This document shows, one piece after another, positions 1 through 64,000 of a stretch of DNA of 64,000 bases. This stretch comes from Flaccisagitta enflata. Lineage: Eukaryota. Numbering within the stretch: the stretch's first letter is position 1; every line of letters starts with the position of its first letter. The notes under the pieces were generated by a model. That model was given only the letters and a program-made list of their open reading frames with translations, was not told the origin of the DNA and did not search any database. Location of the stretch: NCBI GenBank assembly GCA_965153355.1, contig OZ231126.1, forward strand, positions 25,544,001 through 25,608,000, in the 5' to 3' direction. Position numbers and translations under genes: made by a program.

Positions 1-35
<35 letters not shown>

Positions 36-954
36 TTTGTTTGGCATTGAATGGGTTGAACTTTAAGGAATGTTAGTAACCCTAACCACTGATTGACGTT
101 TCTTCCCATCCGTCACTTCCTCTCCTATCTACACTGTTTAATCATCCTTTGGCTTTGCATCCCCTCCTCCCTTAAGCATCGTCCCTCATCTTCCTCCCCC
201 CTTTCCTCCTCCCTTTCTCCCTCTTCCTCCTTTTCCTTCATTTCATTTTCCCCCACGTCTGAGCTTCAGTCTGGGTCAACCGATCAATCATGTCATGTCT
301 GGATGCTGATGCATAGGGATCGACTACATCTCTTCCATGCAAATAACATCAACATATTTAAATGGACATCAAACTACAAATGTTTGTAACTCGTGTTTAA
401 ATGGTCTCAATTCTTCGAGGCTTGAAACTGATTTAAAATGATTCTAGATGCGCCCCTTTTATGATTTCGAAATAAAAAAAGAATTACGCGAAATGAAAAG
501 AAAGACATTCATTGTAAATGAAGAAAGCATGTATACAGTGCAATAAAACATATACAAAAGTGACAAGGTGATGTAAATCTCCCCTCCCCTTACGCGAGTT
601 ACAGCATTTGAAGCCACAATGACCGTTGAAATATGTGAGAGGTGTTAGAGATTTAACAGATGTTTAAAAAACGTCTCTGAAGAGCTTATGTGAAACTAGT
701 CAGACAAATGCTTAAAAACTGTCGTCGATTTTATCTTTCTTTTCATTACACTTTGACGCATCATTGAAAATTCGTTTCTTATTTTTCAAATTTTGTGAAT
801 CTTCAGTTTTTCCTTCCTGTCCTTGTAAGCTCAAAACATATTTTTCCTTTTTTCAATGGATAGATTTACAAATACATAAACCTTCTTCGTTCATTCTTGA
901 ATATGTGAGACATTGTCCTGTCAAAATATTGTTTTGAAAAAGAAAATTTTCATC

Positions 955-1219
955 AGTCAAGGCAAAAGTACTATCCCTCTATGATTTTGAGTAGAGACAT
1001 CCATCCAGCGGATCCCTAACACGTCAGCAATTCGACTAAGTGAAGTGATCCATCATGTGTACCGTCTAGGTTTAGGCTGGTCAGAACGATTCGAGTTTAC
1101 CCTATCAACCTCATTGTTTACCCACTCTTTATTATACATTCTCTGTCCATCTCTCCATCTTTAGTTCTGCTTCTGAACGCCTCTCTTCACCCTCCACCCC
1201 TCCCTAATAGTAATAATTT

Positions 1220-1266
<47 letters not shown>

Positions 1267-1400
1267 TCAAAGGTGCTGGTAAAAGCCTTGACCATTACCT
1301 TCCCTCTTTTTCTTACCATCTTCATTATCATTATCACTGTCCCAAAACTCGCAATCAATATCATCATCATTATCAACGTTTTAGTCTCAATCATCATCAG
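955..1400 (+). repeat. Host direct repeat, copy 1 (copy 2 at about 14958-15650)
   Basis: Shared sequence GGCAAAAGT..CATCCAGCGGATCCCTAACAC..GTACCGTCTAGGTTTAGGCTGGTCAGAACG..ATCAACGTTTTAGTCTCAATCATC; the copies differ mainly in CT microsatellite length. Confidence 0.85.
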
Positions 1401-1583
1401 CAGCAATGTTAAAGATAGTAGATTGTACGGCTCATTTTCAATATTCCTGTAATGATGTATCTAAATTGCACTGATGGGCATTTTATTCAATCCAATCCAA
1501 CTCAAGAACATTATCCCCAACATCATCATTATCATCATTATCATCATTATCATCATTATCATTATCATTATCATTATCATTAT

Positions 1584-2494
1584 TGTTAGAAATGTATGTC
1601 CGTCCGTTTCTTAGGTATGTGTGCTTTTGTCTCTTTTGCGTGCTTTTGGCTTTTTCTCTTTCTCTACTATTCAATGCCCGCGTCTTTTGTTTCTTGCCAT
1701 TTTTTATATTGAACGCTAGATGGGTAACCATATGGTTGCGCCTTGATTTTGTGCCATTTGTTTTTACTACATAGGCAAATATACGTAACTCGTCCTTCGT
1801 ATCATCCAATTTTTGGATTGATTGATTTTATTTATTTACGGCATTGCTTCCTAAAGTGATTGATTGATTTTTCGTGATCGATTGAATGCGCCCTTGGAAT
1901 TCACTAATTTCAATAATCTCTCATCTTTTTATTGCAGATAAACTGAACGGACAATTAACGTTAGTTTGACTTCGACAGACTGTGGGTTGAAACCAACGAA
2001 AGTGGGCCTAAAAGTAAGTTTTATAGACGCGTCATTGCTTTTATTACGTTGTTTTTATCTTGTTTCCGGTCTGTTATTTTTGTCTTTTGCCCTTTTGCAT
2101 TTTTATTGCCGGATTTTAGCATGGTTTTTACCGCTTGTCTCGATCAGCTTGCTATAGGGATGATATGGATGAATCTAATGGGATGGGCCGGGGCAGGGGC
2201 AGGTATTATCAGGTGGCATGGGCTCTGAAGAAGATGAACATGTTGTCATGTGCTGTTTCTGTCCTTTATTGTGTCCTATCTCGATTTCATGTTATCTTTT
2301 GCGTTTGCTGATCACAATTAACGCCCACTTTCCCTTTCATTTTTTCCCCCTCTCTTCAGTTGTTGAAATTTTTATGGAATAAACGAGACGATCGCCTTCC
2401 TATTTTCCAATCGGCCAACTTTCTTTCACCACAAGTCGTCAGTCAGATAGACGCTCATAGACAGTGCCAGCTGAAACTCGTGGGCGTAATTATA
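1584..2494 (+). repeat. 5' LTR of BEL/Pao element
   Basis: Starts TGTTAGAAATG; aligns with 13943-14853 up to GGGCGTAATTATA, after which the two copies diverge. Confidence 0.9.
2356..2383 (+). promoter_or_regulatory. Putative LTR initiator (TCAGTT, +1 = A2358) and AATAAA polyadenylation signal defining a short R region
   Basis: TCAGTT at 2356-2361 matches the arthropod-type Inr consensus; AATAAA at 2378-2383 (3' LTR copies 14715-14720 and 14737-14742). This spacing fits a U3-R-U5 layout. The same site also resembles a 3' splice site. Confidence 0.55.
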
Positions 2495-2505
2495 TTTCAA
2501 CAATT
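2495..2505 (+). other. Primer-binding-site position; not tRNA-like, complementary to LTR nt 2358-2368
   Basis: TTTCAACAATT directly follows the 5' LTR end. It pairs with AGTTGTTGAAA (10 Watson-Crick pairs plus 1 G-U). No TGG-starting tRNA PBS lies between the LTR and the gag ATG. Confidence 0.6.
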
Positions 2506-2557
2506 TAAAACGACTCGATTCTTTCCCCCTCTTCGACCTCTGAAAACGAAATTGACA

Positions 2558-5500
2558 ATGGCAGCCGCGCGCAACGACGCATACCGCCTCGACCGCTTAA
2601 CGTCATCTCGGGTATCTCACTTCGGTTTGAATCAGTGTCCGAGGTCGAATCGCTTGCGCGCAATGAGGAACGACATCACTGCGGAAATGGAAGGATGCCG
2701 GCGCCTTTTCGACGCCGTCGCTACTTGCACCGAAGGAACGAATGACTCCGACGACGCCGCCTGTGAATCAGATGGCGCTCGACACGGACTTCGGGATATG
2801 GTTTACGACTTCACATCGTATGCAAGGCAAATGGCGCTCGACTCGATGCCCGGCGACCCTCTTCGATTCGCGGGCGTCTACTTTGCGTCGAATCGGCGCG
2901 AATGGGACTCCATGCGTTTCTTTGATCGTGAAAACTATCCAGAGGGTTTTCCTTCCAACGCCGACATCGTGAACGCAGTGCACAATGACATTGGGAATCG
3001 AAAAAGACCCGTCAACGAATCTCATGGAACAGTCTCCCAACTGACACTCACGCCGCCCGTGACAATGTTACTGGCGCCTCCGACTCCAAGGATGCGAACG
3101 TCTTCGCCAAACCCTGACGGATCCGAGTATCTACCACTTCCGGCCCCGCGGCATGGTGCGCACTCCAACTGGCGGCCAATTTTTAAATCTGCCGCCGATC
3201 CAAAGAGGAGATGCCGCCAATCAATGGGTATCAGATTTGGTCTCGGAAATTGAACCTGCGCGTGCGTCTCCAATGGAGCAAGCTGACGACATGCTTGCGG
3301 ATCTCGACGACGCCGACGCTCTCGCAAGAGGCCGCGGGATCATCAACGGATTGACGCCGCAGGAGAGGGCGAGGCGACGCCTCGTCAACAGGAGTGCTGA
3401 GAGAGACAGATGGGGCAGGCAATTGGAGGAGGAAATGCGACAAGGCTGTCGGCTGATTGACGATATGCAGCAGCAACAACGGGAGGAGGAACAGCGACAG
3501 CTACAGGAGCAACAGCAGCAGCATCAATTGCAGATGCAGCAGCAGCACCCCAACAGCAACGTCAACTCCACCAACCACAGGAGCAGCAGCAAACGACGGC
3601 TCAACGGCAGCAGCAAGAGCTGTTGCAGCAGCAGCAGTTGCAGCAACTCCAACAATTTTGTCAACAAGATCCTGCAGCCGGCGCTCAACAACAACAACAA
3701 TACTACCAACAGCAATAAACAACAGCAACATAACAACAACAAGAGCTGCGACAACACCAAACGGCAATGCAGCCGCACGAACAACAACAACAGCGGCAAA
3801 ACGATGCAGGAGAAAATACGCAACAGCAACAGCAGCAGCAACAGCAACCTTCCGCCGCAATCCCAGCGGTGGTAGTGGATCCTCCAGCTTCAAACAACCA
3901 TCTTGTCGAAAGCATGAACGTCAGTGAGGAGACAGAAGAAGAGAGACAGCAACGCCTTGCAGATCAACGTCTGCGCATGATGGCTGAAGGTGAAGGTGGT
4001 GGTGCAGCAACAGCTCCAAAGGCGCCGATCGCGGTGCCACTGGGATTCCAACAGCGAAGCTCATCACAAGAAGACAAAGAGTTATATGACAGAATGTGTA
4101 ACTTTCGCCAGCAGCAGCAACGAGATGAAGATAGAAGAGCAGGAGTATTCAACAATGCGGCAGAAATGCAACGAAAGCACTGGAATAGCCTGAACGACGG
4201 CGGTATTGGTGGAGCTTTAGAGCAGCGGGATGTGAAGCTTAGACAACTGTCTGAGCTGGACCAGCAGCAGCCGCAGCATCTGCCAAAAGACCGTCGATCT
4301 ATCTTCAGAAATTTCAATCCGGGATTGTTCAATTCGAACATAAGGCAACGTCATGTGTAGTCAGTGGAAACGTCCGTCAAGCAGCCGATGCAGCAGCAGC
4401 AACAGCTGGAGCAGCAGCAGCAGCAAGGGGATAGCTGCGCGTCAACTGCAGCAGCAGAATGAACAGCAACAGCGTCCTGACCAGCAACAGCAGCTTCAAC
4501 ATCAACAGTGGCAGCAACAACGGCTTCAACAACAGCAACATCAGGATCAGCATCATCAAACCCCAGCAGCAACGATTCTCCTTACCGCACCGGAAGTGAT
4601 CTTCGAGAAGCAGATTGGTTCTGCTAGAAGGGAGACTGGTCTTCCTCATCAAGAGGAAAAGGTCTTCAACACAGCCGGAAGCGGAGGTGATGCAACGGAG
4701 GCGATGCGCAGGAGGCAGAAGCAAGAGGCCGCTGACGCGATGTTGGCCCAGCAGCTGCAAGATAAAGAAAGAAGAAAAGTCGCTCCCAAGAAGACAACGA
4801 GTGGATTGCAGCCAAAGGCGCCGAAAGTAGCTAGGTAGCGCTCTAGCAATAAGCGGAAGTCATCCAGCAGAATCAACGTTTGCTGGCAAGAAGTGGAGAA
4901 GTCGGAAGATGCAGATTGCAGGAGAGACTTTGCCTGCCGCAGCGAGAGCAGAAGAGAGACAACGAAAAGAAGAACAACAACAGCGACAGTACGTCCCGCC
5001 AAGATTTTGATGCCCCCAGATTCCATCAAGATGATCGTCAACAACAAGTGAATCAGCAAGAGGAAGTTGGGTGGAGTGTAAAAACCACCAAGAAGAGATC
5101 TCCGGTAAAAGTCGGGGGTCAATACGCCTTCATCCAACAACCCCCAGCATCATCAAGTGGTGGAGCATCACTGGCAGCCCGTCAACTGAAGTCCATGTTC
5201 AGATGCCCAACAATCCGGCTCTGGACAGGTTTTTGGAAAGAGCGACGTACAATGATCTCATGCGAGCAAGGGAGGTCGGCCTCAAAGCGTTGGAGAGAGC
5301 AAGACCTGAGAAGCCCTGCAGAGCTTTCATCCACCGACTTCATGATGGAAGAGGAAGTTCAAGATGCTGAGAAGCATGAGGGCTTGACGCAAATGGACAT
5401 CTTATTGGAATTGCCTAAGTGGTTTGCTGGTCCGGCAAAAGAGATCATCGAAACTGCGACTATTGATGCAACTGAAGCGACAGCAAGAGGAGAAATTGAC

Positions 5501-6346
5501 GACGCCGCAAAAATGGACGCTGTTCATGGCGAAGGCGCTGCAAAATACTGGCGGCGCTGTTCAACGAAATCGTCGCGGAGGGCGGTAAGATCCAGTCGCC
5601 ACTCATGCAAGGCATTTCAATTTGATCTGTCTGCAAGGTTGCAAAAGGCAAAGAAGATTGCGAGGGCCTGTGGAGAAGTGCAACAATGCTATCGTGACGA
5701 GCTGCTGCAGGAGACCCTCAACAAGAGGGTCCCTCATCTTGTGATAAATTCTGGGAAAAGCAACATGAAGCAGCCTAAAATGGACAATTATTTTCATTCG
5801 ACAACTTGGTCAATATGATCGAGACATGGGCGGTGATTTCAGCGCAACAAAGGCGCAAGCTGCAAACAGCATCAGTGGCAGCAGTCGCAACTACAGAGAA
5901 AGAAGCGCCATCATCATATGAAGATGCTTGGATCAATGGCTAGTAAAAGACGCAGTCGACGGACCGCTGCAACCTGCAGTGGAATGCATCAAACAGAAGA
6001 ATGTCATCAGCTGTTAGAGTTGGAAGTGGACGCGAGAGTTCGCAAGATCATGTCTCGTCGCCTTTGCTTCCACTGTCTCGCGCCAGGACACAACGCCAAA
6101 GGATGCGCTAACAGACCGACTTGCCAAACCTGCAAGAAGCCGCACGCAACGATTCTCCACGGGCGCACCTACAAGAAAGAAGAAAAGGAAGAGAAGAAAG
6201 GAGAAAATAAGCAGGGAAATAAAGTACCGCTGGCTCCCTCAAAAAGTCAGGAGGATGTGGGCTGCAGCAAAGTACCAACAGCTCCGTCGACGGCGGAGGC
6301 AGCCAATCCTACGGAGGTGATTTCTTCTACTAACGCCACGGCATGA
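2558..6346 (+). pseudogene. Gag of BEL/Pao element: Gln-rich N-terminus and three C-terminal Cys/His knuckles; multiple frameshifts
   Basis: Chain of overlapping + ORFs from ATG 2558. ORF 5918-6346 has the Pao triple-knuckle pattern (TCSGMHQTEEC with the first Cys degraded, CFHCLAPGHNAKGC, CQTCKKPHATILH). Confidence 0.85.
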
Positions 6347-6365
6347 CTACGGTGACGGCACGGCG

Positions 6366-6900
6366 TTGCGGTCCGTCTCTTCATTCGACGACGTTGTCCG
6401 TCCGATTGTTCCAGTGACTATCATAAACAATTTTTCGGGTGCGCAGAGGACGATAGGATTTACTATGATCGACCCAGGCGCTGATCGCGACGTGATCAGT
6501 ACCAATGTCATTCGCAGTCTTCTGATTCCAACAAAACAGTGCAAATGACGGTGATTACTGTGGGAAGTCATGTTGTTGAGGATCGTTTCATCGCATCATT
6601 CACTATGCAATCGGCCGACGAAGAATACGCGTCGACTGCCAACGACGCATTGGTAAGGGATTTGTTAACGAGTGAACGCGACATTCCTCCTTTTCTCCGC
6701 GCGACCTACCTGGACCAACCTCACATCGAAGGCATAAAATTTCCAGAAGCTGGAAAGGCTGTGTGATGATGATCATCGGAGCGGCGCATGCGGATGCCGC
6801 CGTCGCTCAAGAAATCCGCCGAGGGCCTTCTGGATCTTTGACTTGCTTCAGATGTCTATTCGGTTGGACTGTATGTGGAAAACGGGCAGAGAGGACGAGA
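6366..6900 (+). pseudogene. Aspartic protease region of BEL/Pao Pol
   Basis: TMIDPGADRDVI resembles the D-[ST]-G active site; downstream IIGA and LFGWTVCG motifs are typical of Pao proteases. Confidence 0.7.
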
Positions 6901-7199
6901 TATTGCGTCGATCACCGCTATCGTGCGACGGATGACCGTGTCCTCAACGACAATATCGATCGCATCTCGACAATCGCGTCCTCAACAGCAACATTGACCG
7001 CATTCCTACTCATGACTTTGCATCAAGCAATCGTCTAGCAAGAGGAGATGGGTGATTCCCTTGAAAATGTCAGAGCGTGCAAAACGTTAGAGTGAAAAGA
7101 CATATATTTTTGCCTAATTGTGAAAAAGTACTTTGCTCCCACATGGAAATTTCATCACGAGAAAATCATGGAGATTCTGAGAAGAGTAAAATCACGACC

Positions 7200-7895
7200 A
7201 ACTGCGATGAAGCGACTCGGTAACCAACGTCTGCGCTTCAAGCGTGATCCAGCCTTCAAAGAGAGAGTCTTCCGTGAAATCGAGAAGTTTTAATGAAACG
7301 GGAGTGGCGATTGAGATTGATAACGTCGACGACGACGACGGCATTGAGAAACCGCGCTGGCATTTGCCGCTTCACATTGTTGAACTGCGCGGAAAACGCG
7401 CGTATGTCACGATGCGCGTGCGGCGACCGACGGGATCTCACTCAATGATTTGCTCGCCGGAGGTCCAAACTTGATGAATAGCTTAATGGACATCCTCATG
7501 CTTTGGGCTGGGAAGATCGCCTTATGTGTGACATAGCGTTTTTTCCACCAGATCCGCGCGTCCATCCTGACGACGCTGGGACTCTGTTCAGATTCTTCTT
7601 TTGGTTCAAAGATCGTACTCTACGAGAAGCCATTTTGAATCTGTTCTTATCACATGTCTTCGGCAGCCAATCCAGCTCATTCGTCACGTCTTTCACCGTC
7701 AGAAAGCATGCTGAAGTAATCCGGCCCAAATACCCCTACAATGTCTACGATCTTATTCGCTATGGTTTTTACATCGACGACCGAAGTGGGGGTGGAGATT
7801 CGGTCGACGCAGCACCGCAGTTGAAGGTGGACTCGGTGGCGGATATGGCTGACTGCGTGATGGACCTTGTGAAGTGGAAAAGTAACGCGCGGTAA
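7200..7895 (+). pseudogene. Reverse transcriptase region of BEL/Pao Pol
   Basis: WHLPLHIV, frameshifted GPNLMNSL, CDIAFF, HVFGSQSSSF, catalytic FYIDD, and LVKWKSN. Confidence 0.85.
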
Positions 7896-8298
7896 TTGAT
7901 GGATGGAGATCCGAACGTGCCAATTCCCATCTCAGATAAGCAAGATGATGCGCCGAACGAAGGTGTTGGGCGGGTCCATGGCTTCCGGCGGAAGACGTCT
8001 TCATCTTCATCTGCGACGAGGAATTCAAAACTCTTAGAGCAAAAACACCTCATCACCTTGCCCCCATGCAATAAACTTATGATCCATTGGGACGGAGCCC
8101 AAGCAAGATACATCGGCAGACGACATCTTCAACTCTGTCGGCCCACATGGCAGTGGGATGGGATTCGCCCTTGGAAGAGAGCGTCAAGGAATCCTTCTTC
8201 CGCTACACTTTATCTTGGCCCCTTTTCACAACAATACCGAATTGAACGCTGGTGGAATGGCGGCGCTGCATAATAGTGACATTGGGTGGAAATAACAA

Positions 8299-8877
8299 TT
8301 GAGATCTTTTTTGGTGCGGCCTGCTCAAAAAGGCGGATATGGAGCAGTTGCATATCGACGTCAAGTCAATCGAGATGGAGATGTTCACATTTCATTCATC
8401 GCCTCCAAATCCCACGCCATTCCACTTAATCCCAAACGTGCTTCTCATCACAACAGCGTTCCACGCGTCAAGATTGTATCCGCAGAAAAAGCAGTGCAGC
8501 TCAAACGCTGCGGAAGGACCATCGAATTGGACAATCTCGTCGTCAGATTTTGGTCTGATTCTGAATCTGCACTGAAGATGATTTACAATCCGGCAAAACT
8601 GAGAATTGTATTTTTCGCCAATCGCCTCTCCAAGATCCATAGCGGGTCTGATCCTCAACAGTGGCGCTGGGTTGATTCTACAAACAACCCGGCGGACCAC
8701 TGCAGCAGAGGCATCCAGGCCCACGAAGCCGAAAAATGGCGTCAATTCCATCACGGCCCTGCATTTTTGCGCCTTCTCTCCCGAAGATCAATGGCCAAGA
8801 CGAACATCGCGACGTGCCCTATTTCTGCACAAGTCGCCGCATTGTATGGGGCTGAAAGTGAAAAGAAACAAGGCTGA
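8299..8877 (+). pseudogene. RNase H (Pao-type) region
   Basis: GYGAVAY, FIASKS, PRVKIVSA, FWSDSESAL, FFANRLSKI, WRWVDSTNNPADHCSRG. Confidence 0.9.
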
Positions 8878-9306
8878 CGCGATACTTCTTGCGGCAGCTT
8901 CTCGGGAAAATGGATGGCATAAATTGCGGATCATCGGCATGGTTCTTATCGCAGTCAAAAGGTGGAGAGCGTATCCAAGGGCGAAGACACGAGCAGCAAG
9001 GGATCTCCTTCCTAAACCGGAAGTGACGCAAGACGTTTTGGAGGAGGCGCGCAAACAGCTCGTCAAGTCAATGCAGCGGCATCATTATTCAGACGTCTTC
9101 GAACAATTGGAGTTGGGAAAAGTCTTCAAACCAGAAAGCGTCATGACTTCATCATAAAAATAAAGAGATGTGCGGGAATTGAATCCTTTTTTGTCGATTT
9201 ACTTTACTTGCATTATTCGCGTCGGTAGTCGGCTGAAAACGCCGACATCGCAACAGACGCTAAATTTCCCTTCATCCTGCCGCCAAAGACGAGAAATGTA
9301 CAATCA

Positions 9307-10419
9307 TTGATTCGCCATTATCATCACAATGATTTTCATGCGGGTGCAAAGCATACATTGTGCCAACCACGCCAATTTGTGTGGATTACAAAAGGTCTTC
9401 AGGCTGTCAAGAGCGTCGCCAACACGTGCTTCAGATGCCAGAAGAACTTCAAAAACAACGCAAACCAGCAAATGGCCTATCTCCCACCAAATCGCGTCAA
9501 TCCTGCACCTGACTTTGCAGAGACTGGATTGGATGTCATGGGGCACTTCCTAGTTAAGATGAACGGGCGTGCTGATCACAAGGTGTGGATCGCAGTGTTC
9601 ACCTGTTTCGTCACGCGCCGTCCATGTGGAATTGCTCTCTCAACATGTCAGCCGATGCGATGGTAAATGAATCATCCGCTTTGCAGCAAGGCGCCCAGGA
9701 AACCGCCGTTTCACATCAGATTGCGGGACGAATCTAGTAGGCGCCAATAATATCCTCAAGAAGGAGATGGAAGCTTGGAACCGCCGTCAACTCCCGAATT
9801 GCAGCGGCGCGGCCTTCGGTGGGATTTCATCACGACGAGAACACCCCACTATGGAGGGGTGTGGGAGAGAATCGTCGCTCTCTTTAAGCGCCATCTTGCT
9901 TCCATCTCGACTGGCGCCATCCTCCACGTCGACGTGGCTTCAACACTGCTGCGGAGCTGTGAAGTTGAAGGAATCCTCAATCGTCGTCCTCTGACAGCGC
10001 TCAGCGATGATCCAAATGACTCTGAGGCCCTTACACCGAATCATATCTTAAATCCATCAACATCCGGCCATGCCCCTCTGGATTCAGTGCAACAAGGCGT
10101 CAACTCTGACGCTGACTCTGCGAAGGTTCAATGGAGGCGTGCACCGCGTGTGGATGCATTTTGGAAATCGTGGAGGGTCGAATATTTGTCGCTTCTTCAC
10201 GCGCGAAGCAAATGGTCGAGATCCCAGAAAGACTTTGCGGTGGATGACATGGTCATCGTGGCGGACGCAACGCCGCCTCGTCACAATTGGAGTTTAGGAC
10301 GTGCCGCGGGCGTCGAGGGTTCGCCAGCCCATGTCCGGAGGGCTCACATCCGGCGCCAAGATGGAAAGATCGTGACGAAAGACCGTACGAAGCTCGTGCG
10401 GCTGGAATTGGACTCATAA
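9307..10419 (+). pseudogene. Integrase of BEL/Pao element
   Basis: HH-CC zinc motif (HHNDFHAG...CFRC), GLDVMG, frameshifted SDCGTNLVG, PHYGGVWER, and a typical Pao C-terminal region ending at TAA 10419. Confidence 0.92.
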
Positions 10420-10699
10420 AAACGCTGTTTTGAGAGAGAGAGAAAGGCGCATGGGCCTGTCCATTAGTAACTATAGATAAGGAGTGATTGAAACTCTGAC
10501 TTGTTATATTTACAAAGAGTTGTTATTATTCATATTTGGTTCTCGATTATCCATGCTTTCATCTTTCCTCTTGTCAATTATAAAAGGTCCATTTTCACTT
10601 ACACATCAAACACTGATTCATTCGCTCTGTCTATATGTACATATTATTGTGCCAAATCCGTTTTTACCATTATCAGTTCATCAATACGAACATTTCAAA

Positions 10700-13140
10700 G
10701 CTTCCGCTGACGACGTCATTCCATCTACGAAGTCAGTTCGCATCTTGAAGTCGCTCTGTCGAGCCAAGATGTCCTGTCAGCAGCGCCTCGAGGCAGAAGC
10801 CGACGTGTCGACGCGTACTGGATCCTTGGATCTTCATCGACTCTTCACCCGACGGCTCGACTCGAGAAGGATCTGCATCCACGACGTCGTTCGGGGCGGA
10901 GGAGGAGGCTGTCGTGTTGGCAGCCTTCAATGGCGACCTTCGCTCAGCCGTGAGACGCAAAACATGGTTAACAAGGATGATAGCGCTGGTAAACGTCAAC
11001 AGCCATCCAACCAACGCCGCTGATCCATGCCGCTCTCTCTCCATTGGTGGTCATCAAAGATGGAGGTTCGAGGCGGATCTCAATCAATCCGCCGCTGACG
11101 GATTTATCCATCACACGGCGCGCCATCATCATCGGATTTGCCCTCATCGCCTCGCCAATTCTGCCTTGATTTCGGCCGCCCAGCGCCTCGTGATCAAGCG
11201 TCTGCAGCCGCTAGTCAACGAAGCGGGGGCGAAGAGAGAGAGAGATCGGTCAATGATGGGAGCAGGGAGGAGAGGAGGAGGAGGGGATGGAGACAGAGGA
11301 GGAGGTGTTAGTGAATGGGGAGGCGGTGGAGAAAGACATTGACCCGAAGTGTGGACACTGCGACGCCGGAAGAGAAACACCAACGGATGCAGGCGCGTTG
11401 GTGGTATCGTATCATCAGTCCGGACGTCGGCATCTCTCCTCTTCAAAGAGTTTGAAAAACTTCCAGTATGCTGCAACAAACAAACTCTCATGCGCTCATC
11501 GGCTAATCAAACAGAGCTTGGCTCGGAGACTCTGGAGCGCAAAATCCAAAGCAACAAAAAAAGGAGGGAGCATGATAAGGAGGTATTCTGCCGTATTGTC
11601 CAGGCGATTTAAGAGGAAGAATGCGGTCTAAGCCTCTGGTGCAACTGCAAAGTCATCTGCAGCAATTTCCGTCGACGCTGCCGCAACTCCACCAGCGGCA
11701 TTTGTGCTCGACGCAGCCGCAGCTACATCAGCTGCAATTCACTCTACAGCATCAGGAAGTCGTCAATCGCGGCCTGGATTGGTTCATCCCCCAAATCAGC
11801 AGCAACAGGGTCCTCGTGACGTCACTCCCTCACAACAGTCGGGCAGGGATCACGCGGGAAAGACTTCCACAAACGCGCAACGTGCCGAGTCATCAAAAGG
11901 GCCAAATTCCAAAGCAAAGGCTCCCTCTTCAAGCGCCTCCAGGCGCGCCCCTGCAGCAGTAACGCCCAAAGGCCAAGGAGAAGCTTCATGCGGTTCGTCG
12001 ACGGCAACGTTGGCAGCAACCCAGAAGCTGAATCAGGCGCCTGGGGCAGCGGCAGCAAAGGGGAAGAAGACCAAGAGCGCTGGGAAGAAGCATAAAGCAG
12101 CAACCAAGGGAGGTTCTACTTATGGTGCTTCGGCGTCCGCTGTTAAACCTCAAGTCTCTGGTCAGCAGACGGGAGCGTCTTCCTCTCACTCGCCGCCCTC
12201 AAAAGCAGCGGTAGGAAGCGAACTAGTTGGCGGTGCTTCAGCATCTGTTAAAGCTGGTGTAGCGCCTCGTCAGCAAACCGAGCCTGCCCAAGGTCCGCAG
12301 CAAGTGCAGAACCCGCCTCCCCCGTCGAATCCAGCCTTTTGATCCTCGCACAGACACCATCGCGAGTCATTACAGCGAGAAGCCTCTTTACTGACCTCAA
12401 ATGCTCCATTGGGGGTGGTAAAGAATTGAAGCATCAAGGCTTCCGAAAGACTTCTTCGCGTAGCTGCCGCCGCGCCAACGAGTGGAAGCGGCTCGTCAAG
12501 TCTTAGACGAGAGGATTCGCCGAAATATCCAAAAGGAGAGAGACGATGCTCGGCCGAGGCAGCAATGGCTGCGGACAATGAGGTGGTCAAAGGCAATAAG
12601 TTTGTGTCGTGGAACTGGAGAAGCAGCTTGAAAAGGAGAAGCAGGCCTGTGCGATGAAGGCTAAGAAGAAAGAGGAAGCGGTGGAACGCGGAGCTGCGGC
12701 TATGGCCGTCGACTCCAAAACAGCGTCTGCTGTGCGCCCTAACTCTCGACTGGCGCCGAATTGTGATGCAGCATCTCCACCTCCTGCGTCTTCTCCAGCA
12801 GAAAAAGCCGGTCAGCAGATCCTGCCGAAAAGACGCTCCCAAGCCTGGGAATAAGAAAAATCGAACCAGGCCTTGGGAAAATCAGACCGCCAGCTAAACG
12901 CTGATTGGTGCCACGCCCAGTTGCTGTTCAATTTAACTACCAATTTGCAACATGGCGCGGAGAGCGCCGCCATTCGCTGAGGATCGTATTCCACCATCAC
13001 ATCCTCATCCCATCGATGGACAGGCCGGCCAAGTCAGGGGCGCTACCCGGGGCGTGGGAATGACGCCCGCCCGGGCCCAAGCAAAACGCCCGCGTGTTAC
13101 TGCGGGTTTGGGGCGGGTTGAGGTTGAGTTTTTGTGGTAA
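10700..13140 (+). pseudogene. Additional ORF region (ORF3) of unknown function inside the BEL/Pao element
   Basis: GC-rich, codon-like chain of overlapping + ORFs (10914-11342, 11287-11631, 11704-12342, 12609-12854) between AT-rich spacers; no recognisable env signal peptide or transmembrane segment. Confidence 0.55.
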
Positions 13141-13803
13141 ATTTGAATCTGTGTACGATAAGAACTTTACTAATCAATCTGCCCTATTTCTTCTTCTTCC
13201 TTCCCTTCGGGAGTGATTCACTCACGGCTGCACCACCTGCGCCTTTCGATGCGGTCGCCGCTGGACGACATCATTCATCGCCGCCCACGAGCTGACAGGT
13301 GTTGGAGCCGGAATGACCCGCTCGTCTCTGTAACGGAGAAGGCGCAGGTGATGTGGTCGTTCCATGATGCTTACTAATTTTTCTTTATTTAACAGATTCG
13401 CTTTTATTATATAGTTAGTAATTTATTTAATTTTGTCTTGTTTTGTTTGGTTCTTGGGAAGTGTACATTTTTTGGTTGTGTTTGTTTTTAGACATGGTCT
13501 TTTTAGTCATGGCGCGAATACTTTCGTATGACATGTTTAGTAGTATGCCCCTACTCATTATTTTCCACTCCTCAAGTCAAATCCCAGGCTTGGAGTGCTC
13601 CAAGGCCCGTTCCCCCTTTCCCCCCCCCTTTCCCCTCAACTTTTTCAGAACGGGTGCCTCAACCTCCTCGTCGCCGCCTCGTTTCCATCCGCGCCATCGT
13701 GATCGTTGAAAATTTGCTGGTGGTGGATCCTTTCCGGACGGGAATCATCATTCGTGCAGTCGCGATCTGTTGATAGTTAGGTGGGATGTAAGAGGCGGTG
13801 GAC

Positions 13804-13824
13804 GGGGGGGGGGAGGGGCGGGGC
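13804..13824 (+). other. Polypurine-tract-like G run
   Basis: GGGGGGGGGGAGGGGCGGGGC immediately followed by TGTATC at 13825. Confidence 0.55.
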
Positions 13825-13942
13825 TGTATCTATGTAAATTTTTTTTTAAGGAAGGTAGTATCGGTTTTTTAGTAGGGTTTCCCCGACTGGAAACTAGATG
13901 TCGGATTTTTGAAATTCGTGAAATTCCAAAAATGTGCAGAAA

Positions 13943-14853
13943 TGTTAGAAATGTAAGGTCCGTCCGGCTGCATGTGTGCTTTTGGTGTCTCTTTTGCGTG
14001 CTTTGGCTTTTTCTCTTTCTCTACTATTCAATGCCTGCGTCTTTTGTTTCTTGCCATTTTTTATATTGAACGCTAGATGGTAACCAACAACTATATGGTT
14101 GCGCCTCTTGATTTTGTGCCATTTGTTTTTACTACGTAGGCAAATATACGTAACTCGCCCTTCGTATCATCCAATTTTTGGATTGATTGATTTTATTTAT
14201 TTACGGCATTGCTTCCTAAAGTGATTGATTGATTTTTCGTGATCGATTGAATGCGCCTTGGAATTCACTAATTTCCAATCTCTCATCTTTTTTATTGCAG
14301 ATAAACTGAACGGACAACTAACGTTAGTTTGACGACAGACTGTGGGTTGAAACCAACGAAAGTGGGCCTAAAAGTAAGTTTTATAGACGCGTCATTGCTT
14401 TTATTAACGTTGTTTTTATCTTGTTTCCGGTCTGTTATTTTTGTCTTTTTACCCTTTGCATTTTTATTGCCGGATTTTAGCATGGTTTTTACCGCTTGCC
14501 CGATCAGCTTGCTATAGGGATGATATGGATGAATCTAATGGGATGGGCCGGGGCAGGGGCAGGTATTATCAGGTGGCATGGGCTCTGAAGAAGATGAACA
14601 TGTTGTCATGTGCTGTTTCTGTCCTTTATTGTGTCCTATCTCGATTTCATGTTATCTTTTGCGTTTGCTGATCACAATTAACGCCCACTTTCCCTTTCAT
14701 TTTTCCCCCTCTCTTCAGTTGTTGAAATTTTTATGGAATAAACGAGACGATCGCCTTCCTATTTTCCAATCGGCCAACTTTCTTTCACCACAAGTCGTCA
14801 GTCAGATAGACGCTCATAGACAGTGCCAGTTGAAACTCGTGGGCGTAATTATA
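13943..14853 (+). repeat. 3' LTR of BEL/Pao element (may extend upstream to 13825)
   Basis: Highly similar to 1584-2494 with scattered small indels and substitutions; a G-rich tract followed by TGT lies 118 bp further upstream. Confidence 0.88.
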
Positions 14854-14888
14854 ATTATCATCATCCATCATCCATCATCCACCATCCA

Positions 14889-15727
<839 letters not shown>

Positions 15728-16126
15728 CTACAATCCTCTTCCTCCTCTTCCTCTTCCTTACATTTCCTCCTGATTTACAGTTTTGATTGACAGTATCCCC
15801 TCGGGTGGAGGAAGCAGTCAACAAGGCGACGCTCCCTCGTCCCATGACGGATTGGATCAGCACTCGGAGGGAGCAGCAACAGCAACAACAGCAGCAGTAA
15901 CTGCTTCAACAGCAGTATTGATCGACAGACGGACTAGCTGACCTGGTCCAATCTTTACTCGGTCGACTCGGGTTCCTCAACTCAGCGTTCTCTTCGGTCT
16001 TCATCCATCGGTCATTCAACTGTCAAAGTGGACGTGGAACTCCCTTAGCTTTGCCTCAGGGCTTGGAACTCTCCTGGCCTCGCCTCAGGACGATACACGC
16101 GCAATAATGGTCGTTTCGTCTCCAGG

Positions 16127-16315
16127 TTTTTAGTCGCGGACAAGCGACTCTATAAGAGGCTTTGTCCGTCCGTCGGTTGGTTGGTCCGTCGGTTGGTTGG
16201 TCCGTTGGTCGGTCCGTCACGCTCGAGTTGAAAACGATCGCAAAGTGTGAAAACGCGCATTCTCGCCCCTGCCCACCCGTCCGCGACTGGTTTTGGCCGT
16301 GTATCCGGCCTTGTT
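16127..16315 (+). mobile_element. Helentron-associated non-autonomous element (HINE/DINE-1-like), family A
   Basis: T-run, subTIR AGTCGCGGAC with adjacent short inverted repeat GCGACT, (GTCC/GTTG)n microsatellite, 3' subTIR GTCCGCGACT, terminal hairpin GGCCG-TGTATC-CGGCC, then TTGTT. Confidence 0.75.
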
Positions 16316-16369
16316 TGTTTTGTGTACACATTGTTCCCAATCATTCGATCGTTCCTTCACTCATTCTCT

Positions 16370-17280
16370 CATTCATTCATTCGTTCATTCAGTCTCACAC
16401 TCATTCATTTATTTATTCATCATTCAGTCATTCATTCATTCTTTCATTCATTCATTCATTCATTCATTCATTCATTAATACATTCATACATTCATTCATT
16501 CATTCATTCCTTCATTCATTCATTCATTCATTCATACTATCATTCATTCATTCATTTATTCATTCATTCATTCATTCATTCATTCATTCATTCATTCATT
16601 CATTCACAGGCCTGATTTTAGTGATTATTTTGAGTGAGCCAGCCGGGCTCGCTCTTCACAATTTGACAGAGCCCGACAGGAAAACCATGAGCCCGGTAAA
16701 AAATGTTCTGCTAATATTTTAGATCATATCAGCCTAGATTTGTGATGATAGTTTCTGATATGATGACATAATGATATATTTATCTCCTAAGAGATGGTTC
16801 AGTAGGTGAAACAATCGAACAGCGCAAAACCTGATAATTCTTGAAATATTTTACTCAACCAGCTTGAGCGCTCTAAATCCTTGTCAAAAAGAGAGAGAGA
16901 GCCTGCCGGGCTCAGAGTTCTCAAAACATGAGAGCCCGAGAGCAAAACAGAGAGCAGCGGGCTCGCGGGCTCGCTCTGAAATCAGGCCTGTTCATTCATT
17001 CATTCCTTATCTCATTCATTCCTTCATCCATTCATTCATTCATTCGTTCATTCCTTCATTCATTCCTTCATTCATTCATTCATTCATTCATTCATTCATT
17101 CATTCATTCATTCATTCATTCATCATTCATTCATTCATTCATTCATCATTCATCATTCATCATTCATTCATTCATTCATTCGTCCATTCATTCATTCATT
17201 CATTCATTCATTCATTCATTCATTCATTCATTCATTCATTCATTCATTCATACATTCATTCATTCATTCATTCATTTATT
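16370..17280. repeat. (ATTC)n microsatellite split by a MITE
   Basis: Long TTCA arrays at about 16370-16606 and 16991-17280. Confidence 0.95.
16607..16990. mobile_element. hAT-type MITE, copy 1
   Basis: TIRs CAGGCCTGATTT/AAATCAGGCCTG; 8-bp TSD TTCATTCA; second copy at 41417-41824. Confidence 0.85.
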
Positions 17281-17622
17281 CACTTCTGCTTTCGTTTGCT
17301 TCTTTCTTTCCTCCATTAAACATTCATTCATCTGTTCAAAGGTTTTCATATAATTAAGCATTCAATATTTCCATTATTCTTTTCAACTTCTACGTTATTT
17401 TAAAAAGAAAATGATTCACTAGAGTCAAACATCGATCCTGTACAGTGTAAAACCTTCATCTTTTGATGATTGATCGATCGATTCATCGGCTATCGTCAAT
17501 TCAGCATTCATCATCACTTCATCCTAATTTCGTCTCAACCCTAAAAAGTATCTTCCTGAGTTTGAAATCGCGCCAAGTTGGTGGAAATGTAGGGTAAAGG
17601 TGAGTCGTCCTGTCTGCCTTAA

Positions 17623-17733
<111 letters not shown>

Positions 17734-17969
17734 TTATTTGGAAGTGGCTAGACGAAATGGATACATTGTGTCTTGAAATCAGATATCCTCAGACTGACAA
17801 TGAGACAGACAAACATGACAAGAGAGGCTCGTCAAGTTGAAGTACCAGACGTGAACTGTTCACCCTCCAGCCGTCTGAACGTCCAGTGATAAGTAAGACG
17901 TCTAGTGAAGACTGAAGACTGAACAATTAACCCTGTCTTTCAAAATGCAATGACAGGATCGACTCCAAG

Positions 17970-18189
17970 TTTTTAGTCGCGTGCTACGCGACTCTACAAC
18001 CCGCTTTGTCGGTCGGTCCGTCGGTCCGTCGGTCCGTCCGTCGGTCCGTCGGTCTGTCCGTCACGCTTTACTTTTTTCGGGGTTTTGCGGTTTTTGGCTT
18101 CACTGATCCTGCCCAAATGATCTGGTGACCTAAATTCCAGCCCCTGCCCACCCGCACGCGACTGGGGTAGCCGTGTATCCGGCCTTGTT
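17970..18189 (+). mobile_element. HINE/DINE-1-like element, family A
   Basis: TTTTT-AGTCGCGTG-CTA-CGCGACT ... (GGTC/GTCC)n ... CACGCGACT ... GCCGTGTATCCGGC-CTTGTT. Further full or partial copies near 23333, 23850, 25836, 26645, 27180, 27780, 35053, 48965, 55925 and 56625. Confidence 0.78.
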
Positions 18190-18996
18190 CTGATAAAAGA
18201 ACGCATATCTGTCGGTGACTTATTCAGCTAGTTTTTGGTCAGTCCGTCAGTCGGACCATCACAGAGTTGTTTTTTTACTACTGTAATGTTTGGTTGTTTC
18301 GCCTCCATTATCGCCGCTGTTGCGTAACTACACACGACATTAGGATCGTTCCAGTTTTATATATGGTCTCTAGCTAGGTATAGTGATGGATGGACGGATG
18401 GACGAACTTGCCTCCAAAAAAACCTTATACGGCACGGTTTTCATGATAGTAGGCGCAGCAAACACAGCAGCACCACAAATGGTCGGAAAAGCAAGCCCGT
18501 TAATACTTTCTATCTAGGCACTGACTTGCCCTTCATTTAAAGATCATTTGTTTTTTGTGATGATTCAACACGCTATGTGTTCGCTATCCGCATATGTTAC
18601 ATTTGAACACTGTCAACACATAAAATTTGTATTAGAGAAAAACTCACCAATTCTTGGCAACGACATTAAAAAAGAAAAGGTAACCAACATCAAGGTTCCA
18701 ATCTTATCAATAAAACCAAATCAAGATTCTCTAGGAAATAAAAGCATGAAATCCACACGAAAAAAATCTCCATATAAGAAAAGTCTACCTTTACTGGTAC
18801 AAGATTAAGATTCCCTAGCCTTAAGAATAGTACAAATTGATGCTAGAACATTTTCCTTATTCCTGTTACAAAATACAAACTAGAAAAGAAAAAGATACAA
18901 TCGGGAAAATGGGGCTGGTATAGGCTAGATATTGACGACAGAAAAAGCCAGATGCAGTTACATTCAATGTGGAAATTCAATGAATAAAAAAAAAAT

Positions 18997-20157
18997 TCAT
19001 GACTTTGAAGCCTTTAACTTCTTTCCGTGACTTTTTTCATGTTTTGACAGCAAAAATTCAGTGTTAAAACTTTGCGAGCAAAAGTAACAAGGAAAATCTT
19101 TTTCCAAATGCGTCTTCTCGTGCATTTTTCGGTTACCTGAATTGCTAAAAGAGAAGTTACATATTCTACACGCAAAAGGCCGTTCTTTCACATGACTCTT
19201 TTCGTGTTCATCCCTTTCACTTTTTCCGATGAAATCAGCTGCGCAAAAGTAACAATGAAAATCTGCCATATCGGATTTGGATCGGTGTGTCTTGGCGTGG
19301 CTTCTGAGGTTGCTGTTAGTCGTATACCTTTTATCACAAACTTGGCAGTGGAATGGTTTTTCACCAGTGTGAGTTCTCTCGTGACAAATCAAGATCCAAT
19401 TTACTCGGAATTTCTTATCGCAATGAGAACATTGGTAAGGTAATTCTCCAGTATGAATCATTTGATGCTTTTGCAATACTTCAAGGCGAGTGAAAGTCGA
19501 TGAGCACTCATCACACTTGAATGGCTTTTCCCCAGTGTGGCTCCTCAGATGCTTATCTAGGGCATTTTGTTGCGTAAATTTGGAATGACAATGCGGACAT
19601 TCAAATGGTTTTTCGCCAGTATGCGTCAGAATGTGATTTTTTAGCGTGATGGGTTGTTTGAAACGGGATTTACAATGCTGACACTCGAATGGTCGTTCTT
19701 GCGTGTGCACTCTCTCATGCAAGATTAGTTCTTTGCGAGTCATAAAACGTGATGGACAATGACTGCAAGGATGTGGCTTGTTTCCTACATGCTTTTGTTC
19801 GTGTCTGGCCCTATCGCTAGAACTGCGAAATCGTTTTTCGCAATACTCACATTTGTGAGTCTTCACTTTATCCTGGTGCCTTTTGACATGGGCACGTAAA
19901 TACTCTGGGGCTTTGAATGACGCTTGGCATAAGTTACATTCGTATTGGCTTTCACGTGTCGATTCGTGTATTCTGGAGTAGTGTCGTTTCATTTCATACT
20001 CAGTGACGAAGGCGGCTTCACACTTGGAACATTTAAAGAGTTTATCGCCCGAGTGTCTCTTTAAGTGTTCATCCAAGCAAAAGGATGATAATGTTGAATA
20101 GTCGCAAAGGTGGCATTTATATGTAGTGTTTTGGTTTTTCTTTGACAACGGAGCCAT
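18997..20157 (-). CDS. Poly-C2H2 (Kruppel-type) zinc-finger protein, 13 fingers, 386 aa
   Basis: Uninterrupted ORF with 13 CxxC-x12-HxxxH repeats and TGEKPF linkers; in-frame TAA 15 nt upstream of the ATG. An upstream exon cannot be excluded. Confidence 0.93.
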   Translation of the reverse strand: MAPLSKKNQNTTYKCHLCDYSTLSSFCLDEHLKRHSGDKLFKCSKCEAAFVTEYEMKRHYSRIHESTRESQYECNLCQASFKAPEYLRAHVKRHQDKVKTHKCEYCEKRFRSSSDRARHEQKHVGNKPHPCSHCPSRFMTRKELILHERVHTQERPFECQHCKSRFKQPITLKNHILTHTGEKPFECPHCHSKFTQQNALDKHLRSHTGEKPFKCDECSSTFTRLEVLQKHQMIHTGELPYQCSHCDKKFRVNWILICHERTHTGEKPFHCQVCDKRYTTNSNLRSHAKTHRSKSDMADFHCYFCAADFIGKSERDEHEKSHVKERPFACRICNFSFSNSGNRKMHEKTHLEKDFPCYFCSQSFNTEFLLSKHEKSHGKKLKASKS

Positions 20158-20442
20158 ATCGTTCGTTGATTATGACTTGCAAGGGAAAGGAAGAAATTTT
20201 TCATAAGTTCAATGATGATATGTGTGAAAATTCTTGTAAATTAACATTTATATTTTACCGACACCATGATGAAAAGGCCGTTTATGATCAGCAGATCACT
20301 GATATTCTTGGTAAAGACAGGAATTCCATTGACAAAAGACGTTTTCAATAATCCCACATTTCGCATCAATCTCAGCTGTGGACATTCGACCAGGGATAAC
20401 ACCATGGTCGTATCACCACTTCGGCGAGACAAAGAGAGAGAA

Positions 20443-20830
<388 letters not shown>

Positions 20831-23800
20831 TGAGAGATACCAGAGAGTACCAGAGAGTACCAGCGGGCCAACAGTGATAATCATGTCCACACCCTTTAAC
20901 ATTGGAGATATTCCGTGGCGTTCTACTATAGCGTATTAAACCGCCAAAAATCGTTTCAAAAATGCAAAAAAATGGATTATTGTGACAAGAATTATGAATT
21001 TTTGTCACAAAAATGCTGGAAAAGGCTGTTTTGAAACGAGCGTTCTTATGCAGTTTCAAAACGATCTTATATTGTCGTTTCAAAACCACAAGTATGCGCA
21101 ACTTTTGAAACGAATATTGCGGCATAGTTGACGTATCAAAACTTTGCATTTCTAAAGTTTTAAAACCATGAGATTTTTGTGTTTCAAAACGCTTGAAAAC
21201 AGCGCTAAAGTAACGGCCAGCAAGGGAAAAAATCTATTCATCTTTGTAATCTTATCACCTTTTTTACCATTTTGAAAACTCAAAAAATTGAAGTATTGAA
21301 ACTGAGAAGAAGTGTGTTTAAAAATTGAAATATGGTTATATGCTAGCTGACTTTACCCAAACTGAAAAGAATGGAAGAGGGCCCCGTTAGCCCTCACTGA
21401 CTGGCTAAAACACACGCCACTCTTGGTTTTCCATAACACTGAAACTAAAAGACATCCTTTTAGGCAGCAGCTCCGACCTATGCTTTCACACATGGGGAGT
21501 TTTCTCCTCCTCTTTCTTCTTCTCCTTTGTATCCCCCTTCCCCCCAACCTCCAGGCCCATATCTCAGCCTCAAGGCCCATATCCTAGCGTCGAGGCTTAT
21601 TTCCCAGCCACGAGGCGCAAATCCCAGACTTGAGGCCCAAATTCCAACCTCAAGGCCCAAATCCCTTTAGGCTTACTTTTTACAGTTTTGAAACTGCAAA
21701 AAATTGAAGTTTTGAAACTACAAAAAAATGAAGTTTTGAAACTGCAAAAAATTGAAGCTCTGAAACTGCAAGAAATTGAAGCTAAGAAACGGCTATTCCA
21801 TATTTCATAATCTATTGCTACTTTTTTCCAGTTCCAAAACGGTAAAAACTAGCTTGCTTGAGGTGAGAAAAAAATGATACTTCAGACATGTTCTCAAAAG
21901 CCCTTTTTATGCAGTTTTGATACACCCAAAAAAAGCCGTTTTAAAACGGCAAGTATGCCTGCGTTTTGAAACCCCAGATTACTGCCACTAAAGGACATTG
22001 TTGTATGCATAAATGGTTTTTTGGTCGTTCTGAAACTGTTGCATACTAGAAGTTTTGAGACGTCGTTCCCCATTTTGAGACAAAAACGCAATAAGAACGC
22101 CGACGAAATACCTGAACATTGACGTTAAGCTTAAGTAGAGTGATTTATCTCACTATGGAATGATTAAGTAGGTAATAGATTATAATGTTCAAAAAAATTA
22201 CCAAACCACCTTTATTAGATGCATTACTATGCATTACTATGCATTTCTATAAATCAAAGAAAAACTTATGTCACAAAGTGTGTTACCTATCATGGCTAGC
22301 CCACCGTTTCCTGATAATGACGAGAGAACATCCGTCTGCAATATCTTTTGGACGTTATCTTAAGCATCAAATGATCAATAAATGTATGTATGAAGTGTGC
22401 AACAAAAAGCAAAAGTGTTTATCTGAAGAAAATCTTGTTGAATTTTTTCTTAACTACAGTGGGGTTCGTGGAATAACAGCCTAAACTGGAGGAAGGTATT
22501 TAAGTGTCTTAATATCATTTGACAAACTTGATTTATGAAATATAAGTTGTTCACTTGATGCTTTTATCCCAGCGATGACAACGCGATGCGTTTTAGACCG
22601 ATTACGAGTCCGCGTACGTTACTGCAGGAGCAAGTACAATTACGCTTACGATTCCACTAGATACCCCCGACACACTAACAAAGTATGCATATACGGAGCT
22701 TTAAAGCAACCTCACTGTCTCTAGAAGGCACAGAAAGAAAGAATTGCCCACATTTGTCATGCCAAATATTGCTACTCTGGGGTTAAAGTTGATACCTTCG
22801 AGCCCGATCTGAGCTTAGTTTTTCTATGGGGCCCAAACTTTGGACAAATTCAGGTATACATCATATACTAAAAAGGAATGGATATAACTGCAGACAATGC
22901 AATCAAGCTAACTTAAACTGATACATTGAACTTAAAAATGTAAGAATTATTCTATGATACACTTTTAAACCCTCCAGTTTAGCTAAATCAAATGATACCG
23001 CAATATGCAAATGAGCTTTTTGAACGATGAAGGAACCTTGGGAAATGTACCAGCACGTCTTGTATACAAAAGACTTTTTAGATACGTTCATCCGGAATGC
23101 TGCTCTTTGAGAGGCTCAGTTTGTCCATCATGCATGTCTGTCTGTACATCCGTCTGTCCATCCATCGGTCTGTCCATCCATCCGTCTGTCTATCCATCGG
23201 TATGTCTATCCATCCATCTGCAGCGAGAACCGTGTTTTCGGCCGTTTTTGGCCATGTTACAATCCTACCCTGAACCAAATGATAAACAAACATGTTTTAA
23301 GAGCCTCCTTTGCAACTTAATGAGTGTCATTTTTTTAAGTTGCGGACACGCAACTCTGTAGGAAGCTTTTTTTGTCCGTCCATCGGTCCATCTGCCGGTC
23401 CGTCATTCTATCCATTGATCCATAACTCATGAGTTGAAAAGTGGTAAAATGTGTGTTTTAAATGCTTTTTTGGGTATGGGTGTTGGTTGGGGGTACGGGG
23501 TATGGATGGGAGCTTGATACCGCTGCCCACCCGTTGGCAACAATATTGTGACCCCAAATCATTTATTCCGTATATGTCACAGGTTTAGCGCCACATTCAA
23601 TACACGTGGAGACATAGTCTGGAGACATTGTTGCCCAATGAGGGAAAGACGAATATATCATAAAAATCTTTGCCTTAAGCAAACTACAGTAATACATATT
23701 TTGTTTCACAACATGAGACTCATTGTTAATGATTCGATCATCTATACTTTCTGCTCAGTGATGATCTATGCATGGCATCATTTTGACAAATTGTGGACAT

Positions 23801-26349
23801 AATTCCAACTTTCTGTCCGCGGATCCTCAAAAGCAGCCATACTTTAAAGTCACGGACCAGCAACTCCATTATAAGAGGCTTCATCTGTCTGTCAGTCCGT
23901 CCATTAGGGGTTCAATCCAATAAGTTGAAAAAGTACAAACATACACATTTCCACCCCTGCCCACCCATCCGCGACTAGTATTGGCCATGTATCTAGCCTT
24001 GTTAAATACAATCACAGTAAAAGGTATAACAAATTTGTGTCAGACTTTGCTTGTGAATAGACAAAATATCTAAATAAGTCTTATATTCTTTTTTAATTGC
24101 TGTGTCGGTCCACTGGTTCATCTGTCAGTCGATTGAACACATTTTCTAATTTTAGGTCATTCCTAGATAGTGTTGCGCTGTGCATGTGTTAGGGCTGGTC
24201 AATATAAAAGTTGAATATCGATATTGAGCAGTAATTTGTGGTATTATGGATTTTTAATGTAAGCCAGCAAGGCACGCAACCTTTGCCCCCGTGAAAATTT
24301 GAAAGTATGAAAGATAGGCCTGTTCATAATTCAATTCCCCCCCCCCCCCCGAAAGGAATAGATGAAAATAATAGATTTTAAAATGGGACGCAACGAGTTG
24401 CGGAGAAGAAAATCAAAGGCAGGGGGGGAATTAAAAGCGACTCAAGTACATACACCCCTGATGTAAGATGAAGGATTTTTTGTATGGAAGCTTTTTTGAT
24501 GGTTGACAAAATTGTAGAATTGAAAGAAGCTCGGAAAAAAACATCTATCAACTGGCAAATTGAAGTTTGTGCAATACAACTAGACGTTTCTGTTTTCATA
24601 ACAAGGCAATGTTTAATATTTTATGTTGGCTTTCCTTCACCAGTTAACTTAAACCACTTCTTTTACTTAGAGGTTGTTTTCAGGGTTGTCCCTTGAAAGT
24701 AGAGGCACTATTATTCATCTTGGTCAATTGGTCCATTGGTCCGTCCATAACATTTTTGAATTGCACCTGCCAAACTGTCCACATCTGGGTTGCCATGTAT
24801 CTGGCCTTGTTCATAAGGGTCCCTCATTAGTTCATGTTATGTATGAGTTTGAAATACCGACAATAAGTTTACTATACCAAGGATAAGCGAAAGCGATTGA
24901 AAAGCCTCATTTCAAAATCAAACTCAGACAGACAGAACGATAGTTGAGCTCACATCAAAATTATTACTAACTAGTATGTTTCCAAATCTGTGTTTTTATA
25001 CATTCAAAAAAAAAGTATGCCACTCGTTCCCAGGGCAGATAGACAAGAGAATAATGTTGACCCAATAATGTTGGGTCACCTTTGTAAAAATTAGCCTAAG
25101 CAAAAAAACAAAAAAACAAAAAAAAAAACACAGGGGAATTTTCTCCTTCCCCTTCTCCCCCTCCTCCTCCGTCCCCCCTCCCCCAACCTCCAGGCCCATA
25201 TCTAAGCCTCGAGGCCCATATCCCAGCCTCAAAGCCCTAATCTCAGTCAAGAGGTCCAAATCTCAGCCTAGAGGGATTTTGGCCTGACGATGGGGTTTGG
25301 ACCTCAAGACTAGGATTTGGGATTTGGGCCTTGAGGCTGGGATATAGGTCTCAACGCTGAGATATGGGCCTAGAGCATGGAGGTGGGGGGGGGGAGACAA
25401 AGAAGGAGAAAATTCAGGGCCGCTGCCCAAAAGTATGAAAACCATACATTCATGTAACCCAGTGGGATGAAATTTTTGTTGGGACCATTGGGCGACTATT
25501 GTGGATTAATCCTCCGCCAGCCTCCACTGGTGGTCAGGTAGTAGGGTTTTCAAAACCAGCAAAAATTTAAGAACATTGAAGCTTGCCCATAAAATGATAC
25601 AGTAGAATGACTTGAATTACATAAAAAAGACAAAAAAAAAATTAAGTTGAAAAAATGAACCGACGGACTGATGGACTGACTGAAGGACCGGTTGGCAGAC
25701 CGACCAATGGACAAACCATCCAACTGAACAACAATGCGCGGCAACGTATAATTACATATCCCTATGTTACTGATGCAGGGAAATGCAAAAAAGAAACAAA
25801 AAAAAAAAAAAACAAAAAAAATAAAGGCTGTTCAAATTTTTTAGTCGCGTGCTACGCGACTACATCCCGCTATGTCGGTCTGTCAGTTGGTCGGTCGGTC
25901 CCCTTTTTTACTTTTTTGGTGTTTTTTTGCTTTTGGAGCTTACAGCTCCTGCCCAGTTGCCCTGGTGACCTTACCCAGCAATGCTCCTGCCCACCCGCAC
26001 GCGACTAGGGTAGCTGTGTATCCGAGATAGTCCGTCCCGTGTTTTGGGGCGTGTCAATACGGCCATTTATGAAGCTTGTGACACAAAAAATGTGTCATTA
26101 ACCCATGAAAAATATCGTTATGACACGGCTATTAAGCACCGTTACAAAACGATCTTTTTTTGGTGTTACAACACTTATGGCATGCCGCAGTTTTGAAACA
26201 CTGTTTTGGGGGCTTTATACACGCGTTTCATACAGCTGGCATACCGATGCTAAAAAACTAAATGTAGCTACTATTTTCTTGTGTCAAGAGGCCCACTTTT
26301 TGCGTTTCTGAAACGCATAAATGTTAAGTTATATAACAACAGCATTTAG

Positions 26350-26520
26350 TGTTTCAGATACGGCCTTTTTAGCGTTTCAGAAACAGCCTTTTTGGCGTTT
26401 CAGAAACGGCCTTTTTGGCGTTTCAGAAACGCCATTTTTGGCGTTTCAGAAACGCCATTTTTGGCGTTTCAGAAACGCCATTTTTGGCAATTTAGAAACG
26501 CCATTTTTGGCATTTCATAA
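26350..26520. repeat. About 22-bp minisatellite with internal palindrome GGCGTTTC-A-GAAACGCC
   Basis: About 7-8 tandem units without spacers. Confidence 0.85.
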
Positions 26521-26766
26521 ACACTACAAGGTGAAGGAATGAAACACCACTTATAAGCGTTTGGTAAACCCAAAAAAATTGTTTTTGAAGCGCGCATTCT
26601 TATCGTAAAGGAAATGATTTTTTTTTTTTGACCAGAAAAGATAAAACAAAGCCAATACCAGTCCCTGACGGGTGGGCAGGAAATGATTGTTTTCTCCACT
26701 TGTTCACACAGACTCACAGACAGATGGATGGACAAAGCCTCTTATAGAGAAGCCAATCCGCAACTA

Positions 26767-27177
26767 CCACGCGTATCAAAAAAAAAGACGCACTTTTAAA
26801 TGGCTCATTTAGCCATAAGGATTCAGAGAAACTAATTAAAATCTTAGACCATTTTGAAGCCCTTTAAAAGTACTTTCATTTGGCGCCAATCTGGTATTTC
26901 TATCTTTTTTCGTTTAGAAATGGCATTAGTTTGAGTAAAAATGTTGCCTGTTTCAGTTTTGCAATCCCTATGTAAAATGTGCATTTTAGCAAAATAGTGC
27001 TTCTCTTTGCAGAGCTCTAGCTCCTAAACCGTTTGAGATACAGACCTGGGATTGGTCTAGAATGAAAGATTTTTTGAAAATCTTTAAAAATGACTTAACT
27101 GAAAATAGTAAGAATTATTTCTTTTATCTGTTTTATTAATAAATAAAAGGGTGCGTCTTTTTTTTTGATACGCGTGG
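26767..27177. mobile_element. Tc1/mariner-type MITE
   Basis: TIRs CCACGCGTATCAAAAAAAAAGACGCAC and its reverse complement; TA on both sides. Confidence 0.85.
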
Positions 27178-27848
27178 TAACAAGGCCAGATACAGGGCTA
27201 CACCTGTCGCGTCAGGTGGTCAGGGGCCATAATTGAGGTCAGGGGAGCATTTAGGCAGGAGCGGCATGCCCAAAAACCTAAACCTAAATGCTGAAAAGTA
27301 AAGTGTGATTGACGGACCAATGCAATGGATGAATGGATGGATGGATGGATGGATGGATGGATGGATGGATGGATGTACGGACCGACAAAGTGGGGTGTAG
27401 AGTCGCGTTGCACGCGACTGAAAACGACTAGCATACTAAAGTGGAGGAACGCAATGGATCCTTATTTTGCTTAAGAACAAGGCCAGAGACATGGCTACCT
27501 AGTTGCTGCCGGTGGGCAGGGGCAGCGATGAACAAGTCATCCAAGGATTGCACATGGTCAGCGGTGCCCAATACCACGCTTGGAGTGATCAGCTGATGAA
27601 GTAGAGTTAGAGCAAGGCAGCGGCCCCAAAGGGCCGATGTCTTGTGGACCAATGGACCAACGGACCAACGGACCAACGGACCAACGGACCAACGGACCAA
27701 CGGACTAATGGACCAATGGACCAACAGACCAACGGACTAACAGTCTAACGGACCAACGGACCAACAGACCAACAGACCAACGGACACACGGACAAACGGA
27801 CCAACAGATGAATAAAGCCTCTCATAGAGTTACATGTCCGCAACTAAA

Positions 27849-28355
27849 TGTAGTGCCGCGCTTTTCCCTTCTTACCCTCTATGATATCTGGGTTGGGTCC
27901 TTCCCTTTCCTTCTCTGGTTTTTCCCTGCTTTCTTCCTTCTCTCTGGCTGTTGGTCACGGGTCTCCTCTTCCGTGGCTTCATCTTCCCCACTTTGGCCTA
28001 CTTAAGGGAGGTGTGACTGCAGTCTGGGAGGGGCCACTACCCTTCCCCTGGCGTCTCATTTTCTCTGAGCAAGATGTCCATTTGGATATCACCTCTCTCC
28101 CCTTAGGACTGACCTCATTCTTAGGATACCCCCCCCCTCTTAGGCTGGTTATGCAGAGACGACAGATTCATTAGGTCTTAGGGTCTTGATTAGGGCTATA
28201 TTATGGTTTATTTGCCTAGTTTGGTTCTTTCTCAGTACATTCTCCCCGCGGGCTTTTAGGGATTTTCTCTAGGAGTTTTTGGCAGGCACCCCATCTTTGA
28301 GCATTCTACCCCTGGACCCCGACGATAGCATCCTCCCGCCTACCCCGGCATATCA
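27849..28355 (+). repeat. 5' LTR (507 bp)
   Basis: TGTAGTGCCG...GGCATATCA. Confidence 0.95.
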
Positions 28356-28356
28356 G

Positions 28357-28372
28357 TGGTGCTTTCGGCCGG
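28357..28372 (+). other. tRNA primer-binding site (closest to tRNA-Gly 3' ends from memory; imperfect match)
   Basis: TGGTGCTTTCGGCCGG begins 1 nt after the 5' LTR. Confidence 0.7.
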
Positions 28373-30237
28373 TTCTGGCATATTTTTCAGTATGTTACCC
28401 TAGCTAGCTGAGAATAGGACCCCACTAGGAAGTTTAGATTTTTTTTTTTTTAGTGACCATGAGACACCTGTCACTTTTGAAGACTGAGCACTGCAGGCTC
28501 TTTCAGAGAAAGGTACAAGTTTGAGGTATCTTATCCCTCCCACTCCTCTTGGCTTTACTATTTCCCTATCATGGAAGTGGTGATAGCTCGCCCACCTTAC
28601 CCCTTTTGGCACATGCTTTCCCGTAATGCCGTAGTTTAGATGGGCTCAAAAGGGCGAAAGCGGGATACACCGAGCATGATCGGACAGCCAGTACCCCGAG
28701 TCATAGTGTAGGCCGCGCTGTGATAGATGGGTGATTTTTTTCGCTAACGTTGAGGCAGTCGGCTAGTTCAATTCCCCTAGGACTCCAATCAGACTCCTAC
28801 AGTCATTGGCTGGGAGCAGATCCGGACCCCCCACTGTTGGAGCAAGAGTCTCCTGCGCAAATGGTGGAAGACGGCATGGCCTCAAGAATAAGGTGCTCTG
28901 GCACTTATTATCACTCCGCCTTCTGACTTGTTCATGGCCATTTTTGAAACCTATCAAGACGCTGATTACCCTCTTGTCTCAGCTTGTCTCTTCATCTCAA
29001 CTCACTCCTACTCCAAAGCTTCAATCATCTAACTGCAAGGTCATCTTATCTACCATCATCTAACTGTCACATCTTCTTACCCTGTCATCAATCCTTATGG
29101 AATATCATCTGATTGTCCGCACCTGTTTGGACAAATGGCGGAATCCTTCTTGGACAATTGCTCGAACATCTTGTCCAACAGAATCACAAAAGTGTCTCAG
29201 GAACATCGTTTGTGGACTGAGACTTTACCTGTGTGTCAAGACAACCCTCTACTGGCAGAACCCAATCAAAGCAGCAACTTGAAGTCAAGTCAGCAGCCCC
29301 CGCTGGCAGTTGTACACTGGTACAAGAAGAGAAGATGTACGGATATTGTTAACAATGCGACACGTTTCGATGAGAAGACAATGGTATAAAAACACTCCTA
29401 CCACGCTGTGTGGGGTGGGGTGCATCCATTTGTTTTTCTTGGACAATGGCACAGACAGTGGCATAGTACCATAGACGACGGCAAAGATAATGACAAACAC
29501 AACGGCAAAGACGATGGAAGAGGACAGTGGCGACTATGGACAGGGGCGTGCTTGAAGATACTCTGACTCGTCTCTGTGACTTATGAAAATTTTGTGATTT
29601 TGTGTACCCGTTGCCAAAGGTTACCAAAAAAAAAAAAAAAAAAAAAAAAGAGACAAATACAGCGTGCAAAGAAAAAAAAACAAATACGAAAGTGTGCAAA
29701 AAAAAGATAAGAAAAAGAAAGCGGAAGAAAGGAAAAAGTAAAAGAAATACAAATTCAAGGAGAAAATTGCAGCTGAAAAAAAGAAGAAACCGCGCATAGT
29801 GCACAAAAACCGTAAGGCAACGGGATTCTATTTCTTGCCCCCTCAAGTTTTTTTTCTCCTCTCTCTTAACATGCTCATCGTCTATGTTACGCATAGCACT
29901 GTCGCATGTTTTCCCGTTATTATTACTTTCCGTTGTATAAATTAACTCGCGTGGAAAATTGTAAAGTTATTCTTACTCCGTTTCCTTGTCTCCCTGCTCG
30001 ATTGCTAATTGTTTTTGTTACGTCGTAATGTTATATCTATTGCCGTCATTTTAAGTGTCTCGTAATAGATTTTTGTTTTCTTCTTGCGTAGACGATCAAT
30101 CTCAACCGGCGCCTGAATTATCATTTTTTGAACTCCGACATGGAACAACGTCCCAGGCCGACCACTGTGGGGAAAGGCTTAGATTACCTGTTGGTTTTGT
30201 CTTTTATTTCGCTTCATTATGCTTCTCCATCCGCCAA

Positions 30238-30503
30238 CCTATCTCGTTGGTCCTATCTCGTTGGTCCTATCTCGTTGGTCCTATCTCGTTGGTCCTATCT
30301 CGTTGGTCCTATCTCGTTGGTCCTATCTCGTTGGTCCTATCTCGTTTGTCCTATCTCGTTTGTCCTATCTCGTTTGTCCTATCTCGTTTGTCCTATCTCG
30401 TTTGTCCTATCTCGTTTGTCCTATCTCGTTTGTCCTATCTCGTTTGTCCTATCTCGTTTGTCCTATCTCGTTTGTCCTATCTCGTTTGTCCTATCTCGTT
30501 TGT
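30238..30503. repeat. 14-bp minisatellite, 19 units
   Basis: 7 x CCTATCTCGTTGGT followed by 12 x CCTATCTCGTTTGT. Confidence 0.95.
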
Positions 30504-32851
30504 CCTATCGTCCAGTCTATCCGTATGTTTGAACTATTTCTGATCAGTTTGTCTGTCCATAATTTGTCTGTCAGTCGCGCGCGGCGTGCACGTCATTCCC
30601 GCGCGTCATTCAATTTTGTTTCTTTTATTGCTAACTTCGCCCGACGCTTAGTTGCGTGGTCTGTAAACTCACTCCTGCCATGCTGTTTGGACCGGGGTGT
30701 ATCCACGTCCCCTGTTATTTTTTTTCTCTTTTGACGGAATCTTGCGGGTAAGTTCAATAAGGTACTAGTTAGTTTCTAGGATGCGTGGTAACGCAACCTT
30801 CATTAAAACACACTCCTGCCATTGTTTGGACCGGGGTGTATCCTTGTGGTAACTGCCGGAGATGGTAACTTCTGACGGACAGACAAGCGCGCACCGCTGG
30901 TGTTATTCTTTTATCTTTAGTTCCTACTTGTTCCCCTTTCCCTCTTGGTTTTGTTTCATATTGTGTACACTTTTTTTTTATAAGAACATCGGGTTTTTTT
31001 TTCTGGAGCCTTTGGGAAATGTAGATAGCCACTGGTGGGATGACTGCGGCGTTCTTGATTTCTGGGTGATTTCGGGGCTTGATTGGGTTCTTATAAAAAA
31101 AAGTGTATTGCTACCATTTTTTTTCTCCCCAACCCCCCGTTATTGATATATTTTTTCCCCCTATTTGCATCGTGTGCTTTCTCAACCTCACCCCAGGCTT
31201 TCATGTCTTTTTCTTCCCCCCCCCCCCTATAGCGCCTTGTTTATTTTGGACTTATATGTTATATGTTTCTCTTTCCTCTTTTGACCCACTAGGTTAAATC
31301 TTGACGCGAACGCGGCGTATGGGTGCGTTTCAGTTGTCCATATGGGCAGATTTTGAACCTCTTACGCCGACGTGTCCGTAAGTTTAGCTTTCATTTCCCC
31401 CTTCTTATGTTATTTTCCCTCTTGCCCTGTTAGCTTCCACCGATCTCTCCCCATTCTTTTACATCTTATATTTTCCCTCTTATGGATACCCCTTCATTTT
31501 GGTTCTATAATATTTCTCTTCATTTTTTTTCTTCGCTCCCTCTAATCGATTTCTGATTTACTCATGCTTCGCCCATTGACGTTATTCGCGTTTTGTTTTG
31601 TTTTTTGTCTTTTCTGTTTAATTTTTTTTTCCCCTCTAGACTCCCTAGGTTAAACCTGGTGTGGGCGTGACATGTGTATATATATAGGTACCAATCAGTT
31701 GCCCACTTGGGCAGAGTTTCGGAGCTCTTACGACGCCACGCTACTGTCGACGTGTCCGTAAGTTTAACCTTTATTTCCCCCTTCTTTTTTTTTCCCTCTA
31801 GCCCCGTTAGTTTCTCCCAATCTCTCCCCATTCTTCACATTTTACATTTTTCCCTATGTTTTTTTTCTCTTGCCCTGTTAGCTCCACCCGCGTCTTTTCC
31901 CCTAACACTTTACTTCTCTTCACTTTACGTTTCTTTCGCTTTTCTCTTGTTTATGGTACTTTTTCTTTTTCCTATTTTTTTTCCTCCACTTTTTCCCCCT
32001 CTGACTCGGCGCCTTGTTACGTAGTTCTTGGGCTTGTATTAGTTGCCCCCCTTGGCGTCGTTTTAGTGCACCGATCTCTCCCCACTTTCACGTCTCATTC
32101 ATTTTCTTTTCTCCTTACTTAAAGATCCCCGTTCGCGTTCGGTCCTGCGTATATTTGCCTTTGTAAGGACATTCATTCCCTTTACTTGATTTTCGATCTA
32201 GTAATTCCCCTCTCATTTGTGTTTTGGATTTCATTTGTGTCGTTTGAATTTTTCCCCGTCGAACTCGCTAGGTTGAACCTGGCGTGAAAGTGACATTTGG
32301 TTATGTATCAGTTGCCCATATGGGCAGATCTTGAAGCCAAATTGCCACCGCGCCAATTTTGCAGATGGATAACAGTTGCCCACTTGGGCAGAGCTCTGGA
32401 CCCTCCCGTCCACACGCTGTTGGTCTGTCCGTTGGTTTGTTATGATTTGAAAAAAATGATAGGGACTAAGTGTTGGCGCATCTTGATTTAGGTGAAAACA
32501 ACAACAGAAGAGTGTTCCTGCCATTCTGTTTGGACCGGGATGCTAAACATGTTTTGTTTGCCTGTGTTGAGTTTGTCCGTTTGTACGTGTACGCTGTACA
32601 CGGGCTCCACTGTCTGTACAAGTCGCTGATGTTAAGTTGCCTGGGTCACTGGTTTGGTTTGTCTTTCTCAGGACCGCCGCCTCCAAACAGGCACGAACGT
32701 ACGACCGCTGCTCGGGCCTAACCTACCCACCCCCCCTGCATTTGACCTCTTTAACCATCCCCGGCCCTCGTGGATTATTATCATTGTTATCTTGATTTTT
32801 ATTGTTGGTCATTATTACTGTCTATTTTTACTATTATTTATTCATTTATTA

Positions 32852-32936
<85 letters not shown>

Positions 32937-33031
32937 GATTAAATGATTATTATTGTTACTGTTGGTTGTTGTGCTTGTTTTTTTTTTTAGTCTGCTGTTT
33001 TGGGTGTTTTTTTTTGTTTTGTCTTGAATGT

Positions 33032-33082
<51 letters not shown>

Positions 33083-33121
33083 GTGCCTTTTGTGTTATTG
33101 CTTTTGTCTTGTTTTTTTTTT

Positions 33122-33152
<31 letters not shown>

Positions 33153-34401
33153 CGTTTTTTTGTTTTTTTTGTTTTTTTTTTGTTTTTTTTTTTTTTCTTT
33201 TTCGCCCCTGTTTCCTTTTGTGTGATTTGTTCCTTTTTTTTTTTCCTTTTTTTTTTGCTTGTTTTCTTGCTATTTTTTTCTTTTTCTTTTTTGTTTAGTT
33301 ATGTTTTTTCTTGTTTCTTACACGGTCACTATGTATCCTTGTCACGTTTAAGTTGCCTACGTGGGCAAGCATTATTGGCCGCCGCCGCGCGATTGGGCCG
33401 TGTCATGACCTGATAGTAAGCCTGTTCACTCGATCATATGATTGCTTGGTTCGTACTCGTTCCCTAAGATGTTCATTTGATCATTTGATCATTCACGTGC
33501 TTGCTTATTCCCTCATTTACTCCCTCACAGTAGGTCACGGCACGGCATACTAAGACAAATGTTGTCGCATCGGCAATTACAATGGAATGGCGCTCGGAGG
33601 AATCCTTCAAGCGATGGCTGCGCGGCGGAGTCTCGGAAGTACGCCCACGTCTTCAAATTTTCTGGGCCGAGCTTCGCCCCATTTTGGACAGGACATGGCC
33701 AGGTTTGCTCAGTCGCTCGTTCGCTCGCTTGTCCCGCGTTGGTTTGCATGTGTTCGCTTGATTGTTCATTTGTTCATGGTTGGTTCATCTGTCCATTCAC
33801 ACCCCTGTTTGGTGTTCATTCATTGGCCCATTCACGCTTTGTTCCACTCTTGATCTGGTCATGCCCTGCCCAAGTCAGTTACACGCTGAGTACGTGTATA
33901 TAAGGCTACATGCACATACGCGCCTACGGAGTTCAAGACAACTGCGACGCAATGACACAGCGTGGAGATAATGCGTCATGATCGATCTAGAGATGGCTCT
34001 TCAACGGAATTTGATACATTGGACAACTTTGCGCAGATCTTTTTACCGTTTCTGATTGTCAATGTATTCTCGCTTGGGTCATGTATGATTCTTCGCCGTT
34101 TGTGTGTCTATAAGCATACCAGAATTGTATTACTGTTACGCGGTATTGCTTTTTCATTTATTTCCCGTCCATAGTAGACAATGACGTTATTTTGAGACAT
34201 TGCGCAGTTGATCATAGCATAATTTATTTTCGTGTTGGCTTAATTGTAGTAGCGTATTGCTCGGCGTGTTACACACTCTTTAGCACACATGTGCTAGTGT
34301 GATTTTTTTTTTTATTTGATATTTTCTTAGTGATAGGAATGGGGGTCTCTTCGTCTTAGGATTAGCTACTCATTTTGACGCTGAGGACATCGTCTTGGTG
34401 T

Positions 34402-34414
34402 GAGGGGGAGCAAC
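34402..34414 (+). other. Polypurine tract
   Basis: GAGGGGGAGCAAC immediately before the 3' LTR, preceded by TGAGGACA. Confidence 0.75.
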
Positions 34415-34920
34415 TGTAGTGCCGCGCTTTTCCCTTCTTACCCTCTATGATATCTGGGTTGGGTCCTTCCCTTTCCTTCTCTGGTTTTTCCCTGCTTTCT
34501 TCCTTCTCTCTGGCTGTTGGTCACGGGTCTCCTCTTCCGTGGCTTCATCTTCCCCACTTTGGCCTACTTAAGGGAGGTGTGACTGCAGTCTGGGAGGGGC
34601 CACTACCCTTCCCCTGGCGTCTCATTTTCTCTGAGCAAGATGTCCATTTGGATATCACCTCTCTCCCCTTAGGACTGACCTCATTCTTAGGATACCCCCC
34701 CCTCTTAGGCTGGTTATGCAGAGACGACAGATTCATTAGGTCTTAGGGTCTTGATTAGGGCTATATTATGGTTTATTTGCCTAGTTTGGTTCTTTCTCAG
34801 TACATTCTCCCCGCGGGCTTTTAGGGATTTTCTCTAGGAGTTTTTGGCAGGCACCCCATCTTTGAGCATTCTACCCCTGGACCCCGACGATAGCATCCTC
34901 CCGCCTACCCCGGCATATCA
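34415..34920 (+). repeat. 3' LTR (506 bp)
   Basis: Copy of 27849-28355. Confidence 0.95.
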
Positions 34921-35341
34921 CTAAAAAGACGCTCTGCTGCGGAAGTCCAGAAAAAAGAATGCTACTGTAAATCTTTTGAATGAAAAACTTTGATTTTTTT
35001 GTTTTCTTAGAAAAATGAAATGATTTTTATTGTTAGCTCTATCTTTACTCATTTTTTTTTAGTCGCCTGCTACGCGACTCTACAACCCGCTTTGTCGCTC
35101 CATCCATCTGTCCATTGGTCCGTCAGTCCGTCGCCTGTCACACTTTACTTTTATTTTTTTTGCGGTCTTTGGCCTCACTGCTCCTGCCCAAATGATGAAG
35201 CGACCTCAAATATGGCCCCTGCCCACCCGCATGCGACTTAAGTAGTAGAGTGGGCTCAATTTGGGCATTTGAATGAACGGACGGACTCCAACAAACAAAA
35301 TTTCCAGGCTGCGTGACTTGCTTCGCTGCCCAAAAGAGAGA

Positions 35342-36990
35342 GAACAGGTCGCCTGGGGCAATATGTGGTCAGCGATACCATTGCCCTGCTCTGAGTGATT
35401 ATAACTGGAGTGAGGAAAGCAGGGCAAAGCCCGGGGGAAAGTCCTGTAGAACACAGGGGCTTGCCATCCTGCCCGAAGAAGTGATGAGATGTCAGAGTCT
35501 AAACTGAGGTCTAAGAAGCTGGAGGGTAAGGCCTGAGAATGCCAATCGAAGCTTGAGAGGGCTGACTTGAGGCCTGAGAGAGCTGGATTAAGGCTGGTAA
35601 GGTCAGAGGACTGATTTGAAGCCTGAGAGCAAAAATTGAGGCTTATTGATTTGAGGCCCGAGAGGCTTAACGGAGGCCTGAGAGTGCCAGGTTTGAGTCC
35701 CCACTTGATTGAAGACTGAGAAACCCCACTTGAGGCATTGAGGCCTGGTTTGAGGCCTGAGAGGTTGGATTTGAGGCCTGAGAGGCTAGGATGGAGGCCT
35801 GAGAGGTTGGATTTGAGGCCTGAGGTCAGATAAGGGGGACAATGGATGGACAAACGGATTAACAAAACGTAACAAACGTAACTAACAAACAAACGGACAA
35901 ACAAACGAATGAATGAACAATTTAACGAATGAACGAATTAACGAATGAACGAACGACTGAATAACTGAATCAATGAACGAATGAATCAATGAACGAACGC
36001 AACGAATGAACGGTCAAAAACAAACGAATGAACGAATAAAACGTAATGAACGTAACAAACAAACGAATGAATGCTGAACTTAACAAATGAACGCAATAAC
36101 GCATCAAACAAACAAACAAACGAATCAACAAACGTAATTTAACGTAACAACGCAACTTAACGCAATGAACGAATGAATCAACGGACAAAACTAATGTAAA
36201 CGAATTGACAAACAAAATCCTTCTGTGTTCTACAAGACTTTGTCCCCTTTGGGACCGCTGCCCAAAAAAGAGAAAATGGAGAGGCAGAAGAAAAAAGCTT
36301 CAAAAGAGACCAGTATAAGAGACATGAGCCTGAGATTTGCCAAAATTTTAAGAACAAAAGAAGAGAATGCCCAGGCTGAGATTCAGCTTTGGCCATTTTC
36401 GAAAACAATTTTATTGAAGTTTCTTATCTAAGAAATAAATTCAATTCAAATTTTTGAGAAATATCAGTTGTTTATCTTTAGAAATAGCTTCTTTTCTTAG
36501 TTTGCTCATGAAATCAGGCATTATATTAAAACAGGTCGCCCAAGGGCAATACGTGGTCAGCGATACCCGTTGCCCTGCTTTGCATGGTTGTAGATTGAAT
36601 GGAGGCAGGCAGCGCCTAGAGGAGTCTTGCAGAACACAGACTCTCTCTATTGCTTGTTCATTTCTCCACCCATCCGGCCCTCTCTCAATTTTCCAGGCCT
36701 GAAATCTGCCTCTCAGGTTTAAAATCTGCCTCTCAGCCTGAAATCAGACTGAGGCCTGAGTAGAGGATCTGAAAGCTCTGAGAGGACAGGTTTCAGGCCT
36801 GAAAGGCAAATTAAGGCCAAAGAGGCAGATCTTGCTGCTTATATGATTCAGGTGCTGAGAAGTGCAGATTTAATCAGAGGCAGATGGAGGTCTGAGAAAT
36901 AAAATTTTAACGGAGAAACAAAAACTAACGAATGAAAGTCCCCTCTCTATGTTCTACAGGACTTCTGCCTACTTTGGCCGCTGCCTAAAA
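35342..36990 (-). mobile_element. Two degenerate foldback family B elements (about 35342-36270 and 36529-36990)
   Basis: Same GGGCAGCGGCCC/GTCCTGTAGAACACAG ends, GAGGCCTGAGAG repeats and GGTCAGCGATACC tail as the other copies. Confidence 0.65.
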
Positions 36991-38079
36991 CAAAGCACTA
37001 TCAAGTTTAAGACAGTAGATTCGTTTGCATTCTGAGATAAACATGCTATCATGAAAACAAATGGTTCAGAAGGCTGATATTTAAATATAGTTCAATAAAT
37101 ATTTATTCTTATGATATTGGTTATTATGAATGCATTTCCATGCATTTATGTTAAAATACTGGTTTTGAGAAATTCTTAGAACATTGCTAAAAATTTCACA
37201 TTTCCACAGTATGTTCTATAAGAATATCGCTTGCTCTGGCTGCTGCTAGAGCTTATCCATGTGTGACAACCTCTAGCAACTGTTAAATCCAGCAATATTC
37301 TTACAGAACATACTGTGGAGTTGTATAAAATTTGATTTTTAAACAATGTTCCTTCAAAAAATTTCTAGTGGAATATTGATATTTTGAACAGAATACATGG
37401 AAAAAGAGTTTCCATGGCAACCAACTATCATGGGCAATAAAGCATCACTTTATTATTCTATGTTCCAAATATCAATCCCCTGGCTTCATTTGTTAATCTA
37501 CAATGCTGGCCCCTATTATCTCAAGTCTAGACAAGATCTACTGTATGTTAATGAATAAATGCATTAAAAATTGTATTTTAAATCAGAATCTGGTTTGTTC
37601 CCTTAAAGAAAAACTTACTTGATTTACAAACTCTCAGTTACCATCTTTAAGAGAATTCCAGGCTGAAAACAGTCGAAAATTCAAGAACACTCACGCTGAG
37701 TTCAAAAAAACTGCTCTATAAAAAAGTGTAGGTCAAAGTTCAGATATCAAACTACCGATATACTAAAATCTCTTTACTAACTGTTCCACTCACACCATGG
37801 TGAATTATTTGCCAGAAAACCGCGTTGTTACTGTTTTCCCAGGTTATCTGGACAGTTTTTAGATGCGCCCTCGCATCTCTATAATCGTCGTAACTCATTC
37901 GTCGGTCGTGGTTAATGGTTGCTGGTTGGGTTGTTACGTAAGACTGCCAATATCGCGAAATCTCACAGTACTTTTGATGTAAAGTGCATCAATACTATCA
38001 GAATTCACCACTACAAGACATTATCAATAATATCCGCATCAATAATAATACACAATATCATCGCCACCACTACTAATAC

Positions 38080-39050
38080 ATTATCATCACTGTCAGTTGT
38101 TATCGTCAGTCAGCTATCGCTGCCTTTGTCGCCATCATCATCGCTGCCCCCATCATAGTCATCGTAAATATCGCTGCCTCTCATCATCGCAGTCGCTATC
38201 ATCGCTGCCGCTATCAGTGTCAACGCGGTTACTATCGTCATCATCATCGCTGCTACTGGATTGTTTGTTATTGCTGTCATGTTAATACCATATAAAGTAG
38301 ACTATAAATGACTGTATAAAGTAGACTCCTATAGTGAGACTCATAAGGTAGACTTTATAAAGTGGAGAGACTTATAGTAACACCATAAAGTAAGACCTTA
38401 TACAGTGAGACCATGAAATTAGACCAGCATAAAATTCAAGACTATAGCAAAGACTATTAAACTAAGACAAGATGCATCACATTACTGCTGCCATCAAAAA
38501 TAAATATTACAGCTATCAATACAAATATCAGCATCATAGTTACTACTCAATATCAATATCATCAATACTACTAATAATACTGTTACTACTACTAATTACT
38601 ACACACACACACAATACTAACTCAATATCGCTAATATCAATAATTAATACCGGCTACTTCATCATCATCATCGCCGCCGTTGTCGTTGCCAATGCTGCCT
38701 TTGTCGTCAATATCACGTCCCTATCATAGTCATCGTGAAATATCGCTGTCTCACTACCGGCGGTCGCCACCACCGCCGCCGCCACCAGTGTCAATGTTGT
38801 CATCATCAAGTCACATCATCATCAAGCTGTCATCATTGTCGCCATTAAGGTTGGGCAGCATGCCATATAAAGTAGACCTATAAATGAGACTGCATAAAGT
38901 AGACCTCAAAGTGAGACCGTTATAGACCTTTATAGTGAGACCGTATAAAGTAACACCATATAAAGTAAGACCATAACAGTGATATCATATGAAATTAGAC
39001 CATATAAACCAAGACCATATAAAGAAAGACCATTTAAACCAAGACAAGAC
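38080..39050. repeat. Degenerate tandem duplication (about 580-bp units) of CAT-rich sequence plus a CCATATAAAGTAGA minisatellite
   Basis: CATAGTCATCGT(A/G)AAATATCGCTG and CCATATAAAGTAGAC blocks recur at about 38154/38725 and 38288/38863. Confidence 0.7.
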
Positions 39051-39132
39051 GCATCAGCATTATCGTCGTCATCAAAAACAACATTATAGCCATCATCATA
39101 AACATCAGCATCATAGTTACCATCATCATCAA

Positions 39133-39171
<39 letters not shown>

Positions 39172-39173
39172 TG

Positions 39174-39209
<36 letters not shown>

Positions 39210-40369
39210 CCATCATCATCATCCTAATCATTATCATCATCATCTTCATTATCATCACTAATACTACTGGGGTATCGTCATCATAATTACTAACATTATT
39301 TATCGATATCATCATTAATATAGTTTCTTTCTGCCATCATAATTATCATCATCGCAATATTGTTAATATCATTATCATTCACACCATCATCATTAAGCCA
39401 TCATCAGCATCGTCGTCGTGGTTGTCATCAGCATCATCGATACAATCGTCATCATTTATCAACATGATCATTAACGTAGTCTTTTTTCTGTCGTCATCAT
39501 CATCATCGTCATATTCATCATCATCATCGTCATGCATCAATATCATCGCCATCATCATCAGCGTCATATTCATCGTCACCGTCATCAGCGTCATCGCTAC
39601 AAACGTCATAGTTGTCATTATTCAACATCATCATTATCATTGTTTTTTTTTTAGATGCGTCCTCGCATCTCTATAAGAGGGCAGGTCCGTCCGTCGGTTG
39701 GTCGGTTGGTTACACATTTATCATAATCTACTATATTTATGCCATATTACATATGAAACATAAATTCAGATCATTGTGGCTAGATAAATATAGCGTAAAA
39801 TCAGATTATAGAAAGATATTTTTAGTAGATTAAAGTAGAACTACATAAAGGTAAAGACCATATAAAGAAAGACTCATACAGAGAATGATCATATAAAGAA
39901 AGACTCATAAAGAAATATCATATAAAGAAAGACCATATAAAGAAAGACAGAGGATTGCACGTTGGCCTATCTGGCCTGTTTTCCAAAGAACTTTTGTTCA
40001 TGTTTGGCAATACTATTGGCAATAGGCTCGGCAAAGTTATATATGATATGAAGGTCAAGCGCCATTCTTTTTCTACCAGTCTATTGTTTGTTCTATGAGT
40101 AAATGTATTGTTTAACTGAGATTTGGCAACATTGCAACTGGAACGAAGCACACTGATCTTCCACTGGATTTTTGGCACAACACATTCTGAGAGCCACGCA
40201 CTTTCCCAGGTACACAAATTTGCCCCGGATTGCGAAAATGCTATATCTTAACTCTCCCTGTGTCAAATTTCAGCTCAATGAATGCATTATTTCTATCAAT
40301 TTTGACAATTTTGCCAGTTCGTTTACTTATGTGAGAGGTGTTATATTGGCTTTGTTTATTTTCTTCTCG

Positions 40370-43300
40370 GGTCGCCATTTAGGCCTCAAATCCAGCCTCT
40401 CAGGCCTCAAATCCAGCCTCTCGGGCCTCAAATCCAGCCTCTGGGGCCTCAAATCCAGCCTCTCAGGCCTCAAATCCAGCCTCTTGGGCCTTATATCCAG
40501 TCTCTCAGACCTTAAGTTCCCATTGAATAAGATGGCAAATTGACAAAAAATTGAAAAAAAATGCCAAATTCTCAAATATGCCCTCTCAGGACGTATGGAA
40601 ATTCACCTCTGTGTCTTACAGGACATCGGCCCTTTGGGGCCGCTGCCCTGCTCTCACTCCACTTCTTCAGCTAATCACTCCAAGCAGGGCATCGGGTACC
40701 GCTGACCATGTGCGATCCTTGGATGACTTGTTTTTGGGCAGCGGCCCGCGAGAGTACCTCATAGGCACCACAGGGCTTTGTTAGTCGTTCCGTTCGATCC
40801 GATTAGTCCCAGTTTGTCCCAGTTCGTCAGTGTCTCCAGGGCACAAATCTGCACCCTCTAGGCCTGAAATTCACCACCTCTCCAGGCCTGAGAGATCTGC
40901 CCTCTCAGGCCTTGAATCTGCCCTCTCAGGCACCAAAATCTGCTCTCTCAGAGCTGGAAATCTGTCCTCTGGGCGCAGATTTCTGCTCTCAGGCCCCCCT
41001 GAAATCTGCCCTCTCAGGCCTTGAATCTGCTTTCTCAGGCCTGAGAATGTTCTCTCAGGACTGAAATCTGTCCCCTCTCAGGCCTGAATCTGCCCTCACA
41101 GATTCAAGGCCTGGGGAGCAGGCCCTCGGGCCTGGTCATTTCGAGGCCTGGGAGGCTGGATTTCAGGCCTGAGGGCAGAGGAACAGACGGAGAAGGGATG
41201 GACAAAAAATAATGACAGAAGTCTACAATATTCCTAGGACAAGTCACCTCCAGGACAGCTGCCACTCATCATCTGCTCGTTTCACCAATAGCATGAAAGC
41301 AGGGCAACGGGTATCGCTGACCACATATTGCCCTTGGGCGACCTGTTACCAATTCCTTTTCTTCTTCTTTTCTCTTCTTCTTCCTTTTGGGCAGCGGCCC
41401 CAAAGGGGTTGATGACCAGGCCTGATTTTAGTGACTTTTTTGACTGAGCCAGTCGAGCTCGCTCCCTGCAATTTGACAGAGCCCGAGAGGAAACCCATGA
41501 GCCCCGTAAAAATGTCATGCCAAATTCTACAATCATATCAGCCTAGATTTGTAGTAGGAGCTACTAATTATATGATGTAATGATTAAATACTGATTTTAT
41601 GATGTAATGATAAAATGATCGCTACAAAGATGGTTCAATTTGTGGAAAATCGAAAAACAACCCAAAACTTGATGATTTTTGAAATATTTCACTCAATCAG
41701 CCTGAGCGCTTTGAATCCATTCCTATGAGAGAGAGCCTGCCGGGCTCAGAGCTTGCAAAACATGAGAGCCCGAGAGCAAAATAGAGAGCATCGGGCTCGC
41801 GGGCTCGCTCTAAAATCAGGCCTGTTGATGACCTAAGCTTTCACACATATGGGGGATTTTCTCCTCCTCCTTCTTCTTCTCCTCCTTTGCCTCCCCACTC
41901 CCCCAGCCTCAGGCCCATATCTCAGCAGGCCCATATTCCAGCCTCGAGGCCCAAATCCCAGACTTGAGGCGAATCCCACCACTCAAGGCCCAAATCCCAA
42001 CCCCAAGGCCCAGATTCCAGTCTCTAGGGATTTGGGCCTCAAGACTGTGATTGGGCCTCGAGGCTGGGATATAGCAGGCCTCAGGCTAGCCTGTGAGCCT
42101 GGGCTGGGGAGGAGCGGAGGAAGGAGGGAGGAGGAAAATCCCCTTGAGATGGTGCCCTGCCCCCGTCAATTTCAACCCCAACCCACTCAGGCTGAGGCAC
42201 GGGCCAGCGCTGACCATCTAGCAGCTTTACCTTTATTCTACTGTTTTGGGCAACGGCCGAAGGCCGATGACCTGTGCTTTCACACAGTGTACCCCCCCCC
42301 TGGAGGCCCAAATCCTAGCTTTGAGGCTCAAATCCCAGCCTCGAGGCTCAAATCCCAGCCTCGAGGCTCAGATCCCAGCCTCGAGGCTCAAATCCCAGCC
42401 TCGAGGCTCAAATCCCAGCCTCGAGGCTCAAATCCCAGCCTCAAGGCTCAAATTCCAGCCTCAAGGCCCCAATGCCAGCCTCCAGGCCCTAATTCCAGCC
42501 TTGAGGCGCAAATAAAAACAGCCTAGGTCATCGGCCCCTTCAAGGCTGCTGCTCCTCTAACCACCTTACACCCACACACTCACATAGGGGCAACGGGTAC
42601 CGCTGACCATCTAACGCCGCGCTTTTGCGACTATTTTTTCTTTTTTCCCTTTCTTCTTCTGCTTTGGCTATTTTCATGTGCGCCAACGCATTTCTGTAAT
42701 TGGCTGTGTCCATAGGTTGGTTGGTCTGTCAGTTGGTTGGTAACACAAACATTTGACAATCCACATGGCACACCTACATTACCTACTTTTCCTCGTTCAT
42801 AATTTTCTCTTCCCTTCTAGCTTCTTTTTCTTTCTTCCTCATTCTTTAGGGGGGGATGGGGGAGGGGGGCTAATTTTTAGCCCCTTTGAGGCCATTAGCC
42901 CATTTTCATTGTCACTATTTTTTCGTAATTTTCTTTTTGGGCAGCGGCTCCGTTTTATGCCCCCCTGCAGCCAATCTAGGCCTCAAATCAGCCCTCCCAG
43001 ACCTCAATTTAGCCTTTTGAGTAGCAGCCCCAAAGGGGGTGAACTCCTGTAGAACCCAGGGGGACTTTTGTTTGTCCATAAGTCCGTTGGTCCACTAGTC
43101 CCCCCCAGGCCCTCTCAGGCTTGAAATCTGCCCTCTTAGACCTGAAATCTGCCCTTTCAGGCCTGAAATCTGCCCTCTCAGGCCTGAAATATGCCCTCTC
43201 AGGCCAGAAATCTGCCCTCTCAGGCCTTGAATCTGCCCTCTTAGGCCTGAAATCTACCCTCTCAGACCTGAAATCTGCCCTCTCTGGCCTGAAACCTGAG

Positions 43301-44737
43301 AGGGCAGATTTCAGGCCTGGGAGGGCAGATTTCAGGCCTGAGAGGGTAGATTTCAGGCCTGAGAGGGCCTGGGGGGGACTGACGGATGGATATCAGATGG
43401 ACGAACAAACACAAGTCCCCCTGCGTTCTACAGGACTTTGTCTCCTTCGGGGCCGGTGCCCTGCATCCTCTCACTCTGATACACAACCATGCAAAGCAGG
43501 GCAACATGTATTGCTGACCACGTATTGCCTTTGGATAACCTGTTCAAGCCTCAAATCAGCCCTCTCAGGCATCAAATCAGCCCTTTCAGACCTCAAATCA
43601 GTCATTCCAGGCCTCAAATCAGCCTTTTGGGCAGCGGCCCCGAAGGGGATGAAGTCCTGTAAAACACGGGGAATCTGTCCATCCGTCTGTACGTCCATCC
43701 GTCTTTCCCCACTTCACCATAAACCGTCTCCTTTGGGGCCCCAAATCGACTGTATTAAATCCGTGAAATGGTCCAATCACTTAAAATTGTGGCCAAATCA
43801 GTCAAAATACATAGACCAGGTAAAATGGGCTTTATCTGGCTAGAAGACCTGAATTCTGGCCTGAGTTCTATCATCTTGGCCCCTTAAACTTAGATTCTGG
43901 CTCCAAAAACCCACATCCAAGCCTTAGAGACCCAGATCCTGACCTTTGGGACCCAGATTCTGACCTCCAAGACCTAGGTGCTGGCCTAAAAGACCTAAAT
44001 CCTAGCCTCAGAGGACCAAATCCTGACCTCAGAAACTGAAATCCTTGCCTCTGAGACCAAGAAATTGGTCTCTGAGACCCAGATTCTGGCCTCAGAGACC
44101 CAGATCCTGGCCTGCTCCTGCCTCAACTTAACCTACAAACTATAAAATAAGGGCAAGGGTACCATTATCCATATACTGCCTTTTGTCATTTCTCCATGGT
44201 ATTCCATGAAAATTTGAATAACAGAGCATCCTGGACAGAAGGAAGGCAAACAGGACGGACGGACGGATGGACGGACGGACAGATTCCCCCTGTGTTCTAC
44301 AGGACTTTGTCCCCTTCGGGGCCGCTGCCCTGCTCCCTCTCAACCTTCATCACTTCCTACTCAAGCAGGGCACGGGTACCGCTGACCACTTACTGCCTTT
44401 GGGCTGCTATTCAGGCTTAAAATCAGCTCCTTTAGGCCTAAGATAAGCTCTCAGGCCTCAAATCAACCCTAAAGCATTGCTCTTGAGACTAAATTCAGCT
44501 TTCTCTGGCCTCAAATCAAGCCACCTGAGTCTTCAAATCTGAGAGAGTCGAAAATGTCTTGTAAATTTTTGTCTCGTCAAATTTTGTCCATCAACACACT
44601 TGTCTTGACAAATTTGTCTCGACAAATTTGTCTCGAGGAATTTGTCTTGAGGAATTTGTCTCGACGAATTTGTCTCGACGAATTTGTCTCGACGAATTTG
44701 TCTCGACGAATGTGTCCTATCCTTGCTTTCAGCTGTC

Positions 44738-44773
<36 letters not shown>

Positions 44774-46235
44774 GTGTGAAAGCATGGGTCATCGACACCT
44801 TCGGGCTGCTGTCCTGCTTCCCCCTCCAACTTCAAGCCCAAACTACTTAGGCAGGGCGCGGGTACCGCTGACCATCTAACGCTTTTGCGACTGTTTCCTC
44901 TTCTTTTTGGGCAGCGGCCCCAAAGGGCCGATGTCCTGTAGGACACAGGGGGAATTTTGGGACGTCCGTCCTCCGTCCTTCTGTCCTTCCATCCGTCCGT
45001 CTGTCCTTCTGTTCCCCCCCCCCCTTGGCCATTGGAGCCTCAAGTCTACAGTCTGAGGCCTGATCTTGGCCCTTTGAGCCCTCAAATTAGCTCTTTCAGA
45101 CCTCAATTTAGCCCTCGAGAGCTCAAATCAGCTCTCCAGACCTCATATCTGCTCTCAAGACCTCAAATTAGCCCTCCAGACCTCAAATCCGCGCTCCAGT
45201 CCTCAAATCAACTCTTCAGGCCTTAAATTTGTCCTCTAGGCCTCAGACCTGCCCCCCCCCACCTCAAATTTGCTCTTTCGGACTAAATTCTGCCATCCCG
45301 ACTTCAAATCTGCCTCAGGACATCTCAAAATTCACCACTGTGTCATACAGGACATTGACCCTTTGGGGCCGCTGCCTTGCTCTCACTCCACTACCTCACT
45401 TGATCACTCCAAGCAGGGCATCGGGTACCGCTGACCATGTGCAATCCTTGGATGATTAGTTCTCTCTTTCCTCTTTTTTTGGGCAGCAGCCCCAAAGGGG
45501 CCGATGACCTATGCTTTCACACGTAGAGGAAATTTCTCCTTCCTCTCCTCCTTCCCTTATTTTTTCTTATGGGCAGCGGCCCCAGAGGGGCCGATGACCT
45601 ATGATTCTCTGGTTTCTGTGTGTCCGTCCCCCCCCAGCCTCAAGACAGGCCCCTCAAATCCAAAATCAGGCCACTCAGACCCTTAATTAGGCCTCTCAGA
45701 CCCCAAATCAGGTTTCTCAGACCCCAAATCAGGCCGCCCAGACCCTAAATTGGGCCTCTCAGATCCCTAATAGGTCCTCTCAGACTCTAGATTAGGCCTC
45801 TCAGACCCTAAATCTGGCTTCTTGGAACCCAAATCAGGCCTTTCAGACCCCAAAATACGCCCCCAAACCCTAAATCAGGGCTTTCAGACCCCTAATAAGG
45901 CCTCTCAGACCCTAAATCAGGCCTCTGAGACCTTAAATCAGGCCTCTCAGACCCCAAAAAATGCCTCAGACCCTAGATTAAGCCTCTCAGATTCCAAATC
46001 TGGCCTTTGAGACCCCAAATAAAGCCTCTCATGATCACAGACCTTTCGGACCCAAAATAAGGCCTCTCAGCCCCCCAAAGCAGCTTCTCAAACTGGAGAA
46101 AATTGTCCTATGTGAAATCATAGGTCACCAGCCCCTCCGGGGCCGCTGCCTCTCTCGTCATCTCATTCCGGCATGTACGTACACGAACTTAGGGGCATCG
46201 GGTACCGCTGACCATCTAATGCTTTTGCGACTTTT
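40370..46235 (+). mobile_element. Cluster of about 10 full or partial foldback family B elements, mostly head-to-tail
   Basis: Repeated TTTTGGGCAGCGGCCCC starts (40735, 41385, 42244, 43016, 43625, 44904, 45478), 19-21-bp internal tandem repeats, and tails GCAGGGCA.CGGGTACCGCTGACCA plus a hairpin. Confidence 0.75.
41417..41824. mobile_element. hAT-type MITE, copy 2, nested in a family B element
   Basis: TIRs CAGGCCTGATTTTAG/CTAAAATCAGGCCTG; 8-bp TSD TTGATGAC (41409-41416, 41825-41832). Confidence 0.92.
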
Positions 46236-47041
46236 TTTTTTCATTCCCCCTCTTTTCTTGCCCGCTCCCGGGCCTCCCAACATCCCTGATAAGGCCAATG
46301 CCTTCAGAGGAATTTGAGGTTGAGTTCGTTGTTCATTCGCGGCAATTCGCAGATGACGAGAATGACGAAATAATCCCCGCAATGGAATGAATGAATGAAT
46401 GAATGAATGAATGAATGAATGAATGAATGAATGAATGAATGAATGAATGAATGAATGAATGAAAAAACGATTGAATGAAATGAATGGTGTCAATGGATCT
46501 CCGAAAATGTTGGCCCACTCAAGTATGCAAATCTTACTCATTGACTCATCGCAGTTGCCAAAAGATAGAGATCTTCAAAAATGGTTGCAGGTGTAGAGTG
46601 CATCTTTTATTGATTAAGAATCAACCCAAAGTGGATTGCATGATGGATTTTAAGGAATGAATAATCAATAAATCTTTTTACAAATGTGAAAATACGACAC
46701 ATTAATACACATTATAAATTGGGCAGTGGCAGTGGAAGTTGGGTGCTTCACATAGCTTGATAATACCCATCAACATCTGCTGTCCAACATTCCGTGACAA
46801 CACCATGTAATGACGCCACGTCATGACGCTAGGAAATAAGCGAAAAATGTGGGATAGCAATAAAGAAGAAGCCCTCAACATATGTTAAACAGGAGATCAT
46901 GATTAAACTAAGTAAATGGAGTAGATCAAAGCTTAGGAGTAGATATCAGCGGCACTGTAATTTGTGTTTTCAGATGCGCATCTATTTAGGAGGGTCTGTC
47001 TGTAGGTCCGTTCGTCCGTCCGTCGGTCGGTCCATTACACC

Positions 47042-47162
47042 TAGGGATGTGGAAGCGGTCGATTTTAGTACCGCTTCCGCTTCTGCTTCTATTTTGCAGT
47101 AAAAATACTAGTAGCTATCCCATCCTCCAAATTGGAAGCGGTCAATCGCTTCCACATCCCTA
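47042..47162. mobile_element. 121-bp MITE (hAT-like TAGGG ends) inside a HINE-like repeat
   Basis: TIRs TAGGGATGTGGAAGCG/CGCTTCCACATCCCTA; TSD not clean. Confidence 0.65.
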
Positions 47163-49340
47163 GACTTACAGCTGTCCAAAAACCGCGTTTCTCGGCTGAT
47201 TTTGGCCATGGTGACATCCTAAACGGAAAAAGATAATCGACTAACGTGTAATGAGAGCCTCTTTGGTCGTTTCATCTGTCTGTCCGTCCATCTGCCTCTC
47301 ACTTTGAGTCACATGTTTAGCACCGAATTGAACACATGCGGGGACACAGTCCGGACGCATCGTTGCCCGGGCAGGCGTGTTAACGAATACATGGCGGAAG
47401 CGCGCCATCAGTCTCGCTTCGTTTTCACTCGTGACTTGAGTAGTTTGCGAATTCGGACCTGCAAGTGATTGCGTGATACATGCATTCTCACCATCTCTTG
47501 TTCTTTTACGGCTCGGGCAACTTAATATAACATTTAGACGATTTTTTTGAAATTTGACAATATGTTCTGTTTTGAAAGAATGTACTTCAAATAGAATAAT
47601 TTTGATTAGGCGTTCTTCAGTAGAAGTATGAGTCATAATCAAACTTGTTTGTTTTAAAATTCTATAGTCTATAAACGATAACTTTGATTTGACAGCATTA
47701 TGCAAATAAGGCTCGAATGACGAATCATAGATAGCATGCCAACCGTTACATTGTTACTTTCATTGCAGGCTGTCTCAAAATTCTCACTCTTTGCCGTTTA
47801 TATGTATCTTTTTAAATGCGTCATCGTATCTCTATAAGAGGGTCTGTCCGTCCGTGCGTCCGTCGGTCCGTTGGTCCGTTACGCCTCTTCCAATATCACG
47901 CAGAGGACGCATCTAGTTGCCCGCTCGGGCTTCTTGAATGGCTTTTGGTTTTTTTATTAGATTTTTTTTTCATTTTGTTCGTCTGTCCGTCTGTCCATCT
48001 GAAATGCATGTGCAAAAGCTGTGTTTATTGGCTGTTGAGATGGTGAGATTCTACACTGAATCAAATGATCGACGAGCGTGTTTCGAAGACCTCTTTTGCT
48101 TATGTGTCGTTTCATCTGTTCAGAAGTCCATCTGTCTTTCCATACATTTTTTTAAAGGACCAGTAGAATTTTTCTTTGTACTGAGGTGTCATTGTAATAG
48201 CTTATAATTCCTTTGAAGGTATTAAGGGTATTTCAATTAGGTTGTATTGGTAAAAAAAAAAGAACATCATTTATGTATAAAAACAAATCACGGGTATTTT
48301 CTAAACTTAATTCTTTTCGATAATTTACTCAAAAATAGTTGTAATGATGAATATGCCACAGATTTTTTCCCAAATTTGAGGCTGGGCTTGTCCTTAAAAA
48401 TATCCTTAGATATTGGAAAAATTTCTGCCTAATGTCCTTTATAACTTGGTCCCAACTCAGAAAAAAAGAGTATATATCACCTGTTTAGCGCAAAATTCAA
48501 TACACGCGGGTACACAGTTTAGACGCATCATTACTTGGTCGGGCATGTTAAAGTGTGACTAAGCACCTTTTCACCGGGTCATGTCTGTCAATTTCATTGG
48601 TCGGTTGGTAAGTTAGTTGGCGTATTCGCCCCGCACCCATCGGCCTACTTGACCTGTCAGCTCTTGAAGATGAAAAGGTAATTATCTATTTCCATACAGG
48701 GTGTACCAACTCAGTTGTAACATAAAAAATCGATGTATCTCTGTTTCTAAAAGAGATAATCTAATTCTGAAAAAAGTTCTAAGGAGCTTTTAAGATGGCC
48801 TATAGAAAATTTTTAAATCGCGCGCAAAAAATTTAGAAGGTAGCCCTGTTGGAGCTGATTCCAAATCTGTGCCCATTTACCTTTGCATGAACATTAAGTA
48901 CCTCAAAAAACCTCAAGTAGGTTCTCTTGGGTCACTGGCTTGGAAGAGCAAAAGAAAAAAAAGAACAGACAGGTACACAGCAATTATAGTCGCGGGTGGG
49001 CAGGGGCAGTGATGTGAGAGGACATTCAAGCACTTTAGTAGGAACGACGATGCAAAAAATGCAAAAACTGACAAACGAGACTGACCGAAGAACCAACCAA
49101 CCAACAGACAGACAAACGACCCCTGTGGATTATAGAGTCATGTGGCACGTGATTAAAAACGAGGCTTGTGGGTGGGCAGGAGCACTGATATAGAAGACCA
49201 TTCAGGCACTCAGGCTGGTCCAGCGACATGAAACCGCAAAACTCGACGTACACGATGAACCGACAAACGGAGTGACCAACCAACGGACACTGCTCAATAA
49301 TCATGATACATTGCATCACCGCCTCCACTAATCAGTAGGT

Positions 49341-49416
<76 letters not shown>

Positions 49417-49507
49417 GTTTATCTATCGACCATTCACGGGCTACCCCAACTATACATCAATCGAGTATTTATCTATCTGTTTAGAGAGAGATAAACCTAT
49501 CAAGCAA

Positions 49508-49595
<88 letters not shown>

Positions 49596-49801
49596 ACGTG
49601 CGTGCATGCGTGCGTGCGTGCATTTGCGCTTGTGTCTGGGTCTTCCTAAACATCAGACTCTACAATTACAGTTACGGCTTCAACGTGAACTAGCCTTAGA
49701 GGGCAACAATTTCAAGCTACGTGTTTCACTATAACACATTGTCGGTAAATTACATGATTTCATAATAACAAAGAAATATTCTAAAATCACTTTTAGGAAT
49801 A

Positions 49802-50223
49802 CACGCTTTTCTTTTTACAAGAACACTGTTTATAAGAACATCAGCCTCAGATTGGGCCAAAAAATAAGAACATCTTAAGAACATGCTGAGCCTGAGTTTT
49901 GAAGATAAGAATATAGGTTTTGAAAAAAAACGTAAAATAAGATGAAAAACCCTGAATGATGGGTATATTGTTAATGCTTTCTAAAATGATATTTCATTAT
50001 GTATCAACTGTCAATCTTACATTTCTTTTTATTTAATGAAAATATTTTTTTCTACAATTGCTTAAAAAACGAACTTTTATATTAAGATAGATATATAATT
50101 GAAGAGATTATCTAATTTAAAAATAAGAACATGTTAAGAACGCCTGAGCCTAAAAAAGAGGCTGAAAATAGGAACGCTGAGGCTGACTTTAAAAATCCAT
50201 GTTCTTATAAAATGAAAAGCGTG
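49802..50223. mobile_element. TA-flanked MITE
   Basis: TIRs CACGCTTTTC.TTTTA/TAAAATGAAAAGCGTG; internal ATAAGAACA repeats. Confidence 0.8.
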
Positions 50224-50559
50224 TAATATATAATAGAAATTAGGGTACGCGACGAGATGTTCAAGGGGCAATCAGCCAGAAGTCCGATCTTTGGTGCCCT
50301 TTTCTTCTTTTAATTGTCGTTGATGTAACTTTTTTTCGGGGGGGGGGGGGAGTTGCAGAAATAAACGTTCCTGAAAAGAGCAAAGAGAAGTACTTAGTTA
50401 CGACACATGGAAAAAAAACTTTTTTTTAATTGTGGACATGCAACTCGATAATAGGCTTTAAAATCCACCCCTCAGTCCATCTGTTCGTCCGTTCGTTGGT
50501 CCATTGTCCATTGGTCCAATGGTCCGTCACGGTCGAGTTGAAAATGCAAAAAAATGTGC

Positions 50560-50719
50560 ATTTTTAGTTGCGGATACGCAACTCTATAAGAGGCTTTGTC
50601 CATCCGTCCGTCAGTCCGTTGGTCAGTCCGTGATGATCGAGTTGGAAAGTGTGAAAACGCGCATTTCCGCCCCTGCTGACCCGTCCGCAACTGGTATTGG
50701 CCGTGTATCCGGCCTTGTT
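50560..50719 (+). mobile_element. HINE/DINE-1-like element, family A
   Basis: AGTTGCGGA..CGCAACT ... TCCGCAACT ... GGCCGTGTATCCGGCC-TTGTT. Confidence 0.75.
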
Positions 50720-51342
50720 GATGCTGCAATTGTGTGTGCGTGTGTGAGGGAGTGTGTAGGAAGGGGCTTGGATTTCCCAGGCCACCTGTCCGCAACAATA
50801 TTGTGACTCCGTGTCACTTGTTTTATATCTAGGGTCGGTAATAGTGGGTTTAACTGTATTTCTAACAGGTTAAGCGGCAGACCAACAGTCAAATTGAAGA
50901 GGAACCAGAGACGGAGAGACAACTTTCTATAGGTGTATGAGGCTGTATAAAAAGATACTTCTTGGTTCTTACCATATCTAATTTGCAAGAATAACTCACC
51001 CAATATGGATTTCGGCCCAAGGCTATCGCCAGTGAAAGACCTGAATGAGAACATTAACATTTGTAAAAGCATTTTGGAATATTTCATACATTGCATCTTT
51101 ACACCCCCATCGTCCAAACGATTCTTGTTTTTTACCTTTTTGGCAATATTCAGTTGTTCAAGGCATAGCTTTTCTTGCCCACGGTTTCTGCGTTAGCGCG
51201 ATTCAATTTACTTAGAGGCATTGCAATACTCCAACCTGTTGCAATCGTACTTTTGAGTATCACATCGAAGCAGCAACTTTTTGCTTCGTCAATTGATGTG
51301 TTAGTTTATCAGAACATCAGACTGTTGTCCAAATTTTGTCTA

Positions 51343-51505
<163 letters not shown>

Positions 51506-54500
51506 CCCCACCTCTTAGCATCGGCGTTGGTCCTGACGCATTCTCAAGCCAAAGCGCATTCACGTCCAACAGTTTTTTTGTTCAAATGAATGAAATCTTG
51601 CTTTATGTATAGTATCAAATGAAAAATACTCCAACGAAAGAGAAAATCAAGAATAGGAAGAAAAAAATTTGAGCTAAAAAGGAACTGTTAGGAGGAAGAA
51701 ATGTCAGCATCTGACAATTTTACACCAACATTTTATGTTCGCTCCACTTATGAATCATGAAAAAATTGTCAATAAGCAGTGAATCGTGGGCTGGTTTGAT
51801 TTCATTACTTGTGTCACACCAATTATTGCAATACATTTCCTGATTTTAGTCTCAACGTGTACAGAACGAAAAAGTAGAAAATAAGAATTGACCCCAGCCC
51901 CAAGGGTATGAAACTTTTTTCATCTCCTAAGTTAAGGGGTGACACACCTTTTTATCGAAAAAAAATTTTCTAGTAGGGCTCGACCTGAAAGACGAGGTTT
52001 ATCCCGGGCTGTCAGTAAAGTGACGACTTTGCCGCTTTAGGGCAGTATATTAGGCCCTCTCACGGTATCCCTGTAAAAAAATCTCACGATCGATAGGCCT
52101 TCTTAAATGACAATTTTTGCTCGATAAGGGAAAAATGATGGAAAGGTCATACTATGAACAGTCATGTAAAAATGGCTTGGAAGTATATGACATCATGAAC
52201 CATATCTTGACACTCTTGTTCCATCACTTTTTTGCATCATTTTTTCCATAAAATTATCTATTTTTGACCAAAAATCTGTTTTGACATGTGCTATGTGAGC
52301 CCATTCATACTTTTTTAAAGAATAAGTCTTTAAATTGCATGCTTTGTACAGTAAAATGATCTTAAATTGACAAAACTTTCAAGCAAAATCTTAGAAAAGA
52401 GTAAGAATTATTTCATAGAGGTATCTTTACTGTAATACTACCGACACAGTTTGTATAATATGGTCAAATTTTTTTTGAGAGGCTGTTCATATCTATCTGA
52501 CACTAGTATAAAACTTTTTTGCCATATGATTCTTAGCATTTTGGATGTCTTTGTCAAGTACCTTTTAAAGAATGTCAGCTGACAATTGAATTTCAAAAAA
52601 TAGGATATTTTATTCTGAAAAATTCATTTGGGGTACTTCCCATTGGAGTAAAGTCATGAAATTTGAATGGTAGTCAAAAGAAGCATTTAACCTTAAGCAT
52701 TTCAAATTTTGTAACAATCGGTGGATTTAAAGTATCAATTTTGTGAGTTTTTCTATTCCAAATAGCAAAATTTGAAGTTTTTGAAAAAAACATTTTTCAT
52801 CCCCTAAAGACAAATCTTGAACATAGATGAACATTTTGCATTCTTAAAAACATCGGACCCGAGATAATGTAATTTACTAGGGTCTGATGTTTTTGGTTTT
52901 TCCAATTTTTCAATTTCTATGCAAATTTGTTATTTAGGGTGCACCAATATCAGATTCAACAGAAATATGAAAAAAAGGATGTTTTTTTAGTTTGGAGTTT
53001 TAAATGGGGCACGTCCTGGTGAAGAAAAGTCATGAAAAGTTTACAGTAGTTAAATGAAGCACCAAACCACCTGCATGTCAATTTTCATTACTATAAGACA
53101 ATTTTTGATAGCTGTTGATGAATTTTTAGATATTCATTTGTGAAATTTATGAAATTAGTCATTTTTAAAAGAAAAACCACTATTTTTTTTTCTGATGATA
53201 TTTTGCATCAATTTCCTCTGTTAACCCAAAATGACATATATTATCAGGTGAATTAAATGTTTCTAGTAAAAAATATGGTAATTTTTTTGCTCTTGGCGAA
53301 ACTGAAGTGTCACAATAATTTTCATTGTGTCATATGCCTTTTATCATCACTTTGCCATCTTTTATTGATCTCCTATGACAATTACTCTTTGTGAAGCTCT
53401 TATCTGTAAATGAGTTGAAAAAACATGTGGAGTTGAGCTCAAATAAAAAATATCCTAAATAGTAAAAGAGAATTCATAGAAAAATTGACATTTTTTTTAG
53501 GAAAATACTATGATACCGGGTGGACATAAAAAAGATAGCTCTTTACTTAGCTGATGCAAAACTCTCTTTAATTGCCTATTTAGTGACTATATGAAATAAG
53601 GCTTTTTGTAGTTTATACATATGATTTAAACATACATATTCAAATTATGTGCAATCAACCAAAGTCATTTTTTTCAGCATTATTGCCTGTTTTTAATCAC
53701 AAGTGATAATCGGTTATAATTGGAAATTTAGGTGTAAATTTGGACTTTTATTTTCATATTCCTGGTTTTTATACTGATCTGAAACCTACTCTTATTCAAC
53801 TACCATCATACTAAAGTAAACTTGGTAAAAACACTATCTTTTTATCAAATTTCAATAAAATCTTTTAGGTGGACTATTATTCAATTCAGTTTTTTAAACA
53901 TTAGTTGAAAAATATTGATCTTCATAAAAAGTGCTCATAATGAAACATGTAGGCAACAATCATATCTACATAACTAAAAAAAAAAATTAATTCGGACAAA
54001 TTTGAAAAATGATATTAAAAAAATCAAAAGCTACTTTTTAAGTTACCACCCGTTATCTGCAAAAATCATGCTTATGAAAATCAAGGTTTTTTTTAAATAT
54101 ACTTTGGAAGAAAAGAAATGCAACAACTTCCCAAAAACTACTGCAAAAATTCTTCAATTTTGGACCAATCTCAGGTCTCTAACTCAATCTGTTTAGAAAT
54201 GAGAGCCTTTTAAAGACAACATGTCTATGAGCAATGACAGACAAATCTGCATTTAATGAGAAATAGCTGCATCATTCTAGTTTTTGATTGTGCAAAATTC
54301 TTATCGTTTTTAAAGAGCTCTTTGGAACTTTTATCAGATTGGGATTATCTTCTCTAAAAGCTGAGATCTATTGATTATTCATGCTACAGCTGAGTTGGTA
54401 CACCCTGTACATTTTTATCTATACGCTCTGGATAATGAACTTTGGGTTGAATGTAATGTAATGAATCCCAATAGCTACACGCCATTTTTTTCAAGTACTT

Positions 54501-54594
54501 CTATAGACTTTTATGTATAAACCAGCCAACTAAATCTGCTCTGTAGCCCACCAGAAGGCCGTTCTTTGACGGTTGATACAAATCCCAAACATTA

Positions 54595-55060
54595 CAGGGT
54601 GTTTCTCATCAAATTAAATCAAAGAAAACATTGCTATTTTACTATGAAATATGATAGATCGATTTTGAAAAAAAATCTGTACAGAAAAACTGATCCAATT
54701 TTTGACAAAGAATTTCAGAGAGTTGAGTTGAAAATACTGTTCTCCACATCAATTCAAAGTTATTTTTAGACTTATTTCCAGAACTTAAAGAGAAACTTCA
54801 TATGAGTGCTACTGATATTCTGTTCATTCATTTTGACACTAACAAATGAAAATTATGGGTGAGAAAATCAAAATCTTTTTTTTGAAAAGATAATCTTGAT
54901 ATTTGTTACTACCCTAACAATTGATTGTAATTGAAATTGGGTTAGTGATGAAAATTGGAACTTTTTTTTATAAGAATTTTTTTTTTTCAGAATTGATTTA
55001 TGACAATCCAAAAACAATTGGCAACATTTTCTTTCAAGTAATTTGATGTGAAACATCCTG
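54595..55060. mobile_element. Tc1/mariner-type MITE
   Basis: TA-CAGGGTGTTTCTCATCAAATT ... AATTTGATGTGAAACATCCTG-TA. Confidence 0.8.
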
Positions 55061-55215
55061 TATTATGTGAATTATCCTATCAGTAGTCTCTTTCACACGT
55101 TGAATACTGAGCAGAGGTCTGTAATGCAGCTAGAATCCTAACTTCTTCTTTCTTTCTTTCAAGCATAACTGACCCCTACAGACATGCTTGATTAGCCAAT
55201 TGGCTATGGCAAGTG

Positions 55216-55309
<94 letters not shown>

Positions 55310-57001
55310 AAGCCCAAGCCCAAACTCAAGCCCAGCCTCCAGGCCTAAAACTAAGCCTTGGGGCCTGAATCTATGCTTTGAGGCTAAATTGCAAGTCTCC
55401 AGGCTAAAATCTTAGCCTCTAGGCTGTTTGATATTAGCCTTGTGATCCAATTACTAGTGTTAGTCTTAAGTTCCAAATCCCAGGCTGGAAGCCTAAAGCT
55501 CAGACTTTTGATTCAAATTTTAGCCCATAGGCCATTTCCTCAACCCCAAAGATCAAGAAATTCCCCGAATCCGAGCCCAATCATAGGTATTCGACCTCTT
55601 TAGGGCAGCTGCCCCTCTCACCTTCTCAACCCAAGGTGCACTAACTTAGGAACGTCGGGTACTGCTGACTATCTAACGCTTTTGTAACTATTTCATGATG
55701 CGCGTTCTACTAGTTTGATGTTATTTGTTTTATCGCTCCTTCGTAATCGCACACAACTGATGTTGATCTTGTTTTGATGAATCCGGCCTTGTTATGGTTA
55801 ATTTCATCATCCAGAACCTTGTTTCAAAACTTTTTTTGAGAATCAAAATAAGATAGAATAGAAACGAATTTAAAGGTAATACAAAATCCGTTGAACCAAT
55901 AGATCGATGAATAAATAAGGAAAATAACTAGGCCGGATACACAGCCATCAGTTGCGGACGGGTGGGCAGGGGCGGAAAAGCGCTTTTTCCCACTTTTCGA
56001 CTTGATAATCACGACGGCGTTCTTTCAAAGGCAACATTTGTGTTTCAACGGGAGTCCAAGTCAAAAGTTAAAAATGATTGAAATTGAATGATTAAACTAA
56101 AATAATTATTAAGATATATCATAATCGATAATTTTTTGCATTACTTCCATTCAAGCATGAAATAGAACCAAGTGTAGTTAAAATTGATGAAGAAAATATA
56201 ATGCAAATTACTAAAAATTTCATTTTTGGTAACTGACAATGCGCCCGTTGAAATTCTAAGATTGCATAGAAAATGAAAAAATGAGAAAATAAAAAACATA
56301 GTTCTCTTCCAAAATCGATTATGGAGAGAACTATATTTTTGTAAATGCAAAATTTCCCTTCATTTAAGAGTCATAGAATTTCAATGGCAAGAACAAACAA
56401 AATAATGTAAGCAAAATTTGATGAAAAACCTTGATTTACTTGCTTTTCTCATAAGAATTGCGTCTTTAAAATTACTTTTGAGGTCAAAATATGATATCAG
56501 TACATTCACCAAGTGTCTTTGGAGACAATTTGTCCTTTGAAAGCATTCTTTCAACAATATTGTCCAAAAAATGATGCAAAAACTATGGTGAAACACTTTA
56601 TTTTCCTTCAAAAATTTGCCGTCTTACGGACCAACGGACCGACGGAACGACGGATGGACGGACGGACAAAGCCTCTTATAGAGTTGCGTGTCCGCAACTA
56701 AAAAAAGAAGATTAACTTATAGTTGAACCCCGCAAAAAGGATTGCTAGATAAAGTATGTTAAAGGCAAGGTCTTGTTATTGCTGAACAGAAATGATACAA
56801 GAATTTAAGATAATCAAAGTTTTTCATACATCATTGAAGAAACTCCGTTACAATCGGGTCCGTTAAAGCGAGGTGAAACTGTAACCTCTGCCGAATGTAT
56901 CATTAATTCCATGCATGGGATGCAGCTTTATTACTAATTTTGCGGCTAGAATAACCTTCTAAGAAGGCTTTTTCAAAAACAGTAAATGCACGTCTACAAA
57001 C

Positions 57002-57974
57002 TCACAATTCTAGGCCATGTAGCATAACAGAGATTGCAGCTAACGTCATCGAAGTTGTGAGGCATTGCGCGCCGTCTGTGTCACTTCCACCGGTGTTCTC
57101 ATCGGTGACAGTCGGTGATTTCTCAGTGGTGGCAGCAGAGGTTCGTTTGAGTTTGTAGGCTTTGATGACAGTGGGTTCTTCATCTTTGTAGAAGGTGCAT
57201 TGCAATCGTTGACCGTCGTCGTCCTCCAAAAGAGACGTCACCGTTAGTTGATACTCGTCTTTTGTCATTGCAACTCTAACAAAACGGTACAAAATCGATA
57301 TGCAGATAGAAATATCTTGCTAATTCCAATCAACATGTTCGAGTTGGCCTATAGGGGCTCCGGGTGGACCGTTAGGCATTTGCGTGAACAATCGACCAAC
57401 CGACAGACCAAACGACTGATCAACAGACCGGATATAGAGGTGCGTTGGCGCACGACAAAACCGGAGTTAAGAAAAAAAATTTTTTTTTTCTACTTGGAAC
57501 AATTTTGTTAGTCTGCTTTTATCTTATTTTATTTTCTAAACGGTTTGACTTAGAACAATGCAGTTTGCGGCATTTGATCACAAATTCGATGTCATTTCCG
57601 AACACCGCCGTTTTTTCTATGTTGATATTAATTCTATGTCTGCTATGCCCAGTAATGCTTGGTGATATACATATTAGCTAGATAGTCGATAGTAGATAGT
57701 AGATAGAAGGGACCAAATATGAGTTTCGTTACTTGAATCTGTTCCAGTTTCCGGGGTTGATGTCTTCATTTTCAAAGATGGTAGCTCGTCCGTAGGACCA
57801 CGACATATAAGAATCTGCGTCTCCGGATGTTTTCTTATTGGGACACGCTAAAGTGAGGCTGTCACCAACTTGGAAATCAATTTCTTCTTCCGAAGCGAAC
57901 GCTAAATAGAAACAAAATGAAGAAACTATCGCCAAAATCAGGACAGACCGCCGAAGAATTCTAAAAGCAATCAT
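57002..57974 (-). CDS. Two-exon gene (exon 1 57974-57733, exon 2 57275-57002): 171-aa protein with signal peptide, single Ig-like domain, Ser/Thr stalk and probable GPI signal
   Basis: Phase-compatible GT..AG intron (TTCAA|GTAACG ... TTTTGTTAG|AGTT). Hydrophobic N-terminus; Ig hallmarks VGDSLTLAC, MSW, YQLTVTSL, DDGQRLQC; C-terminal DGA followed by a hydrophobic tail. Confidence 0.8.
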
Positions 57975-58235
57975 GTTTTTTTCTTTTATCGTTAATTGTT
58001 TTCTTTCTTGTCTTTCAGTTTATGTCGATTTTTGTGAATTGCGTTATGCGATTCACTTGAACACAACTGTTTATTTTTTCTTTACTCTATGATAACTTTA
58101 TCAAGGATGAATAGAAACCATTGTCAATTGAAGACTTGCGATAATGGAGATCTCATAATAAATAAACATACGGGCAGCAACGGGAAAATTATTTCTGTGC
58201 GTAACAGCCTCCGTCCTTAGATATAAGCCCTCAGT

Positions 58236-58305
<70 letters not shown>

Positions 58306-58477
58306 GATAATAGCGTGAAGAGTTACGACACAAAAACAAATAACCGTCAATCCTAGGGGCAAAATTTTAATCATGCACATCAAACAATTGATACAGTAGT
58401 AATCATATAGTCTTGAGATAAGGGGATCATTATTTGAGCATACAGAATCAAATCAGACTATCAGAGTATCAAAAATA

Positions 58478-59100
58478 ATAGCAGCCCAAAGGCGGTAAGT
58501 GGTCAGCGGTACCCGTGCCCTGCTTGAGTAGTATGTGATTTAATTTGAGAGGGAGCAGGGCAGCGGCCCCGAAGGGGACGAAGTCCTGTAGAACACAGGG
58601 GGAATCTGTCCGTCCGTCCATCCGTCCGTCCGTCCATCCGTTTGTTCGTCCCCCTGCCCCATCTTCAGGGCTTCATCTCCTTCAGGGCCTAGTCTGACCC
58701 TTATTCTGCCAAATAGCCCAAATCCAAGCAATATGGCCCAAATCTAAGCAAAATGACCCAAATCCAAGCATATTGGCCCAAATCCAAGCAAAATGGCCCA
58801 AATCTGGTCAGAATCTAGGTATTGGAGGCCAAAATGATGGACCTCAGGCCAGAATTAGGGTTTTCTGGCAAGATTTGGGCCATTTTGCTTGGATTTGGGC
58901 CAATATACTTGGATTTGGGTCATTTCGCTTAAATTTGGGCCATATTGCTTGGATTTGGGCTATTTGGCAGAATTAGGGTCAGAATAGGCCCCGAAGGAGA
59001 CGAAGCCCTGAGGATGGGGTAGGGGGGGACGTACGGACGGACGGACAGATTCCCCCTGTGTTCTACAGGACTTCGTCCCCTTCGGGGCCGCTGCCCAAAA
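58478..59100 (-). mobile_element. Well-preserved foldback family B element
   Basis: About 250-bp inverted arms (58558-58812 vs 58860-59096) containing 19-bp repeats GCCCAAATCCAAGCAAAAT, plus a one-sided tail with hairpins. Confidence 0.8.
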
Positions 59101-59176
59101 AGCAGCAGCTCTGTGTACAGACATTTTGAACATATAAGTTGGACAACATTACTTTACCAGTAATGGCGGCTATCGC

Positions 59177-59816
59177 CAGGGTCCGACAAAATTTTTGGCA
59201 GCCTACAAGCAAAATTTTTCAATTGTTTCTTGCCTACTATACAAGCATGTAGTTTAATAGAGTTCTTTTTTTTTTATAGATCAGATTTCAATCACAGAGA
59301 TATGAATTTGCTTGTAACATTTTTTCAATCTATACTTTGACTTTGAGATAATTTCAAAAAGACCATTGCCGTATCTTTTCTAAAAAGCGCCCAGGGCGCT
59401 TTTGAAATTAAAATCTAACTTAGCTTTTTAACCCTCCAATTAGCGCCCCCTTTGTATTGTAGAAGAACTGTCATTCAGTCCATCTTTTTCATGAAAAGCA
59501 ATCAAAATGCTAAATTTGACTTGAAGAGAGATATTCATTGCATATATCTGCTTAAAAGTCAGTGAAAATGGCTCAGCGTGTTGTGTTTTTTCATCATTTT
59601 ACTTAAGATTTCTATGCAAATCTTTTCTGGAGAGTGTGACACTAAGTAAAAAAGAGGGGGGGGGCGCTTTATGGAAACAATACAGTGATAGCCAAAAAAA
59701 TGGGTTTTTTTCTCGGTTTTATAGTAAAATTTTCACGAATTTTTCCTCCCTGCTCACAAAAACAGTTTGCTGCCTGCGAGCAATGCTTGCGTGCTCGGGC
59801 ACTTTGTCATACCCTG
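59177..59816. mobile_element. hAT-type MITE
   Basis: Imperfect TIRs CAGGGTCCGACAAA/TTTGTCATACCCTG; exact 8-bp TSD GCTATCGC. Confidence 0.88.
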
Positions 59817-60157
59817 GCTATCGCCGTGAGGAAAAAAGGGGTAAGCATTGGCCACTTTCCACCAAGTTTTTTTCTTCACTCATTGCAATTCTTTATTATT
59901 TGTCAGATTGAATCAACAGCAATTAATTGCTTTTAATTCTATCTGACAACTAATTGTATGTATTGAAACAAGGCCAACACCTATAAGTCGCGTGCGAGGG
60001 TGGGGCGGGGGGGGGGGTATGGACACTTGTACCTCGAGATGGATGGACACAGGAACGGATAGATTCCCTTATGTTCTACAAGACTTGGTCCCCTTTGGTT
60101 CCTCGGGATTGCTCGGGGTTTGCTTGGGATTTGCTCAGGTTTGACTCAGGATTGTCG

Positions 60158-61497
<1,340 letters not shown>

Positions 61498-61503
61498 GAG
61501 TTG

Positions 61504-61801
61504 TCCCCTGATCTCATTCCAATGGAAAACCTTCGAAATCAGATGAAAAACTTGCAGCTATAAGAATGCGCAACACCAATCACAGGGTTAAAAGAAATTC
61601 GCAGAGAAGATTTGGAAACAAGCCGCACCAGATCACCTGAAAAAGCTCTTCAAAATGATGCCAAGGCAAAGGGAAGCAATCATTGAGGCCCAGGGTGGAC
61701 ACATGAACTACCAATTTGCTTGAATTGAGTTTACTTGTATTTTAGGGGTGAATATATGAACTTATACCCTACGTGTTGCAATACTTATTTCCTAGGTAGT
61801 A
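61504..61801 (+). pseudogene. 3' fragment of a Tc1-family transposase plus probable right end
   Basis: Translates with a stop and a frameshift to SPDLIPMENL..MK and IWKQAAPDHLKKLFKMMPRQREAIIEAQGGHMNY, matching the Tc1 SPDLNPIENLW...SMPRR...GG.TKY pattern. Confidence 0.8.
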
Positions 61802-62705
61802 TATTTGTTCCTTGAAAAGAGATCAGGAAGAAAAACAAATTTTAAATCTTAACAGTTGACACCGTAGTATGGTGAAAACTACATAAATTCAAGTTGCAAA
61901 TGTCATTTGTTTTCATATCACACCTGAGACCTCTGGCTTACTTGATGGAGACTACGTAGACAAAAGGGCATGGGAACGTGGATTTTAGATTTTAGGATGA
62001 CAGAGAGGGAATTCATTATCAGAGCGCCTGCGCCGCCGCCTCCCCACGTTTTAGGCTCATAAATATCCCCCCCCCCCTTTATCATCTCTGTGATATGATT
62101 TTCATTGTCGATCCTCCTTATTCAAAAAGTTTGATATTGACAGCTTGTTTTCTTTATTTTGCATTTTCAGTGTCCTTCAATCATTTAAATGCCTAATCTC
62201 TCTTTTTTAGCAGAAAACATCTTATTTGAAACCTTTGTTATACTCCAGCTGTCTTGGGCTAGGGAGGGTCGATGAGAAGATTTGATAAGTACTACAGGTT
62301 TACATTATTGTTGCAGCATAAGGAGGGGGGAGGGATGAAGATGCGCATTTTGACCTAATATTGCTTCAACAATGTGAAAAACCTCCTCTCAGTACGGTAT
62401 TTACTGTCTATAACTAATAATGATTTCGGAAAATCATGTTTGTTGATACTGCCAAGCTACAACAAGAGTAACAGAAATCTACATGCAACACATACAATTT
62501 GTTAGTCTTTCTAAAGACGATTCTCTTCATTTCCAATATTGGCATTAACAGAAATCCATCACTAACAGAAAAAAAATTACTAGTCTCTTTAGACCAACGG
62601 GATTTAACTGCAAAAAAAAAAACTGTTTTGATACAGTCTTACCCAGCTCTAATGGACCTGTTGTTAACAGAATTCCACCTAAAACGGATGCCAAGTTTTT
62701 TCCCT

Positions 62706-62909
62706 TTTTTAGTCGCATGTTGCGCGACTCTACACCCCGCTATGTCGGTCCGTCGGTCCATTGGTCGGAAGGTTGGTCCCCTTCTTACTTTTTTTGAGTT
62801 TTTGAGCGTTTTGAGCATATGGCTCCTGCCCAGATGCCTTGGTGACCTTCTCCAGCACTGCTCCTGCCCATCCACACGCAACTAGGGTAGCCGTGTATCC
62901 GGCCTTGTT
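62706..62909 (+). mobile_element. HINE/DINE-1-like element, family A, nested in a degenerate MITE (about 62634-62992)
   Basis: Same subTIR, microsatellite and terminal hairpin layout as 17970-18189. Confidence 0.72.
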
Positions 62910-64000
62910 ATCATAATTGGCACCAACAGAGTTCCACCTATAATAGGCATAACTATTGATCCCTTAAAATCTGTGAGGACGGGATGCAACTATATGAAGA
63001 CTCAGCTTGTGCTATTATGAGTTAATATTAGCTAATCTTTCTGTTATCAGTGAAATCTGATGTTATGTAGTCTCTTACAATATTCTGCAAAAATTAGGAC
63101 ACCAATAACTTTAACAATGTCTAAAACTGCAATGCAGTCTGCTTTATGGCTACATATCTATGATCTCCCTCTTTCATAATAGAGAATGGAAACTGCATGG
63201 CGTGCAAATGTAATCTTTTGTTCGCAACCTAGAATATGAATTGTACTTGGATGTCCTCTATCAAACTATTAAAAAACAAAAGATCCTGGCATCTGTACTG
63301 TATTTACTACCATGATCAATTTTGATACGTTTGAGTACAGAACATAATGACACACTTGACGCGATTGTCCACAGACTTCCCTGGCAAAGACGTCATTGCT
63401 AACGAACAGACGCACAGCTGGTGTAAATTCATTCTCTAAAATATTTCTATCGAGATACACTTTTTATCTAGGAAAAAAGAAAGAAAGCTTTAACCGCATA
63501 TTTTTGTCAAAATTGATGCCAGATGGTAGATGATGGAAAAAATAAAATCATATTATAGTTAATTGCTTCAAGTCAATGCCATGAAACTTTTTAAAACAAT
63601 CTTGTTTAGCAGGGGGCTGTTTCATGGTGCCTTTACTTGTCCCTGGCCTCTCGCAGAAAACGAGCTGTCAAAAATTTGTGATTAAACCTGGTGAGTTGGG
63701 TCGAGCAGAGAATGTCTCTTAAACCATCAGATATATAAAGAAATAGCTACTTTACATCATTTGATTCACTTTTGCGTCCATCTTCAACCACAAAGTCCAC
63801 GGACAATTTTGGAAAATATTTTTTATCATTCTATTTCAAAAAAATGACCAGGAAACAGTGTTTGTTTCCCCAGTCTCTCTGGTAACAGGGTGTGCAAAAA
63901 ATTTCGTACTTGCTATCAAATCTAAAGAAAAGACCCCTATCACTGAAGAAATTTTCTCAGATTGATATCTAAATTTGAAAGTTAGGTTAGGCCTCATACT

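Follow-up and report, generated by a model that had tools for sequence, protein, structure and literature searches.

The window, a stretch of 64 kb of DNA that was analysed as a whole, carries at positions 1584-14853 an element of 13.3 kb which, judged by its domain matches, is a degenerate BEL/Pao LTR retrotransposon (Table 1). Its first bases are TGTTAG, and 11.4 kb of broken reading frames lie between its two LTRs, which are 95% alike (882/925 identities, 28 gap positions). The element is bounded by the 5-bp duplication ATTAT, which sits in an ATC-rich (ATCATT)n microsatellite and is weaker evidence than usual. Among ten frame pieces scanned against Pfam, three scored above the curated cut-off, one gave a sub-threshold match to DUF3911 and six were without a match. 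The matches comprise PF05380 Peptidase_A17, named 'Pao retrotransposon peptidase' (30.2 bits against a cutoff of 22.3), PF17921 Integrase_H2C2 at 9229-9663 and PF18701 DUF5641 at 9751-10416, the last of which we take to be typical of BEL/Pao. They bear out the BEL/Pao assignment made in the first-pass annotation of this DNA; all are BEL/Pao-type, and no pol feature of Ty3/gypsy chromoviruses was found among them. The pol of this copy is broken, and tblastn with nine gag and pol pieces detected no other BEL/Pao remnants in the rest of the window.

The gag region contains a long glutamine-rich CAG/CAA tract (3457-4860), and the ~3.5 kb between the integrase and the 3' LTR (10480-13940) hold low-complexity frames only, with no Pfam match among the pieces tested. 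Because of these two regions the copy exceeds the 4.2-10 kb given for BEL/Pao in the available text of the ICTV profile (PMC8742986).

This BEL/Pao family is very abundant in its host (organism A), with 8266 contigs from run X1 and 8436 from run X2, and is present in marine metagenomes too. The copy studied here is flanked by an older direct duplication (950-1399 and 14955-15655, 83-86% identical) and was apparently inserted in the microsatellite between two copies of a ~630-bp unit. A second LTR element occupies 27849-34920. Its LTRs of 507-510 bp are 99.6% identical, with canonical TG...CA ends, and the target-site duplication is CTAAA. A primer site of the TGG type, which may resemble the tRNA-Gly type, stands 1 nt after the 5' LTR. 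Since it has no long ORFs, this second element is probably non-autonomous.

Table 1. Features of the BEL/Pao element and its immediate borders (window coordinates).
Feature	Position	Strand	Basis or remark
Target-site duplication ATTAT, 5'	1579..1583	+	Same as 14854-14858
5' LTR, 911 bp, TG...TA	1584..2494	+	Alignment to 3' LTR; end backed by junctions of other copies
TCAGTT, initiator-like	2356..2361	+	Contains TCAGT, which recurs in the LTR only at 2439
Candidate self-primer AGTTGTTGAAA, proposed first 11 nt of the RNA	2358..2368	+	Sole 11/11 pairing site in the LTR
AATAAA	2378..2383	+	Only one in the LTR; 20 nt after A2358
Predicted U5 hairpin	2451..2487	+	MFE and centroid folds; 7 nt 5' of the 11-mer
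Putative primer-binding 11-mer TTTCAACAATT	2495..2505	+	Adjoins the LTR end
gag start, ATG at 2558; first open stretch of broken gag	2558..3250	+	No Pfam match
pol fragment, Pao-type Peptidase_A17	8296..8874	+	Pfam E 5.2e-07
Integrase fragments, Integrase_H2C2 and DUF5641	9229..10416	+	Pfam E 9.1e-08, 2.5e-16
3' LTR	13943..14853	+	Alignment to 5' LTR
Target-site duplication ATTAT, 3'	14854..14858	+	Same as 5' flank

Boundaries of the LTR

Homology between the two LTRs ends after ...GGGCGTAATTATA (2494 in the 5' copy, 14853 in the 3' copy), past which the 5' copy continues into TTTCAACAATTTAAAACG and the 3' copy into ATTATCATCATCC. The frame from 2312 is open across this end, and its translation was used to query a protein collection. 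Seven related proteins were found, 5 among a first set of 6 candidates and 2 among a second set of 69. The six that extend beyond the LTR end have ...QCQLKLVGV in common, which takes them to the GTA at 2486-2488. Three of these then enter unrelated flanks and leave the LTR at a point equivalent to 2492-2494: P0004 proceeds with L-I and then VMFRLWILYDD..., P0006 with I-Y and then SYSHTHTHT..., a CA-repeat flank, and P0007 with I-T and then VCFFFHIFGIPC. All four LTR-flank junctions, these three foreign ones known at the protein level and that of the 3' LTR in the window, end in ...TATA or one substitution away from it, and the ACN codon of P0007 makes a CA end possible in that copy alone. The LTR end at 2494, which the first-pass annotation had placed by LTR homology, is upheld both by the alignment of the two LTRs and by the junctions of other copies, and the LTR termini, as read from these junctions, are the non-canonical TG...TA.

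Two of the three proteins that run into flanks, P0006 and P0007, carry the source label 'merc', which may denote a transcript catalogue. If 'merc' does hold transcripts, LTR copies are read through into their flanks in RNA that starts upstream of 2358.

The LTR contains two TCAGT motifs, at 2356 and 2439, and a single AATAAA, at 2378, and a motif scan of the LTR confirmed the position of TCAGTT relative to the AATAAA from which the first-pass annotation had argued. The motif makes A2358 the proposed transcript start, and R, provided that the LTR has one, must begin near 2358, since a start at the second TCAGT (2439) falls downstream of AATAAA. The LTR would accordingly divide into U3 (1584-2357), R (2358 to ~2409) and U5 (to 2494). 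Positions 2356-2361 can be read equally well as the end of a pyrimidine tract followed by a CAG splice acceptor.

The 11-mer behind the LTR

Between 2495 and the gag ATG at 2558 no TGG was seen by eye, in agreement with the earlier claim that a TGG-type tRNA primer-binding site is missing after the LTR (2495-2557). The 18-nt primer site for tRNA-Arg or tRNA-Gly, a feature of BEL/Pao, was found neither in 2495-2557 of the window element nor in a related metagenome locus, L018. The sequence that adjoins the LTR, TTTCAACAATT (2495-2505), is complementary to AGTTGTTGAAA (2358-2368) through 10 Watson-Crick pairs and one G·U, and recomputation of this complementarity, on which the first-pass annotation was built, found every coordinate correct. 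The pairing gains U2369:A2494, giving 12 pairs in total, with an unbroken Watson-Crick run of 10 bp formed by 2360-2369 with 2494-2503. The 11/11 partner is unique in the LTR, the next best site pairing at 9 positions (at 1808).

Of 5000 shuffled LTRs, 51 yielded a full 11-pair duplex and 8 a full duplex that included 10 or more Watson-Crick pairs; the first 1000 shuffles keep dinucleotides and the remainder base composition only. With at most one mismatch, the 11-mer occurs 7 times in the window against 4.78 expected, and the post-LTR 11-mer of the second, canonical element, which served as a control, forms 10/11 pairs within its own LTR. The complementarity by itself is thus a roughly 1-in-100 event, only modestly unusual; the position of the partner, whose first base is the A of a TCAGT and which precedes the sole AATAAA by 20 nt, adds weight to the case. 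In the predicted fold of 2358-2510, positions 2359-2369 are paired with 2494-2504 in both the MFE and the centroid structures, and a hairpin, possibly a U5-IR-like stem-loop, is predicted at 2451-2487, the overall z-score being only -1.35, with 19 of 200 shuffles folding as well.

In searches for other copies, the LTR-end 18-mer had no matches in viral contigs, among which the integrase fragment found no relative; it matched 15 loci in prokaryotic genome contigs, none of them related, and 20 loci in metagenome contigs, of which only L018 is related. The junction of L018 reads GTAATTTATA-TTTCAACAATT-TAAAAACG. Three of the proteins that cross the LTR end add further LTR-leader junctions: P0003 reads N-I-F-Q-Q-F-K-K and P0008 reads F-I-F-Q-Q-F-K-K, while P0005, its frame shifted by the extra base of L018, reads T-Y-I-S-T-I and then a stop. 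The 11-mer TTTCAACAATT is kept at all five LTR-leader junctions, those of the window and L018 being known at the DNA level and those of P0003, P0005 and P0008 at the protein level; the two frames used by the latter place the constraint on different codon positions. The 4-5 bases ahead of it appear in five forms and the A-run behind it has 4, 5 or 6 As; among the variant rows listed for the read contigs, an extra A behind 2506 accounts for about one third of the depth. A TGG-type primer site occurs at none of the five junctions (0/5). The first-pass annotation had allowed that other copies might carry a normal tRNA primer-binding site deleted here; they carry the same 11-mer, in 4/4 of the other junctions.

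The proposed primer is constant as well. AGTTGTTGAAA is unchanged in both LTRs of the window and in L018, and the residues Q-L-L-K encoded over it are kept in 7/7 database proteins, in which synonymous changes are invisible. T2504 is present at 5/5 junctions and G2359 in the three LTR copies known as DNA, and the substitution C2471T, found in the 3' LTR and in L018, retains its pair in the predicted hairpin as G·U. The expectation that the complementarity would be conserved in relatives therefore held in one respect, both partners being constant in all copies, and not in the other: no compensatory change between them was seen, as both are invariant in every copy examined. The putative pairing stands unrefuted, yet it gains no positive support from covariation. 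In the three LTR DNA copies, variable columns number 74/575 in 1584-2140, 2/217 in 2141-2357 and 3/139 in 2358-2494, and this uneven divergence (13% against 1-2%) suggests constraint or gene conversion acting on the promoter-proximal U3, R and U5.

Three copies of TGTT(A)GAAAT lie in and beside the LTR: at the start of U3 (1584-1593), at 2361-2369, at the proposed start of R, and inverted at 2494-2502. The inverted near-copy differs from the LTR start by one indel (TGTTAGAAAT at 2494-2502 versus TGTTGAAAT at the LTR start). Neither this relation of the 11-mer to the LTR start nor the TG...TA ends had been described in the first-pass annotation.

Candidate modes of priming

In any LTR element, U5 ends at the 3' end of the minus-strand primer. 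Given an LTR end at 2494, the primer has to bind at 2495 or only a few bases away, and it cannot be a CCA-ended tRNA, since the sequence there does not pair with a CCA end. In our best reading this BEL/Pao family likely starts reverse transcription by Tf1-type self-priming, a proposal to which we give somewhat more belief than doubt. We infer the following course from the sequence. Transcription would begin at A2358 in the 5' LTR, and the first 11 nt of the RNA (AGUUGUUGAAA) would fold back on TTTCAACAATT (2495-2505), directly after U5; the RNase H of the element would cut after nt 11, and the freed 3' end would be extended into U5, so that U5, and hence the LTR, would end at 2494. The candidate primer, taken from the start of R, has 11 nt, the same length as the Tf1 self-primer.

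Against self-priming stand the conserved wobble G2359·T2504, the LTR end in TA instead of the usual CA, and the inverted match to the U3 terminus, for which the model has no explanation. Tf1-type replication copies the site anew from the primer, which should tend to erase mismatches, and a perfect site would be expected to result; the lasting G·U is thus a mild objection. One way out, offered as speculation, is that plus-strand copying might stop before the capped, possibly methylated first two nt.

The primer could also come from the host without being the 3' end of a mature tRNA, for example a tRNA half or another small RNA ending in ...UUGUUGAAA, and the match to 2358-2368 would then be due to chance or to RNA folding (a U5-leader stem). 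We consider this unlikely, though it deserves to be weighed. Half-tRNA priming is established in Ty1/copia lineages according to the available text of PMC6317226, and the occurrence of the complementarity in ~1% of shuffles, the 10/11 pairs of the control element and the lack of covariation between the pairing partners also speak for a host RNA; the conserved G·U would be easier to keep if the site were not recopied from 2358-2368. The RNA required would, however, be very A+U-rich, and a host primer leaves unexplained why the partner starts at an initiator-like A and why this A lies 20 nt ahead of the single AATAAA. ARAGORN found no tRNA genes in the 64-kb window, and Rfam gave no matches across the window and none in 2300-2700 at E up to 1; this lack of any tRNA gene or tRNA-like RNA within the window counts against a host primer and says little on the rest of the genome.

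Self-priming could also be combined with another function of the site. In this variant, which we regard as distinctly improbable, the family is self-primed and the 11-mer has a second role as an inverted near-copy of the U3 terminus: cDNA that keeps the primer-templated extension would show an integrase-end look-alike beyond the non-canonical TA terminus. If true, such a role would tie together the motif in its three places, the TG...TA ends and, possibly, single-LTR tandems.

Single-LTR tandems come into question through L018 and the sequencing depth. Positions 1-2034 of L018 run in the order internal 3' end, one LTR, leader and gag, an arrangement that reflects a junction of the tandem or circle type, or else two LTRs collapsed into one during assembly. 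The depth tables, which come in 54-nt bins and list 20 out of 260 loose ends and 40 out of 116 variant rows, are too coarse to place the LTR end, and the runs disagree on the depth past 2494. In X3, arithmetic on these tables has 39.8 of 44.8 depth units running on past 2494 to 2506, whereas the share that reaches 2506 is ~31% in X8, ~28% in X1 and ~15% in X2. The share in X3 exceeds what is expected if at least half of the LTRs abut flanks, and is not easily reconciled with the model; together with the layout of L018, this excess could reflect single-LTR tandems or assembly collapse. The high-depth contigs of X3 and X8 both break at 2489, because the spacer there varies between GTAAAT (P0003) and GTAATT.

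These observations raise a further explanation, improbable in our view, in which the family would multiply or survive for the most part in tandem arrays with shared single LTRs, or through recombination, the post-LTR bases being kept for reasons other than minus-strand priming. The order of segments in L018 and the depth that runs past the LTR end in X3 would fit such arrays, and in S. pombe Tf tandems with one shared LTR arise via homology of the primer-binding site, as described in the available part of PMC11042837. Against such arrays, L018 may owe its single LTR to the collapse of 5' and 3' LTRs in assembly, some copies are dispersed, with flanks unrelated to one another, the window copy has a target-site duplication, and a primer at the U5 edge is required by any LTR element.

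Scarcely credible, finally, is that the family LTR truly ends in ...ATTTCAACA (2502), as a canonical TGT...ACA with a 9-10 nt terminal inverted repeat, the 3' LTR here having lost 8 bp and the 11-mer being mostly LTR: ATTTCAACA (2494-2502) is the reverse complement of the first ten LTR bases with one indel, a kind of inverted match found in 386/200000 random 31-mers (~0.2%), it finishes in CA, and in X3 most LTR depth seems to run on to ~2510, but P0004, P0006 and P0007 are without residues encoded by TTTCAACA in either frame, the 3' LTR of the window stops at the same base and is followed by the matching 5-bp duplication, and in X8, X1 and X2 only the ~15-31% of LTR depth given above reaches 2506. 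An LTR end at TTTCAACA (2502) with a truncated 3' LTR, a possibility that the first-pass annotation had itself raised, is ruled out by 4/4 junctions that diverge at 2492-2494 and lack TTTCAACA.

Relation to known systems

As far as the available text of PMC6317226 goes, proof of self-priming is confined to the Tf1 group of Ty3/gypsy elements, with predictions for some Ty1/copia and Tcn1 lineages. A full-text literature search, with subscription journals and supplements outside its scope, found no report of self-priming in BEL/Pao. Self-priming of the element described here, if true, would be new for BEL/Pao and would mean that all three LTR superfamilies reached it independently. Annotation pipelines that require a tRNA-type site and TG...CA ends would then miss or mis-trim the family, one of the commonest repeats in its host.

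The canonical BEL/Pao elements (Belpaoviridae, Semotivirus) have in common with the window element their domain content, their LTRs and the 5-bp target-site duplication. They are described in the accessible text of the ICTV profile as tRNA-primed, with an 18-nt site for tRNA-Arg or tRNA-Gly, and as 4.2-10 kb long (PMC8742986), whereas the window element has no such 18-nt site and measures 13.3 kb.

Half-tRNA priming of the copia type likewise uses a site without a match to the CCA end, but the site in the window element is A+T-rich and has its partner in the element's own LTR. The plant Ty1/copia TAR elements (Houba, Osr-1) and the Tcn1 clade, for which self-priming is predicted in the portion of the plant-wide survey that is available, rest on the same type of in-silico evidence, in other superfamilies and hosts (PMC6317226). 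The criterion given there calls for 10 bp or more of complementarity between the 5' LTR and a site starting 0-5 bp after it (PMC6317226), against which the window element has 9 contiguous Watson-Crick pairs from offset 0, 10 with the last LTR base and 11 with the wobble.

A close likeness exists to the Tf1/sushi Ty3/gypsy chromoviruses, including Tf1 and Tf2 of S. pombe and Tj1 of S. japonicus. In the texts available, Tf1 is an established case of self-priming and Tj1 a proposed one (PMC4600332, PMC5341516), and about half of the Tf1 cDNA retains the site as a single-stranded tail, which leads to single-LTR tandem insertions (PMC11042837). The window element shares with this group the lack of a tRNA-type site, a post-LTR stretch complementary to the putative start of the RNA, a proposed primer of 11 nt and a hairpin predicted in U5 beside the site. 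It differs in belonging to another superfamily, as indicated by the Pao-type peptidase and DUF5641, and in having one G·U pair and a TA instead of a CA end. If it is self-primed, the element would be functionally Tf1-like, yet a member of BEL/Pao and not of the Tf1 clade.
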